A stretch of DNA of 64,000 nucleotides from an uncultured Thermoleophilia bacterium (GCA_963814545.1 CAWFDC010000008.1:39257-103256); one strand, 5' to 3'; shown: positions 1 to 64,000, counted from the first letter of the stretch. A program made the numbers and translations. Notes: generated by a model not told the origin, from the letters alone.

Positions 1-643
1 GACGACTCCCGACGGCACCCGCATCGTGACCATCGCCGGGGTGCCGTACCTGCCGATCCTCGGCCTCAACTCGCACGGCGTGGCCTGCGTCGGCAACTCG
101 GTCTACTCGAGCGACAACCGCCACGGCGTGCCCAACGTCTTCATCCGCCGCTGGGTGCTCGAGGCGCCCTCCCTGGAGGAGGCGGTCGCGCGCGCCTGCT
201 TCCCCGTGCGCGCGCGCGGTACGAACTACACCCTCGCCGACCGCGAGGGCCGTCTCTGGGACCTCGAGACCTCGGGGCACGCCGCCGTGCTGATCGAGGG
301 CGGGGCCACGCTCGCCCACACGAACCACTACGTGCACCCGGCGATGGCCGTCTTCGAGGGCTACCACAAGGAGGAGTCGCGCCTGCGCCTGCGGCAGGCC
401 GAGGACGAGCTCGCCGCCGGGGTGGCGCGCGGTGAGGACCCGCGCGACCTCGTCGCGCGCGTCCTCACCCTGCACGACGGCGGCCCCGACGCGATCTGCG
501 GCCACCCCGACGAGACCCTTCCGGTGGCCGAACAGGTCATGACCGTGGCGAGCCTGATCTGCGACCTCGACGCCCTGCGCGTCGAGGCCTGTGCGGGGCC
601 GCCCTGCGAGAACGAGTACCGCGTCTTCGAGGCCGGAGTCTGA
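1..643 (+). CDS. Peptidase C45 / Ntn-hydrolase family protein (5'-truncated by window edge)
   Basis: GLNSHGVACVGN, HTNHY and ICGH...TVASLI motifs typical of C45 acyltransferase/hydrolases; frame is open to the window start; stop overlaps the next ATG (TGATG). Confidence 0.75.
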   Translation, partial: TTPDGTRIVTIAGVPYLPILGLNSHGVACVGNSVYSSDNRHGVPNVFIRRWVLEAPSLEEAVARACFPVRARGTNYTLADREGRLWDLETSGHAAVLIEGGATLAHTNHYVHPAMAVFEGYHKEESRLRLRQAEDELAAGVARGEDPRDLVARVLTLHDGGPDAICGHPDETLPVAEQVMTVASLICDLDALRVEACAGPPCENEYRVFEAGV

Positions 644-2286
644 TGGCCGTCCACGACCTCGTCATCTCCGGCGGCCGGGTGGTCGACGGCTGCGGCAACC
701 CCTGGTACCACGGCGACGTGGCCGTCCGCGGCCGCCGCATCGCGGCCGTCGGCGCGCCGGGCACGCTGCGCGGCCGGCGCACGATCGACGCCGCCGGGCG
801 CTACGTCACCCCGGGCTTCGTCGACCCTCACACGCACTCCGACGTCTCCATCCTCGCCTACCCGCGCGCCGACTCGGCGGTCCGCCAGGGCGTCACCACC
901 CACGTCACCGGCAACTGCGGCATGGGTGCGGCGCCGGTCGTGGAGCGCTTCAAGGACGACCTGCTCCGCGAGTGGGACTACTACTGGGGGGCGGAGGTCT
1001 CCTGGGACTGGCGCAGCTTCGCCGCCTACCTGCGGGCGATCGAGGCGCAAGGCACGGCGATCAACATCGCGCCGCTGGTCGGGCACGGCGCCCTGCGCAT
1101 CGGCGCGATGGGCTTCGCCGAGCGCGCCGCGACGCCGAAGGAGCTCGACGTCATGCGCCGCCTGCTCGACGCCAGCATGCGCGCCGGCGCCCACGGGCTC
1201 TCGACCGGTCTCGTCTACCCACCGGGGTGCTTCGCCGACACGGCCGAGATCGTCACTTTGTGCGAGGTCGTCGCCCGCCACCACGGTCTCTACACCTCGC
1301 ACATCCGCGGCGAGCGCGAGACCGTGATGGAGGCGGTGGCCGAGGCGATCGCCATCGGCCGCGCCGCCGGCGTCCCGGTCGAGGTCTCCCACAACGCGCC
1401 CAAATGGGGGGCGCCGGAGGAGTCGCGCGGCAATCTCGAGCTGGCCGAGGCCGCGCGCCGCGACGGTCACGACGTGACCGTCGACAACGACAGCCACACC
1501 GAGCTCGCGCCGCGCATGTCGCGCGCCCTTCCGCAGCCGCTGCTCGATCTGCCGCACGAGCGGCTCATGGCCCTGCTCGCCGACCGCCGCGAGCGTGCCA
1601 ACGTGCGCCGTGCCTGCGAGACCGACGAGCTCCCGGGCCCCGGCTACGCGGGGCTCGTCAAGCACGGCCGCTTCGAGCGCATCTGGGTCCTGCACGCCCC
1701 GCGCCAGCCGGAGCTGCGCGGCCAGACCGTGGCCGCCGTCGCCGAGGCTCGCGGCGCCGACCCCTTCGACACCTTCCTCGACCTCATCGTCGAGGAGGAC
1801 GACCGCATCGTCGGCATCTTCGAGTACATCGCCGGGTCCGAGATCCGTCGCGTGCTCGCGCACCCGCTGGTGATGGCGTGCTCGGACGGCCTCGTCATGC
1901 CGCCGGCCGAGCAGCTCGAGGACACCGAGATGTACTGGCCCTGCAGCTACGGCGAGTACCCCGGCATCCTCGAGCGCTACGTGCGCGACGAGCCGCTGCT
2001 GCGCTTGGAGGAGGCGATCCGCAAGATGACCTCCTTCCCGGCGCAGCGCTTCGGGTTGCACGACCGCGGGGTGCTGCGGCCGGGGCTGGCCGCCGACGTC
2101 GTGGTCTTCGACCTCGAGCGCCTGCGCGACCGGGCCACCAACCCGTGGCCGCACAGCTTCCCCTTCGAGAACGTGCCGCACGGCTACCCGGAGGGCATCG
2201 ACGTCGTCCTCGTCAACGGGGCGGTCGTCGTCGACGGCGGCGAGCACACGGGGGCGCTGCCCGGGCGCGTCCTGCGCCGCCGCTGA
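643..2286 (+). CDS. N-acyl-D-amino-acid deacylase (D-aminoacylase, amidohydrolase superfamily)
   Basis: PGFVDPHTHSD, QGVTT..GNCG, STGLVYPPG, SHIRGE, RKMTSFPA..FGL.DRG..ADVVVFD. Confidence 0.9.
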   Translation: MAVHDLVISGGRVVDGCGNPWYHGDVAVRGRRIAAVGAPGTLRGRRTIDAAGRYVTPGFVDPHTHSDVSILAYPRADSAVRQGVTTHVTGNCGMGAAPVVERFKDDLLREWDYYWGAEVSWDWRSFAAYLRAIEAQGTAINIAPLVGHGALRIGAMGFAERAATPKELDVMRRLLDASMRAGAHGLSTGLVYPPGCFADTAEIVTLCEVVARHHGLYTSHIRGERETVMEAVAEAIAIGRAAGVPVEVSHNAPKWGAPEESRGNLELAEAARRDGHDVTVDNDSHTELAPRMSRALPQPLLDLPHERLMALLADRRERANVRRACETDELPGPGYAGLVKHGRFERIWVLHAPRQPELRGQTVAAVAEARGADPFDTFLDLIVEEDDRIVGIFEYIAGSEIRRVLAHPLVMACSDGLVMPPAEQLEDTEMYWPCSYGEYPGILERYVRDEPLLRLEEAIRKMTSFPAQRFGLHDRGVLRPGLAADVVVFDLERLRDRATNPWPHSFPFENVPHGYPEGIDVVLVNGAVVVDGGEHTGALPGRVLRRR

Positions 2287-2586
2287 CCCGTTCTGCTGCG
2301 CTGGAGCCGGGCCGGCACCGCGGCCGGCCGGCCACGCCGCCGCCGCCCGGTCTGCTGTGCCGGGCCCGAGCCGCCGCCGGCCGCACCGCTCGGGGGCAGA
2401 GCCGCTGCACCGCGGGCCGCCGGTCGCGCACCCACCTGACATCGCGTCCAATCGTGCTCCATCGTGGCCCGCCGGCGCCGGTCGTGGTGCTCCAATTGCA
2501 CTTGGACATCGTGTAGAGTTGCGGGGCCCGCGGCAGGAGCCGCGGGCCCCGGTCACCACGATTCGAGAAAGGCAGGGAGAAGGACC

Positions 2587-3756
2587 ATGGCAGCAGACCC
2601 GACGACCTACGACATCGAGCTCGAGCACGTCACCAAGCGCTTCGGCGACTTCGTCGCCGTGAAGGACATGGACCTCAAGATCCGCAAGGGCGAGTTCTTC
2701 TCCCTCCTCGGCCCGTCGGGGTGCGGCAAGACCACGACGCTGCGCATGGTGGCCGGCTTCGAGCAGCCCACCGAGGGCGAGATCTACCTCGGCAACGCCC
2801 CCGTCGCCGGCGTGCCGCCCTACAAGCGCAACGTCAACACCGTCTTCCAGAACTACGCCCTCTTCCCGCACCTCTCGGTCTGGGACAACGTCGCCTTCGG
2901 CCTCAAGCGCAAGAAGGTCGAGAAGACGGAGATGCAGCAGCGCGTCGGCGAGGCCCTCGAGATGGTCGAGATGGACCAGATGCAGGACCGCAAGCCGCAT
3001 CAGCTCTCGGGCGGCCAGCAGCAGCGCGTCGCGCTCGCGCGGGCGCTGGTCAACCGCCCGATGGTCCTGCTCCTCGACGAGCCGCTCGGGGCCCTCGACG
3101 CCAAGCTGCGCAAGGCGATGCAGCTCGAGCTCAAGAAGCTGCAGAGCGACGTCGGCATCACCTTCATCTACGTCACGCACGACCAGGAGGAGGCGCTCAC
3201 GATGAGCGACCGCCTCGCCGTGATGAGCCAGGGGCTGGTCGAGCAGATCGGCTCGCCGGCCGACATCTACGAGAACCCGCAGTCGGCCTTCGTGGCCAAC
3301 TTCATCGGCGTCTCCAACATCTATCTCTCCGACGTCGTCAAGGTCGACGGCGAGATCGCCGAGTGCCGCACCGACAAGGGCCTCGGGGTCCTGGTCGACG
3401 TCCGCGGTCACGACACGAGGGCCGGGCAGAAGGTCGGCGTCGTGATCAGGCCCGAGAAGATCTCGATCGCCCCCGCGGAGGACGCCGCTGAGGTCGCCGA
3501 CCGCGAGAACGCGTACGACGGCGTCATCAAGGCGGTCGTCTACATCGGGTCGGTGACGCAGTTCATCGTCGACGTCGAGGGCAAGCACCTCGCGCAGGTG
3601 CTCTACCAGAACCTCTACCACGCCGAGCGCAAGGAGTGGGTCGCCGGCCAGCAGGTCAAGATCGCCTTCTGGAAGGACAGCTGCTCCGTCATCACCGACG
3701 TCGACAAGGGCATGGCCGACAAGGACCTCATGGGCGAGGTCGTCAGGCGTATGTGA
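2587..3756 (+). CDS. potA: Spermidine/putrescine-type ABC transporter ATP-binding subunit
   Basis: GPSGCGKT Walker [38 protein letters not shown]-terminal TOBE-like domain; AAGGA RBS. Confidence 0.85.
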
Positions 3757-3845
3757 CCGGTGGCGGCGGGGCGCCCTTCCACGGCGCCCCGCCGCCACAC
3801 GCGAACGGACGTGACCGGCCGGGCCGGTCGCCGAGGCAGGGCGCG

Positions 3846-5498
3846 ATGATCACGGTGCAGGACATCCTCGAGATCCCCGACCTCAACCTGCGGCTGCTCG
3901 CCGGCGGCAAGTCGACCAGCAACCCGGTGCGCTGGGTCCACATCACCGAGGTGCCCGACCCGACGCGCTGGCTCCGGGGCGGCGAGCTGCTGCTGACCAC
4001 GGGCTACGGCTTCGTCGGCCCCGAGGAGCAGCAGTTCGCCCAGCTCAAGCAGCTGATCGACCACAACATCTCGGGCCTCGGGTTCGGCACCGGCTTCAGC
4101 TTCGAGAAGATCCCGGAGTGTCTCGTGCGGCTCGCCGAAGAGTACAGCTTCCCGCTCTTCGAGGTGCCCTACCACGTGCCGTTCATCGCCATAACCGAGG
4201 CGGTGGCCTCGAAGATCGTCAACGAGCAGTACGCGCTGCTGCAGCGCAGCCTCGCCGTCCACGAGAAGCTCACCAAGATCGTGCTCGAGGAGAAGGGCCT
4301 CGAGGCGATCCTCTCGACCCTCTCGGCGCTCGTCGGCTGTTCTGCCGTCCTCTTCGACTTCCACGGTGTCGTGCTCTGCGAAGCCACCTACCGGCGGCAC
4401 CTCGGCGCCGCGCTGGTCGCCGACCTCTGGCGGAACATCTCCGACCACCGCGCCGACCGCCAGGACTTCCGCCTCGCCGTCGACGGCGTCGGCACCGGGG
4501 TGCAGGTCTACCCCGTCGTCGCCTCGCACCGCATCGGCGCCTTCCTTGCCGTGGTCAAGGACTCGGGCGACTTCTCGGACTACGACCGCATCATCCTGCA
4601 CCACGTCGTCACCGTCACCGCCCTCGAGCTGGTCAAGAAGAAGGCGGTCGCCGAGACCGAGAAGCGGCTCGCCGGCGACTTCTTCGACGAGCTCATCGCC
4701 AGCGACCTCTACGAGGAGGAGATCGCCCGCCGGCTCGTCTTCTTCGGCCTCGACCCGGAGGCCGAGCACCTGATCCTGCTGGTCGACATCGACGGGCTCC
4801 CGGCCTCGGGCGACGGTGACCGCGAACGGGCGGCGCTGCAAGACGTCAAGGAGCGCCTGCACTGGGCGGTCGACGAGTTCATGGCCAGGCGCGAGCCGCT
4901 CTTCATCTCGGCCTCGCGCAGCGACGTGGTCGTCGTCCTCGTACAGCCGGGCCGCGAAGAGGGACGCGAGATACTGGCCATGGCCGGCGAGCTGCAGGCG
5001 ACGATCGACCGCATGCTGCCCGAGGTGACCGTGTCCATCGGCATCGGGCGTCCGCACCGTCCCCTGGTCGACCTGCGACAGAGCTACTACGAGGCCCACT
5101 ACGCGATCAAGATCCGCCGCCTCAAGGAGGCCGGCGGGGTCATCGCCAGCTTCGACGACCTCGGCTCCTACGGGCTGCTGCTCGGCCTGCAGGACACGCT
5201 CTCGCTCGAGGTCTTCTACGACAGCGTCCTCGGCCGCCTGCAGGAGTACGACCGGCAGAACTCGAGCGACCTCGTCAAGAGTCTCGCCTGCTTCCTCGAG
5301 GCCAACGGCCATTGGGGCGACGCCGCCGAGAAGCTCTACGTGCACCGCCACACCCTGCGCTACCGGATGAAGCGCGTGGAGGAGATCACCGGCCGCAGCC
5401 TCGACGACTCGCAGGACCGCATGGAGTTCTGGCTCGCGCTCAAGGCCCGGGAGCTGATCGAGCAGTCGCGCAAGGGTACGGTCCCGCCGCAGACCTGA
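3846..5498 (+). CDS. PucR/CdaR-family transcriptional regulator
   Basis: N-terminal PucR domain (VRWVHITE.PDP..WLRGGELLLTTG) and C-terminal HTH (AAEKLYVHRHTLRYRMKRVEEITG). Confidence 0.92.
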   Translation: MITVQDILEIPDLNLRLLAGGKSTSNPVRWVHITEVPDPTRWLRGGELLLTTGYGFVGPEEQQFAQLKQLIDHNISGLGFGTGFSFEKIPECLVRLAEEYSFPLFEVPYHVPFIAITEAVASKIVNEQYALLQRSLAVHEKLTKIVLEEKGLEAILSTLSALVGCSAVLFDFHGVVLCEATYRRHLGAALVADLWRNISDHRADRQDFRLAVDGVGTGVQVYPVVASHRIGAFLAVVKDSGDFSDYDRIILHHVVTVTALELVKKKAVAETEKRLAGDFFDELIASDLYEEEIARRLVFFGLDPEAEHLILLVDIDGLPASGDGDRERAALQDVKERLHWAVDEFMARREPLFISASRSDVVVVLVQPGREEGREILAMAGELQATIDRMLPEVTVSIGIGRPHRPLVDLRQSYYEAHYAIKIRRLKEAGGVIASFDDLGSYGLLLGLQDTLSLEVFYDSVLGRLQEYDRQNSSDLVKSLACFLEANGHWGDAAEKLYVHRHTLRYRMKRVEEITGRSLDDSQDRMEFWLALKARELIEQSRKGTVPPQT

Positions 5499-5587
5499 CG
5501 CGGTCGCCGGCGGAGGGCGCCGGTCCACGACGCCTGCGCCCAAGCCCGCGCGCCTGCCCGTCTACGACGTGGCGAGCGCCCGCCGCT

Positions 5588-6397
5588 CTAGGACGTGACG
5601 AGTGCGCCCGCGTCGACGATCACGTTGACCCCCGTGACGGCGTCGTTCTCGAGGCAGAAGCGCACTCCGGCCGCGACCTGCCCGGGGGCGACGAGGCGGC
5701 CCGTGGCCCCCTTGGCGGCCGTGCGCAGGGCGGCGTCGCGGCGCTCGTCGTCGACGAGGTCGACCGGTCCGGGGGCGACGCCGCAGACGCGCACGCCGTC
5801 CGGCGCCCAGGCGCGCGCCAGCATCTTCACGAGGTGGATCTGGGCGGCCTTCGCCGCCCCGTGGGCGGCGAAGGCCGCCCACGCCTGGATGCCGAGGAGG
5901 TCGGTCACGGCGACGATCGTGCCGCGCGTCATCGGCGCCGCGCGGGGCCCGCCGTCCTGCGGTGCCGCGCCGGGCTCGTCGCCGTCCGGCGCCGCCCCGG
6001 CCGCCTGGTGCACCATCACGTCACGCGCCGCACAGGCGGTGAAGAAGAAGCCCCGCGCGACGACGTCGAACGAGGCGTCCCAGGCCGCCTCGTCGATCTC
6101 CTGCGGCGGCGTCGGCACGAAGGCGCCGCTGGCCGTGTAGAGCACGGCGTCGAGGCCGCCGAGGGCGCGCGCGGCTGCGGCGACGGCCGCGCGCGCGCCC
6201 TCGGTGGTCGCGGTGTCGGCGGCCAGTCCGACGGCGTCGGGCGGCCGCCCGAGCGTGGCCGCCGCCCGCTCGGCATCGCCGGCGTCGCGCGAGGTCAGGG
6301 CCACGCGGGCCCCAGCGGCGACGAGGTCGGCGGCGAGCTGGCGCCCGAGGCGCCGGGCCCCGCCGACGACGAGACAGCGGGCGCCGGGCAGCCTCAT
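5588..6397 (-). CDS. SDR-family oxidoreductase, pteridine-reductase-like
   Basis: GGARRLG nucleotide-binding motif, VRVCGVAPG, C-terminal VTG..VIVDAG; the catalytic motif reads HxxxK. Confidence 0.8.
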   Translation of the reverse strand: MRLPGARCLVVGGARRLGRQLAADLVAAGARVALTSRDAGDAERAAATLGRPPDAVGLAADTATTEGARAAVAAAARALGGLDAVLYTASGAFVPTPPQEIDEAAWDASFDVVARGFFFTACAARDVMVHQAAGAAPDGDEPGAAPQDGGPRAAPMTRGTIVAVTDLLGIQAWAAFAAHGAAKAAQIHLVKMLARAWAPDGVRVCGVAPGPVDLVDDERRDAALRTAAKGATGRLVAPGQVAAGVRFCLENDAVTGVNVIVDAGALVTS

Positions 6398-7512
6398 GAC
6401 GGCACCCCGCAGCCGGGCCCTGCGGACGGGCCCCTGCCAAGCGCGACGCCGTCGTCCGACGCGCCACCGTGGTCCGACGCGCCACCGTGGTCCAACGCGG
6501 CGCTGTCGCCGGCGAGGTCCTCGTACAGGCACGCGGCGATACGCGCGATGACCTGCGGGGCACGCGCCGTCGCCGCGAGCGACAGCCCTTTGCAGAAGAC
6601 CACCATGACGAGCGGCACCTTCTCGCGCGTGTAGACGAGGGCGGCGTCGTTACTGGTGCCGCTCACGCCACCGGTCTTGTTGGCGATCAGGAGCTCCGGC
6701 GGCAGGCCCGCGGGGATCTTCTCGCGCCACTCCTGCCGGCTCATGACCTCGACCATGAGCCGGCAGGACGGCGCCGACGCGCAGCGTGCCTCGGCGATCA
6801 TGGCGAGCAGCTCCATGATGTCGCGCGGCGTGCCCTGGTTGTCGAGCGCCTGGTCGATGGTGAAGCCGTCGTCGTAGTCGCGCTCGCCGGAGTAGCCCCA
6901 GCGCTCGTCGTACAGGCGCTGGAATGCGGCCCCGTCGAGACCGGCGTTCTCGTCGAGCAGGCGGCGCAGCGCGGCGCCGGTGGTCCCCGTCGCCTCGAAC
7001 TCGCGCCACCGCGCGACCACGCCGGCGCCGTCGAGGGCCTGCCAGTCGCGGCCCGCCCCGCAGCCCATGAGGAAGTACTCGCGGTCGGGCAGAGAGCAGT
7101 CGATGTCAGTCAGACCGAGCGCCCTCATCGCCGCGTTCACGCTGCCGAGGCCGACCCTGCGCCAGAGCATGTCGGTGGCGGTGTTGTCGCTCAGGGTGAT
7201 CATCAGGTAGAGCAGGTCGCGGACCGTCGGCGCGAGCCCGGGATGGCAGTGGATCAGCGTGCTGCCTGGGCTCTTGTCGGCCTCGGCCAGCGTGAGACGC
7301 TCGTCGAGACGGAGCGCCCCACGGTCGACCTGGCGCATGACCTCGACCATCACCGGGATCTTGAAGACGCTCGCCAGGGGGAAGCCCTCGTCGGCGCGGT
7401 GCGCGACGGTGACGCCGGTGGCCAGGTTGCGGGCGCACACGCCGACCGTGCCGCCGAGCTCGGCGCCGAGGTCGTCAAGGCGGGCGGCGGTGCACTCTCG
7501 CGCTGGGTCCAT
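6394..7512 (-). CDS. Class A beta-lactamase-like serine hydrolase
   Basis: SxxK (ASVFK), SDN and KTG motifs; GGAG RBS upstream; no signal peptide visible. Confidence 0.85.
   Translation of the reverse strand: MDPARECTAARLDDLGAELGGTVGVCARNLATGVTVAHRADEGFPLASVFKIPVMVEVMRQVDRGALRLDERLTLAEADKSPGSTLIHCHPGLAPTVRDLLYLMITLSDNTATDMLWRRVGLGSVNAAMRALGLTDIDCSLPDREYFLMGCGAGRDWQALDGAGVVARWREFEATGTTGAALRRLLDENAGLDGAAFQRLYDERWGYSGERDYDDGFTIDQALDNQGTPRDIMELLAMIAEARCASAPSCRLMVEVMSRQEWREKIPAGLPPELLIANKTGGVSGTSNDAALVYTREKVPLVMVVFCKGLSLAATARAPQVIARIAACLYEDLAGDSAALDHGGASDHGGASDDGVALGRGPSAGPGCGVPS
6454..6499. repeat. 18-bp tandem repeat (about 2.5 copies), encodes DHGGAS in the serine hydrolase tail
   Basis: GTCCGACGCGCCACCGTG repeated at 6454 and 6472, partial at 6490. 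Confidence 0.85.
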
Positions 7513-7676
7513 CCCGGCGGCTCCCTCGGTCGTCTGCGGTAAATATAGAGCAGCCCCCCGGCGGCGGCCACACAGCGCCGTGGGGCGGACCTCGAGCCGA
7601 GTCCGGAGGTGAGTCGTGGTCCGCGACGCCGACGTGCTCGGCGGGCACTCCCGAAGACGGCTGAGACGCGCGGGCG

Positions 7677-7738
7677 TGCCGGGCCCGCCAGTTCGAGCAC
7701 GGGTTGCCGGGCCCCTCAGTTCGAGCACGTGGTGCCGG
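7677..7738. repeat. 28-bp direct repeat (2 copies plus a partial) upstream of ald
   Basis: TGCCGGGCCCnnCAGTTCGAGCACG at 7677 and 7705; TGCCGG again at 7733. Confidence 0.8.
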
Positions 7739-7853
7739 TCGAGCTTTTCAAATGGGGATGCGACTGTTACATTCCGACCGGGAACGCACAAGTCCGCACA
7801 CTAACTAACATCCGGACGCAGCCGCCATTCGGGAAGTGGAACGAGGAGGAAAG

Positions 7854-8972
7854 ATGATCGTCGGTGTCCCCAGGGAGATCAAGAACGAGGAGTACCGCGT
7901 CTCGATGACGCCGAACGGCGTGAAGGAGTTCGTCCGCGCCGGGCACGCGGTCGTGGTCGAGAAGGGCGCCGGCATCGGTGCCGGCTTCGACGACGTGGCC
8001 TACGCTGCCGCCGGCGCCGAGATGGCGTCCGTCGACGACGTTTGGGCCCGCGCCGACATGATCTACAAGGTCAAGGAACCCCTGCCCTCCGAGTACGGCA
8101 AGTTCAAGCCGGGACAGATCCTCTACACCTACCTGCACCTCGCCGCCGCGTACGCGCGCGAGCTCACCGACGCGATGATCGCCGCCGACATCCGCGGCAT
8201 CGCCTTCGAGACGGTGGAGCTGCCCAGCGGCGCCCATCCGCTGCTCTTCCCGATGAGCGAGGTCGCCGGCAAGCTGTCCATCCAGGCCGGCGCCGTCCAC
8301 CTGCAGAAGAACAACGGCGGCCGCGGCGTGCTCCTCGGCGGCGTGACCGGCGTGCCCAAGGCCAAGGTCGTCATCATCGGCGGCGGTACGGTCGGCACCA
8401 ACGCCGCCAAGATCGCCGTGGGCATGGGTGCCCGCACCGTCGTCATGGACAGCTACGCCCCCCGTCTCACCTACCTCGACGACGTCTTCGGCGGCTCCAT
8501 CGAGACCGTCCTCAGCACCTCGGCCGCGATCGAAGAAGAGATCAAGGACGCCGATATCGTCGTCGGCGGCGTGCTGCTCCCCGGCGGCGCCCAGGCCCCG
8601 CACCTCGTCAAGAAGGCCTTTCTCAAGGAGATGCAGCCCGGTTCAGTCCTCGTCGACGTCGCCATCGACCAGGGCGGCTGCTTCGAGACCTCGAAGCCCA
8701 CGACGCACACCGACCCGACCTACGTGGTCGACGGCGTCATCCACTACTGCGTGGCCAACATGCCGGGGGCCGTGGCCCGCACCTCCACCATGGCCCTCGC
8801 CGGCGCCACGCTGCCCTTCGGCGTCGCCATCGCGACCAAGGGCTTCGAGCAGGCCGTCAAGGACGATGCGGCCCTGGCGCTGGGCGTCAACGTGTACCGC
8901 GGCAAGCTCACGATCCCGTCGGTGGCCGCCGCGCACGGCCTCGAGTACACGCCGCTCGACGCGGCGCTCTGA
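7854..8972 (+). CDS. ald: Alanine dehydrogenase
   Basis: MIVGVPREIKNEEYRV, KVKEP, YLHLAA, PMSEVAG, DVAIDQGGC, HYCVANMPGAV; GAGGAGG RBS. Confidence 0.96.
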   Translation: MIVGVPREIKNEEYRVSMTPNGVKEFVRAGHAVVVEKGAGIGAGFDDVAYAAAGAEMASVDDVWARADMIYKVKEPLPSEYGKFKPGQILYTYLHLAAAYARELTDAMIAADIRGIAFETVELPSGAHPLLFPMSEVAGKLSIQAGAVHLQKNNGGRGVLLGGVTGVPKAKVVIIGGGTVGTNAAKIAVGMGARTVVMDSYAPRLTYLDDVFGGSIETVLSTSAAIEEEIKDADIVVGGVLLPGGAQAPHLVKKAFLKEMQPGSVLVDVAIDQGGCFETSKPTTHTDPTYVVDGVIHYCVANMPGAVARTSTMALAGATLPFGVAIATKGFEQAVKDDAALALGVNVYRGKLTIPSVAAAHGLEYTPLDAAL

Positions 8973-9073
8973 GGTTCGCCGCTCTTTCGCCCAGTTGGAC
9001 AAACCGCTGGCCGCGATGGTCAATCGGGTACGCCGGGGACAGTAGAGCGCCCGGGCGCAATCTGCCACAATGG

Positions 9074-9103
9074 GGCCGCGACCGGCACGTGCCGGTCGCG
9101 GCC
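9074..9103. repeat. Perfect 30-bp palindrome between ald and the AOR gene
   Basis: GGCCGCGACCGGCAC/GTGCCGGTCGCGGCC. Confidence 0.85.
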
Positions 9104-9213
9104 TTCGACTGAAGGCTCCGGCGTGCGTGGGGGCGCGCCGCGTGCGCGCCGCGGCGCGGCGCCGCGGTGACGCCCGACGCCGCGCACGAGTGTGCACGCC
9201 AAAGGAGCTGTGA

Positions 9214-10956
9214 ATGGGCGACCTCCTCCGCATCGACCTCACCACGGGCACCACACGCGAAGAGACGGTGCCTCCCGAGCTGATCCGCGACTTCATCGGG
9301 GGCAAGGGCCTCGGCACCTACTACCTCGGCCAGGAGGTCGCGCCCGACGTCGACCCCCTGAGCCCGCAGGCGAAGCTCATCTTCGTGGCCGGCCCCATGG
9401 CGGGCACCTCGATGCTGGGCAGCAACCGCTACGCTGTCTACTTCGCCTCGCCGCTCACCAACGCCTACTGCGAGGCCTACTCGGGCGGCAACCTCGCCCC
9501 GCAGTTCGCGAAGACGGGCTACAAGGTCGTGATCGTCGAGGGCAAGGCCGCGGGCCCGGTGTACCTCGAGGTCAGCGAGGCCGGGGCGCAGGTCCACAGC
9601 GCCGCCGACCTCTGGGGGCTCGACGCGTTCGAGGCCGAGGACAAGCTCCTCGAGCGCACGGCGCACAAGAAGGCCCAGGCCTGCGTCATCGGCCAGGCGG
9701 GCGAGAACCTCGTGCGCTTCGCCTGCGTCAACAACAACAAGTGGCACCAGCTCGGCCGCGGCGGCCCGGGCGCCGTCTTCGGCAGCAAGAACCTCAAGGG
9801 CATCGTCTGGCACGGCGACGAGAAGGTCGAGGTCGCGCGCCCCGACGAGTTCAAGGCGGTGGTCCGCGACATCGTCGCGCGCACCAAGGACGACCCCGGC
9901 GTCGCCGCCTACCAGCGCGGCGGCACCGTGAACATGGTGCGCCTCATGAACGGCAAGAACGCCTTCCCCACGCGCTACTGGCGCAAGGGCACCGTGGAGG
10001 GCTTCGAGGGTCTCACCACCGAGGCCATGCTCGAGAACTTCGGTACCAAGAACGAGGTCTGCCCTCCGTGCGTGATGAAGTGCGTCAAGCACAACACCGT
10101 CTTCGAGGGCCGGCACGAGGGGCTCGAGTGCGAGGGTCCCGAGTACGAGACCCTCTACGTGTTCGGCGGGCTCTGCGAGATCGTCGACTTCGCCGAGATC
10201 ATGTGGCTCAACGACCTCTGCGACCGCTGGGGCGTCGACACCATGAGCGCCGGCAACCTCTGCGCCCTGGCGATCGAAGCGTCGCAGCGCGGCCTGATCG
10301 ACGAGAAGATGGACTTCGCCGACCCCGACTGCGTGGCCGAGTTCCTGCGCAAGATGTGCTTCCGCGAGGGCATCGGCGACGTCTGGGCCGAGGGCATCCT
10401 CCGGGTCGAGAGGGAGTACGGCCTCGAGGGCATCGCCGTGCACGCCAAGGGCATGGAGCCGGCGGGCTACGATCCCCGCGTGATGAAGGGCATGGGCCTC
10501 GGCTTCGCCACCACGGCGCGCGGCGCCTGCCACCTGCGGGCGACGATGTACAAGCCCGAGCTCCTCGGTCTCGTCGACGCCCGCGCCTGGGAGGACAAGG
10601 CGGCGGTCTACTGCGACTGGGAGGACCGGCTGACGATCATGGACACGCTGATCTACTGCCGCTTCTACCGCGACCTCGTGCCGTGGCCGTACATCACCCA
10701 GGTCGTCAACGCCGCTGTGGGCACCGATCACTCCGAAGAAGACCTGCACGCCGTAGCCAACCGCATCATCACGATGACCCACGAGTACAACGCCGCGCGC
10801 GGCATCGGCCGTGAGTCCGAGAAGCTGCCGGACTGGGTCACCGAGAAGCCGATGGAGGACGAGAACGCCTTCGTCTTCCCGCAGAGCGAGATGGTCGGCA
10901 TGCTCACCGACTACTACCGTATCCGCGGCTGGGGCGAGTTGCCGGCGCTGACGTAG
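9214..10956 (+). CDS. aor: Aldehyde:ferredoxin oxidoreductase family (tungstopterin) enzyme
   Basis: GGKGLG, SPLT, GRGG.GAVFGSKNLKGI, CxxCxxxC, EGPEYET, CDRWGVDTMS, YDPR..KGMGL..RGACH. Confidence 0.92.
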   Translation: MGDLLRIDLTTGTTREETVPPELIRDFIGGKGLGTYYLGQEVAPDVDPLSPQAKLIFVAGPMAGTSMLGSNRYAVYFASPLTNAYCEAYSGGNLAPQFAKTGYKVVIVEGKAAGPVYLEVSEAGAQVHSAADLWGLDAFEAEDKLLERTAHKKAQACVIGQAGENLVRFACVNNNKWHQLGRGGPGAVFGSKNLKGIVWHGDEKVEVARPDEFKAVVRDIVARTKDDPGVAAYQRGGTVNMVRLMNGKNAFPTRYWRKGTVEGFEGLTTEAMLENFGTKNEVCPPCVMKCVKHNTVFEGRHEGLECEGPEYETLYVFGGLCEIVDFAEIMWLNDLCDRWGVDTMSAGNLCALAIEASQRGLIDEKMDFADPDCVAEFLRKMCFREGIGDVWAEGILRVEREYGLEGIAVHAKGMEPAGYDPRVMKGMGLGFATTARGACHLRATMYKPELLGLVDARAWEDKAAVYCDWEDRLTIMDTLIYCRFYRDLVPWPYITQVVNAAVGTDHSEEDLHAVANRIITMTHEYNAARGIGRESEKLPDWVTEKPMEDENAFVFPQSEMVGMLTDYYRIRGWGELPALT

Positions 10957-10983
10957 CCGGCGGGGGAGCGCCCAGGCGGGAGA

Positions 10984-11033
10984 GACGACGGCGGGGCGCG
11001 GCTGCTCTCAAGCAGCCGCGCCCCGCCGTCGTC
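10984..11033. terminator. Long hairpin between convergent genes, probable bidirectional terminator
   Basis: GACGACGGCGGGGCGCGGCTGCT-ctca-AGCAGCCGCGCCCCGCCGTCGTC. Confidence 0.75.
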
Positions 11034-11060
11034 GCGCGTCCGGGCCGGGCGTCGTGGCGC

Positions 11061-11393
11061 CTAGCTTCGCCGGCCGCTCAGGTAGTCGCGCACGCGCCGG
11101 TAGGGCGCGAAGCCGCCGTTCAGGGCCTGCGTGAGGATCTGGAGGCGGGCCACGCTCTCCTGCAGGCGGGCGGTGCTGGCGGTGAGCGCCGCGGCGTCGG
11201 CTTCGAGCTGCGCCGTGCCCTGCTCGATGCTGCGCCCGGCGGCGTCGAGCCTCGCGATGTGCGGGGCCATCGATCGCGAGAGGGCGAGCCCCCGGCGGAA
11301 GAGGTGGTAGCCGCGCACGCCGAGGTAGGCGAACGCGCCGAACACCACGGCGAGGCTCGCGAGGCCGACGATGAGGAGTGTCCAGCCGTCCAT
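11061..11393 (-). CDS. Hypothetical membrane-anchored coiled-coil protein
   Basis: 110 aa; N-terminal hydrophobic helix followed by a heptad-like segment. Confidence 0.65.
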   Translation of the reverse strand: MDGWTLLIVGLASLAVVFGAFAYLGVRGYHLFRRGLALSRSMAPHIARLDAAGRSIEQGTAQLEADAAALTASTARLQESVARLQILTQALNGGFAPYRRVRDYLSGRRS

Positions 11394-11599
11394 GCGGCTA
11401 GTCTACCGCGTACGGCCGGTCCGTCGACAGGGCCGGCCTTCGTCGCCCCAGGCCGGGCACCCCGGGGTGCTGCGGGCCGCGGCGGGCGGGGCGGGGGGCG
11501 GGCGGCGGCGGAGGGCGCCGACCGCCCCGCGCCGGACTCTCGCGGGCACCGGGCTTACGACGAGCCGCCTGCGGCTGCTGCCCACGGCGGGCGCGACGC

Positions 11600-12733
11600 C
11601 TAGGGCAGGCGCGGGGAGTAGCGGCAGGCGAGGCTGCAGCCGCGGCCCTCGAGCACGCTGACGACCACGCCGTAGTCGCGCCCGCGAGCCTCGATGAAGA
11701 GCCCGCGGCCGATGTACATGCCGACGTGGTGGTAGAAGGCCGGCGTGCCGAAGAAGACGAGGTCGCCGGGCTGCAGCGCCGAGAGCGGCATCGGCCGCCC
11801 CATGCGCGCCTGCAGCGTCGCGCCGTGAGGCATCTCGACCCCGTGCTTGGCGTAGACGTACATCGCGAGCCCGGAGCAGTCGAAGCCGACGTCGGGCTCG
11901 GCGCCGCCCCAGACGTAGGGCTTGCCGACCCAGCGCAGCGCCTCGCGCACCAGGGAGAGCTGGACGGGGGTGCCCTTGAGCGAGTCGAGGTCGACGCCGG
12001 CCCGGGCGGCGAGGCGGCGGGCCTCGGCCGCGGCGCGGCGAGCCTCGCGCTCGAGGATCTTCTTGATGCGCCCGTCGAGGTCGCGCAGGACCGCCTCGCG
12101 GCGAGCCAGCTCGTCCTCGACCATGGCGCGCTCCTCCTCGAGGCGCTGCTCGGTCGCCTGCGCCGCCTGGCGGCGGGCCTCGAAGCGGACCTCGAGCTCC
12201 TCGGCCTGGCGGGCGAGCCCTTCGATCGCCGTGACGGCGTCGCCGTCGGCGTCGGTGATCAGGCGGTAGAACTCGAGCTGACGCTGCATCTCGGTGAGGT
12301 CGGCGGCCCCGAAGACGATGTCGAGCAGCCCGAGCTCGCCGCCCTTGTACATGGCGCGGGTACGCGAGGCGAGGAGGTCGCGGGCGAGGTCGAGCTTGGT
12401 CTCGACGAGCGCCAGCTCGCCGCGGATGTCCATGAGCTCGATGGTGAGCTCGTCGAGAGCGGAGGCCGCCTGGTCGTAGCGCTCGACGGCCACGGCGACA
12501 CGGTGGTCGAGGCGCTCGATCTCGGTGCGCACGCGGCGCGCCTCGGCACGCAGCTCGGGGACGGTCTCGGGGCCGGAACTGAACGAGAGTGACGGCGGCG
12601 CGGCGGCGGCGGTCTCGGCGGTGAGTGCCGCGAGCGCCGGCCCGCCGAGGACGACGGCGAGGACGGCGAGGCACGCCGCGGCCCACGCCGCGGCGTGCCT
12701 CGCCGTCCTCGCTGCCTCACATCGCAGGACCAT
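11600..12733 (-). CDS. Secreted NlpC/P60 peptidoglycan endopeptidase with coiled coil (CwlO/RipA-like)
   Basis: Signal peptide, long coiled coil, GKPYVWGG..GFDCSGL, PGDLVFF, HHVGMYIG. Confidence 0.92.
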   Translation of the reverse strand: MVLRCEAARTARHAAAWAAACLAVLAVVLGGPALAALTAETAAAAPPSLSFSSGPETVPELRAEARRVRTEIERLDHRVAVAVERYDQAASALDELTIELMDIRGELALVETKLDLARDLLASRTRAMYKGGELGLLDIVFGAADLTEMQRQLEFYRLITDADGDAVTAIEGLARQAEELEVRFEARRQAAQATEQRLEEERAMVEDELARREAVLRDLDGRIKKILEREARRAAAEARRLAARAGVDLDSLKGTPVQLSLVREALRWVGKPYVWGGAEPDVGFDCSGLAMYVYAKHGVEMPHGATLQARMGRPMPLSALQPGDLVFFGTPAFYHHVGMYIGRGLFIEARGRDYGVVVSVLEGRGCSLACRYSPRLP

Positions 12734-12790
12734 CGTCGCTGACTCTATCGGCGGGCCGCGCGAATCGATGAGGTTGTCGGGGCCGCGGTC

Positions 12791-12820
12791 TTTACAATCG
12801 CGCGGCGGGGGGTGTACAAT
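12791..12820 (+). promoter_or_regulatory. Sigma-70-type promoter of tRNA-fMet
   Basis: TTTACA-18 nt-TACAAT ending 12 nt before the tRNA. Confidence 0.7.
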
Positions 12821-12832
12821 CCCTGACCGCGT

Positions 12833-12909
<77 letters not shown>

Positions 12910-12917
12910 AGCCTTCC

Positions 12918-12947
12918 GGGGCGCCCGTTCGGGCGCCCTTCCTTTTG
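12918..12947 (+). terminator. Intrinsic terminator after tRNA-fMet
   Basis: GGGCGCCCG-TT-CGGGCGCCC followed by TTCCTTTT. Confidence 0.75.
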
Positions 12948-13041
12948 CCCGGGACTGTCCAGCGATCGCGTGGCGCGCCTCGGCCGTACGCGACCGCGTC
13001 GGCGGGCATGGCGCTGCGCCGCCGGCCCACGCGCGCCGGCC

Positions 13042-13118
13042 TCACCGCCCCCGCACGGACCGTCACCGCCCCCGCACGGACCGTCACCGCCCCCGCACGG
13101 ACCGTCACCGGCCCGCAC
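13042..13118. repeat. 21-bp tandem repeat (about 3.7 copies)
   Basis: TCACCGCCCCCGCACGGACCG at 13042, 13063 and 13084, degenerate at 13105. Confidence 0.9.
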
Positions 13119-13184
13119 CCGCCTCTGCTATGCTCGGCGCGTGCGGGTGGTCGTGGGTCGGCCGGATGCGGCTCGGGAGGTGCG

Positions 13185-13259
13185 ATGTCGGCGCTGCTGG
13201 TGGTCAACGGGGCTCCGTGCGGGAGCGAGGCCTGCTGCCGCGCCCACCTCTCCTTCTGA
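13185..13259 (+). pseudogene. 24-codon mini-ORF, possible remnant of a DsrE/YchN-family gene
   Basis: GGAGG RBS and ATG; MSALLVVNGAPCGSEA resembles the YchN N-terminus; ends LSF*. Confidence 0.4.
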
Positions 13260-13263
13260 GACC

Positions 13264-14845
13264 TTGAGCGACGGTCGCGGCCAGGCACGGGCGTTCGAGC
13301 GGCGCGTCTGCGACTTCGTCGCCGCGCGCGAGGTGCTGCGCCCGGGCGAGCGGCCGCTCGTCCTGCTGTCCGGCGGGCCCGACTCGATGTGTCTGCTGCA
13401 TCTGCTCCCGATCATCGACCGGCGCCTCAGTCTCGGCCTGCGGGCCGCCGTGCTGCACGTCGACTACGGTCTCCGCGGCGCCGCGTCCGACCGCGACCGC
13501 GAGCTTGTCGAGGACGCGTGTGAGACCGCCGGGCTGACGCTGCACGTCGAGCGTCTCGAGGGCTCGTTGCGGCGCCCCCGACTTCCAGGCCCGGGCGCGG
13601 GCCCAGCGCTACGGACTGGCGCGCGAGTTGGCACGGCGCTTCGGCTACGCTCCATTGGTGACGGCCCACAACCGCGACGACCAGGCAGAGACGGTCCTCT
13701 ACCGGCTGGTGAAGTACGCCTCGCCGCTCGGCCTCGCCGGCATGAGGGCGCGCGAGCAAGACGTCGCGCGCCCGCTGCTCGGCGCGGGCGCCGCCGAGAT
13801 CCGGGGCTACTGCGCGACGCAGGGCATCGCGTACGGCTTGGATGCCTCGAACCTCGAGCCCGTCTACGCACGCAACGCGATCCGTCTCGAGGTGCTGCCG
13901 GCGCTCGCCCGACTCAACCCGCGCGTCGGCGAGACCCTGGCCGATGCGGCGGCGATGGCCGCCGCCGAGGGCGAGGTCGTCGCCGCCGCGCTCGACGGCG
14001 CCTGGGAGCGCGTGAGGGCGACCCCGCGGCACGGCGAGCTCGCCGCCCTCGACCTCGCGGCTCTCGCCGCCGAGCCGCCGGCGCTCCGTGCCCTCTGCCT
14101 TCGCCGCCTGGCGGCGGCGGGCCTCCCGGCCGGCGCCCTCGTCACGCGCCGCCAGGTGGAGGCGCTCGAGAAGCTCGCCGGGCGTCGCGCCGGCGCCGGC
14201 CGGGCGACGCTGAGAGGAGGCCGGGAGGCCGTCCGCGAGAGGAGCCGTCTGGCGGTGCGCCCGGTCCCGGCGGCGCACGTCTGCGCGCCGGTCGAGGTCT
14301 CCGTCGTCGCGCCGCCGCCGTCCTCGGCGACGCCGCCGGAGTCGTGTGTCGCCGGGTTCTGCCGTTGGCGTCTGCGGGCGATCGTCTCGCCCGGCGCCCA
14401 TCCGCCAGAGCCGTTCGAGCGCGGGGCGCGTCCGGTCGAGGTACGTGCGGCCGAGGTACGTGCGGCCGAGGTACGTCCGGCCGAGGTATGTCCGGCCGAG
14501 GCTCCCCGGGGGTCCGCGCCGCCCGCCGGCGGCGGGCGCGACGAGCGGCGCCTGAGCCTCGGCTTCGCCGCCCCGCCCCGCTTGCTCGCCCTGCGACACC
14601 CGCGGCGCGGTGAGCGCTTCACGCCCTTCGGCCGCGCCGCGGCGACCACGCTCGCGCGCTTCCTGGCCGGCGCCGGCTGCGGCGGGGACGAGCGCCGGCG
14701 GGCGCTCGTCCTCGAGGTCGACGGCGCCCCCGCGGCCGTCGCCTTCGTCGACCCTGCCGGCGCCGTGCGCAGCAGGGTTGCGCAAGAGCGAAGGGTGACA
14801 CAGAGTACGGAGTGGACATTGAGCGTCGCACTGGAGGAGCGGTGA
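13264..14845 (+). CDS. tilS: tRNA(Ile)-lysidine synthase (one apparent +1 frameshift near 13578; start approximate)
   Basis: SGGPDS PP-loop and HVDYGLRG in one frame; [19 protein letters not shown] and D.SN....RNAIR in the next frame; upstream of hpt-ftsH. Confidence 0.88.
14429..14501. repeat. 15-bp coding tandem repeat (AEVR[A/P], 4-5 copies) in tilS
   Basis: CGAGGTACGT[G/C]CGGC units at 14437, 14452, 14467 and 14482. Confidence 0.85.
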
Positions 14846-15408
14846 GCGGACCGATCGCCGAGGTGCTCGTCGGGCGCGAGGAGCTGGCCGCGCGCGTCGA
14901 CGAGCTGGCCGAGCAGATCTCGCGGGACTACGAGGGCGAGGAGCTGCTGCTGGTCGGCGTGCTCAAGGGCGCCGTCTTCTTCATGGCCGACCTGGCCCGG
15001 CGGCTGACCGTGCCCTGCACCCTCGACTTCATGGCGGTCTCGAGCTACGGCTCGTCGACCGACTCCTCCGGTGTCGTGCGCATCCTCAAGGACCTCGACA
15101 CCGAGATCGAGGGTCGCCACGTGCTCATCGTCGAGGACATCATCGACTCCGGGCTCACGCTGAGCTACCTGCTCAAGAACCTGCGCACGCGTAAGCCGGC
15201 GTCGCTCGAGGTCTGTGCCCTGCTCACCAAGCCGGCCCGGCGGCGCACGCACATCACCTGCAAGTACACGGGGTTCGAGATGCCGAACAAGTTCGTCGTC
15301 GGCTACGGTCTCGACTTCGCCGAGCGCTACCGCACGCTCGACTACATCGCCGTGCTGACCGCCGACGCCGCCGCCGGCATCCCCGGCGAGCAGAGTTCTT
15401 TGCTGTAG
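14842..15408 (+). CDS. hpt: Hypoxanthine phosphoribosyltransferase
   Basis: [38 protein letters not shown]. Confidence 0.96.
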
Positions 15409-15491
15409 GAGGGGGGGTATGCTACCGTCGAGGGGTCCCCACCCGACCCCCACCGTGCTCTCGCACGCAACGTCCCACCCAGAGGTAGACC

Positions 15492-17666
<2,175 letters not shown>

Positions 17667-17686
17667 GCCCGGTCCCGGCCTCCGCA

Positions 17687-18256
17687 GTGGACCGCGACAA
17701 GATCCAGGAAGGCGTACGGCTCATCCTCGAGGGGATCGGCGAAGACCCCTCGCGGCCGGGGCTCCTCGAGACGCCGCGGCGCGTCGCCGACATGTACGAG
17801 GACATCTTCGTCGGCATCGGCGCCGCCGACCCGGCGGAGCTCCTGACCGCGGTCCCCGGCGACCATCACCGCGAGATGGTCCTCATCAAGGACATCGACT
17901 TCTACTCCATCTGCGAGCACCACCTGCTGCCCTTCGCCGGCACGGCCCACGTGGCGTACATCCCGAGCAAGGACGGGCGCATCGCCGGCCTGTCCAAGCT
18001 CGCCCGCGTCGTGCGCCTCGTCGCCGCGCGGCCACAGCTCCAGGAGCGCATCACCTCCGAGATCGCCGACGCCCTCGTGAGCGCCCTCGACCCGGTGGGG
18101 GCCGCGGTGCTCATCGAGGCCGAGCACCTCTGCATGTCGATGCGCGGCGTGCGCACCCCCGGCGCGCGCACCGTCACGAGCGCCGTGCGCGGCATCATCC
18201 AGACGAGCACGGCGACACGCGCCGAGGTGTTCGCCCTCATCAACGCCGGCCGCTAG
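17687..18256 (+). CDS. folE: GTP cyclohydrolase I
   Basis: [44 protein letters not shown]. Confidence 0.95.
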
Positions 18257-18258
18257 CC

Positions 18259-19113
18259 GTGGACGCCCCCGCCGTCCGCCTCGAGGTCCAGTTGCCCTGC
18301 GTGATGGGCATCCTCAACGTGACCCCCGACTCGTTCTCCGACGGCGGCCGCTTCACGCAGCTCGAGGCCGCCGTCGCGCAGGGCATCGCCATGGCGCGCG
18401 ACGGCGCCGCGATCATCGACGTCGGCGGCGAGTCGACGCGGCCGGGCTCCGACCGGGTGTCGCTCGACGAGGAGCTGGCCCGCGTGCTCCCCGTCATCGA
18501 GCGCCTGCGGGCCGAGACCTCGGCCGTGATCTCGATCGACACGTACAAGGCCGAGGTCGCGCGGCAGGCGCTCGAGGCCGGCGCGGCGCTCGTCAACGAC
18601 GTCAGCGCCCTGCGCATGGACCCGGCGATGGTCGAGGTCGTCGCCGAGACCGGCGCGCCGGCGATCCTCATGCACATGCAGGGCGAGCCCAAGACGATGC
18701 AGCAGGACCCGCACTACGACGACGTCGTCGACGACGTGCGCGCCTTCCTCGACGAGCGCATGGGCTTCGCGCTCGCCCGCGGGGTCGACGAGGAGCAGCT
18801 CCTCATCGACCCCGGCATCGGCTTCGGCAAGACCGTCGCTCACAACCTCGTCCTGCTGCGCGGGCTCTCCCGGCTGAAGGAGCTGGGGCGCCCGCTGGTG
18901 CTCGGCGCCTCGCGCAAGCGCTTCCTCGGGGCGATCCTCGGCGCCGAGCCGGGCGGGCGCCTCATCGGCACCGTCGCCTCCACGGTGATCGGCCTGATGA
19001 ACGGCGCCGACGTCGTGCGCGTGCACGAGGTGCGCGAGAACTTCGAGGCCCTGCGCGTCGTCCTCGCCCTGCGCGAGGCCGGCGACGAGGCCGGCCCCGG
19101 GGCCGGCCGCTGA
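18259..19113 (+). CDS. folP: Dihydropteroate synthase
   Basis: MGILNVTPDSFSDGG, DVGGESTRPG, DPGIGFGK, SRKRF, RVHEV. Confidence 0.96.
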   Translation: MDAPAVRLEVQLPCVMGILNVTPDSFSDGGRFTQLEAAVAQGIAMARDGAAIIDVGGESTRPGSDRVSLDEELARVLPVIERLRAETSAVISIDTYKAEVARQALEAGAALVNDVSALRMDPAMVEVVAETGAPAILMHMQGEPKTMQQDPHYDDVVDDVRAFLDERMGFALARGVDEEQLLIDPGIGFGKTVAHNLVLLRGLSRLKELGRPLVLGASRKRFLGAILGAEPGGRLIGTVASTVIGLMNGADVVRVHEVRENFEALRVVLALREAGDEAGPGAGR

Positions 19114-19120
19114 GACGGCG

Positions 19121-19483
19121 ATGCCCGATCGCCTGACCATCGCCGTCGAGGGCCTGCGCCTGCGCGGCCGCTGCGGAGTGACGGCCGAGGAGCGCGCCCT
19201 CGGGCAGACGCTCGTCTTCGACCTGCGGCTCGTGCCGGCGGCGTGCCCGGGCGCCGTCACCGACGCCCTCGAGGACACCGTCAACTACGGCGACGTGGTC
19301 AGGGCGGTGACGGCGACGGTGGCCGAGGGCGAGTTCCACCTCCTCGAGCGCCTCGCGACCGTCGTCGCCGACCGTCTGTGGAGCGCCGCCCTCGACGAGC
19401 TCTTCGTGCGCGTGCGTAAGATCGACCCCCCGGTCCCGGCCCCCACCGAGGCCGCCGCCGTGGAGCTCGTCAGGCGGCGGTGA
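19121..19483 (+). CDS. folB: Dihydroneopterin aldolase
   Basis: GV..EER.LGQ, DTVNY, LLERLA, conserved Lys; lies between folP and folK. Confidence 0.9.
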   Translation: MPDRLTIAVEGLRLRGRCGVTAEERALGQTLVFDLRLVPAACPGAVTDALEDTVNYGDVVRAVTATVAEGEFHLLERLATVVADRLWSAALDELFVRVRKIDPPVPAPTEAAAVELVRRR

Positions 19484-19992
19484 GCGGCGCGGCGCGCCGG
19501 GCGTTCGTCGCGCTCGGCTCGAACCTCCGCGACCGCGGGGCCTATCTCGCGCAGGCGCGTGACGCCCTCGCGGCACTGCCCGGCACCAGTCTCCTCGGGG
19601 TCTCGTCCGTCTACGAGACGGCGCCCCAGGACCGTGCCGACCAGCCGGCGTTCCTGAACCAGGTCGTGGCCCTCGAGACCGCCCTCGAGCCGTGCGACCT
19701 GCTCGCCGCCTGCCAGCGCATCGAGACCGACCACGGCCGCCGCCGTGAGGTCCGCTTTGGCCCGCGCACGCTCGACATCGATATACTCCTGCTCGAGGGC
19801 ATGGAGTCCGACGACCCGCTGCTCACCTTGCCGCACCCGCGTATGTGGCAGCGCGCCTTCGTGCTCGTGCCGCTGGCGGAGGTCTGGTCCTTCGCCAGGG
19901 GCATGCCCGCGGTCGACGTGCCGGCCCTCGGCAGGGAGCTGGCCCGCCGGCAGCCCGTCCAACGCTACGTCCCGCCGGAGGCCCGGGGATGA
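19480..19992 (+). CDS. folK: 2-amino-4-hydroxy-6-hydroxymethyldihydropteridine pyrophosphokinase
   Basis: ALGSNL, SSVYET.P, FLN, GPRTLDIDIL, LPHPRM..RAFVL.PL. Confidence 0.96.
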   Translation: MSGAARRAFVALGSNLRDRGAYLAQARDALAALPGTSLLGVSSVYETAPQDRADQPAFLNQVVALETALEPCDLLAACQRIETDHGRRREVRFGPRTLDIDILLLEGMESDDPLLTLPHPRMWQRAFVLVPLAEVWSFARGMPAVDVPALGRELARRQPVQRYVPPEARG

Positions 19993-20050
19993 CGGTGACC
20001 TACGCTCGACCGACTGCCGGCTCGCCCGCGCGACCCCGGGGGGTCGTCAC

Positions 20051-21680
20051 GTGACGCGCCCCTACATCGCCGCCGTCGACGCGGCGGGGCTGCACCGCCG
20101 CACCTTCGACGTCCTGGTCCTCGGCGGCGGCATCGCCGGCCTCACGGCGGCGATCGGCGCGGCGCGCCGCTGGCGCGTCGGCCTCCTCACCAAATCCACC
20201 TTCGAGGAGACGACGACCTTCCTCGCCCAGGGCGGCATCGCCGCCGCGCTCGGCAAGTCCGACTCTCCCGACCTGCACTTCGAGGACACGATGCGCGCCG
20301 GCGCCGGGCTCTGCGACGCCGAAGCGGCTCGGGTCCTCGTCGACGAGGGCCCGGCGCGCGTCCGCGAGCTCATGGAGATCTGCCCGCGCTTCGACCGCGT
20401 CGAGGGCGAGATCGTGCTCAGCCGCGAAGGCGCGCACTCGGTGCCCCGGGTCGTGCACGCCGGCGGCGACGCGACCGGCAGCGAGGTTTCGAGCGCCATG
20501 GCCGAGGCGCTGCGGCTCGGCAGCCGCGTGCAGCTCTACGAGGACGAGTTCGTGATCGACCTGCTCACCGTCGGCGGGCGCTGCGTCGGCGCGCTCTCGC
20601 GCAGCATGGTCGACGGCCAGACGACCCTCAACCTCGCGATGGTGACGGTCCTCGCGACCGGCGGCGCCGGGCCAGGTCTACGCGCGCACGACCAACCCGC
20701 GGGTGGCCACGGGGGACGGCGTGGCGATGGCCTACCGCGCCGGGGCGGCGATCCGGGACCTCGAGTTCGTCCAGTTCCACCCGACCGGCCTGGCCCTCGA
20801 CGGGCAGGACACCGTCCTGCTCATCACCGAGGCGCTGCGCGGCGAGGGCGCCTACCTGCGCAACACGGCGGGTGACCGCTTCATGGTCGCCGCCGATGCC
20901 CGTGCCGAGCTCGCCGCGCGCGACGTCGTCGTGCGCGCCATGGTGGCCGAGATGCGCCGCGAGGGCGTCGACCGGGTCTATCTCGACGCCACCCACCTCG
21001 ACGCCGACATGCTGCACCGCCGCTTCCCGACCGTGACCGCCGGCCTTGCCAGGCACGACCTCGACCTCGCCCGCGACCTGATCCCGGTGGCGCCGGTCAG
21101 CCACTACCTCATCGGCGGCGTGCAGACCGACGTGTGGGGCCGCACCACGGTCCCCGGGCTCTACGCCAGCGGCGAGGTGGCCAGCACCGGCGTCCACGGC
21201 GCCAACCGGCTGGCCTCGAACTCGCTCCTCGAGGGCCTCGTGTTCTCCGACCGCGTGGTGCGCGACCTGGACCGCTACGTGAGCCGGCTCGGCGAGGACG
21301 TGCGCCGCCTGCAGTTCGACCTGCCGGCCCCGGCCGCCGCCGGCGGCGGGCACGACGCGGCCGCCGCCGCCCGCGCTCGCCTCACCGCCGTCATGTCGGC
21401 CAAGGTCGGCGTGCTGCGCCGGGCCGACGAACTGCAGGCGGCGATCGCCGAGCTGCGCGAGCTCAACTCGGCCGTGGACTCTGCCGGCGCCGAGGTGCCC
21501 GAGTACGAGTTCTACAACCTGCTGACCCTGGCGACGCAGATCGCCAAGTCGGCCCTGCTGCGCGAGGAGTCACGCGGCGTCCACCTGCGCGAGGACTTCC
21601 CGGCCAGCGACGAGGACTGGGTGCGCCACATCACCCTCCGTCTGCCCGACCTTCAGGTCGAGCCCGAGGAGGACGAGTGA
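20051..21680 (+). CDS. nadB: L-aspartate oxidase (one apparent +1 frameshift near 20670)
   Basis: GGGIAGL, AQGGIAA, EGAHS..RVVHAGGDATG, then EFVQFHPT, LITEALRGEG, GVHGANRLASNSLLEG; upstream of nadC. Confidence 0.92.
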
Positions 21681-22516
21681 ACGCGGCCGCGCTGCGCGCC
21701 GCGGCCCGCGCGGCCGCGCGGCGCGCCCTCGACGAGGACCTCGCCGGCTACGGCGACCTCACCGGCGCGGCGTTCGAGGGCGACGGGGTCGGGCGCGTGG
21801 TCGCCCGGGAGGCCGGGGTGCTCTCCGGCCGCCTCGCCTTCGAGGAGGCGGCCGCGCTCGTCGACCCCGGCCTCAGCGTCACGTTCGAGCGCGACGACGG
21901 CGACCGTATCGCCGCCGGCGAGACGGTCGCCGTCGTCGCCGGTCGCCTGGCGAGCATCCTCGCCCTCGAGCGCACCGGGCTCAACTTCCTCGGCCGGCTC
22001 TCCGGCGTCGCCACGCTGACGGCGCGCTTCGTCGCCGAGATCGAGGGCACCGGCGCGCGCATCGCTGCGACGCGTAAGACGACGCCCGGCCTGCGCGCTC
22101 TCGAGAAGGCCGCCGTCGTGCACGGCGGCGGCCTGGCTCACCGTTTCGGCCTCTTCGACGCCGCGATGATCAAGGACAACCACGCGGCGGCGGCCGGCGG
22201 CGTCGCCGCCGCCGTCGAGCGCGTACGCGCGCACCTGGGTCATATCCACGGCCTCGAGGTCGAGGTCGACGACCTCGGCCAGCTCGAGGAGGCGCTCGCC
22301 GCCGGGGCCAGGGTCGTGCTGCTCGACAACATGGACGGGGCCACGATCCGCGCCGCCGTCGAGCTGGTCGGCGGCCGCGCCGTCGTCGAGGTCTCCGGCG
22401 GCGTGACCCTCGAGCGCGTGCGTGAGCTCGCCGCGACCGGCGCCGACGTGCTCTCGGCCGGCGCGCTCACCACGCGCGCCCCGTGGCTGGACGTCGCTCT
22501 CGATCTGGAGACTTGA
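21677..22516 (+). CDS. nadC: Nicotinate-nucleotide pyrophosphorylase (quinolinate phosphoribosyltransferase)
   Basis: ERTGLNFL..LSGVAT, TRKTTPGLR, HRFGL.D..MIKDNH, EVEV, LLDNM, E.SGG. Confidence 0.95.
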   Translation: MNAAALRAAARAAARRALDEDLAGYGDLTGAAFEGDGVGRVVAREAGVLSGRLAFEEAAALVDPGLSVTFERDDGDRIAAGETVAVVAGRLASILALERTGLNFLGRLSGVATLTARFVAEIEGTGARIAATRKTTPGLRALEKAAVVHGGGLAHRFGLFDAAMIKDNHAAAAGGVAAAVERVRAHLGHIHGLEVEVDDLGQLEEALAAGARVVLLDNMDGATIRAAVELVGGRAVVEVSGGVTLERVRELAATGADVLSAGALTTRAPWLDVALDLET

Positions 22517-22518
22517 CG

Positions 22519-23292
22519 ATGCTGCTCGTCGTCGACGTCGGCAACACGCAGACCGTCATCGGCCTCGTCGAGGGCGGCGACGTCGAGCACCACTGGCGCA
22601 TCGCTACCGTGCGGCATCGTACCGGCGACGAGATCGCCGGTCTCCTGCAGGGCTTCTTCTCCCTCGCCGGGATGCGCTTCACCGAAGACGTCGACGAGGT
22701 CGGCATCGCCTCGGTCGTCCCCCGGCTCACGGCGCAGTGGACGGAGATGTGCGAGAAGCACCTCGGCGTGACGCCCTTCGTCGTCGGCCCCGGGGCGCGG
22801 AGCGGCATCCGCATCGCGATGAAGAACCCGACCGAGGTCGGCGCCGACCGCATCGTCAACGCCGTTGCGGCGTTCGAGTCGTACGGGGGGCCGTGCATCG
22901 TCTGCGACTTCGGCACGGCCACCACCTTCGACGTGATCTCCGCCACCGGCGACTACCTCGGGGGCGCGATCGCGCCCGGCATCGAGGTCTCGATGGAGGC
23001 GCTCACGACGCGTGCCGCGAAGCTCACCAAGGTCGAGCTCGTCGAGCCGGCGCACGCGATCGGCAAGGCCACGGCCGAGAGCCTGCAGTCGGGCATGGTC
23101 TACGGCTTCGCCGGTCAGGTCGAGGGCGTCGTGCACGCGATCTGGGAGGAGCTCGGCGAGCAGGCCCGCGTCGTCGCCACCGGCGGGCTCGCCGAACTGA
23201 TCGCGCGGCACACCGCGGTCATCGCGGCGGTCGACCCCTTCCTCACGCTGCGCGGCATCGAGCTGGTCATGCGTCGCCAGCACCCGGCCTGA
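22519..23292 (+). CDS. coaX: Type III pantothenate kinase
   Basis: DVGNT, SVVP, VGADR, DFGTATT, GGAI.PG, ATGG. Confidence 0.95.
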   Translation: MLLVVDVGNTQTVIGLVEGGDVEHHWRIATVRHRTGDEIAGLLQGFFSLAGMRFTEDVDEVGIASVVPRLTAQWTEMCEKHLGVTPFVVGPGARSGIRIAMKNPTEVGADRIVNAVAAFESYGGPCIVCDFGTATTFDVISATGDYLGGAIAPGIEVSMEALTTRAAKLTKVELVEPAHAIGKATAESLQSGMVYGFAGQVEGVVHAIWEELGEQARVVATGGLAELIARHTAVIAAVDPFLTLRGIELVMRRQHPA

Positions 23293-23316
23293 GCCGGGGC
23301 GGCGGGGGGAGCGCCG

Positions 23317-24297
23317 GTGAGCCGCGGACAGGCACGGCGCGAGCCCCCGGCGTCGCCGTTCGCGCGCTCCCTTCACATCGGCCGCCTGCGCCTGGAGCAG
23401 CGCCTCTTCATGGCGCCGATGGCGGGGATCACGACGCCGGCCTTCCGCCGCAGCGTGCGCCGCTGGGGCGCCGGGCTCGTCTTCACCGAGATGATCTCGG
23501 CCTACGGCCTCTGCTACGGGGGCGCGCGCACGTTCGCGTACCTGGAGCACGACGAGGACGAGCACCCCATCGGCTTCCAGCTCTTCGGCGCCGATGCCGA
23601 CTACCTCGCCCGCGCCGCTGAGCTCTGCGCGGGCGCGGGCGCCGACCTGGTCGACCTCAACATGGCCTGCCCGGTGCGCAAGGTCCTGAAGACCGGCGCC
23701 GGCGCTGCCCTGCTCGGCGACCACGAGCGCGCCGAGGACATCGTGCGCACCGTGGCCGGCGCCGTGGGGCCCGAGGTGCCGGTGACGGTGAAGCTGCGCG
23801 CCGGGTTGCGCGAGGGCGACGAGGCGGGGCGCCGGCTGGCGCCCCGCCTCGTCGCCGCCGGCGCCGCCGCCGTCTTCCTCCACCCGCGCACCGTCACCCA
23901 GCTCTACCGTGGGCGCGCCGACCACGGGCTCACCGAGGCGCTCGCCGCCGAGCTGCCGGTGCCGGTCGTGGCTTCGGGTGACGTGGACGGCCGCGGCGCC
24001 GCGCTCGAGCTCCTCGAGCGCGGCGCCGCGGCCGTCGCCCTCGCCCGCTACGCCGTCGGCGCCCCCTGGCTCTTCCACGAGGTCCTCGGCGGCGACCCGC
24101 CGCCGGCGGACGAACGGCTCAAGGAGGCGCGGCGCTTCGCCGATGACGTCCTCCGTCGGATGGGTCCGCGCGGGGTGCGCTACCTGCGCCAGTTCTGGCC
24201 GAAGCTCCGGCGCGGCGGCGCCCTCGACCGCGAGACGGCCGAAGCGCTCATGGGGGCCGGGGACGAGGCTGCGGTGCGGGCGCTGCTGAGCGCGTGA
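23317..24297 (+). CDS. dusB: tRNA-dihydrouridine synthase
   Basis: APMAG, TEMI, QLFG, DLNMACP, G.GAALL, VTVKLR.G, H.RT. Confidence 0.88.
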   Translation: MSRGQARREPPASPFARSLHIGRLRLEQRLFMAPMAGITTPAFRRSVRRWGAGLVFTEMISAYGLCYGGARTFAYLEHDEDEHPIGFQLFGADADYLARAAELCAGAGADLVDLNMACPVRKVLKTGAGAALLGDHERAEDIVRTVAGAVGPEVPVTVKLRAGLREGDEAGRRLAPRLVAAGAAAVFLHPRTVTQLYRGRADHGLTEALAAELPVPVVASGDVDGRGAALELLERGAAAVALARYAVGAPWLFHEVLGGDPPPADERLKEARRFADDVLRRMGPRGVRYLRQFWPKLRRGGALDRETAEALMGAGDEAAVRALLSA

Positions 24298-24338
24298 CGC
24301 GGCCGCACGCGCGGCCGGTCGACGCTCGCCGCGCACGG

Positions 24339-24367
24339 TTGCGCGACCCGGAGGCGCGGCCTATACT
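24339..24367 (+). promoter_or_regulatory. Sigma-70-type promoter of greA-lysS
   Basis: TTGCGC-17 nt-TATACT. Confidence 0.7.
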
Positions 24368-24432
24368 GTCGTGCCGTTTACGGCGCGCGGCCTCATCAAG
24401 GGGCCGCGCCGTCGTGTTCAAGAGGAGGCACA

Positions 24433-24912
24433 GTGGTCGACCGCGAGATCATCCTCACCCCCGAGGGTCATCGGAGGATCAAAGAGGAGATCGAGTACCT
24501 CTCCACGGTGAAGCGCGACGAGGTTGCGGAGCGCATCCGCAACGCGCGCGACTTCGGTGACATCTCGGAGAACTCAGAGTACGACGACGCCAAGAACGAG
24601 CAGGCCATGCTCGAGGCGCGCATCTACGCCCTCGAGGAGAAGCTGCGCAGTGCCATCATCATCGACGCCGAGACGGTGCAGACCGACAAGGTCGGCGTCG
24701 GCACCAAGGTGACCCTGCAGGACATGGAGCACGGCGAGGTGGTCCAGTACTCCATCGTCGGCTCGGCCGAGGCCGACCCGCTCACCTTCAAGCTCTCCAA
24801 CGAGTCGCCCGTCGGGCGTGCCATCCTCGGCCACAAGCCGGGCGACAAGGTCACGGTCGCAGTGCCCAAGGGCTCCAAGAAGTTCAAGGTCCTCGCCATC
24901 GAGCGCGCCTGA
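24433..24912 (+). CDS. greA: Transcription elongation factor GreA
   Basis: LT.EG, GDISENSEYDDAK, IVGSAEADP, SNESPVGRA. Confidence 0.97.
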   Translation: MVDREIILTPEGHRRIKEEIEYLSTVKRDEVAERIRNARDFGDISENSEYDDAKNEQAMLEARIYALEEKLRSAIIIDAETVQTDKVGVGTKVTLQDMEHGEVVQYSIVGSAEADPLTFKLSNESPVGRAILGHKPGDKVTVAVPKGSKKFKVLAIERA

Positions 24913-24923
24913 CGGCTCCGCTC

Positions 24924-26408
24924 GTGGACGAGCACAGCGAGCACGGCGACGTCTTCGCGGAGCGCCGCGAGAAGCTCGCCGCCTGGCGGGCCACCGGCGC
25001 CGCCTACCCCACGCAGTACCAGCCGCGCGACGAGATCGGCGCGTTGCGCGACGCGTACGAGCGCCTCGAGTCCGGCCAGGACTCGGGCGAGGTGCGCCGC
25101 GTCGCCGGCCGCGTCATGGCGCGACGCGTCCATGGCAAGGTCTCCTTCGTCGTCCTCAAGGACGCCTCGGGTGAGCTGCAGCTCTTCGCCCAGCTCGACG
25201 CGCTCGGCGACGAGCGCTACGCGGCGCTCGAGCACGTCGACCTGGGCGACCACGTCGGCGCCGAGGGCACGGTCATGCGCACGCGGCGCGGCGAGCTCTC
25301 GCTGCGCGTCACCTCGTGGCAGCTCCTCAGCAAGTCGCTGCGCCCACTGCCCGAGAAGTTCCACGGCCTGACCGACGTCGAGCTGCGCTACCGCAAGCGC
25401 TACCTCGACACCATCGTCAACGACGAGTCGCGCGAGATCTTCGTGCAGCGCGCGACCGTCATCCGCACGATCCGTGAGTTCCTCGACGGGCGCGGCTTCG
25501 TCGAGGTCGAGACCCCGGTGCTGCAGCCGCTCTACGGCGGCGCCATGGCGCGCCCCTTCGTCACCCACCACAACGAGCTCAAGCGCGACCTCTACCTGCG
25601 CATCGCCACCGAGCTCTACCTCAAGCGCTGCATCGTCGGCGGCATCGACCGGGTCTACGAGATCGGCAAGGACTTCCGCAACGAGGGCGTGAGCTACAAG
25701 CACAACCCCGAGTTCACGATGCTCGAGACCTACGAGGCCTACGTCGACTACAACCACGTCATGACCATGGTCGAGGACATGCTGGTCGCCGCCGCCGAGG
25801 CGGTCGGGCACCTGAAGGTCGAGTTCCGCGGCCACGAGATCGACCTCACGCCGCCGTGGCCGCGCCTCACCATGCGCGAGGCGGTCCGCGAGAAGTCGGG
25901 CATCGACATCGGCGCCGACGACGCGCGCACGGTCGCCGACCTGCAGGCGAGGATCAGGGAGGCGGGCCTCGAGAGCAAGGTCCCCCTCGCCCCGACCTGG
26001 GGCACGCAGGTCGACGAGCTCTTCAGCGAGATGGTCGAGCCCGACCTCATCCAGCCGTCGTTCATCACCGAGCACCCGCTCGAGACCAGCCCGTTCGCCA
26101 AGAAGTGCCCCCACGACCCGCGCTTCGTCGAGCGCTTCGAGGGTTTCATCGCCGGCATGGAGACGAGCAACGCCTTCAGCGAGCTGAACGACCCCGACGA
26201 CCAGCGGGCGCGCTTCATGCAGCACGTCGGCGACTTCGAGGCCGGCGACGAAGAGGCCCACCAGCTCGACGAGGACTTCCTCGAAGCGATGGAGTACGGC
26301 ATGCCGCCGACCGGCGGCATGGGCATGGGCATCGACCGCATCGTGATGATCCTCACCGGCGCCGCGAGCATCCGCGACGTCATCCTCTTCCCGGCGCTGC
26401 GCGGCTAG
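24924..26408 (+). CDS. lysS: Lysine--tRNA ligase (class II)
   Basis: PLPEKFHGL.D.E.RYR.RYLD, EVETP, FRNEG...HNPEFT, YGMPPTGG.G.GIDR. Confidence 0.97.
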   Translation: MDEHSEHGDVFAERREKLAAWRATGAAYPTQYQPRDEIGALRDAYERLESGQDSGEVRRVAGRVMARRVHGKVSFVVLKDASGELQLFAQLDALGDERYAALEHVDLGDHVGAEGTVMRTRRGELSLRVTSWQLLSKSLRPLPEKFHGLTDVELRYRKRYLDTIVNDESREIFVQRATVIRTIREFLDGRGFVEVETPVLQPLYGGAMARPFVTHHNELKRDLYLRIATELYLKRCIVGGIDRVYEIGKDFRNEGVSYKHNPEFTMLETYEAYVDYNHVMTMVEDMLVAAAEAVGHLKVEFRGHEIDLTPPWPRLTMREAVREKSGIDIGADDARTVADLQARIREAGLESKVPLAPTWGTQVDELFSEMVEPDLIQPSFITEHPLETSPFAKKCPHDPRFVERFEGFIAGMETSNAFSELNDPDDQRARFMQHVGDFEAGDEEAHQLDEDFLEAMEYGMPPTGGMGMGIDRIVMILTGAASIRDVILFPALRG

Positions 26409-26626
26409 GTCTCCGGGGCGCGAGCCAGGGCCGGCGCGTGCGCCGCGCTCGCGCCGTCCCGTCGGCTTCCCCCGGCCCGGCGGCCTCGGGTCGCGCCCGG
26501 CCGTGAATCGGGTACCATAGTCTCGTGCCCTCGCCCGGGGGCGGGGCCAGTCTGTCGAACCACGCGTCCCGGCGACGCGTTCGGTGTCTCTTCCGGCGCC
26601 GGCGTCGCCCCGACAAGGAGAGCGGC

Positions 26627-29194
<2,568 letters not shown>

Positions 29195-29202
29195 GCCGGG
29201 CC

Positions 29203-30615
29203 GTGGCCCGGCGCCAGACCGTCTTCGTCTGCAGCCAGTGCGGTCGTCGCGAGCCCAAGTGGCTCGGGCACTGCCCCGACTGCGGCGCCTGGGACTCGTT
29301 CACCGAAGAGGTCGTCGCCGCGCCGGCGCGGCGCGGGAGCGGCAAGGCGGAGGGGGGCGGCCGCGCTGCGGCCGCCCCCCTCCGCCTTGCCGACGTCACC
29401 TCGTCGGCGGTCGCCCGCTTCCCCTCCGGCATCGCCGAGCTCGACCTCGTCCTCGGCGGCGGCTTCGTGCCCGGCTCACTCGTGCTGCTCGGCGGCGAGC
29501 CGGGCATCGGCAAGAGCACCCTGCTCCTGCAGGTCCTCGACGCCGTCGCCGGCGAACGGCAGGTGCTGCTCGTCTGCGGCGAGGAGTCGCCCGCCCAGGT
29601 CAAGATGCGCGCCGAGCGTGTCTGCAGCCGCCCGGAGACGATCGCCGTGCTGGCCGAGACCGAGCTCGAGAGCCTTCTCGCCGCCGTCGACGCCCAGCGC
29701 CCGGCGCTGGTCGTCGTCGACTCGGTGCAGACGCTCTACAGTGACGCCCTCACCTCGGCGCCCGGCAGCGTGAGCCAGGTGCGCGAGGCGGCCGGGCGCT
29801 TCCAGCGTCTCGCCAAGGACACCGGGGTCGCCGTGGTCCTCGTCGGTCACGTCACCAAAGAGGGCGCCCTCGCCGGGCCGCGGGTGCTCGAGCACGTCGT
29901 CGACACCGTGCTCCAGTTCGAGGGCGACCGGCAGCGGTTCTACCGCACGCTGCGCGCGTCCAAGAACCGCTTCGGTTCGACCGAGGAGCTCGGCGTCTTC
30001 GAGATGACCGAGGCAGGCCTGGTGGCGGTCACCGACCCGGCGCAGCTCTTCGCCGGCGACGGCCGCTCGGCGGCCGGCGCCGCGACCCACGTCGCCGTCG
30101 AGGGCAGCCGCTGTCTCCTGGTCGAAGTCCAGGCCCTGGCCAGTCGCAGCGAGCTCGCCGTACCGCGGCGCATCGCCACCGGGTTCGACCGCAACCGGCT
30201 GGCGATGATCCTCGCCGTCCTCGCCCGTCACGCGGGCCTGTCGTTGTCCTCGGCCGACATTTTTGCTAATATTGCAGGCGGGATTCGCATCGACGAGCCC
30301 GCGGCAGACCTCGCCGTCGCGACCGCCCTCGCCTCGGCCGGCCGCGACACACCACTCCCGCCGCGGGTCGCATTGTTCGGAGAGATCAGCCTGACGGGCG
30401 AACTTCGTTCATGCAGCCAGGCTGGGCGGCGTGTTGCCGAAGCCGCGAGGTGCGGCTACACGCGGCTCATCGTGCCTGCGGCCGACGCGGCCGCGCACAG
30501 GGGCACGGGCGTGCAGGTCGACGGGGCCGCAGACGTACGTGAGGCCCTCCGCCTCGCCGCTGTGGCAGGTCCAGCAGGCACGACAAGCGCCAAGAGCGAC
30601 GACGGGGGGGTTTGA
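29203..30615 (+). CDS. radA: DNA repair protein RadA/Sms
   Basis: CxxC..KWLG.CPxC zinc finger, GEPGIGKST, DSVQT, KNRFG, Lon-like C-terminus. Confidence 0.96.
   Translation: MARRQTVFVCSQCGRREPKWLGHCPDCGAWDSFTEEVVAAPARRGSGKAEGGGRAAAAPLRLADVTSSAVARFPSGIAELDLVLGGGFVPGSLVLLGGEPGIGKSTLLLQVLDAVAGERQVLLVCGEESPAQVKMRAERVCSRPETIAVLAETELESLLAAVDAQRPALVVVDSVQTLYSDALTSAPGSVSQVREAAGRFQRLAKDTGVAVVLVGHVTKEGALAGPRVLEHVVDTVLQFEGDRQRFYRTLRASKNRFGSTEELGVFEMTEAGLVAVTDPAQLFAGDGRSAAGAATHVAVEGSRCLLVEVQALASRSELAVPRRIATGFDRNRLAMILAVLARHAGLSLSSADIFANIAGGIRIDEPAADLAVATALASAGRDTPLPPRVALFGEISLTGELRSCSQAGRRVAEAARCGYTRLIVPAADAAAHRGTGVQVDGAADVREALRLAAVAGPAGTTSAKSDDGGV
30244..30272 (+). promoter_or_regulatory. Putative internal promoter inside radA driving carD-yacL-ispDF
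   Basis: TTGTCC-17 nt-TAATAT with TG extension (TGcTAATAT), an AT-rich patch in an otherwise GC3-rich gene. Confidence 0.65.
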
Positions 30616-31157
30616 GCACCGTGTACGAGATCGGCGACAAGGTCGTGTACCCGCACCACGGGGCCGGCAAGATCGTCAAGATCGAGCAGAAGGAAGTGCT
30701 CGGTCAGCAGCGCGACTACCTGACGATCAAGATCCTCCACAACGACATGACCGTCATGGTGCCGGTCGAGAACGCCGACCGCGCGGGGCTCCGCCGGGTC
30801 GTCGATCGCGACGTCGTCGAGCAGGTCCTCGAGGTCCTGCGCGGCGACCCCACCAAGATGCCCAAGAATTGGAGCCGTCGCTACAAGCACAATCGCGACA
30901 AGCTCAAGACGGGCGATATCTTCGAGGTCGCCGAGGTGGTCCGCAACCTGGCCATCCGTCACGCCGACAAGGGACTCTCCACAGGCGAGAAGCAGATGTT
31001 CTCCAAGGCCAAGAAGATCCTGGCGAGCGAGCTCATGTACGCCCGCGAGTACAGCGAGGACGAGGCCAACGAGTTCCTCGATCGCGTCCTCGAGACCGTC
31101 CACCCCAGTGGCGCGTCGCTTGCCGAAGACACCCGAGAGCCAGCCCGGATCCTCTGA
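30612..31157 (+). CDS. carD: CarD-family RNA polymerase-binding transcription factor
   Basis: GDKVVYPHHGAG.I..IE, NWSRRYK with the conserved Trp, LSTGEK.M; TTG start overlapping the radA stop. Confidence 0.95.
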   Translation: MSTVYEIGDKVVYPHHGAGKIVKIEQKEVLGQQRDYLTIKILHNDMTVMVPVENADRAGLRRVVDRDVVEQVLEVLRGDPTKMPKNWSRRYKHNRDKLKTGDIFEVAEVVRNLAIRHADKGLSTGEKQMFSKAKKILASELMYAREYSEDEANEFLDRVLETVHPSGASLAEDTREPARIL

Positions 31158-31191
31158 GACGCCGCCCCCCGAGCGGGGGCGCGGCAGAGGC

Positions 31192-32244
31192 GTGCTCTCG
31201 ACCGCCATCCGCGCCGTGCTGGCGCTGCTCGGCGCCGTGGCCGGCTACCAGGTGGCCGACCGCCTGCGCGGCACCGAGGTCCTGCCCGAGTTCAGCGACT
31301 TCGAGGCCCTCGTCTTCCTCATCGCCCTGACCGGCGTCGGTCTGGTCGTCGGGTACCTGCTCGGCGCCTTCGTCGCCTGGCTCGTCAACCGCGGCCTCGA
31401 CCGCGTCGACGAGCGGCTCCTGCGCACGACCGGGCCCGAGGTCGTCGTCGCCGCCGTCGGCGTGCTCATCGGTCTCGCCATCGCCGGCCTGCTCAGCCTG
31501 GCCCTCGTCAACATCCCGTACGTCGGCCCGTACCTGCCGATCCCCGTCTTCCTGCTCTCCGGGTACTTCGTCGCCCACGTGGCGGTGCGCAAGCACGTCG
31601 AGATCCTCAGGATGCTCGGCTTGCGCCGCGGCCTCGAGGCGCTCGAGGGGCGCACCCCGCCCAAGCTTCTCGACTCGAGCGCCATCATCGACGGTCGCAT
31701 CGTCGACGTGGTGCGCACCGGGTTTCTCGAGGGCGAGCTCCTCGTGCCGCGCTTCGTCATCGAGGAGCTGCAGCGCCTCGCCGACTCGTCCGACGCCGAG
31801 AAGCGGGTCCGCGGCCGGCGCGGCCTCGACTACGTGCGCCGCCTGCAGGACGCCAGCGACCAGGTGCGCGTCGAGGGCACCGACTACGCCGACATCGATG
31901 CCGTCGACGCCAAGCTCGTGCGTCTCGGCCGCGATCTCGACGGGCAGGTCCTCAGCACCGACCACACGCTCGCCAAGGTGGCCGCGATCCAGGGCGTGCG
32001 CGTGCTCAACGTCAACGACCTCGCCGACGCCGTCAAGGCGGCCGTGCTGCCGGGCGAGCAGATCGAGGTCAAGATCCTGCGCGAGGGCCGCGAGCAGGAC
32101 CAGGGCATCGGGTACCTCGACGATGGCACGATGATCGTCGTCGAGGAGGCGGCCGGCAAGGTCGGCAACCGCGTGCAGGCCGAGGTGACGAGTGTCCTGC
32201 AGAGCCCGTCCGGCAAGATGATCTTCTCGCGCCTGGTGCGCTGA
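31192..32244 (+). CDS. yacL: Membrane PIN/TRAM-domain protein (YacL-like)
   Basis: Four TM segments, LLDSSAIIDGRI, ELQ.LADS.D..KR.RGRRGLD, GIGYLDDGTMIVVE. Confidence 0.9.
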   Translation: MLSTAIRAVLALLGAVAGYQVADRLRGTEVLPEFSDFEALVFLIALTGVGLVVGYLLGAFVAWLVNRGLDRVDERLLRTTGPEVVVAAVGVLIGLAIAGLLSLALVNIPYVGPYLPIPVFLLSGYFVAHVAVRKHVEILRMLGLRRGLEALEGRTPPKLLDSSAIIDGRIVDVVRTGFLEGELLVPRFVIEELQRLADSSDAEKRVRGRRGLDYVRRLQDASDQVRVEGTDYADIDAVDAKLVRLGRDLDGQVLSTDHTLAKVAAIQGVRVLNVNDLADAVKAAVLPGEQIEVKILREGREQDQGIGYLDDGTMIVVEEAAGKVGNRVQAEVTSVLQSPSGKMIFSRLVR

Positions 32245-32257
32245 GAGAGGAGACGAC

Positions 32258-32977
32258 GTGGCCGATCCACCGTCCGCGCAGCCTGTGTGGGTGATCGTCG
32301 CCGCCGCCGGCGAGAGCCGGCGCATGGGGCTCCCCGACGGCGAGTCCAAGCAGTTCCTCCTGCTCGGCGGCGAGCCCGTGCTGTGCCACTCGGTGCGGCG
32401 CCTGCTGTCGATCCCGCAGGTCGCCGGCCTCGTCGTCGTCCTCCACCCTTCGCACACCGTGCGCTTCGCGAGCGAGCTCTTCGGTCTCGACGACGGCACG
32501 CCGCTGCTGCTCGCGGAGGGCGGCCGCGAGCGCGCCGACTCGGTGCGCGCCGGGCTCCTCGAGGTGCCGGCCGAGGTCGAGGTGATCGCCGTCCACGACG
32601 GGGCGCGGCCGCTGTTCTCGCGTCACGTCTTCGAGGACTGCGTGCGCGCCCTCGACGGCGCCGACGGCGCCATACCCGCGATCGAGGTCAGCGACACGCT
32701 CAAGCGCAGCGACGAGCGTCGCGCCGTGGTCGACACGGTCGACCGCCGCGCGCTCTGGGCGGCGCAGACGCCGCAGGTGTTCCGCGCCGCGGCGCTGCGC
32801 GAGGTGTACGCGCGCCCCGACGTCGGCGGCGCGACCGACGACGCCGCCCTTCTCGAGCGCGCCGGCCGTCGCGTCGTCGTCGTCCCGTCGACGCCGGCCA
32901 ACGTCAAGATCACGACGCCGCAGGACCTCCCGCTCGCGGGGGCGCTGCTCTCGTGGGAGGTCGAGGCCGACGTTTAG
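32258..32977 (+). CDS. ispD: 2-C-methyl-D-erythritol 4-phosphate cytidylyltransferase
   Basis: AAG.S.RMG, KQFL, GG.ER.DSV, VHDGARP, AQTPQ.F, TDD, N.KITT..DL. Confidence 0.95.
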   Translation: MADPPSAQPVWVIVAAAGESRRMGLPDGESKQFLLLGGEPVLCHSVRRLLSIPQVAGLVVVLHPSHTVRFASELFGLDDGTPLLLAEGGRERADSVRAGLLEVPAEVEVIAVHDGARPLFSRHVFEDCVRALDGADGAIPAIEVSDTLKRSDERRAVVDTVDRRALWAAQTPQVFRAAALREVYARPDVGGATDDAALLERAGRRVVVVPSTPANVKITTPQDLPLAGALLSWEVEADV

Positions 32978-33449
32978 GGTCGGCCAGGGCGTCGACGCGC
33001 ACCGCTTCGCGCCGGGTCGCCCCCTGGTGCTCGCGGGCGTCGAGGTCCCCCACCCCGAGGGGCTCGCCGGTCACTCCGACGCCGACGTCGCCGCGCACGC
33101 GGTGATGGACGCCCTGCTGGGCGCCGCCGGGCTCGGCGACATCGGGCAGCTCTTCCCCGACGGCGACGAGGCCTACCGCGGCGCCGACAGCATCGCCCTG
33201 CTCGCAGATGTGGGGCGGCGCGTGGCGGCGGCGGGCTGGCGCGTGGTCAACGTGGACCTGACGGTGGTCTGCGAGGCGCCGCGCCTCGCTCCGCTGCGCG
33301 GCGCGATGGTCGCGCGGCTCGCCGCGGCGCTCGGCATCGCGCCGGAGGCCGTCGGGGTGAAGGCGACGACGACCGAGGGGATGGGGTTCGCGGGGCGTGG
33401 CGAGGGGATCGTCGCGCTGGCGGTCTGCCTGCTGACGGACGAGGAGTAG
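32970..33449 (+). CDS. ispF: 2-C-methyl-D-erythritol 2,4-cyclodiphosphate synthase (no canonical start codon)
   Basis: FRVGQGVDAH, GHSDADV..HA..DALLGA, GDIG..FPD, KATTTE.MGF.GRGEG. Confidence 0.92.
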   Translation, partial: TFRVGQGVDAHRFAPGRPLVLAGVEVPHPEGLAGHSDADVAAHAVMDALLGAAGLGDIGQLFPDGDEAYRGADSIALLADVGRRVAAAGWRVVNVDLTVVCEAPRLAPLRGAMVARLAAALGIAPEAVGVKATTTEGMGFAGRGEGIVALAVCLLTDEE

Positions 33450-33573
33450 AGCCGCACGCGACCCGGCAGCGGTCGGCGCGCGGCAGCGGTCGGCGTGCGG
33501 GCGCGGTCGGCGAGCGGAGCCGTTCGGAGCCGGAGGCCGGTCAGAGACGGGGCCCGATCAGGCCCCGAGCCGG

Positions 33574-33789
33574 TCAGCTCTTGTCGTCGCCCGCCTCGTC
33601 GCCCTTGTCGAGGCGCGTCGCGTCGGAGCCTTCGAGCTCCTTGTCGTCGCCGTCTTCGTTCAGACCCTTCTTGAAGCCGCGGATGCTCTGCCCCATGGAC
33701 TTGCCGAGCTTGGGGAGACGGCTGGCCCCGAACAGGAGCACGAGGATCCCCAGGATGATCAGGAGTTCGGTCGGGCCGAGGTTGGGCAT
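33574..33789 (-). CDS. tatA: Twin-arginine translocase subunit TatA/E
   Basis: LGPTELLIIL..LLFGA.RLP.LGKS.G..IRGFKKG. Confidence 0.93.
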   Translation of the reverse strand: MPNLGPTELLIILGILVLLFGASRLPKLGKSMGQSIRGFKKGLNEDGDDKELEGSDATRLDKGDEAGDDKS

Positions 33790-33945
33790 GTCACTCTTCT
33801 CTCTGGTCGCTATCGCCCGCCGCCCGCCGACACGGCGGGCGGCCAGGTCCTGACAGAGAGACTGTACGGTAGCCCGCAGGCGCAATCAAGGCGGGCGCGG
33901 CGGGCCGTTCCCGGGCTCCCGGCGGCGGACGCGGTTCGCCCCATG

Positions 33946-34031
33946 TCCCTGCGGGAGCAGACGGCGGCCCGACCGGCGCCGGCAGGGATCCCAGCGGGAG
34001 CAGACGGCGGCTGGACCGGCCCCGGCAGGGG
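33946..34031. repeat. 43-bp imperfect tandem duplication in the tatA-mobAB spacer
   Basis: GCGGGAGCAGACGGCGGC..GACCGGC.CCGGCAGGG at 33951 and 33994. Confidence 0.8.
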
Positions 34032-34052
34032 TCGCGACCCGCTGGGTCGCGC

Positions 34053-35207
34053 CTAGTACAGCCGGAGCGTGTCGAGCCGCGCGGCGATGAAGCGCGCCAG
34101 GCCGGCGGCGTCGTCGAGGGCGAAGCGGCGCTCGTGCGGCAGGTCGGTATCGGTCACGAGCGCCAGCGCCTCGCCGGGCGCGCACAGCGGCTCGCGGTGC
34201 CCGGCGGCGGCGCGGAACACCTCGATGCGGTGCGGTGCCGAGCGCTTGTAGCCCTCGGCGAGCAGCAGGTCGAAGCCGCCGAAGTAGCGCCGCGCCACCA
34301 TCGCGAGCGGGAGCTCCTCGTCGAGACGGGCGACGAAGGCGAAGCGCTCGGGTGAGCTGATGGCGTACGCCTCGGCGCCCGCCTGGCCGTGCCGCCACGA
34401 GTCCTTGCCGGGGTGGTCGATCTCGAAGCCGTGGGCGTCGTGCTTCACGGTCCCGACGCGCAGGCCCAGGGCGCGCAGCTCGGGGAGGAGGCGCTCGACC
34501 ACGGTCGTCTTGCCCGAGTCGCTCTTGCCGACGATGGCGACGAGGGCCGGCGCGTCGTCGGCCGGCTCTTCCTCTCCCAGGCGCCGCTGCGCCTCCCCGT
34601 ACTCGTCCATGGTGTTGATGTTATGGAACGGCAACGCGTCGGGGAAGGGCACCTCCTCCAGGCGGAGGCCGGGAAAGGCCGCGGCGATGCGGTGCCGCCC
34701 CTCGAGCAGGAGGGCGCGCATCGGCGCCAGGCAGCCGGGGCCGTAGACGGCGAACAGCGGCTCGCGGTGCGGGCCGACACGGGGCAGGGTGACGTCGGCC
34801 CCCGAGGCGGCCGCGGCGGTGAGCACGCGGCGCACGGCGCCCGCGTCGGGGAAGGCGAGGTCGGCGGCCATCACGAAGAGGGGGCCGCCGAGACCGTCGA
34901 GGGCGGTGACGATGCCGGTGAGGGGAGAGCGACCGGGGTAGGCGTCGGGCAGGAACGGGAGCGCGGCCTCGTCGCCGAGGTCTGGCTGCTGCCCGCGCGC
35001 GTGCGAGACGACGACCTCGGGGAAGAGGGCGCGGAGGAAGCGCGCGTTGCGCTGGAGCAGCGTGCGGCCGCCGAGCACGAGGTAACGCTTGTCGAGGCCG
35101 GCGCGGCGGCCGCGCCCGCCGGCCAGCAGGACGGCGACGGCGGGCGCCGTCGCGGCGGCGCTCCGGCCGCGGCCGTCGCGGGTGTCGCTCGCGGTCGTCA
35201 CGGACAT
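34053..35207 (-). CDS. mobAB: Fused molybdopterin guanylyltransferase (MobA) and MobB P-loop protein
   Basis: N-terminal LLAGG.G.R...DK, EPLFAVY, NINT; C-terminal VGKSDSGKTT, VKHDAH.F..D..GKDS.RH, EGYK. Confidence 0.88.
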   Translation of the reverse strand: MSVTTASDTRDGRGRSAAATAPAVAVLLAGGRGRRAGLDKRYLVLGGRTLLQRNARFLRALFPEVVVSHARGQQPDLGDEAALPFLPDAYPGRSPLTGIVTALDGLGGPLFVMAADLAFPDAGAVRRVLTAAAASGADVTLPRVGPHREPLFAVYGPGCLAPMRALLLEGRHRIAAAFPGLRLEEVPFPDALPFHNINTMDEYGEAQRRLGEEEPADDAPALVAIVGKSDSGKTTVVERLLPELRALGLRVGTVKHDAHGFEIDHPGKDSWRHGQAGAEAYAISSPERFAFVARLDEELPLAMVARRYFGGFDLLLAEGYKRSAPHRIEVFRAAAGHREPLCAPGEALALVTDTDLPHERRFALDDAAGLARFIAARLDTLRLY

Positions 35208-35309
35208 GAGTGTACCGCCCTCGCGTTCCGTCCCGAGCCCTCGCGACGTCCCACCCGGGCGTGGAGGTGGGCGTAGAATGCGCTTGGCAGCTTCCCGAGG
35301 GGGTCAGAC

Positions 35310-35885
35310 ATGAACGACGAGAGCCACGCGCGCGTCGTCGCCGTGGTCGCCAGCCCGCGTCGCGACGGCAACACGAACGCACTTGTCGGCGCGGCGCTCG
35401 AGCGTCTCACGGCGCTCGGCTGTCGCTGCGAGACGATCGACGTGTGCGCGCTTCGCATCGCGCCCTGCGCGGCCCACGACGACTGCGCCGAGCGCTCCGA
35501 GTGCGCCTACGCCGACGACGCCGCCGCGGCGATCGAGGCCGTGTACGCGGCCGACGGCCTGGTGCTGGCCTCGCCCGTCTACTACGAGAACGTGTCCGCG
35601 CAGATGAAGCTCTTCATCGACCGCTGCTACTACCCCTACACCCACGGGCGCTGGCTGGCGGCCAAGGTCGCGGGGCTGATCGCCGTCGCCGCCGAGACGG
35701 GCCTCGACGACACGCTCGCCGCGCTGCGCCGCTACGTCGCGCTCTCGAGTGACCGCGACGTGCCGACGTGCAGCGTGAGCGGCCTGGCCGACGAGCGCGG
35801 GGCGGCCGCCGCCGACCCCGAGCTGCGGGCCGCGGCGCGCCACCTCGCCGACGACATGGCGCGCTACCTCGTGCCCGTGGTGTGA
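35310..35885 (+). CDS. Flavodoxin-family / iron-sulfur flavoprotein-like NADPH-dependent FMN reductase
   Basis: SPRRDGNT, Cys cluster C..H..C..C, ASPVYY..VSAQMK.FIDR. Confidence 0.85.
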   Translation: MNDESHARVVAVVASPRRDGNTNALVGAALERLTALGCRCETIDVCALRIAPCAAHDDCAERSECAYADDAAAAIEAVYAADGLVLASPVYYENVSAQMKLFIDRCYYPYTHGRWLAAKVAGLIAVAAETGLDDTLAALRRYVALSSDRDVPTCSVSGLADERGAAAADPELRAAARHLADDMARYLVPVV

Positions 35886-35933
35886 GGCGCGCTCGCGGGG
35901 AGCGTGCCTCGCGAGTGCTCGAAGGCCCGAGGT

Positions 35934-36536
35934 TCAGGGTCTGAGGTCGAGGACGCGCGTCTCGGTGACGAGGAAATGGATGGGCAGGTCGTGGGGCTCG
36001 GCCGGTACCTCGTCCACGACCTGGACGTCGAACGCCGCGGCCACGCGGTGGCAGTCGGGTCGCATCAGGGCCACGAGGTTGTCGTAGTAGCCGCCGCCGT
36101 ACCCGCAGCGGCGCCCCACGAGGTCGAAGGCCGAGCCCGGGACGAGCACGCAGTCGAGCAGGTCGGGGGACAGCGCCTCCAGGCCGTCCCGCGGCGCCGG
36201 GATGCCGAAGGCCCCCGGGGCCAGGTCGCGCGCGAGGTCGGTGACCCGGGCCGCGACCATGACCCGCGGCCCCGTGATGCGCGGCAGCGCGAGCACGACG
36301 CCGGCGGCGAGCAGGCGCTCGAGCAGGGGTCGCGTGTCGAACTCGCTGCGGACCGGCACGTAGGCCATCACGCAGCGGGCCCGCAGGCACTCCTCGAGGG
36401 TGGTCAGCGCCGCGGTGATGCGCGCGCTCTTCTCGGCGCGCGCCGCGGCCGGCAGGGAGTCACGCGCCGCGAGGGCGCGCTCGCGCACCATGCGTTTGCG
36501 CGTCGCGAGGCCGGGATCTCGAGGGTCGGCGGTCAC
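35934..36536 (-). CDS. 5-formyltetrahydrofolate cyclo-ligase (start approximate)
   Basis: FGIP.P, LVPG.AFD..G.R.GYGGGYYD, EPHD......VTE. Confidence 0.9.
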   Translation of the reverse strand: MTADPRDPGLATRKRMVRERALAARDSLPAAARAEKSARITAALTTLEECLRARCVMAYVPVRSEFDTRPLLERLLAAGVVLALPRITGPRVMVAARVTDLARDLAPGAFGIPAPRDGLEALSPDLLDCVLVPGSAFDLVGRRCGYGGGYYDNLVALMRPDCHRVAAAFDVQVVDEVPAEPHDLPIHFLVTETRVLDLRP

Positions 36537-36729
36537 GGTCGGAGGCGCTCTCCCGTCCACAGGGCTGGCAACGCTTAGGGTTCTGAGCGGCGCCAACCTC
36601 ATTCCGGCTCCGCCACCCTTGCTCTATAGTATAGCCATCGTCCCCGGCGGGCTCGGGGGCGTGCGACCGACAGGAGAGAGGTGCGCGTCGTCCCCCGAGG
36701 CGTCGTACCGAAGGGGGGTGACTGCGGGC

Positions 36730-37899
36730 ATGGCGCTGCGTTCCCAGGAGGAGATCTCGCTGGCGTCCGTCTTCGCGCGGACGCTGCGCTCGCTGCTGAG
36801 CCTGACCGCCTCCGAGGAGCCGCGCGCGTGGCCGACCACCGCGCAGATCATCGACTCCACACCGCCGACCGCCACCACCCCGACGGCCCTGCTGCGCCTG
36901 CTGCAGTTCGGCGTGCTGCCCGAGCTGCTCGGGGCCAGCGCCGGCCCCGCCATCTACCTCGCCGCGAAGCGCTTCAGCGGCGACCTCGACATCCGCTCGA
37001 TCCAGGGCCTGAAGGACTGGTTCGCGGAGATGCGTCTCGGTGAGCTCGAGGTCGAGCTCGACGAGGAGCGCGTGCTGGTCAAGCTCTCGCACTGCGCCAG
37101 CAGCGAGCGCCTGCCGCGTACGGGCACGGCCGTCTGCGACTTCGAGCGCGGCCTGATCGACGGCGTCCTCGAGCGCATCACCGGGACCGACGTGCTCACC
37201 AAGGAGACCCTCTGCTGGGCCCTGGGCGACACCGTCTGCCAGTTCGAGGGCTACACCGGCGACCAGGCGGGCTACCTGTACCGCGAGAACGGGTTCGACC
37301 CCGAGGCGCAGAAGCGGCTCCTCAAGGGTCTCGCCGACCAGGCCGACGTCGCCCTCGACAACCTGCGCCTGCTGAACCAGAGGCGCGAGCTCGAGACCCA
37401 CGACGCCCTGACCGGGCTGATGAACTTCAGGCACCTGCGCGAGCGCGCGGCGTACGAGCTCGTACGCGCCGCGCGCCACGGCCGCACGGTGGCCTTCGTG
37501 ATGATCGATCTCGACGACTTCCAGCGCGTCAACGAAGAGGTCGGGCAGGAGGGCGGCGACGAGGTGCTCCGCCACTGGGCGGCCGCGCTGACGGCGCAGA
37601 TCCGCGGCTGCGACCTGCTCTGCCGGTACGGGGCCGACGAGTTCCTGCTCGTGCTGCCCGAGACGGCCGAGCGGCAGGCCGACATCGTGCTCGAGCGCGT
37701 GCTCGGCTCGATGCAGCACCTCGCCGTCGAGGTGGCGGAGCGGCAGTACGCGCTCTCCGCGTCGGCGGGCGTCGCCGCCTACCCCGGCGACGGACAGAGC
37801 GTCGAGGCGCTCGTCGCCAAGGCGGCGACCACCATGTACGCGGCGCGCGCCGGCGGCAAGGGCCGGGTCGGCTTCTTCTCCTCGCCGCCGCGTCTCTGA
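36730..37899 (+). CDS. V4R-domain plus GGDEF-domain protein
   Basis: V4R: C..C.FERG.I.G..E..C...G...C.F; GGDEF: HDALTGL.N, DLDDF..VN, RYGADEF. Confidence 0.88.
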   Translation: MALRSQEEISLASVFARTLRSLLSLTASEEPRAWPTTAQIIDSTPPTATTPTALLRLLQFGVLPELLGASAGPAIYLAAKRFSGDLDIRSIQGLKDWFAEMRLGELEVELDEERVLVKLSHCASSERLPRTGTAVCDFERGLIDGVLERITGTDVLTKETLCWALGDTVCQFEGYTGDQAGYLYRENGFDPEAQKRLLKGLADQADVALDNLRLLNQRRELETHDALTGLMNFRHLRERAAYELVRAARHGRTVAFVMIDLDDFQRVNEEVGQEGGDEVLRHWAAALTAQIRGCDLLCRYGADEFLLVLPETAERQADIVLERVLGSMQHLAVEVAERQYALSASAGVAAYPGDGQSVEALVAKAATTMYAARAGGKGRVGFFSSPPRL

Positions 37900-37925
37900 C
37901 GGCGCCTCTGCGCCGCCGTCCGCAC

Positions 37926-38390
37926 ATGCCCCCGCGCGCCGAGATCCTCGCCGTCGGCAGTCTCGGTCGCGACCTGCGCCCTGCCTACGAGCACTACGTG
38001 CGGCTGCTCAGGCCGTGGCTCACGCTGGAGACCCGAGAGGTGCGCGAGGTCGCGCTCAAGGGCCGGGCGCCGGCCGAGGTCCTGCGCGAGGAGGGCCGCC
38101 GTCTGCTGGCCGCCTGGCCCTCGTCGGCGACGGTCGTGGCGCTCACCGTCGACGGCACCGCCCACGACTCTCCCGGCTTCGCGGCCGCGCTCGAGCGCTG
38201 GCTCGAGCGCGGCCGCGTCACCTTCGTCGTCGGCGGCTCCCTCGGGCTCGCCGACGAGGTCGTCGCCCGGGCCGCCGAGCGGCTCTCGCTCTCGCCGCTC
38301 ACGCTGCCGCACCAGCTGGTCCGCGTCGTCCTCGCCGAGCAGCTCTTCAGGGGCCTCTCGATCCGGCGCGGCCACCCGTACCACCACTGA
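37926..38390 (+). CDS. rlmH: 23S rRNA (pseudouridine1915-N3)-methyltransferase
   Basis: FVVGGS.GL, LSLS.LTLPHQLVRVVL.EQ.FR...I..G.PYH. Confidence 0.93.
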   Translation: MPPRAEILAVGSLGRDLRPAYEHYVRLLRPWLTLETREVREVALKGRAPAEVLREEGRRLLAAWPSSATVVALTVDGTAHDSPGFAAALERWLERGRVTFVVGGSLGLADEVVARAAERLSLSPLTLPHQLVRVVLAEQLFRGLSIRRGHPYHH

Positions 38391-38510
38391 GGGCGAGACG
38401 GCGGCCGCCGGAGGCACGCTGCCCGGCGGCCGCCGGGGCGTTCGTGCCCGGCGCGGCCGACGCTGTAGAATGCCCCTCGCGCGGCGCCGGTCGCCGCGCT
38501 CCGTGCAGCG

Positions 38511-40286
38511 ATGCCCTCACACGACGACATCCACGACGTCGCCGGCCTCGCCGCGTCGCTCGACGCGGCGCTCGCCGGCGTGCTCGCCGAGCTCGGCGTC
38601 GAGGGGCCGCCGGCCGCCGCCGAGCTCGGTGTGCCGTCGCGTCGCGAGCACGGCGACCTGACGACGAACGCGGCGCTGGTCAACGCCAAGCGGGCCGGCC
38701 GCCCGCCGCGCGAGATCGCCCAGGCCCTGGGCGAGCGCTGGAGCGCCGGTGGCGGGGCCGGGTCGTGCGCGCGCTTCGAGGTCGCCGGCCCGGGCTTCCT
38801 CAACCTCTTCCTGACCGACGCCTGGCACCGCGGTGCCCTCGCTCGCATGCTCGTGGCGGGCTCCGGCTACGGCCGCGGGGCGCTGCCGGCCGAGCGGCGG
38901 CAGAAGGTCAACATCGAGTTCGTGAGCGTGAACCCGACGGGGCCGCTGCACGTCGGCCACGCGCGCTACGCCTCGTACGGCGACGCCCTGTGCCGCATCT
39001 TCGCCTACGCCGGCCACGACGTGACGCGCGAGTTCTACGTGAACGACGCGGGTACGCAGATGCTGCGCTTCGGCCAGTCTCTGGCGGCGCGGTACGCCCA
39101 ACGCCTCGGCGCCGACGTGGCGGTCCCCGACGACGGCTACCAGGGCGAGTACCTCCTCGGGCTCGCCGACGAGTTCATCGCCGACGCCGGCGAGCGCTAC
39201 CTCGAGGCGGTCGCCGGGGCGCCCGACGCCCTGAGCCTGCCGGCCGACGTCGTCGCGGCCTTCAAGACCTGGGGCCGCGACGCCGTCCTCAGTCTGTTTC
39301 GCGAGACCCTCGGGCGCTTGCGCGTGCCCTTCGACGTCTGGGCCCACGAGAGCGGGCTTTACGCCGGCGGTGAGCCGTACCGCGGCTTCGCCGGCGAGGT
39401 CGGCAAGGCGCTCGCCGACCTCGACGCCGAGGATCTGCTCTACGAGCACGAAGGCGCCGTCTGGCTGAAGACGACGCGCTTCGGCGACGACAAGGACCGC
39501 GTGCTGATCCGCTCGAGCGGCGAGGCCACGTACTTCCTCAGCGACATCGCCTACCACCGCGACAAGATGGACCGCGGGTTCGAGCACATGATCGATATCT
39601 GGGGCGCCGACCACCACGGCTACGTGCCGCGCATGAAGGCGGCCTTCACCGCCCTGCCCCCGCACCAGCCCGAGCGTCTCGAGCTGATCATCGGGCAGCT
39701 CGTGAACCTCCTCGAGGGCGGCGCGGCGAAGCGCATGTCGAAGCGCCGCGGCGACATCGTGACCGTCGACGACCTCGTCGAGGCCATCGGCGTCGACGCC
39801 GCCCGCTTCCTGCTGGTGGGGCGCTCGCAGGACACGACCCTGGAGCTCGACCTCGAGCTCGCCGTCGAGCAGAGCAGCCAGAACCCGGTCTTCTACGTCC
39901 AGTACGCCCACGCGCGAATCTGCAGCGTGCTGCGCACCCTGGTCGAGCGCGGCGGGGAGGCGGCGGTCGCCCTGGTCGACGAGGTGGCGGTAGGCGCCCG
40001 CGGGTTGCCCGACGTCGCCGTCGGGCCCGAGGAGCGCGACCTCATCCACACTCTCGCCCGCTTCCCCGACGTCGTGCTCGCGGCGGTGGAGCACCGTGCG
40101 CCGCACCGCGTGCACACCTACCTCGGCGAGCTCGCCGCCGGGTTCCACGTCTTCTACCGGCAGTGTCGGGTGATCGTCGACGACCCCGAGGTGTCGGCCT
40201 TCAGGGTCGGGCTCTGCCGGGCGTCACAGCGGATCCTGGCCACGGGGCTCGACCTGCTCGGCGTCTCGGCGCCCGAGCAGATGTAG
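38511..40286 (+). CDS. argS: Arginine--tRNA ligase
   Basis: HGD..TN.A, AGPGFLN, EFVS.NPTGPLHVGH, WGADHHGY, MSKR.G, YVQYAHAR, ends APEQM. Confidence 0.97.
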   Translation: MPSHDDIHDVAGLAASLDAALAGVLAELGVEGPPAAAELGVPSRREHGDLTTNAALVNAKRAGRPPREIAQALGERWSAGGGAGSCARFEVAGPGFLNLFLTDAWHRGALARMLVAGSGYGRGALPAERRQKVNIEFVSVNPTGPLHVGHARYASYGDALCRIFAYAGHDVTREFYVNDAGTQMLRFGQSLAARYAQRLGADVAVPDDGYQGEYLLGLADEFIADAGERYLEAVAGAPDALSLPADVVAAFKTWGRDAVLSLFRETLGRLRVPFDVWAHESGLYAGGEPYRGFAGEVGKALADLDAEDLLYEHEGAVWLKTTRFGDDKDRVLIRSSGEATYFLSDIAYHRDKMDRGFEHMIDIWGADHHGYVPRMKAAFTALPPHQPERLELIIGQLVNLLEGGAAKRMSKRRGDIVTVDDLVEAIGVDAARFLLVGRSQDTTLELDLELAVEQSSQNPVFYVQYAHARICSVLRTLVERGGEAAVALVDEVAVGARGLPDVAVGPEERDLIHTLARFPDVVLAAVEHRAPHRVHTYLGELAAGFHVFYRQCRVIVDDPEVSAFRVGLCRASQRILATGLDLLGVSAPEQM

Positions 40287-40289
40287 GAC

Positions 40290-40346
40290 CGAACGAGGCG
40301 ACCCGGGGCCGGCGCCGTGGGCGCCGGCCCCGGGTCGCCTCGTTCG
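40290..40346. terminator. Long hairpin directly after argS, probable terminator
   Basis: CGAACGAGGCGACCCGGGGCCGGCGCC-gtg-GGCGCCGGCCCCGGGTCGCCTCGTTCG. Confidence 0.8.
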
Positions 40347-40372
40347 CTACCCGCCGCTCGTCGGGTCTTCGT

Positions 40373-40459
40373 CGTGCCTTGCCGGGAAGCGTGCCTTGCC
40401 GGGAAGCGTGCCTTGCCGGGAAGCGTGCCGTGCCGGGAAGCGTGCCGCGCCGGGAAGCG
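40373..40459. repeat. 17-bp tandem repeat (5 copies)
   Basis: CGTGCCTTGCCGGGAAG x3 exact, then two progressively diverged copies; no spacers. Confidence 0.9.
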
Positions 40460-40473
40460 CGCGATGGCGCGCC

Positions 40474-40893
40474 TCAGGACGCGAGCCGGCGGCGCGCGCC
40501 CTGCCGCATCTCCTCGTACTCGGCCTCGGTGAGGTCCTCGTCGAACCCGAGCAGGTGCGCCACGGCGACGCGCCGATCGCCCCCGAGCAGCCGGTCGATC
40601 ACGCTGTCGAGCACGGTCAGGGCGACCTCGCGCCCGGGTATCGCCGGCGTGTACACGTAGGCGGTCGCGCTCTTGTCCTGGGCGAGGAGGTGCTTCTTCA
40701 CGAGGTTGTTCATGACCGTCATCACCGTGGTGTAGGCGATCGTCCGTCGCGCGCGCAGCGTCTCGTACACGTCGCGCACCGTCGTGCTGTCGTGTTGCCA
40801 CACGATGGAGAGGATGTCGGCCTCGAGCGAGCCGATGCCGGTGAACGGCGCGCCCTTCGTGCTCTTCAGCCACTTCGGTCTGGTCTGCTCCAC
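40474..40893 (-). CDS. BlaI/MecI/CopY-family transcriptional repressor
   Basis: GSLEADIL.IVW, TVRDV, AYTTVMTVM..L..K, Y.Y.P. Confidence 0.9.
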   Translation of the reverse strand: MEQTRPKWLKSTKGAPFTGIGSLEADILSIVWQHDSTTVRDVYETLRARRTIAYTTVMTVMNNLVKKHLLAQDKSATAYVYTPAIPGREVALTVLDSVIDRLLGGDRRVAVAHLLGFDEDLTEAEYEEMRQGARRRLAS

Positions 40894-41010
40894 GAGGGCT
40901 CCCTTCGTCGCTGCTCGGCCAGCGCCGGTGACCCCACCCCGCACTACCCATCACGTTAGTACCACTCATAGCCAGAACCCCGTCCGCCGAAACCGGCTGC
41001 CGTCGCGCGC

Positions 41011-41019
41011 TGCTAGAAT
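41011..41019 (+). promoter_or_regulatory. Extended -10 element upstream of the M55 peptidase
   Basis: TGcTAGAAT, followed by an AAAGGAGG RBS. Confidence 0.55.
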
Positions 41020-41049
41020 CCGGGCGCCGTCCGCGAAAGGAGGTCCGAC

Positions 41050-41862
41050 ATGCGCGTCTTCATCGCCGTCGATCTGGAGGGGATCACCGGGGTCGCGCTC
41101 GAAGCGCAGACGGACCCCGACAAGCCCGCGTACGAGGACGCCCGCCGCTGGATGCGCGAAGACCTCGACGCCGTGCTCGACGGCTGCACCGCCGCCGGTG
41201 CGGAGGCGATCGTGGTCTGTGACGCCCACTACATGGGGTCGAACCTCCTGCCCGACGGCCTCCCTCCGGCCGTCGTCCTCGCCAGCGGCTCGGGCCCCCA
41301 CGGCATGCTGCAGGGCATCGCCGGGGGCGCGGACGCCGCGCTGTTCGTCGGGTACCACGCACGGGCCGGGACGCAGGCCGCCGTGCTCGAGCACACGTGG
41401 ACGTACAAGGTGTTCGACGTCTCCGTCGGCGGCGTCTCGCTCGGCGAGTTCGGCCTCGGGGCGCTGCTCGCCGGCCACTTCGGCGTGCCCGCCGCCTACG
41501 TCTCCGGCGACGACAAGGCGGTCGCCGAGGCCCAGGCCCTCGTACCGGGACTCGTCGGGACGGTGGTCAAGCGCGGCGTGCTGCGGACCTGCGCCGAGCT
41601 GCGGGCCCCGGAGCAGGTCCGGCGTGCGATCCGCGCCGACGTCGAGCGCGCCCTCACGGCGCCGTCGAAGCCCGCTCCCCTCGTGTGGGACGGCGCGCCG
41701 CTGCGGCTCACGTTCACGCGGGTCTGCTTCTGTGATGCGGCGGCGCAGGCGCCGGGCGTGCGACGCGTCGACGGGCGCACGCTCGAGTTCGGCGCCGAGG
41801 ACTACGAGCGCCTCTATACGACGTTCCTCGCCTGCCTGGACCTGGCGGCGACCGCCGACTGA
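41050..41862 (+). CDS. dppA: M55-family D-aminopeptidase (DppA-like)
   Basis: DLEGITGV, DAH, FVGYHA.AG, L.HT, GE.GL, SGD. Confidence 0.9.
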   Translation: MRVFIAVDLEGITGVALEAQTDPDKPAYEDARRWMREDLDAVLDGCTAAGAEAIVVCDAHYMGSNLLPDGLPPAVVLASGSGPHGMLQGIAGGADAALFVGYHARAGTQAAVLEHTWTYKVFDVSVGGVSLGEFGLGALLAGHFGVPAAYVSGDDKAVAEAQALVPGLVGTVVKRGVLRTCAELRAPEQVRRAIRADVERALTAPSKPAPLVWDGAPLRLTFTRVCFCDAAAQAPGVRRVDGRTLEFGAEDYERLYTTFLACLDLAATAD

Positions 41863-42044
41863 CCACGATCCGCGCGTCTGGTACGGGTCGCCCGTGTCGC
41901 GCCGAACGGCGGCGGTGCGGCGGGTCGTCCGCGGCGCGGCCGGGGTGCCGCCCGCACGCCGGCCGTCGCGGCCCGCCGGCCGTCGCCCGTGCATCGCGGG
42001 GAGTGTTGAGGGGGCTCGCGACATATGGTCTACTGTGTACGCGA

Positions 42045-42120
42045 GCGGGTGTAGTGTAGCTGGTAACACGTCAGCTTCCCAAGCTGAAGATCGAGGGTTC
42101 GAGTCCCTTCACCCGCTCCA
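42045..42120 (+). tRNA. tRNA-Gly (CCC)
   Basis: GCGGGTG/CACCCGC acceptor stem, TCAGC-TTCCCAA-GCTGA anticodon arm, GGTTCGAGTCC T-arm, TCCA end. Confidence 0.96.
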
Positions 42121-42234
42121 GGCCTCCTCCTCGCCCGCGCCGTCCGGCTCGTCGCCGAGGCGCACGGCGGCCCTCCTCAGGGTGCCTGTATGGTCATCCG
42201 ACTGACGCAGGTCAAGCTGGCCGCAAGGCACCTT

Positions 42235-42248
42235 TTCGGCTATCCTAA
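42235..42248 (+). promoter_or_regulatory. Putative DtxR/MntR-type operator overlapping a -10 element
   Basis: TTCGG-CTAT-CCTAA, one mismatch from the TTAGG-N4-CCTAA palindrome; contains TATCCT. Confidence 0.55.
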
Positions 42249-42307
42249 CGATGAGCTTTCGGGGTGCCTTCACGGGCGCCGTCGGGACGGCAGGGAGCGG
42301 CGGAGTG

Positions 42308-43078
42308 ATGCGTAAGCGCAGCGAGAGCGTCGAGGAGTACCTCGAGGCCATCTACAAGCTCTCCCGCGACGACGGCGAGGGCGAGGGCGGCGCGACCGTC
42401 TCGCAGCTTGCCGCCGCGCTCCAGGTGTCGCCGCCCTCCGTCTCGGAGATGCTCGGCCGCCTGCGCGCCGCCGGACTCGTCGAGGAGGCCGGCGGGCGCG
42501 GCATCGCGCTGACGCCGCAGGGGGAGCGCGAGGGTGCCAGCCTCGTGCGCCGGCACCGGCTCAGCGAGCGCTTCCTCACCGAGATCCTCGACGTACCCTG
42601 GGACGAGGTCCACGCCGAGGCCTGCCGCTTCGAGCACGCCATCAGCCCCGAGGTCGAGGCGCGGCTCGCGGCGCAGCTCGGCTACCCGCGCACCTGCCCG
42701 CATGGTCACGCCATCCCCGACGAGGACGGCGCCTGCGTCGAGGAGCCGCTGCGCCCCCTCGCCGAGCTGGAGCCGGGCGAACGCGCCACCATCGGTCGCA
42801 TCAGCGACGAGCAGCCCGAGCTCCTGCGCTACCTGGCGTCGCTCGGCCTGTTGCCGGACACGTCCGTGACCGTGGAGAGCGTGGCCCCGTTCGGCGGGCC
42901 GCTGCTGGTGCGCGTCGGCGACGCCCAGTACGCGCTCGGGCGCGAGGTCGCCGGCAAGCTCCTCGTGCGCGAACGCCCCGGGGAGCGCGGCGCCGGCAGA
43001 GGGAGCGCCGCTCACGCGCGGGGCGGGCGCCCGAAGCGTGCCCGGGTGCGAGGCCGCCGGCAGGATCGAGATGCGTGA
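42308..43078 (+). CDS. DtxR/MntR-family metal-dependent regulator with C-terminal FeoA domain
   Basis: SVEEYLEAIY, VSPPSVSEM, RRHRL.ERFL, H.EACRFEH, CPHG..IP, FeoA-like LGL.P...APFGGP. Confidence 0.92.
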   Translation: MRKRSESVEEYLEAIYKLSRDDGEGEGGATVSQLAAALQVSPPSVSEMLGRLRAAGLVEEAGGRGIALTPQGEREGASLVRRHRLSERFLTEILDVPWDEVHAEACRFEHAISPEVEARLAAQLGYPRTCPHGHAIPDEDGACVEEPLRPLAELEPGERATIGRISDEQPELLRYLASLGLLPDTSVTVESVAPFGGPLLVRVGDAQYALGREVAGKLLVRERPGERGAGRGSAAHARGGRPKRARVRGRRQDRDA

Positions 43079-43081
43079 GCG

Positions 43082-45070
43082 ATGACCACCGCGGTCACGA
43101 CACCCCGGCCTGCTGCCGAGCGCGAATCGGGCACCCTCGCCGTGTGCCTCGCCGGCAACCCCAACGTGGGCAAGTCGTCGCTCTTCAACTGCCTCACCGG
43201 CGCCGCCTGCGACACGGCGCACTGCGCCGGGGTCACGACGGCCGCGTCCGCGGTGTGCACGCGCTGGCGCCGGCACGCGGTCGAGGTGATCGACCTGCCG
43301 GGCACCTACGCCCTCGAGGGCCACGCCGGCGACCAGCGTGTGGGCCGGGCGGCGCTGCTCGAGGCCCGGCCCGACGTCGTGGTCGCCGTCGTCGACGCCA
43401 CCAACCTGGCGCGCAACCTCTACCTCGTCCTCCAGCTGCTCGACCTCGGGTACCGCGTGGTCGTCGCGCTCAACCTGGTCGACGAGGCGCGCCGGCGGCA
43501 CATCGACATCGACGCCGCCGTCCTGGCCCGCGAGCTCGGCGTGCCCGTGGTGCGCACGGTCGCCTCCAAGGGCGAGGGCATCGAGGGTGTGATGCGCACC
43601 GTGCTCGCCGTGGCCGAGGCCGGCGACGGCGCGGGGCGCGGGCGCCGGCGCCGTTACGGTCCGCTGGTCGAGGAGCGCATCGACGAGCTCGAAGCGCTGC
43701 TCGAGGAGCGCTTCGCGAGGCGCGAGCTGCCGTTCGGGCTCTCGTCGCGCGCCGCGGCGCTCGCCGTCCTCGAGGGTGACCCGGAGACGACCGCGGCCCT
43801 CGCCGGGTTCGGCGACCTGCCGTTCGACCCCGGCGACGAGGCGCTGCCGCTGCTCGTCGCCCGCCAGCGTCACGACGTCGCCCGCCGCCTCGCCGAGGCC
43901 TGCACCACCTCGCCCGGCCTCGCTCCCGACACCTGGTGGCGGGTCACGACGACGCCGAGGACCGGCCTGCCGATCCTCGGCGTCGTCGTGGCCGCCGTCT
44001 TCACCGTCCTGTTCGTCGTCGGCGGCTTCCTCTCCGGGCTGCTGACCAGCGCCTGGGAGGCGACCGTCTCGCCGTTCCTCACCGACGTGGTGACGGCGAT
44101 CTTCGGCGACGGCGCCCTGGGCCGCACCATCCTCTGGGGCGTCGACGGCGGCGTGATCGCCACGCTGGCGATCGGCATCCCCTACATCCTCACGTTCTAC
44201 GTGCTGCTCGCCCTGCTCGAGGATTCAGGCTACCTGAACGCCGCCGCCTTCCTGACCGACCGCGTGATGCATCGCTTCGGGCTGCACGGCCGCGCCGTGA
44301 TACCCCTGATCGCTGCCCTGGGCTGCAACGTGCCGGCGATCATCGGCACGCGCACCCTCAACTCGATGCGCGAGCGTCTCATCGCCAGCACCCTGATCAC
44401 GCTCACCCCGTGCAGCGCCCGCACCGCCATCATCATCGGGGCGGTGGCTCTCTACGCGGGGTGGCAGTGGGCCATCCTGGTCTACGCCGTGCTCATCGCC
44501 GTCGGCGTGCTCGCCGGGCTGGGTCTCAACCGCCTGCTGCCCGGCGAGAAACAGGGCCTCGTCATGGAGATGTTCCCCTTCCGGCGGCCGGTGCTCCGCC
44601 AGGTGGGGGCGAAGACGTGGCGGCGGTTCCGCGACTTCATCTGGGACGCCGCCCCCATCATCGTGATCGGCAGCATGGTCCTGGGGGCGCTCTACGAGAC
44701 GGGATGGATCTGGGAGCTCACGGAACCGCTCTCGCCGGTGGTCGAGACCTGGCTGATGCTGCCCGCCGTGGCCGGTCTCACCCTGGTCTTCGGGGTGCTG
44801 CGCAAGGAGCTCGCCCTGCAACTCCTGCTCACCTTCGCCGTCGTCGTCTACGGCTCCAGCGTGCAGGACATCAGCTCGTTCATGGACACGAGCCAGATCG
44901 TCACCTTCGCTCTCGTGACGTCCCTCTACGTACCCTGCGTGGCGACGATCGCCGTCCTCGGGCGCGAGCTGGGCTGGCGGCGTACGGCCTACGTGAGTCT
45001 CGGGACGGTGGCGATCGCTCTCCTGGTCGGGGGCGCGGCCGCCCACGCACTGCAGGCGCTGGGCTACTGA
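43082..45070 (+). CDS. feoB: Ferrous iron transporter FeoB
   Basis: GNPNVGKS, DLPGTY, VVDA.NL.RNL, N..D; membrane domain LEDSGY, GCNVP, PCSAR, KE, LY.PC.AT. Confidence 0.93.
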   Translation: MTTAVTTPRPAAERESGTLAVCLAGNPNVGKSSLFNCLTGAACDTAHCAGVTTAASAVCTRWRRHAVEVIDLPGTYALEGHAGDQRVGRAALLEARPDVVVAVVDATNLARNLYLVLQLLDLGYRVVVALNLVDEARRRHIDIDAAVLARELGVPVVRTVASKGEGIEGVMRTVLAVAEAGDGAGRGRRRRYGPLVEERIDELEALLEERFARRELPFGLSSRAAALAVLEGDPETTAALAGFGDLPFDPGDEALPLLVARQRHDVARRLAEACTTSPGLAPDTWWRVTTTPRTGLPILGVVVAAVFTVLFVVGGFLSGLLTSAWEATVSPFLTDVVTAIFGDGALGRTILWGVDGGVIATLAIGIPYILTFYVLLALLEDSGYLNAAAFLTDRVMHRFGLHGRAVIPLIAALGCNVPAIIGTRTLNSMRERLIASTLITLTPCSARTAIIIGAVALYAGWQWAILVYAVLIAVGVLAGLGLNRLLPGEKQGLVMEMFPFRRPVLRQVGAKTWRRFRDFIWDAAPIIVIGSMVLGALYETGWIWELTEPLSPVVETWLMLPAVAGLTLVFGVLRKELALQLLLTFAVVVYGSSVQDISSFMDTSQIVTFALVTSLYVPCVATIAVLGRELGWRRTAYVSLGTVAIALLVGGAAAHALQALGY

Positions 45071-45108
45071 GCCCTGCCGGCCGCCGGGCCGGCGCTGCGA
45101 GCGCCAGG

Positions 45109-45933
45109 TCAGACTCGGGTGCCGTTCTGCACGGCCCAGGCGAGCGTCGCCCGCGCCACCTCGGGCGAGCGGCCGGGGCCGTGGTGGCCGCCCTCTGCGA
45201 GCGACCATGAAGCGGGCCGGGGCTCGAGCACCGCCGCCAGACGGCGGCTGTGGCCGAAGGGCACATCGGGGTCGTCGCGCGCGTGGGCGAGCAGCACGCG
45301 GCGCAGACCGTGTGCCTCGGCGATCAGGTCGAGGTGCGCGAGGAACGGCCGCAGGGCGGCCTCGTCGAAGCGCCCCGCGTAGCGGTCGTCCGGCCGCGAC
45401 GGGTCCGCGGGTGAGGCCGCTACGGGACCGCCCGAGGGCCGCGGCGCCGACCCGCCGTCGCGCCCGGCCGCCCGGTCGAGGCCGCGAAGCAGGGAGGGGC
45501 CGTCGGCGGGGCACAGGAGGACCAGCGAGCGCAGCAGGTCCGGGCGTCGACGGGCGGCCAGCACCAGCAGCATCGCGCCCATGCTGGCCCCGCGCGCCGC
45601 GACCCAAGGGGCTCCTGAGAGCCGCCTCAACGCTTCACAGGCGGCGATCACGTCGTCGCTGCCGTGGTCGTCCATCGCCCCGCCACTCTCGCCGTGGCCG
45701 CGGAAGTCGAAGAGCAGGGCGGCGAGGCCTGCGGCCACGGCCTGTTCGGCCATGATCACGTGGTTCTCCTTGCGGCTGCCGGCGCCGTGGCAGACGAGCA
45801 GGGCGCCTGCGACGTGGGCGTCGGGCAGGTAGAGGAGGGCGGCCAACGGGATGCCGCCCGAGTCGATGATCACCGACTGCGGCTCGGACCCGGAATGCGG
45901 CGCGTCCACCGCGGCCCCCGCCCCCGCCGCCAT
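45109..45933 (-). CDS. Alpha/beta-fold hydrolase
   Basis: HGAGS, FDFRGHGES.G, GASMG nucleophile elbow, D..VP, GGHH. Confidence 0.85.
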   Translation of the reverse strand: MAAGAGAAVDAPHSGSEPQSVIIDSGGIPLAALLYLPDAHVAGALLVCHGAGSRKENHVIMAEQAVAAGLAALLFDFRGHGESGGAMDDHGSDDVIAACEALRRLSGAPWVAARGASMGAMLLVLAARRRPDLLRSLVLLCPADGPSLLRGLDRAAGRDGGSAPRPSGGPVAASPADPSRPDDRYAGRFDEAALRPFLAHLDLIAEAHGLRRVLLAHARDDPDVPFGHSRRLAAVLEPRPASWSLAEGGHHGPGRSPEVARATLAWAVQNGTRV

Positions 45934-45935
45934 GG

Positions 45936-46970
45936 TCAGCGGCGCGCGACGAGGCGCCGGTAGACGGCCTCGTAGTCGCCGACCATGCGCGCGACCGAGA
46001 AGCGGCGCTCGACCTCGGCCCGGCAGACCCCGGGGTCGATCTCGCCCACGCGGCCGACCGCGGCGACGAGGCCGTCGAGGTCGTCACGCACGAAGCCGGT
46101 GCGGCCGTCGGTGACGACCTCGGGCACCGAGCCCTGTCGCAGGGCGACGACCGGCGTGCCCGTGGCCAGGGCCTCGATCATCACGAGGCCGAAGGGCTCG
46201 GGCCAGGCGATCGGGAAGACGTACGCGTGGGCGTGGGCGAACAGCTCGCGCTTGCGCGCCAGCGAGACCTCGCCCTCGAAGACGATCTGCTCGCCGTCGA
46301 CGTGCGGCTCGACGCGCTCGTGGAAGTAGTCGGCGGAGTGCTCCTGCACGACCCCGGCCACGATGAGGCGGCGCCCGGTGCGACGAGCCACCTCGATGGC
46401 GAGGTGGAAGCCCTTGGCTTCGCAGACGCGCCCGAAGGCGAGGAGGTAGTCGTCCTTCTCCTGCACGAACGGCCACTCCTCGACGGCGATGCCGTTGTAG
46501 ACGACGCCGGCCCAGTTCATGCCCGGCGGCCCCTGCGAGCGCTGGTACTCGCTGATGGCGTTGTAGGCGACCTCGCCGGCGAACCGGGCGTAGAAGGGGA
46601 ATGTCTCGGCGTTGAAGGAGCAGTGGATGGTGTGCAGCACCGGCGGCAGGTCGAGGCAGCGGCGAAACGCGGGGACGAGGAAGCCGGAGTGGTCGTGGAC
46701 GAGGTCGAAGCCGCCGTCGGCGACGATGTCGTCGAGGGCGAACCTCACGTGGCAGATGTCGATCGACGTCCTCTGCATGAGTTCGGGCATGGAGCGGGGG
46801 AAGTACGCCCGCAGCTCGGCCGCCGTGTGCGAGTCGCCGGCGGCGTAGAGCACGACCTCGTGGCCCCGCGCCGGAAGGTCGTCACAGAGCTGCTGCACGA
46901 CCCACTCCGTGCCGCCGTACCCCGCGGGGGGCACGGCGATCCATGGGGGTGCCAGCTGGGCGATCCTCAT
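45936..46970 (-). CDS. Glycosyltransferase family 4
   Basis: MRIAQLAPPW..VPP.GYGGTE, GR....KG, W.EPFGLVMIEALA.GTPV. Confidence 0.92.
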   Translation of the reverse strand: MRIAQLAPPWIAVPPAGYGGTEWVVQQLCDDLPARGHEVVLYAAGDSHTAAELRAYFPRSMPELMQRTSIDICHVRFALDDIVADGGFDLVHDHSGFLVPAFRRCLDLPPVLHTIHCSFNAETFPFYARFAGEVAYNAISEYQRSQGPPGMNWAGVVYNGIAVEEWPFVQEKDDYLLAFGRVCEAKGFHLAIEVARRTGRRLIVAGVVQEHSADYFHERVEPHVDGEQIVFEGEVSLARKRELFAHAHAYVFPIAWPEPFGLVMIEALATGTPVVALRQGSVPEVVTDGRTGFVRDDLDGLVAAVGRVGEIDPGVCRAEVERRFSVARMVGDYEAVYRRLVARR

Positions 46971-47173
46971 GAGGAGAGTCTACCAGCGGTCCCCACGCCG
47001 CCCGCTCGCAGGCGGTCCGCGCGCGGCGCTGTCAACGGTCGCGGCAGCAGCGTGCCGTTGGTCGTGAGGGGGCGCTGTCGGCGGTCCTGGCGGCTCGGTG
47101 TTGACGGACATGGCGGCGCCGCTTCGCGGTGCAGGCTGTTGGCAGGGCCCGCACCCGCCGATAGAGTGCCTGC

Positions 47174-49478
47174 ATGATCCTCTACCTGGACTGTACGAAC
47201 GGCATCAGCGGCGACCGGCTGGTCGCGGCGCTGCTCGACCTGAGCGGCGCACGGCCCGGTGCCCGCGGCCCTCTCGACAAGGTCGTGCGCCCCGTCCTCA
47301 AGGCGGCGGGCATCGACCCCCGTCTGGCGACGGTCGAGGCGGTGCGTCGCGGCCGCGTCGCCGCCCTGGTCTTCAGGGTCGCCGACGCCCCGGGCTTCGC
47401 CAGCTTCGACGAACTGATCATGTCGATGTACGCGTCGTCCGTCGCCCAGCCCCACGCCGACATCGTGGCCGCGGTGGCCGATCGCCTGCGCGCGGCGGAG
47501 CACGCCGTGCACGGAGAGGGTGACGAACGGCGTCACGAGCCCTGCGCCGTGACCACCGCGGTGGAGCTGATCGCCGCCGCCGCGCTCGTGCACGATCTGG
47601 GGCCGGAGCGCATCGTCGCCTCCCCGCCGGCGCTCGGCGTGGACCGCGCGCCGAGCGCCGGCGGGGAGGCGAGCGCCTCGGCGGCCGTCGTGCTGCAGCT
47701 CCTGCACGGGTGCCCGGTCGCCGACGAGCGCGAGAGCGGCGAGAGCGGCGGTGCCGAGTACGCCGACGAGGTCGCCGCCGATGCCGCCGGCGATGGATCC
47801 GTCGCCGACGAGTCCGTTGACGAGGGCGCCGCTGACGACGACGGCGGGGCGCTCGGCCCGGGCACCGCGGCCGAGGCTACGACCCCGACCGGCGCGGCCT
47901 TGCTCGCGCACTTCGCCGACGACTTCGGCGCGCCGCCCGTCGGCACGGTCGCTGGCGAGGGCTTCGGCGCGGCCCGCCGCGGGCGCCCCGGCCGGCCCGA
48001 CGTGCTGCGGGTCGCCCTGATCGCCCCGGCTGCGGTGGGTGCCGACGCCGAGCTCTCGCCGGACCCGCCGAGCGCCGCAGCCGAGGACTCACCCGAGGCC
48101 AGCACCTCGCTCGTCGCCGCCGACGTGCCCGCGGCCCACGTCGAGGCCCGCGCCGATGCCGCCCATGTGTCCGCGCAGGAGGCCGAGCAGCCGGCCGGCG
48201 AGGGGCCGGTGGCGGACGCCGAGGACTCGCCTGACGGTCCGGCCCCGTCGGATGCCGCGGCTTGGTTCGGCGTCACCCCGGAGCCCACCGCCGAGTCCTC
48301 ATCCGCCGCCGCGATGTCGTCCGACGACGACGCTGCAGTCGACGCCGACGCCGCAGCGGACGACGACGCTGCAGTCGACGACGGACGACACCGCAGCGGA
48401 CGACGACGCTGCAGTCGACGCCGACGCTTCAGTCGACGCCGACGCTGCAGCTGACGCCGCGCCCGACGCCGCTCCGCTGTGGGGCGCGTCGCCCTTGTTC
48501 GGCGCCGGGCTTGCGCCGGGTGCCCTCACGCCTGATTTGGAGCGCACTCACGAGACCGACGCCGCGCCGTGGTTCGCCGCGCCTCTCGTCACCCTCCCCG
48601 GCACCGACGACGACACGCCCCGCGGCGATGAGCCAGACGCCGCCGCCGACCCCTTCCTCACCCCTTCAGGTGACCTGCCCGACAGGACGCCCGATGCCGA
48701 TGTCCCCGGCGAAGCGGAGGCGGAGGCCGAGCCCGAAGACGACGACACGCTCGCCGGCGTCAAGCTCAACGACACTCCCAACGACGTAGCTGTCGGGGCC
48801 GAAGACGACGTATCCGCCGACGCCGACGACGAGGCCCACGACGATGCGGTGGACCTCGACGGGCCCGACGACGCCGGCGATGCGCCTGGCGAGGCTGCCG
48901 GCGACCCGCCCGACGACGCCGAAGACGACCAGGACACGCTCGTCGGGGGCGCACACGCGGACGCCGGCGGCGTACCGGGTGCGGAGTCCGAGCCCGGCGC
49001 CGAGGCCGTACCCGCGTCGGCCCTCCCGCCCACCGGGCACGTCGTGCTCGAGACCAACATCGACGACATGAGCGCCGAGCTGCTGGCGCATGCCGCGGAG
49101 GCCCTGCGCGAGGCCGGCGCGCTCGACGTCTGGTTGACGCCGGCGCTGATGAAGAAGGGCCGCCCGGGGACGGTGCTGCACGTGCTGGCGGCGGCGAACG
49201 AGCAGGAGCGCCTGGCCGGGGTCGTCTTCGCCGAGACCACGACCTTCGGCCTGCGCGTGCTGCCGGTCGGCCGCCTGTACGCCGAGGAGCGCCGCGAGAC
49301 GGTGCGCATCGCCGGGCACGACATCGGCGTCCGCCTCGGGTACGCCCAGGGACGGCTGGCCACGGTCTCGCCCGAGTACGAGGACTGCCGCGGCGCGGCC
49401 GCCGAGCTCGGTCGCCCGGCACGCGTGGTCTACGAGGCGGCCCAGGCGCGAGCCCGCAGCCGCTTCAGCGGTCACTGA
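47174..49478 (+). CDS. larC: LarC-like nickel insertase with degenerate N-domain and ~330-aa acidic linker (+1 frameshift near 48383)
   Basis: LYLDC..GISGD, AE..VHG, TPTGAA, G.G.G...PDVLR in ORF1; LETNIDD, GALDV..TP..MKKGRPG, ETTT.G.R, PEYEDC in ORF2. Confidence 0.78.
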
Positions 49479-49582
49479 GCGCGACGCCCGCTCGCGGCGG
49501 CATCCAACCGGATAGGCCGCCACCGCCCTTTTTGCAGGTATTGTCTCTGGGCGCCCCGGACGGGCCGCCACTCTTGACACGA

Positions 49583-49612
49583 TTGACCCTCGAGATGGGG
49601 CGTCTGTACAAT
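49583..49612 (+). promoter_or_regulatory. Sigma-70-type promoter of the fhs operon
   Basis: TTGACC-18 nt-TACAAT; a second TTGACA lies at 49574. Confidence 0.7.
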
Positions 49613-49740
49613 CCTTCACAAGGGAGTGGAGCCGAGCTCCCGGTCGCCGGCCGCGGCGGTCCCCCGCTCGATCACGGCCGGCGTCCGCTTGTTCTCGGTC
49701 CGAGAGAGACGCGCAAGAGTGGTAACCGAAGGAGGACGCG

Positions 49741-51467
49741 TTGACCGTCAGCGGCAGGATCACCCGCAAGAACCCCGTCCCCAGTGACATCGAGATCGCG
49801 CAGGCGGCCACGATGCAGCCCATCCAGGCGATCGCCGAGAAGGCGGGCATCCTCGACGACGAGCTCGAGCTCTACGGCACGCTACAAGGCCAAGATCGAC
49901 TACATGGCCGTGCTCGAGCGGCTCAAGGACAAGCCCGACGGCAAGATCATCGACGTCACCGCCATCACCCCGACGCCGCTCGGCGAGGGCAAGACGGTCA
50001 CCGCCATCGGCCTCGCCGAGGCGCATGAACGCCATCGGCATCGACACGATGCTGGCCCTGCGCGAGCCCTCCCTGGGCCCGGTCTTCGGCATCAAGGGCG
50101 GCGCCGCCGGCGGCGGCTACTCCCAGCTCCTCCCGATGGAGGACCTCAACCTCCACTTCACCGGCGACATCCACGCCGTCGGCACGGCCAACAACCTGCT
50201 CGCGGCCATGGTCGGACAGCCACCTGATGCACGGCAACGAGCTCGAGATCGACCCGCTCACCATCTCCTGGCGGCGCGTCGTCGACCTCAACGACCGCGC
50301 CCTGCGCGAGATCGTCATCGGTCTCGGGCGGCGGCTCAACGGCATCCCGCGCGAGACCGGCTACGACATCACCGTGGCCAGCGAGGTCATGGCGATCCTC
50401 GGCCTCGCCACGTCGCTCAAGGACCTGCGCGAGCGCCTCGGCCGCATCACCTTCGGCTACAGCACGTCGGGCAAGCCCGCTCACGGCCGACGACATCGGC
50501 GCCGGCGGCGCCATGACCGTGCTGCTCAAGGACGCCATCAAGCCGAACCTCATGCAGACCCTCGAGGGCAACGCCGGCGCTCGTCCACGCCGGCCCCTTC
50601 GCCAACATCGCCCAGGGCAACAACTCGATCATCGCCGACAAGGTCGCCATGAAGCTCAGCCGACTACGTCGTCACCGAGAGCGGCTTCGGCGCCGACCTG
50701 GGCGCCGAGAAGTTCATGGACATCATCTGCCGCTACGGCGGATTCGCGCCCAGCGCCGTGGTCATCACCTGCACGATGCGCGCGCTCAAGATGCACGGCG
50801 GCCTGCCGGTCGACCCCGAGCTGCTCAAGGCCGAGAACAACGAGGCGCTCGACCAAGGGCTGCGAGAACCTCGCCAAGCAGATCGAGAACATGAAGTACT
50901 TCGGCGTGCCCGTGGTGGTCACGCTCAACCGCTTCGCCTTCGACCGCGACACCGAGGTCGAGATCGTGCGCAAGGAGGCCATCGCGGCCGGTGCCGAAGA
51001 CGCGGTGCCGATCAGCGTGCACGCGCTCGGCGGCGACGGCGGCCAGGAGGCGGCCGAGGTCGTCAAGGCGGCGGCCGACAAGGGCGGGGATTTCAAGTTC
51101 CTCTACCCGCTCGAGGCCTCGATCAAGGAGAAGATCGAGACGATCGCCACGAAGATCTACGGCGCCGACGGCGTCGACTACCTGCCTGAGGCCGAGGCAG
51201 AAGATCAAGCTGTTCACCGAGCAGGGCCTCGACAAGCTGCCGCTCTGCATGGCCAAGACGCACCTCTCGCTCTCGCACGACCCGGCGCTCAAGGGCCGGC
51301 CGCGCGGCTTCCGCGTGCCGATCCGCGACATCCGGCCGGCGACCGGCGCCGGGTACCTGTACCCGCTGCTCGGCGAGATGCGCACGATGCCCGGCCTGGC
51401 CAAGCGGCCGGCGGCCGTCGACGTCGACATCGACGTCGAGACCGGCCGCATCATCGGTCTGTTCTGA
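49741..51467 (+). CDS. fhs: Formate--tetrahydrofolate ligase (eight apparent +1 frameshifts)
   Basis: Consecutive frames give [98 protein letters not shown]; TTG start with AAGGAGG RBS. Confidence 0.92.
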
Positions 51468-51530
51468 GTAGTTGAGGAGCGCGACGGCGCGCCGGCGGCA
51501 ACGACGCCGGCGCGCCGCGCCCGGAGGTGT

Positions 51531-52178
51531 GTGGTGAGCGAGCACGAACCCATCGTCTACGCCCGCGAGGCGCTGCCCGTCTATCTCGACGACGCGGCGT
51601 CCGGCAAGCCGGCCCCCGGCGGGGGCAGCGTCTCGGCCTGCGTCGGCGCCCTCGGCGCGGCCCTGACCTCGATGGTCTGCAACCTGACCATCGGCAAGGA
51701 GAAGTTCGCCGAGGTCGAGGAGCGCATGAAGGGGGTGCTGGCCGCGTCGGAGGCCGCCCGCGCCCGGCTGCAGGAGCTGCTGCAGGAGGACACCACGGCC
51801 TACAACGGCGTGCTCCTCGCCTACCGTCTGCCCAAGGGCACCGACGAGGAGAAGGCGGCGCGCCACAAGGCGGTGCAGGACGGCCTCATCGTCGCCGCCG
51901 ACGTGCCGCTCCGGATCTGCCGCGTCGCCATCGAGGTCTGCCGCCTGGCCAAGGTGGCGGCCGATCTGGGCAACGCCAACGCCGTGACCGACGCCGGCAT
52001 CGGCGCCCTGCTCGGCGAGGCGGCGGCCGTCGGCGCCGCCCTCAACGTGCGTATCAATCTCGGCTCGATCGAGGACGAGGCGTACGTCGCCGCGGCGGCG
52101 GCCGAGATCGACGCCATCCTCGTCGAGGCCGCGGCGCTGCGCGCCGAGGTCCTCGCCACCACGCTCGCCAAGATCTGA
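51531..52178 (+). CDS. fchA: Methenyl-THF cyclohydrolase / cyclodeaminase family protein
   Basis: S..PAPGGGSVSA..GALGAAL..MV.NLT.GK, D..AY, GN.NA.TD, A.LNV.INL; lies between fhs and folD. Confidence 0.88.
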   Translation: MVSEHEPIVYAREALPVYLDDAASGKPAPGGGSVSACVGALGAALTSMVCNLTIGKEKFAEVEERMKGVLAASEAARARLQELLQEDTTAYNGVLLAYRLPKGTDEEKAARHKAVQDGLIVAADVPLRICRVAIEVCRLAKVAADLGNANAVTDAGIGALLGEAAAVGAALNVRINLGSIEDEAYVAAAAAEIDAILVEAAALRAEVLATTLAKI

Positions 52179-52193
52179 CACGAAAGGGACGTC

Positions 52194-53051
52194 ATGGCTG
52201 CACGCATCATCGACGGCAAGGCGATCGCGGAGATCGTCCGCGAGGAGATCCGCGCCGAGGTCGAGCGCCTCGCGGCGACCGGCGTCAAGCCCGGGGTCGC
52301 CACCATCCTCGTGGGCGACGACGGCGGGGCCCGCTTCTACCGCGGGCAGATCGAGAAGAACACGGCCACGGTCGGCCTCACCTACTTCAACCACGAGCTG
52401 CCGGCCGACACGAGCGAGGAGGACGTCCTCGAGCTCGTCGCGAAGCTGAACGCCGATCCGGCGGTGCACGGCATCCTCGCCCTCATGCCGATGGCCGCCC
52501 ACATCGACCAGAACAGGGTCTTCAACGCCCTGGCCCCCGAGAAGGACCTCGACTGCGTGAACCCCGCCAACATCGGTCACGTGCTGCTCGGCGACCAGCT
52601 CTTCGCCCCGGCGACGCCCTCGGCCTGCATCGAGATCCTCGACCGCGAGGGCGTGGAGCTGCAGGGCCTCGACGTGACGATCGTCAATCACTCGAACATC
52701 GTCGGCAAGCCGGTCGCGCTGCTCTGCCTCAACCGCAACGCCTCGGTGCACGTCGTGCACGTGTTCAGCAAGGACGTGCCCGCCGCCTGCCGCGCGGCCG
52801 ACGTGCTCATCTCGGCGGCTCCGGTGAAGGGCCTCATCAAGGCCGACATGGTCAAGCCGGGCGCGGTCGTCGTCGACGTGACCACGATCCGCGACGCCGA
52901 GGGCAAGCAGATCGGCAGCCTCGAGTTCGACGCCGTGTGCGAGGTCGCCGGCCACGTCACGCCCGTGCCGGGCGGCGTCGGCCCCGTCACCAACGTGATC
53001 CTGCTGAAGAACGCGCTCGCCGCCTGCAAGGCGCAGGTCGGCGCGGCGTGA
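52194..53051 (+). CDS. folD: Methylene-THF dehydrogenase (FolD family, divergent)
   Basis: IIDGKAIA, LN.DP.VHGI, KD.D, PATP, S.IVGKP, TPVPGGVGP.T. Confidence 0.92.
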   Translation: MAARIIDGKAIAEIVREEIRAEVERLAATGVKPGVATILVGDDGGARFYRGQIEKNTATVGLTYFNHELPADTSEEDVLELVAKLNADPAVHGILALMPMAAHIDQNRVFNALAPEKDLDCVNPANIGHVLLGDQLFAPATPSACIEILDREGVELQGLDVTIVNHSNIVGKPVALLCLNRNASVHVVHVFSKDVPAACRAADVLISAAPVKGLIKADMVKPGAVVVDVTTIRDAEGKQIGSLEFDAVCEVAGHVTPVPGGVGPVTNVILLKNALAACKAQVGAA

Positions 53052-53220
53052 GGCGAGAGCCGGCCGGCGCGACATGCGCCGCCGGCGCCGGCGTGGTTGA
53101 ATGGGCCGGCGGCTGCAAGGGGCGCGCCTCACGGGCGCGCCCGAGGACTGACGGCGTGAGGCGGAGTTGATGCGATGCCGCGGCGAGTGACACGTACCCC
53201 GGCGACCGCTCGCCCTCCCT

Positions 53221-53748
53221 GTGGGGGTCGACGGTCCGGACCTCGAGCGAGTCGGGGCGATCGTCGACGATCTCGACCCCGCCGGCAATCTGATCGCCGT
53301 TCTGCAGCGGCTGCAGCAGGAGTTCGGCTACCTGCCCGAGCCGGTGATCGACGAGCTCTCCCGGCTGAGCGGGGTGCCGGCGTCGCGCATCTACGGCGTC
53401 GTCACGTTCTACGCGCAGTTCTCGACGACGCCGAGCGGGCGGCACCGCGTCTGCGTCTGCCACGGCACCGCCTGTCACGTCGCCGGCGCCGGGCGGATCA
53501 CCGAGGCGCTCGAGCAGGAGCTCCACGTCGAGGACGGCGGCACGACCGGGGACATGGAGTTCACGCTCGACTCGGTGGCCTGCATGGGCGCCTGCTCGCA
53601 GGCGCCGGTCATGCGCGTCGACGACGACACCTACGGCAACCTGACGGCCGACCAGACGCGCACCATCGTGCGCGAGCTGCATCGCCGAGCTGGGTATCGA
53701 GGTCCGCCGGCCCGGCGCCGCCCCGGAGCCGGCCGCCGAGGGCGGTGA
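53221..53748 (+). CDS. NuoE/HydC-like [2Fe-2S] subunit (ends uncertain)
   Basis: LI.VLQ..Q..FGYLP, IYGVVTFYAQF, VCHGTACHVAG, ACMGACSQAP. Confidence 0.9.
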   Translation: MGVDGPDLERVGAIVDDLDPAGNLIAVLQRLQQEFGYLPEPVIDELSRLSGVPASRIYGVVTFYAQFSTTPSGRHRVCVCHGTACHVAGAGRITEALEQELHVEDGGTTGDMEFTLDSVACMGACSQAPVMRVDDDTYGNLTADQTRTIVRELHRRAGYRGPPARRRPGAGRRGR

Positions 53749-55643
53749 GCGGTCGTGAGCGCGCCGCCCCCGACGGCGGCGTGCGCGTCGAGGTCGCCGA
53801 CGACGCGGACGGCCGGCGCCGTATCTCCGTCTGCGCCGGCACCGCCTGCGTGTTCGCCGGCTCGCTCAAGATCCGCGACGCCTTCGTCGAGGAGGTGGAG
53901 GCCGCCGGTCTCGGCGACGAGGTCGACGTCCGGGTCAGCGGCTGTCACGGCCTCTGCTCGCAGGGCCCGCTCGCCGTGGTCTCCGGCGACGACACCTACT
54001 ATCCCCGGCTCAAGCTGCGCGACGTGAAGCGCGTCGTCGAGGAGCACCTCGTGGGCGGCACCCCGGTCGAGAAGCTCTTCTACGTCGACCCCGCCACCGG
54101 CGAGCGCGTGCACTGTGCCCACGACATCCCCTTCTACCGCCAGCAGCGGCGCATCGCCCTCCGTGACGTCGGCGTCATCGACCCGGAGAGCCTCGACGAG
54201 TTCCTCGCGCGGGGCGGCTACGAGGCCGCGCGCAAGGCGCTCACCACGATGACGCCGGAGGCGATCATCGACGAGATCCTCGCCTCGGGGCTGCGCGGCC
54301 GCGGCGGCGCCGGGTTCCCGACGGGGATGAAGTGGAAGTTCGCCCGCCAGTCGCCGGGCGACGTGAAGTACGTCATCTGCAACGGCGACGAGGGCGACCC
54401 CGGCGCCTTCATGGACGCCTCGATCATGGACGGCGACCCGCACGCCGTGCTCGAGGGCATGCTGATCGCCTCCTACGCCATCGGTGCGCGCGAGGGGTAC
54501 ATCTACGTGCGCGCCGAGTACCCGCTGGCCGTCCGGCGCCTGCGGCTCGCGATCGCCGAGGCCGAGGGGCGCGGCCTGCTCGGCGACGACCTCTTCGGCT
54601 CGGGCTGGGGCTTCCACCTCAAGATCAAGGAGGGGGCGGGCGCCTTCGTCTGCGGCGAGGAGACGGCGCTGATCGCCTCCATCGAGGGTCGTCGCGGCAT
54701 GCCGCGCACGCGGCCGCCGTTCCCGGCCGTGCGCGGCCTCTGGGGCAAGCCGACCAACATCAACAACGTCGAGACCTACGCCAACGTGTCCTGGATCATC
54801 GCCAACGGGTCCGCTGCGTACGCCGCCGTGGGCTCGGAGACGTGCAAGGGCACCAAGGCCTTCAGCCTGGCCGGCAAGATCGTCAACGGCGGCCTCGCCG
54901 AGGTGCCCATGGGCTCCACCCTGCGCCACGTGATCTTCGACGTCGGCGGCGGGGTCAAGGACGGCAAGGCCTTCAAGGCGGTCCAGCTCGGCGGGCCCTC
55001 CGGCGGCTGCGTGCCGGCGGCGCTGCTCGACACGCCGGTCGACTACGAGAGTCTCGCCGCCACGGGGGCGATCATGGGCTCCGGCGGCATGGTGGTCGCC
55101 GACGAGACCACCTGCATGGTCGACCTCGCGCGTTACTTCCTCGAGTTCACCCAGAGGGAGAGCTGCGGCAAGTGCGTCCCCTGCCGGCTCGGCACCAAGC
55201 GCATGCTCGAGATCCTCGAGCGCATCACCGCCGGCGAGGGCGAGGACGGCGACATCGAGCGCCTCGAGAAGCTGGCCACGACGATCAAGAAGACGAGCTT
55301 GTGCGGCCTCGGCCAGACGGCGCCGAACCCCGTCCTCACGACGATCCGCTACTTCAGGGACGAGTACGTCGCCCACATCGACGAGCACCGCTGCCCGGCC
55401 TGCGCCTGCGACGCGCTCATCGCCTTCTCGATCGACCCCGATCTGTGCACCGGCTGCACGCTGTGCGCGAAGAAGTGCCCGGTCGGGGCGATCACCGGCG
55501 ACAAGAAGCAGGCGCACCGCATCGACCAGTCACTCTGCGTGCGCTGTGACTCGTGCCGCGCCGCCTGCCGCTTCGACGCGGTCAAGGTGGTCAGCGGCCC
55601 CGAGCAGATCGCCGCCGCGCTGCGGGCCGAGGCCGGCGACTGA
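53745..55643 (+). CDS. NuoF/HydB-like NADH-binding flavoprotein with extra Fe-S domains
   Basis: N-terminal thioredoxin-like [2Fe-2S] (C.GT.C..GC.G.C), GLRGRGGAGFPTG, NGDEGDPGAFMD, GAFVCGEETAL, GGPSGG, ESCGKCVPCR.G, two C-terminal CxxCxxCxxxC motifs. Confidence 0.93.
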   Translation: MSGRERAAPDGGVRVEVADDADGRRRISVCAGTACVFAGSLKIRDAFVEEVEAAGLGDEVDVRVSGCHGLCSQGPLAVVSGDDTYYPRLKLRDVKRVVEEHLVGGTPVEKLFYVDPATGERVHCAHDIPFYRQQRRIALRDVGVIDPESLDEFLARGGYEAARKALTTMTPEAIIDEILASGLRGRGGAGFPTGMKWKFARQSPGDVKYVICNGDEGDPGAFMDASIMDGDPHAVLEGMLIASYAIGAREGYIYVRAEYPLAVRRLRLAIAEAEGRGLLGDDLFGSGWGFHLKIKEGAGAFVCGEETALIASIEGRRGMPRTRPPFPAVRGLWGKPTNINNVETYANVSWIIANGSAAYAAVGSETCKGTKAFSLAGKIVNGGLAEVPMGSTLRHVIFDVGGGVKDGKAFKAVQLGGPSGGCVPAALLDTPVDYESLAATGAIMGSGGMVVADETTCMVDLARYFLEFTQRESCGKCVPCRLGTKRMLEILERITAGEGEDGDIERLEKLATTIKKTSLCGLGQTAPNPVLTTIRYFRDEYVAHIDEHRCPACACDALIAFSIDPDLCTGCTLCAKKCPVGAITGDKKQAHRIDQSLCVRCDSCRAACRFDAVKVVSGPEQIAAALRAEAGD

Positions 55644-56268
55644 CGGGGCGCGCGGCCGGGGCCTCCGGGCCCCGCCCGCGCGCCGCCCGTCGGGCGCCGT
55701 CCCGGCGTCCCGCCCCGGCTCCGCCTCGGTCCCGGACCGCGCTCGGCCCGGCGCGCCGGGCCGGCGCGTCGCCGCGGCCCGGGACGGCGCCACGCGTCCG
55801 GGCCCATCCTCGCGGCTCGCCCGCCCTTACTCTGCCGGTGCGCTTTCGAGCGACCGCGCGGGTCGCAGCGCCGGACCCCCGCGGCTCGTGCCTGCGGATC
55901 TCGCAGCCGGGGGCCACGCGCGGCATCCTCACCACGGCGTCTGGCCTTCGGACATGAGGCCTCGAGGTCTGCGAATATGGCAAGCCGTACGGTCAGCTAG
56001 CGGTCGTCGTGCGGCGACAGTCTCTCGGTGATGGCGAGAGCTATGCGACTGGAGCTGCGTTTTCACTACGACTTAGTCTCCGAGATCCAGCGAGTATTCG
56101 AAGCAGATTCTCACTTGCGCCGACGCCGCGAAGCTGTAGGATGGGCGCGCTTCGTCAACGGAGCGGATCTGCCGGCTCGAGCCAGGGAGGTGGCGTCAGG
56201 AAACGAGCGACTGGGGGGGGAGCCGCCCGCACGCGGGCGGCGGAATGTCATTCGAAAGGAGGCACAGG

Positions 56269-57894
56269 GTGGCGGAAGAACTCGCGTTCGCCCGCAAAGC
56301 GAGCGGCCTTGTCCGCGGCCTGTCGATGACCGACGCGTTCGCCGTCGGCTTCATGAACCAGGGCATCACACCGAGCATCTGGACGATGATCACGTGGGGG
56401 CTGGGGACCTACCTCACCGGCAACCTCTTCTGGGCCACGGTCATCTCGCTGCTCATGGTCGGCTTCGGCTTCCCGCTGGTGTGGGGCATCCTGTCGGGCA
56501 GCATGCCGCGGTCGGGCGGCGAGTACATCTACAACTCGCGCATCATCAACCCGATCGTGGCCATCGCGGAGAGCTTCGGCAACGCCTTCGTGATGATCTT
56601 CTGGGTCTACATCCTGGCGCCGTGGGTCGCCGACCCCGGTCTCGTGATCATCGCCGAGTACCAGGGTTGGGACTGGCTCTACAACGTCGACAGCGGTGAA
56701 TTCTTCGGGCTGTTCTCTTACGAGTGGGGCGTCTTCATCGTGGCGACGATCACCAACGTCATCGCCTTCCTCACCATCGTCTTCGGGGTCAAGATCTTCG
56801 CCCTCATCCAGAAGGGCGTCATGATCTTCGCCCTCGGCGGCGCGGCCGTCGTCACCGGCGCGCTCACCTTCACGAGCAAGGCGAACATCGCCGAGAGTTG
56901 GGACGCGTTCGCCGCCGAGTACGACTCTCTCACCTACGCCGAGGTGGTGCCCGCGGTCTCCGCGGCGATCGGCGAGGCGGTGCCGACCAGCTCGACGCTG
57001 TACGGCACGCTGGGCGTGATGGTCGCGGGCTCGTGGCTCTTCGCCTACGCCTACTTCTGCGTGTTCGTGGCGGGCGAGGTGAAGCGGCCGGACAAGACCC
57101 TGATCGCCGCCAACTTCGTCGCCGTCCTCGTGCCGGCGCTGCTCATGATCTGGACCTCGCTCGCGATGTACCGGGTCATGGACTTCGAGTTCATCTCGGC
57201 CACGGCATGGATCGACAACAACGGCGGCATCGACGGCTATACCTTGCCCTTCCTGCCCAGCTACATGAGCCTGGCGTACATCGCCCACTCGAACTGGTTC
57301 GTCGCCCTGGCGGCGGGCGGCTCGTTCATGCTCTTCTGCTTCTGGTACGTGGCGCTGTCGTATCCTCGCCTTCCCGCGGATCATCTTCGCCTGGGGCATG
57401 GACCGCATGGGCCCGAAGTGGTTCACCGACATCAGCCCGCGCTGGGCGTCGCCGGTCAAGAACTACATCCTCTGCTTCGTGCTCTGCCAGGCCGCCATCG
57501 CGCTGTACACCTTCTGGATCGGCGAGTACATGCAGGGCCTGACCGTCACCGGCATGGAGATCGTCTCCGTGTGGGGTGTCACGACGATCGCGGCCCTGGT
57601 CTTCCCCTACATGAAGCGCTCCAAGGGCATCTGGGACTCCTCGCCGTACAAGAGCTGGAAGTTCCTCGGCGTGCCGCTCGTCTCGTGGGGCGCCTCGTGT
57701 CGCTCGTCTACCTCGGCATCCTGTTCTACTTCCTCATCATGACCGAGGAGATGCGCGATTCGAACCGCGACTCGTGGATCCTGTACGCGGTCGTCTGGGT
57801 CATCGGCATCATCTGGTACTTCTTCTGGACCGCCCGCAGCAAGAAGGTGGGCGTCGACGTGTCCATGACCTACGGGGAGCTGCCGCCGGAGTGA
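56269..57894 (+). CDS. APC-superfamily amino-acid/polyamine permease, paralog 1 (compensating indels near 57363 and 57697)
   Basis: FARKASGLVR, SMPRSGGEYIYNSR, AGEVK, RIIFAWGMDR, about 12 hydrophobic segments; AAAGGAGG RBS. Confidence 0.9.
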   Translation: MAEELAFARKASGLVRGLSMTDAFAVGFMNQGITPSIWTMITWGLGTYLTGNLFWATVISLLMVGFGFPLVWGILSGSMPRSGGEYIYNSRIINPIVAIAESFGNAFVMIFWVYILAPWVADPGLVIIAEYQGWDWLYNVDSGEFFGLFSYEWGVFIVATITNVIAFLTIVFGVKIFALIQKGVMIFALGGAAVVTGALTFTSKANIAESWDAFAAEYDSLTYAEVVPAVSAAIGEAVPTSSTLYGTLGVMVAGSWLFAYAYFCVFVAGEVKRPDKTLIAANFVAVLVPALLMIWTSLAMYRVMDFEFISATAWIDNNGGIDGYTLPFLPSYMSLAYIAHSNWFVALAAGGSFMLFCFWYVALSYPRLPADHLRLGHGPHGPEVVHRHQPALGVAGQELHPLLRALPGRHRAVHLLDRRVHAGPDRHRHGDRLRVGCHDDRGPGLPLHEALQGHLGLLAVQELEVPRRAARLVGRLVSLVYLGILFYFLIMTEEMRDSNRDSWILYAVVWVIGIIWYFFWTARSKKVGVDVSMTYGELPPE

Positions 57895-57918
57895 TCCGGG
57901 GCGCTCTTCAAGCTCGAC

Positions 57919-57951
57919 GGGCGGGGCGGCCGGTGGCCGCCCCGCCCTTTT
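57919..57951 (+). terminator. Intrinsic terminator after APC permease 1
   Basis: GGGCGGGGCGGCC-ggt-GGCCGCCCGCCC followed by a T-run. Confidence 0.75.
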
Positions 57952-58114
57952 GCCGCCTCGGTCACTGCAACGCGTTCCGCTGTCGTTTCGCGACACGTGA
58001 GACGGCACATCTTTGCCGAATCCGACGGATTTCGTGCCGCGCGGCTTGACTTCGCGCTTCGCCGGGTGTCGTAATAACGCGTCAGTCAGGGTCGGCGAGG
58101 ACCGGGGGGTCTGG

Positions 58115-58606
58115 GTGCCGTTCAGTCTCGATACCATCGACCGCAAGATCGTCTCACTCCTGCTCGAGGACGGGCGCATCTCCTCGGCCGAGATCACGCG
58201 GCGCATCGGGCACGTCTCCGAGCGCGCCGTGCGCTACCGCATCGAGCGCCTCATCCGCTCCGGCGTCATCCGCATCAGCGCCATCGTCAACCCGCAGGCC
58301 GTCGGCTTCAGCATCATCGGCGACGTGCTGGTCGACGTGGCGCCCGGCAAGCTGCAGGACGTCGCCGCCCAGCTCGTCGAGTTCGACACGGTCAGTTACG
58401 TGGCCGGCTCCGTGGGTGAGGGCGATCTGAGCCTGCAGGTGTACGCGCGGGACACCGAGGAGCTCCTGCGCTTCGTCAATGAGGTCATCGGCAAGATCCC
58501 CGGGGTCACGCGTACCAAGACCTACATGGTGCCGTGGAAGCTCAAGGACGTGTACGAATGGCACGTTCCCGTCGAGGCTGCCGAAGAAGGGAGGGCGACA
58601 GGCTGA
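58115..58606 (+). CDS. Lrp/AsnC-family transcriptional regulator
   Basis: LD.IDRKI..LL.EDGR, VSE.AV.YRI.RL...GVI, G..DL, I..IPGV..T.T. Confidence 0.92.
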   Translation: MPFSLDTIDRKIVSLLLEDGRISSAEITRRIGHVSERAVRYRIERLIRSGVIRISAIVNPQAVGFSIIGDVLVDVAPGKLQDVAAQLVEFDTVSYVAGSVGEGDLSLQVYARDTEELLRFVNEVIGKIPGVTRTKTYMVPWKLKDVYEWHVPVEAAEEGRATG

Positions 58607-58700
58607 ACCACTTGTCCTGCGGTCTACGTCCTGGTCACACCGCCACGGCCGGCGCACAGGCGCCGTGCAGGCGTGACCGAGAACCGAAGAAGGGGGAATT

Positions 58701-60342
58701 GTGGCCGAAGAGCTAGCCTTTGCCCGCAAGGCGAGTGGCCTCGTCCGGGGCCTCTCGATGTGGGACGCGTTCGGCGTTGGCTTCATGAACCAGGGGCTCA
58801 CGCCCTCGATCTGGGTCATGACCAGCCTCGGCGTCGGCATCTACCTTGGCGGCAACCTGATCTGGGCGACCATCGTCTCGGTGATCCTCGCCGGCATCGG
58901 CTTCCCGCTCGTCTGGGGCATCCTCGGCGGCTCGATGCCGCGGTCCGGCGGCGAGTACATCTACAACTCGCGCATCATCCATCCCATCGTCGGTATCGGC
59001 GAGAGCTTCGGCAACGCCTTCGTGTGGATCATGTGGATCTACGTGCTGGCGCCGTGGCTGGCCGACCCCGGGTTCGTCATGCTCTCCCAGTTCATGGACT
59101 GGAGCTGGGCCTACAACGCTGAGGCCGACACCGTCATCGGTCTCTCGTACGCCTGGGGTGTGTTCGTCATCGCGACGATCGCCAACATCATCGCCTTCCT
59201 CTTCGTGGTGTTCGGCATCAAGTGGTTCGCGCGTATCCAGAAGGTCGTCATGATCTTCGGCATCGGCGGGTGCATCGTGCTGCTCGCCGGCATCTCGATG
59301 TACAACCAGGCCGACTTCCTGGCGGGCTGGAACGAGATCGCCGCGACCTACGGCTCGCTCAACTACGACGAGTTCCTGGCCGCGGCGAGCGCCGCGGCGG
59401 AGTCGCCCATGCCGACGACGTGGAACTGGTCCGACACCCTCGGCGTGATGGTCGCCGGCTCGTGGCTCTTCGCCTACAGCTACTGCATCACGTTCATCGC
59501 CGGCGAGGTCAAGCGGCCCGACAAGACCATCATCCTGTCGAACCTCTTCGCCATCCTCGTCCCCGGCGCCTTCATGCTCTGGGCCGCGATCGCTCTGTAC
59601 CACATGGTGCCGTTCGACTTCTTCTCGGCGACCCAGTTCGTCGACAACGCCGGGACCGACGTGATCGAGGGCTACACGGTGCCCTGGTCGACGCACTTCC
59701 TCGGTCTGCTGGCGATGGTGAACCAGAACAAGCCGCTGCTCTTCATCTCGGTCATGTCGTTCCTCGCCTTCGACCTCTGGTGGGTGGCGCTCTCGTACCT
59801 GGCCTTCCCGCGCATCATCTTCGCCTGGGGCATGGACCGCATGGGCCCGAAGTGGTTCACCGACATCAACCCGCGTTTCGCGAGCCCGGTGAAGAACCAC
59901 GTGCTCTGCCTCGTCCTCGGCCAGATCGGTATCGCGCTCTACGTCTTCTGGCAGAACGAGACGATGCAGGGACTCGCGGTCACGGCGATGGAGATCTTCT
60001 CGGTCTTCGGCGTCACGGCCATCGCCGCTCTGATCTTCCCGTACGTGAAGAAGGCGCGCGGCATCTGGGACGCTTCCCCGTACCGCAACTGGAAGCTCGC
60101 CGGCATCCCGGTCGTCACGCTGGGCGCCATCGTCCAGCTGGTCTACCTGGGCATCCTGGCCTACTACTTCTTCTTCATGCCCGACCCGGCGAAGCGGCTG
60201 GAGGGCTTCACGACCAGCACGATCGATGCTCATCGTCGTCACTTGGATCGTCGGCATCGGTTGGTACTTCTTCTGGAGCTGGCGCAGCAAGGCCGTCGGC
60301 GTGGATACGTCGATGACCTACGGCGAGTTGCCGCCGGAGTGA
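58701..60342 (+). CDS. APC-superfamily permease, paralog 2 (+1 frameshift near 60225)
   Basis: Same motifs as paralog 1; the shifted frame restores the last TM helix and the TYGELPPE* end. Confidence 0.9.
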
Positions 60343-60357
60343 GCAGGTAATACCAAT

Positions 60358-60396
60358 GCGGGGAGCGGGAGCGTCGCTCCCGCTCCCCGCGCTTTT
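60358..60396 (+). terminator. Terminator-like hairpin between permease 2 and the phosphoesterase
   Basis: GCGGGGAGCGGGAGC-gtc-GCTCCCGCTCCCCGC-gcTTTT. Confidence 0.65.
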
Positions 60397-60407
60397 CGGA
60401 GGTGTCA

Positions 60408-61340
60408 ATGATCAAGCTGTTCTTCGTCACCGACATCCACGGGTCCAACGTCTGCTACCGCAAGTTCCTCAACGCTCTGCCGATCTACGGGGTCGACGTC
60501 GCCATCCTGCTCGGCGACCTCACGGGCAAGGTGCTCGTGCCGCTCGTCGCCAAGGGGAGCGAGCAGTGGGAGTGCACTCTCATGGGGCAGTACCGCGAGA
60601 TCAACGGGCAGGAGGAGCTCGCGGCGATCAAGAAGACCACGGAGAACGCGGGGTACTACTGGGTGCACCAGAGCCGTGAGGAGTTCGACGACACCCGCGC
60701 CGACCCCGCCAAGATCGACGCCCTCTTCAAGCGTCTCGTGTTCGATCGCGTGCAGGAGTGGCTCGACCTCGCCGACGAGCGCCTCGAGGGCAAGCCCTTC
60801 CAGATGTACATGGCGCCCGGCAACGACGACTGGTTCGTGATCGACGACATGATCGACGCGGCCAAGCTCGTGCACCCGTGCGACCGCCGCGTCGTCGACC
60901 TCGCCGGCCACGAGATGATCACCAGCTCGGCCTCCAACCCGACGCCGTGGGACACCCCGCGCGAGATGAGCGAGGAGGACCTCGAGAAGCACCTGCGCGA
61001 GCTCTGCGGCCTGGTCAAGAACTACGAGACGTCGATCTTCAACTTCCACGTGCCGCCGCACGGGTACTCGCTCGACCTCTGCCCGAAGCTCGACGAGAAC
61101 CTCACCATGGCCGCCGACGAGAAGATCCACGCCGGCTCGCTCGGCGCCAAGAAGGTGATCGAGGAGTTCCAGCCCCTGCTCGGGCTGCACGGGCACATCC
61201 ACGAGTCGCGCGGCGCCCAGAAGGCCAAGCGCACGCTGCTCATCAACCCCGGCAGCGAGTACTCGGAGGGCATCCTCAAGGGCGTCCTCATCATGCTTGA
61301 CAAGAAGAAGGTGAAGGACTACGTGTTCACCTCCGGGTGA
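60408..61340 (+). CDS. Calcineurin-like metallophosphoesterase
   Basis: DIHGS, GDLTG, PGNDD, HVPP, HGHIHES, NPGS motifs; GGAGG RBS. Confidence 0.9.
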   Translation: MIKLFFVTDIHGSNVCYRKFLNALPIYGVDVAILLGDLTGKVLVPLVAKGSEQWECTLMGQYREINGQEELAAIKKTTENAGYYWVHQSREEFDDTRADPAKIDALFKRLVFDRVQEWLDLADERLEGKPFQMYMAPGNDDWFVIDDMIDAAKLVHPCDRRVVDLAGHEMITSSASNPTPWDTPREMSEEDLEKHLRELCGLVKNYETSIFNFHVPPHGYSLDLCPKLDENLTMAADEKIHAGSLGAKKVIEEFQPLLGLHGHIHESRGAQKAKRTLLINPGSEYSEGILKGVLIMLDKKKVKDYVFTSG

Positions 61341-61398
61341 GCCGTCTCCCCGCCGTACCGCGACCGTGTCGGAACTGAGTCTGAAAGGGGGTCGATAG

Positions 61399-62208
61399 AT
61401 GGCGAAGGAGTTCATCCTCCCGAAGGACATCCCACTCGACCAGTACCCCAAGCCCGAGGTCTTCCTCGAAGAAGGCAAGCATCTGGCGGTGGAGGGGCAG
61501 AAGCGCGGCATCAACCTGCGCGTCATGGGCCCGCTCGCCCTGCACTACTACTTCCCGGACCAGGTCGACCTGTACGCCAAGCTCGAGCGCCTCGGCGACC
61601 GCTACTTCACCGACATCGACTACGCGTCGTACGGCAAGACGCGCAAGAAGATGATCGACTTCATGAAGGACATGGGCTACGAGGCCGACCTGCACACGAT
61701 GATGGTCTCGGGCAAGACCCGCCACATCTACTTCGGCGGCGCCGTCCCCATGATCGACGTGTTCTTCGACAAGCTCAGCTACTGTCACGAGGTCGACTAC
61801 GAGGGCCGTCTCGACCTCGATCCCTACAGCGTCTCGCAGGCCGATATCCTGCTGCAGAAGCTGCAGATCTGGGAGATCAACGACAAGGACCTCAAGGACA
61901 TCGAGTACCTGTTCACGGTGGCCGACTTCGGCGAGGACGACGAGAAGAAGGTCAACGTCGGCTACGTCGCCCGGCGTTTCGCCGACGACTGGGGCTTCTG
62001 GTACACCGGCACCACCAACCTCGACCGCGTGAAGACGCACGTCGACACGGTGGCCGTGCTGAGCGACGACCAGAAGGCCAAGGTCAAGCAGGTGGCCGAC
62101 AACGTGCGGGCGCGCATCGACGAGGAGCCCAAGACCAAGGGCTGGAACAAGCGCGCCAAGAAGGGGACCGACAAGATCTGGTACAACCAGGGCTTCTCCG
62201 ACTGGTGA
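61399..62208 (+). CDS. Uncharacterised protein with nucleotidyltransferase-like motifs
   Basis: Coding-like codon bias and AAAGGGGG RBS; hhG (LRVMGPLA), DhD (FTDIDY), downstream hDhF (IDVFFD), K....KD..D; the fold is inferred. Confidence 0.65.
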   Translation: MAKEFILPKDIPLDQYPKPEVFLEEGKHLAVEGQKRGINLRVMGPLALHYYFPDQVDLYAKLERLGDRYFTDIDYASYGKTRKKMIDFMKDMGYEADLHTMMVSGKTRHIYFGGAVPMIDVFFDKLSYCHEVDYEGRLDLDPYSVSQADILLQKLQIWEINDKDLKDIEYLFTVADFGEDDEKKVNVGYVARRFADDWGFWYTGTTNLDRVKTHVDTVAVLSDDQKAKVKQVADNVRARIDEEPKTKGWNKRAKKGTDKIWYNQGFSDW

Positions 62209-62304
62209 GTGAGGCCGCATGACGGCCTTCTCGACAGGCTGTGGCGCGGGGCGACGCCGTCGGCGGGCGCCCCGCGCCACACGCGTCTGCGGGGCCGGCC
62301 GCGG

Positions 62305-64000
62305 GTGAGCGCTCGCGACGCCGGCCCGGGGCGTGACCTCACGCCGCTCTTCGACCCGCGGTCGATCGCCGTCGTCGGCGCCTCGAACGATGCGTCGAAG
62401 TGGGGCGGCGACGTGGCCGCGCGCCTGGCGCGCGGCCACGACCGTCGCCGCCTGTTCTTCGTCAACCACCGCGGCGGACTCGTGCAGGGGCGCGAGTCGT
62501 ACCGCTCGCTGCGCGAGCTGCCCGAAGCGCCGGACATGGTGATCCTCGCCGTGCCGGCGCAGGCCTTCGAGGCGGCGCTCGACGACGGGCTCGCCGTCGG
62601 CGCGCGCGCCTTCGTCGGGATCCTCGCCGGTCTCGGCGAGACCGGGGCCGGCGGCAAGGCCCGCGAGCGCGCCGCCGTCGCCCGCCTGCGCGCCGCCGGC
62701 GCGGTCATGATCGGGCCGAACTGCATGGGCGTCGCCGATACGGCGAGCGGTCTGCAGGCGGTGGCGTATCTCGATGTCCCGCCCGGCGGACTCGCCTTCG
62801 TCTCCCAGAGCGGTGGCCTCGGTGAGGAGATGGTGATGCGCGCGACCGAGCAGGGGGTCGGCTTCTCGCGCTACGTGACCCTGGGCAACCAGGCCGACCT
62901 CACCATCACCGAGGTCCTCGAGTCCCTCGTCGACCACGAGCCTGCGCGGGCGGTGGCAGTGTACGCCGAGGACCTCGGCGACGGGCGCGCCTTCGCGCGG
63001 GCCGCCCGTGACCTGGTCGCCGCGGGCCGCCCCGTCGTGCTGCTGAGTCCAGGACGGAGCGCGGCCAGCGCGCGCGTCGCCCGTTCGCACACCGGCTCCC
63101 TGGCTCCCGACGCGGCCGTGCTGGACGCCGCCTGTCACGCCGCCGGCGTGGTCCGTGTGGCCACGATCGGCGAGCTCTTCGACGCCGCCGTGTGCCTGCT
63201 GCCCGGGCGCCGGATGCGCGGGTGCCGCCTCGCCGTCGTCTCCGACGGCGGCGGCCACGGCGGCCTCGCCGCCGACGTCGCGGCCGCGGCGGGCCTCGAC
63301 GTCGGCCCGCTGGGGCCGGAGGTCGTCGCCGGCGTGCGCGCGGCCCTGGCGACGAGCGTCGGCGAGAACCCCTTCGACTTCGCCATCGGCACGGTGGAAC
63401 CGCAGGCGTACGGCGCGGTCGTCGATGCCCTCGCCGAGGCCAACGGCGTCGACGCCGTGCTCGCCGTCGGCCAGCTCGGCTACTGGGGTGCGCGTTTCGC
63501 CCACTTCACCGAGCAGGTCGCGGCGGAGCGCGACGGTGCGCGGAGGATCGGCGCCGCCGCGGCGCGCTCGGGCACGCCGGTCGTCGTCTGCAGCACCTAC
63601 CCAAGATCTCCGGCCGCGGCCGCGCTGCGCGAGAGCGGCGTGCCCGTGTACCACGAGACCGACGCCGCGCTGACCGCCCTGCGTCACCTGGTGGAGGTGC
63701 ACGAAGCCGAGGGGCGCCTCGAAGAGGAGCGGGAAGGGAGTCGCGATGACGGTCTGCCCGAGGTGCCGCCGCCGGCGCCGCCGCTCGGCGGTGTGGTCGC
63801 GGCAGCGGCAGCGGCGCCGCCGGTGTGCGCCAGCGCCGCCGCCGCGGTCGCGGGCGACTACTGGCTGGCGCGCGAGGCGCTCACGGCGGCCGGCCTCGAG
63901 TCGGCCGGCGCCCGCCGCGCCCTCGACGGTGAGGGCGCCGTGACCGCCGCCGCCGATCTCGGGTACCCGGTCGCCCTCAAGGCTCTCGGTCTGCTGCACA
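62305..64000 (+). CDS. Acetate/acyl-CoA ligase (ADP-forming) family protein, 3'-truncated by window edge
   Basis: Frame open to the window end: LFDPRSIAVVGAS, KWG, GPNCMG, FVSQSGG, LGNQAD, SHTGSLA, GGG.G, ENP.D, GYPVALK. Confidence 0.9.
   Translation, partial: MSARDAGPGRDLTPLFDPRSIAVVGASNDASKWGGDVAARLARGHDRRRLFFVNHRGGLVQGRESYRSLRELPEAPDMVILAVPAQAFEAALDDGLAVGARAFVGILAGLGETGAGGKARERAAVARLRAAGAVMIGPNCMGVADTASGLQAVAYLDVPPGGLAFVSQSGGLGEEMVMRATEQGVGFSRYVTLGNQADLTITEVLESLVDHEPARAVAVYAEDLGDGRAFARAARDLVAAGRPVVLLSPGRSAASARVARSHTGSLAPDAAVLDAACHAAGVVRVATIGELFDAAVCLLPGRRMRGCRLAVVSDGGGHGGLAADVAAAAGLDVGPLGPEVVAGVRAALATSVGENPFDFAIGTVEPQAYGAVVDALAEANGVDAVLAVGQLGYWGARFAHFTEQVAAERDGARRIGAAAARSGTPVVVCSTYPRSPAAAALRESGVPVYHETDAALTALRHLVEVHEAEGRLEEEREGSRDDGLPEVPPPAPPLGGVVAAAAAAPPVCASAAAAVAGDYWLAREALTAAGLESAGARRALDGEGAVTAAADLGYPVALKALGLLH

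Follow-up and report, generated by a model that had tools for sequence, protein, structure and literature searches.

The window analysed here, a 64,000-nucleotide stretch from an uncultured Thermoleophilia bacterium (a soil actinobacterium), holds a set of five genes, all on the + strand, in the order perm1, Lrp/AsnC gene, perm2, metallophosphoesterase (MPE) gene, and p5. The preliminary description had reported five co-oriented genes, and each was found again where it had been placed. The features are as follows.

55644..56268, + strand: untranslated region of 625 nt upstream of perm1 (sequence read)
56269..57894, + strand: perm1, permease of a distinct APC subfamily (subfamily HMM match)
56287..56316, + strand: N-terminal cytoplasmic motif of perm1, F-A-R-K-A-S-G-L-V-R (column counts, 66 permeases)
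57850-57891, + strand: C-terminal tail of perm1
58115..58606, + strand: Lrp/AsnC-family transcription regulator (PF01037 and HTH_24 matches)
58701..60342, + strand: perm2, paralogue of perm1 (PF13520 match)
58719-58748, + strand: perm2 copy of the N-terminal cytoplasmic motif, the same as in perm1
60298..60339, + strand: C-terminal tail of perm2, GVDTSMTYGELPPE, with the family-wide E-[IL]-P-x-E terminus
60358..60390, + strand: perfect 15-bp G+C-rich hairpin between perm2 and the MPE gene
60408..61340, + strand: MPE, aq_1956/TT1561 (COG2129) type with a GNDD motif (PF00149 and structure matches)
61399..62208, + strand: p5, minimal nucleotidyltransferase-fold protein of 269 aa with a helical C-terminal domain (predicted structure)

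Four of the five starts have a Shine-Dalgarno-like sequence in front of them (GAAAGGAGG for perm1, GAAGGGGGA for perm2, GGAGG for MPE, and GAAAGGGGG for p5), in line with the strong ribosome-binding sites previously noted for most genes. The two enzymes are also Lys-rich, as had been remarked, with 7.4% Lys in MPE and 10.0% in p5 vs. 0.5% in the downstream acyl-CoA synthetase. Local GC dips to 0.63 vs. 0.70-0.78, but third-position GC of the locus genes (0.96-0.98) equals that of the host gene folD (0.976), so the dip reflects amino-acid composition and not foreign origin. The locus is a native operon of this bacterium. Upstream of it lie one-carbon/tetrahydrofolate genes (FTCD_C cyclodeaminase, FolD, and NuoE/F-like), and the 625 nt before perm1 are presumably a promoter or operator region, in which searches found no sigma-70-like site and no Rfam family at E<=1.

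The perm2 protein matched PF13520 (AA_permease_2) at 57 bits, above the Pfam cut-off of 27, which places it in the APC superfamily. As assembled, perm1 was matched by the subfamily HMM but not by PF13520, because of frame breaks in the assembly. Comparison with intact orthologues revealed three single-base breaks in total across both permease genes, which the preliminary description had overlooked. In perm1, a base inserted near 57357-57363 (+1) is compensated by one deleted near 57692-57696 (-1), so that 110 codons are read out of frame, while a +1 insertion near 60221-60228 moves the real perm2 C-terminus (...MTYGELPPE, stop 60340-60342) into the next frame. Contigs of near relatives lack the indels of both genes. 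With corrected frames, perm1 and perm2 are ~61% identical (313/513 aligned residues, in three pieces) and share their first 20 residues (VAEELAFARKASGLVRGLSM), as expected from the earlier observation of paralogues with an identical N-terminus.

The Lrp/AsnC frame is open from 58013 and ends at 58606; its start, likely the GTG at 58115, is uncertain. The protein combines an AsnC-type HTH (PF13412, HTH_24, 43 bits) with a RAM ligand-binding domain (PF01037, 53.8 bits), and no NCBIfam equivalog matched it at the model's cut-off. The hairpin downstream of perm2 is followed on its 3' side by a short T run and then by the MPE ribosome-binding site, and it shows compensatory changes at 11 of 13 pairs across 30 aligned intergenic regions.

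MPE (310 aa) scored 26.4 bits against PF00149, above the cut-off of 21.5. The nearest neighbours of its predicted structure (pLDDT 95.4) were 2yvt (aq_1956, Z 23.9, profile E-value 8.7e-5) and 1uf3 (TT1561, Z 22.9), with MPPED2 (Z 20.4), Rv0805 (Z 17.6), and GpdQ (2dxl, Z 17.1) further away. The protein carries GNDD where GNH[DE] is the usual form, and ~95 residues separate its GD motif (II) from the GNDD motif (III). The full set of metal motifs claimed from the first reading is present: DxH, GD, GNDD, NxH, and GHxH are invariant or nearly so in 41 homologues, and the ligands D9, H11, D37, N139, D140, D141, H214, H263, and H265 are invariant across the 41 sequences. These motifs support a probably intact catalytic site. 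Among metallophosphoesterases, GNxD-type members such as YfcE and MJ0936 have a preference for diesters.

No curated model exists for the p5 family. The AF2 model of p5 (pLDDT 95.9) was best matched by MenT1 (8an4, Z 11.5, 170 residues aligned), with further matches to ANT(2'')-Ia (4xje, Z 11.2, rmsd 3.3 over 154 residues), 5uvd (Z 10.5), and LnuA (4wh5, Z 9.7, rmsd 3.3 over 141 residues), and all 25 best-ranked Foldseek matches were nucleotidyltransferases. The Pol-beta-superfamily assignment made earlier for 61399-62208 is therefore upheld by the modelled fold, and the acidic triad is intact: G44, D72-x-D74, D120, and D124 are each >=90% conserved in 74 homologues. The pattern hG[GS]...DxD...third carboxylate was scored as present, with the residue following G44 varying and being neither S nor G. 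Judging from the triad, p5 looks enzymatically active. Against PF14907 (NTP_transf_5) it scored 13 bits (E 0.077), under the gathering cut-off of 31.2, and 44 of 74 relatives touch that family at E<=1 (best 2.1e-8), so on profile scores p5 is only a distant relative of it.

Because a synthase paired with a phosphodiesterase is typical of nucleotide messengers, and because the cyclic-nucleotide phosphodiesterases Rv0805 and MPPED2 are among the MPE neighbours, the transferase could make a small nucleotide messenger that gates the permease or regulator and is degraded by MPE. We consider this quite improbable: p5 resembles minimal transferases and matches cyclic-oligonucleotide synthases weakly (CdnE and a cGAS-like receptor, each Z 3.6), and the conserved unit described below has no conserved receptor domain.

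The preliminary description had proposed a check for co-occurrence of permease, phosphoesterase, and nucleotidyltransferase, and the association proved far stricter than sequence alone could tell. In all 40 Actinomycetota loci sampled, which were picked from p5 matches, p5, MPE, and permease HMM matches lay together in a single stretch of 9.4-16.8 kb, and their gene order took at least four forms. Across one sample of 401 Actinomycetota genomes, 52 had p5 (E<=1e-10), 50 had the MPE subfamily (E<=1e-40), and 52 had the permease subfamily (E<=1e-50), with all three in the identical 50 genomes. The four other matching genomes hold one family each (p5 alone in 2, permease alone in 2), and at least three of these single matches are fragments. 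All three families were also found on 36 of 49 metagenome contigs of >=5 kb (GC 0.40-0.69) taken around relatives of a distant family member, P0225, which is 28% identical to p5. These counts show an obligate core unit of a permease of a distinct APC subfamily, a dedicated phosphodiesterase-type MPE, and a dedicated minimal nucleotidyltransferase, and the three genes very probably form one functional unit.

The same constancy bears on whether p5 might be a toxin of the MenT/AbiEii kind, or might modify antibiotics as ANT/Lnu enzymes do, and be linked to a transporter by chance. Its best fold matches (MenT1, ANT(2'')-Ia, TglT, and LnuA) would suit such a role, and among 74 relatives, 5 reach PF08843 (AbiEii) and 2 reach PF10706 at E<=1. 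However, p5 is constantly accompanied by a permease and a phosphoesterase (40/40 loci; 36/49 contigs), codon usage is native, and neighbourhoods are catabolic. Moreover, no AbiEi/MenA-type antitoxin is adjacent and no AbiEi-type domain occurs in the window proteins, which makes this the least probable of the explanations we weighed.

Two elements of the system as first described did not hold up as parts of the core. Of the 56 close loci whose upstream sequence was long enough, 42 had an Lrp homologue, but only 5 of the 40 diverse loci did, IclR-type regulators appearing in 7 of these 40, and more than one permease occurred in only 22 of the 56 close loci (two in 20, three in 2). By this distribution, the Lrp gene and second permease are lineage-specific additions. 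Neighbour genes in the 40 diverse loci included DAO-FAO_M-GCV_T (12), aldehyde dehydrogenase (10), MTHFR (7), AllG (6), OpuAC (6), and glutamine-synthetase-like genes (5); the enzyme pair stays with the permease subfamily while these catabolic neighbours differ between loci. In the source genome itself, contig C5 carries two further triads (25-41% identity, except one p5 copy at 76%) adjoining methylamine methyltransferase genes (MTTB and MtmB) and corrinoid-protein genes.

Within the permease subfamily, conservation is marked at the cytoplasmic ends. In a model of 537 columns built from 66 diverse permeases, the N-terminal motif F-x-R-[KR]-A-[ST]-G-L has R8, S/T11, G12, and R/K15 in 66/66 sequences, and Ser12 of perm1 is its family-invariant Ser/Thr. 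At the C-terminus, G524 is conserved in 65/66 and the tail Pro, P535, in 66/66, and the last 8 columns average 2.92 bits of information vs. 1.79 across all columns. Among 80 close loci, we counted 89 permease tails with a terminal PPE, one more match being a chance frame. No invariant hydroxyl residue was found in the C-terminal tail of the 66 permeases. The conserved N-terminal stretch overlaps in part with the pre-TM1 element common to APC transporters, and structural constraint may therefore account for its invariance.

Our best guess, with a probability of roughly 0.35, is reversible nucleotidylation of the permease. The imported nitrogen compound would probably be an N-methylated amine or amino alcohol, and both enzymes would act on the permease itself. 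The nucleotidyltransferase, as writer, would attach an NMP to the invariant N-terminal Ser/Thr (Ser12 here), with the invariant C-terminal tail possibly helping as a docking site, and MPE, as eraser, would return the permease to its unmodified form by hydrolysing the phosphodiester, so that uptake could be switched after translation. Lrp or another local regulator would set transcription, and the hairpin between permease and enzyme genes may limit the enzymes to lower, catalytic amounts. The invariant cytoplasmic motifs seem to favour this reading over a nucleotide signal or a phospho-amine pathway, and we infer the permease as target also from the enzymes keeping to its subfamily amid changing catabolic neighbours. 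Pol-beta-type transferases such as GlnD, GlnE, DrrA, and MntA nucleotidylate proteins. Several points count against this view: the N-terminal conservation may be structural and the C-terminal tail has no invariant hydroxyl, as noted above; no metallophosphoesterase is known to take a nucleotide off a protein; the solved structures nearest to p5 have tRNA (MenT1) or small molecules (ANT(2'')-Ia, LnuA) as substrates, not proteins; and in the source genome three of the six p5-family copies stand alone without MPE or permease, as does one permease copy (contig C11).

Nearly as likely, though still doubtful, is that a methylated amine or amino alcohol, once imported, is what the enzymes process. 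A cationic, hydroxyl-bearing cargo (choline, dimethylaminoethanol, ethanolamine, or a related methylated amine) would be O-nucleotidylated by the transferase and thereby activated or trapped, and MPE would cleave the phosphodiester, directly or after a further step such as demethylation. This would fit the p5 neighbours ANT(2'')-Ia and LnuA, which nucleotidylate hydroxyls of amino compounds, the small-molecule diesterases GpdQ, Rv0805, and MPPED2 among the MPE neighbours, and loci in which choline, betaine, methylamine, and one-carbon genes abound. A precedent, as described in its abstract, is MthK/MthB of Eubacterium limosum, where the choline hydroxyl is activated before N-demethylation (PMC12155760). 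However, nucleotidylation followed by hydrolysis would be futile without an intervening step, and we found no conserved fourth gene in the 40 diverse loci. Catabolic neighbours also vary while the enzyme pair is constant, and the invariant permease motifs would be left unexplained.

Overall, the gene set is conserved and so far undescribed, and it points to a possible new way to control or process nitrogen-compound uptake. The earlier statement that no characterised example was known still stands, as literature searches found no description of the set, and none of the three families has a studied member. Yet the unit is common, occurring in ~1/8 of sampled Actinomycetota genomes and on many metagenome contigs of quite different GC. 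Because it sits in choline, betaine, methylamine, and other nitrogen-compound pathways in soil and peat, it bears on carbon and nitrogen turnover there. Should the permease prove to be the target of the enzymes, transporters would be controlled by a new principle, and metallophosphoesterases would gain a new role: their calcineurin-like fold is not known as a protein de-nucleotidylase, and we know of no member that strips nucleotides from proteins. Should the cargo be the target instead, amine catabolism would have a new activation chemistry. More speculatively, permease nucleotidylation could amount to a self-contained, portable switch in bacteria, and putatively archaea, that is plugged into varied nitrogen-compound catabolic operons, with an NMP placed on the N-terminal Ser/Thr and erased by MPE.

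Each component has known relatives from which it differs. The structures nearest to MPE, the COG2129-type aq_1956 and TT1561, are 14-16% identical to it with shorter chains (257 and 228 aa vs. 310 aa); they are structural-genomics proteins deposited under those names only, and we know of no function for either. ANT(2'')-Ia and LnuA share the minimal nucleotidyltransferase fold and acidic triad of p5, but at 13-15% identity, and p5 has an extra conserved helical C-terminal domain; it is also a native chromosomal protein whose ties are to a permease and phosphoesterase rather than to resistance elements. Among the MenT/AbiEii/TglT toxins (DUF1814 clade), MenT1 is the best structural match, but p5 has no antitoxin partner. 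PF14907, which many p5 relatives reach at E<=1 although p5 itself falls below its cut-off, is an uncharacterised family.

At the level of whole systems, the MthK/MthB/MthC/MthA choline:THF system of E. limosum, in which hydroxyl activation precedes corrinoid-dependent N-demethylation, is similar in activating an amino-alcohol hydroxyl and in recalling the corrinoid-protein, MTTB, and MtmB genes beside the C5 triads. By contrast, its activator is a kinase and not a nucleotidyltransferase, and its abstract names no metallophosphoesterase or dedicated APC permease (PMC12155760). For regulation only, our working analogy is AmtB-GlnK-GlnD, where the genes for a nitrogen-compound transporter and a Pol-beta-type nucleotidyltransferase likewise go together and the modification is undone by a hydrolytic activity. 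The present unit differs in that domain searches of the five proteins found no PII protein and no GlnD-type HD/ACT domains, p5 being a minimal transferase. Instead, the proposed eraser is a separate calcineurin-like phosphoesterase, and the proposed target is the transporter itself.

Permease, metallophosphoesterase (MPE) and nucleotidyltransferase-fold protein (p5) genes form a real and native unit, referred to here as the triad, to which an Lrp regulator and a second permease are lineage-specific additions. In the window, this extended unit is arranged as follows:

56269-57894, co-oriented with the other four genes: perm1, APC-type permease, no Pfam match as assembled
Ending at 58606, co-oriented: Lrp/AsnC regulator, Pfam Lrp/AsnC domains
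58701-60342, co-oriented: perm2, paralogue of perm1, Pfam AA_permease_2 (57 bits)
60358-60390, between the perm2 stop and the MPE start codon: G+C hairpin, 15 bp
60408-61340, co-oriented: MPE, Pfam Metallophos (26.4 bits vs. a cut-off of 21.5)
61399-62208, co-oriented: p5, 269 aa, no Pfam match

The close-locus sample consisted of 80 loci around p5 homologues 67-98% identical to that of the window, nearly all from Thermoleophilia/Actinomycetota metagenome-assembled genomes. An MPE match was present in 77 of the 80, and the MPE gene lay directly upstream of p5 on the same strand in 66 of the 74 loci with at least 1.2 kb of upstream sequence. A permease was present in 64/65 loci with at least 3 kb upstream. 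Where at least 6.5 kb was available (56 loci), the Lrp gene was found in 42, and permeases numbered two in 20 loci, one in 34, and three in 2. Among 401 sampled Actinomycetota genomes, at thresholds of our own choosing and with related genomes that are not independent, we found p5 in 52, MPE in 50 (profile, E ≤ 1e-40), and the permease in 52 (E ≤ 1e-50 with a profile built from 40 triad sequences), and all 50 MPE-bearing genomes also appeared in both the p5 and permease lists. The exceptions were G271 (a fragment with a stop codon) and G310, with p5 alone, and G280 and G395, with partial permease matches alone in genomes 57% and 88% complete. With two unpublished genomes (G018 and G120) excluded, 399 remained; p5 was in 50 of them, MPE in 48, the permease in 50, and all three in 48. 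Distribution of p5 was patchy within families (17/31 in f19, 8/22 in f22, and 5/26 in f9), yet the three genes stayed together.

We then chose 40 of the p5 places listed for the 401 genomes, leaving out the two unpublished genomes, and all 40 had MPE and permease matches within the fetched 9.4-16.8 kb. Gene orders included p5-MPE-permease, permease-MPE-p5, permease-p5-MPE, and split orientations. Around relatives of P0225, a p5-family member 28% identical to that of the window, we also examined 49 metagenome contigs 5 kb or longer (GC 0.40-0.69), and 36 of them carried all three genes. Co-occurrence in other genomes, which the preliminary description had proposed as a check, was thus borne out (40/40 loci; 50/401 genomes), as was its statement that no characterised example is known: our literature search on the triad and its three families found no description of the gene set. 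Separately, two loci (L062 and L065) carried MPE and p5 genes 72-77% identical to those of the window on contigs binned as Syntrophobacteraceae/Deltaproteobacteria. Because only 2 of the 301 genomes searched from their phylum, Desulfobacterota, gave a match, we interpret these as recent, rare transfers or binning errors. Candidate archaeal carriers appear in ESM Atlas taxon rows.

The draft genome carrying the window (2.7 Mb, 22 contigs, 76.6% complete, GC ~0.71) encodes proteins whose close homologues are labelled Thermoleophilia in public records. The window corresponds to positions 39257-103256 of its contig C8. From 56.0 to 62.2 kb, GC falls to 0.61-0.67 vs. 0.70-0.78 in the flanks. A foreign-island origin of this dip was ruled out, as third-position GC is host-like (0.98 in the MPE gene, 0.96 in the p5 gene, and 0.98 in folD). 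Since these values equal that of folD, the dip is instead an effect of Lys/Asp/Tyr/Phe-rich proteins. Re-reading the sequence confirmed the ribosome-binding sites, Lys-rich composition, and identical permease N-termini that had been reported earlier, and an NCBIfam scan of the five proteins gave nothing specific beyond Pfam. The untranslated region ahead of perm1 (55644-56268) is unusually long at 625 nt, with a lower-GC stretch at 56000-56200. A promoter scan found no sigma-70-like promoter in this region, and comparison of 55400-62400 with Rfam revealed no riboswitch, the only matches at E ≤ 1 being four at chance level.

The same genome holds further copies on other contigs:

C5:143450-155800: second locus (L242), order p5-MPE-permease-MPE-permease-p5, two more triads
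C10:162429-163607: lone p5 paralogue, away from any MPE
C14:121628-123313: lone p5 paralogue, away from any MPE
C20:151657-152544: lone p5 paralogue, away from any MPE
C11:35732-37441: lone permease, ELPPE tail as in the window, no MPE nearby

The C5 copies are 25-41% identical to the window genes, except for the last p5 at 76%, and the lone p5 paralogues are ~30-34% identical. The enzyme pair of the window might also serve the lone C11 permease in trans.

Both window permeases are broken as assembled. In perm1, a +1 insertion (57357-57363) puts 110 codons out of frame until a −1 deletion (57692-57696) compensates for it, and perm2 has lost its true C-terminus via a +1 insertion (60221-60228). 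We aligned contigs from four public runs to the region; these pieces were 90-99% identical to the window and came from relatives rather than from its own strain. The base at 57363 was absent from the relatives' contigs (depth 13.1/13.1 in X3 and 4.53/4.53 in X17), and an extra base was present at 57692-57696 (4.7/4.7 in X1, 5.43/5.43 in X2, 8.39/13.5 in X3, and 4.53/4.53 in X17). The base at 60228 was absent in X1 (18.7/18.7) and X3 (9.47/9.47) but not in X17 (0/3.44). Other genes of the draft are likewise broken, including one p5 and one permease copy on C5 as well as the p5 copies of contigs C14 and C20, with single-base indels in the following:

C5:154986-155787
C14:122297-122938
C20:151446-152544

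Many of the relatives' long-read-style loci are similarly fragmented. Because the relatives' contigs are without the indels and other draft genes are broken, the three window indels are probably assembly consensus errors. The same two observations led us to judge it unlikely that the permeases are pseudogenes.

The metabolic surroundings of the unit vary around a common theme. Upstream in the window (51531-55643) lie genes for an FTCD_C cyclodeaminase, FolD, and NuoE/NuoF-like iron-sulfur flavoproteins. This order is conserved in most close loci, which connects the permease and its enzymes with tetrahydrofolate one-carbon oxidation. Immediately upstream of the C5 locus lie genes of the MTTB family, for a B12-binding corrinoid protein, and of the MtmB methyltransferase family, and after its triads come genes for a DeoR regulator and a transaldolase-like protein. 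Recurrent neighbours in the 40 diverse loci were dimethylglycine/sarcosine oxidase-type DAO-FAO_M-GCV_T proteins (12), ABC ATPase (11), aldehyde dehydrogenase (10), IclR (7), MTHFR (7), AllG (6), OpuAC (6), DAO (5), Lrp (5), and a glutamine-synthetase-like protein (5). The shared theme is catabolism of nitrogen compounds, N-methylated amines among them, involving one-carbon units bound to tetrahydrofolate. Elsewhere in the window, an AFOR_N and AFOR_C gene (9214-10953; tungsten-type aldehyde:ferredoxin oxidoreductase) has no relation to the triad.

The spacer hairpin between permease and MPE recurs in comparable form in all 29 close loci whose spacer could be delimited by script (among L009-L079), and an alignment of 30 spacers contained compensatory changes at 11 of 13 pairs. 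The hairpin could terminate part of the transcripts or stabilise the permease message from its 3′ side, and it possibly sets the permease-to-enzyme ratio.

Triad permeases are marked at both ends. All end in a conserved tail, GVD(V/T)SMTYGELPPE in the window version, and the 80 close loci held 89 PPE-ending tails, after one chance frame had been removed from 90 matches. Diverse loci and metagenome contigs show variants, for example QGIDLxxxFxEIP(P/V/I/E)(E/D). Across 66 full-length permeases just 19-26% identical to the window type, the tail Pro was present in 66, G524 in 65, and E533 in 54. The N-terminal motif F-x-R-[KR]-A-[ST]-G-L-x-[RK] had its R, its G, and its R or K in 66/66, and its Ser/Thr likewise (38 S, 28 T). 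This family-wide motif explains why perm1 and perm2 have identical N-termini. Given the positive-inside rule and APC topology, both permease termini are presumably cytoplasmic, as are both enzymes. A permease sequence search of the PDB gave no match, and a complex prediction of MPE, p5, and a 38-residue permease tail scored 0.02 vs. a mark of 0.32, which speaks neither for nor against an interaction.

Two mechanisms fit this evidence: nucleotidylation of the permease or of its cargo. We favour the first, at a probability of roughly one in three, in which the p5/MPE pair would reversibly nucleotidylate the permease, because the enzymes keep to one permease subfamily while catabolic contexts change, and because the cytoplasmic motifs of that subfamily are invariant and contain a Ser/Thr in basic surroundings.

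Close p5 homologues are all listed as "hypothetical protein", and the family spans 951 clusters at 90% identity and 1476 at 50% (E ≤ 0.001). A p5 model built from 74 sequences (pLDDT 95.9) was closest in an exhaustive structural search to MenT1 (Z 11.5), ANT(2″)-Ia (11.2), and a fungal nucleotidyltransferase-like protein (10.5), followed by LnuA (9.7), TglT (9.5), JHP933 (9.4), MenT4 (8.8), and TM1012 (8.3), with polymerase beta and terminal transferases lower (Z 4-5.5). Foldseek gave the same answer at weak E-values (best 8.4e-4), and the nucleotidyltransferase fold first proposed from motifs is therefore upheld. PF14907 was touched by 44 of the 74 relatives at E ≤ 1 (best 2.1e-8), while the window p5 scored 13 bits vs. 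a cut-off of 31.2. Conserved residues were G44, D72-x-D74, D120/D124, and basic R41, R68, R108, R137, K154, and K163. A PDB sequence search with p5 returned only a chance filaggrin match, and a search for longer fused forms found a single 485-aa protein and no MPE-p5 fusion. In one case, a 396-aa protein (P0246) joins a p5-family domain to an N-terminal MarR/IclR-like winged helix; the fold could also serve as a ligand-sensing domain there, or this could be a gene-calling merger.

Metal ligands of MPE were invariant in 41 sequences, with GNDD as the third motif. Its model (pLDDT 95.4) matched aq_1956 best (Z 23.9), followed by TT1561 (Z 22.9) and then MPPED2, Mre11, Rv0805, and GpdQ, and a profile search of the PDB gave 2yvt (8.7e-5), then YfcE and Rv0805 (~0.01). 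GNxD-type metallophosphoesterases, YfcE and MJ0936 among them, act as diesterases.

These resemblances bear on the second mechanism, a metabolic one that we consider nearly as probable as the first, in which an imported amino alcohol or amine would be nucleotidylated and later hydrolysed. The p5 fold is ANT/Lnu-like, and the relatives of MPE include small-molecule diesterases. Such a route would also have a precedent in E. limosum, where a hydroxyl is reported to be activated before demethylation (PMC12155760).
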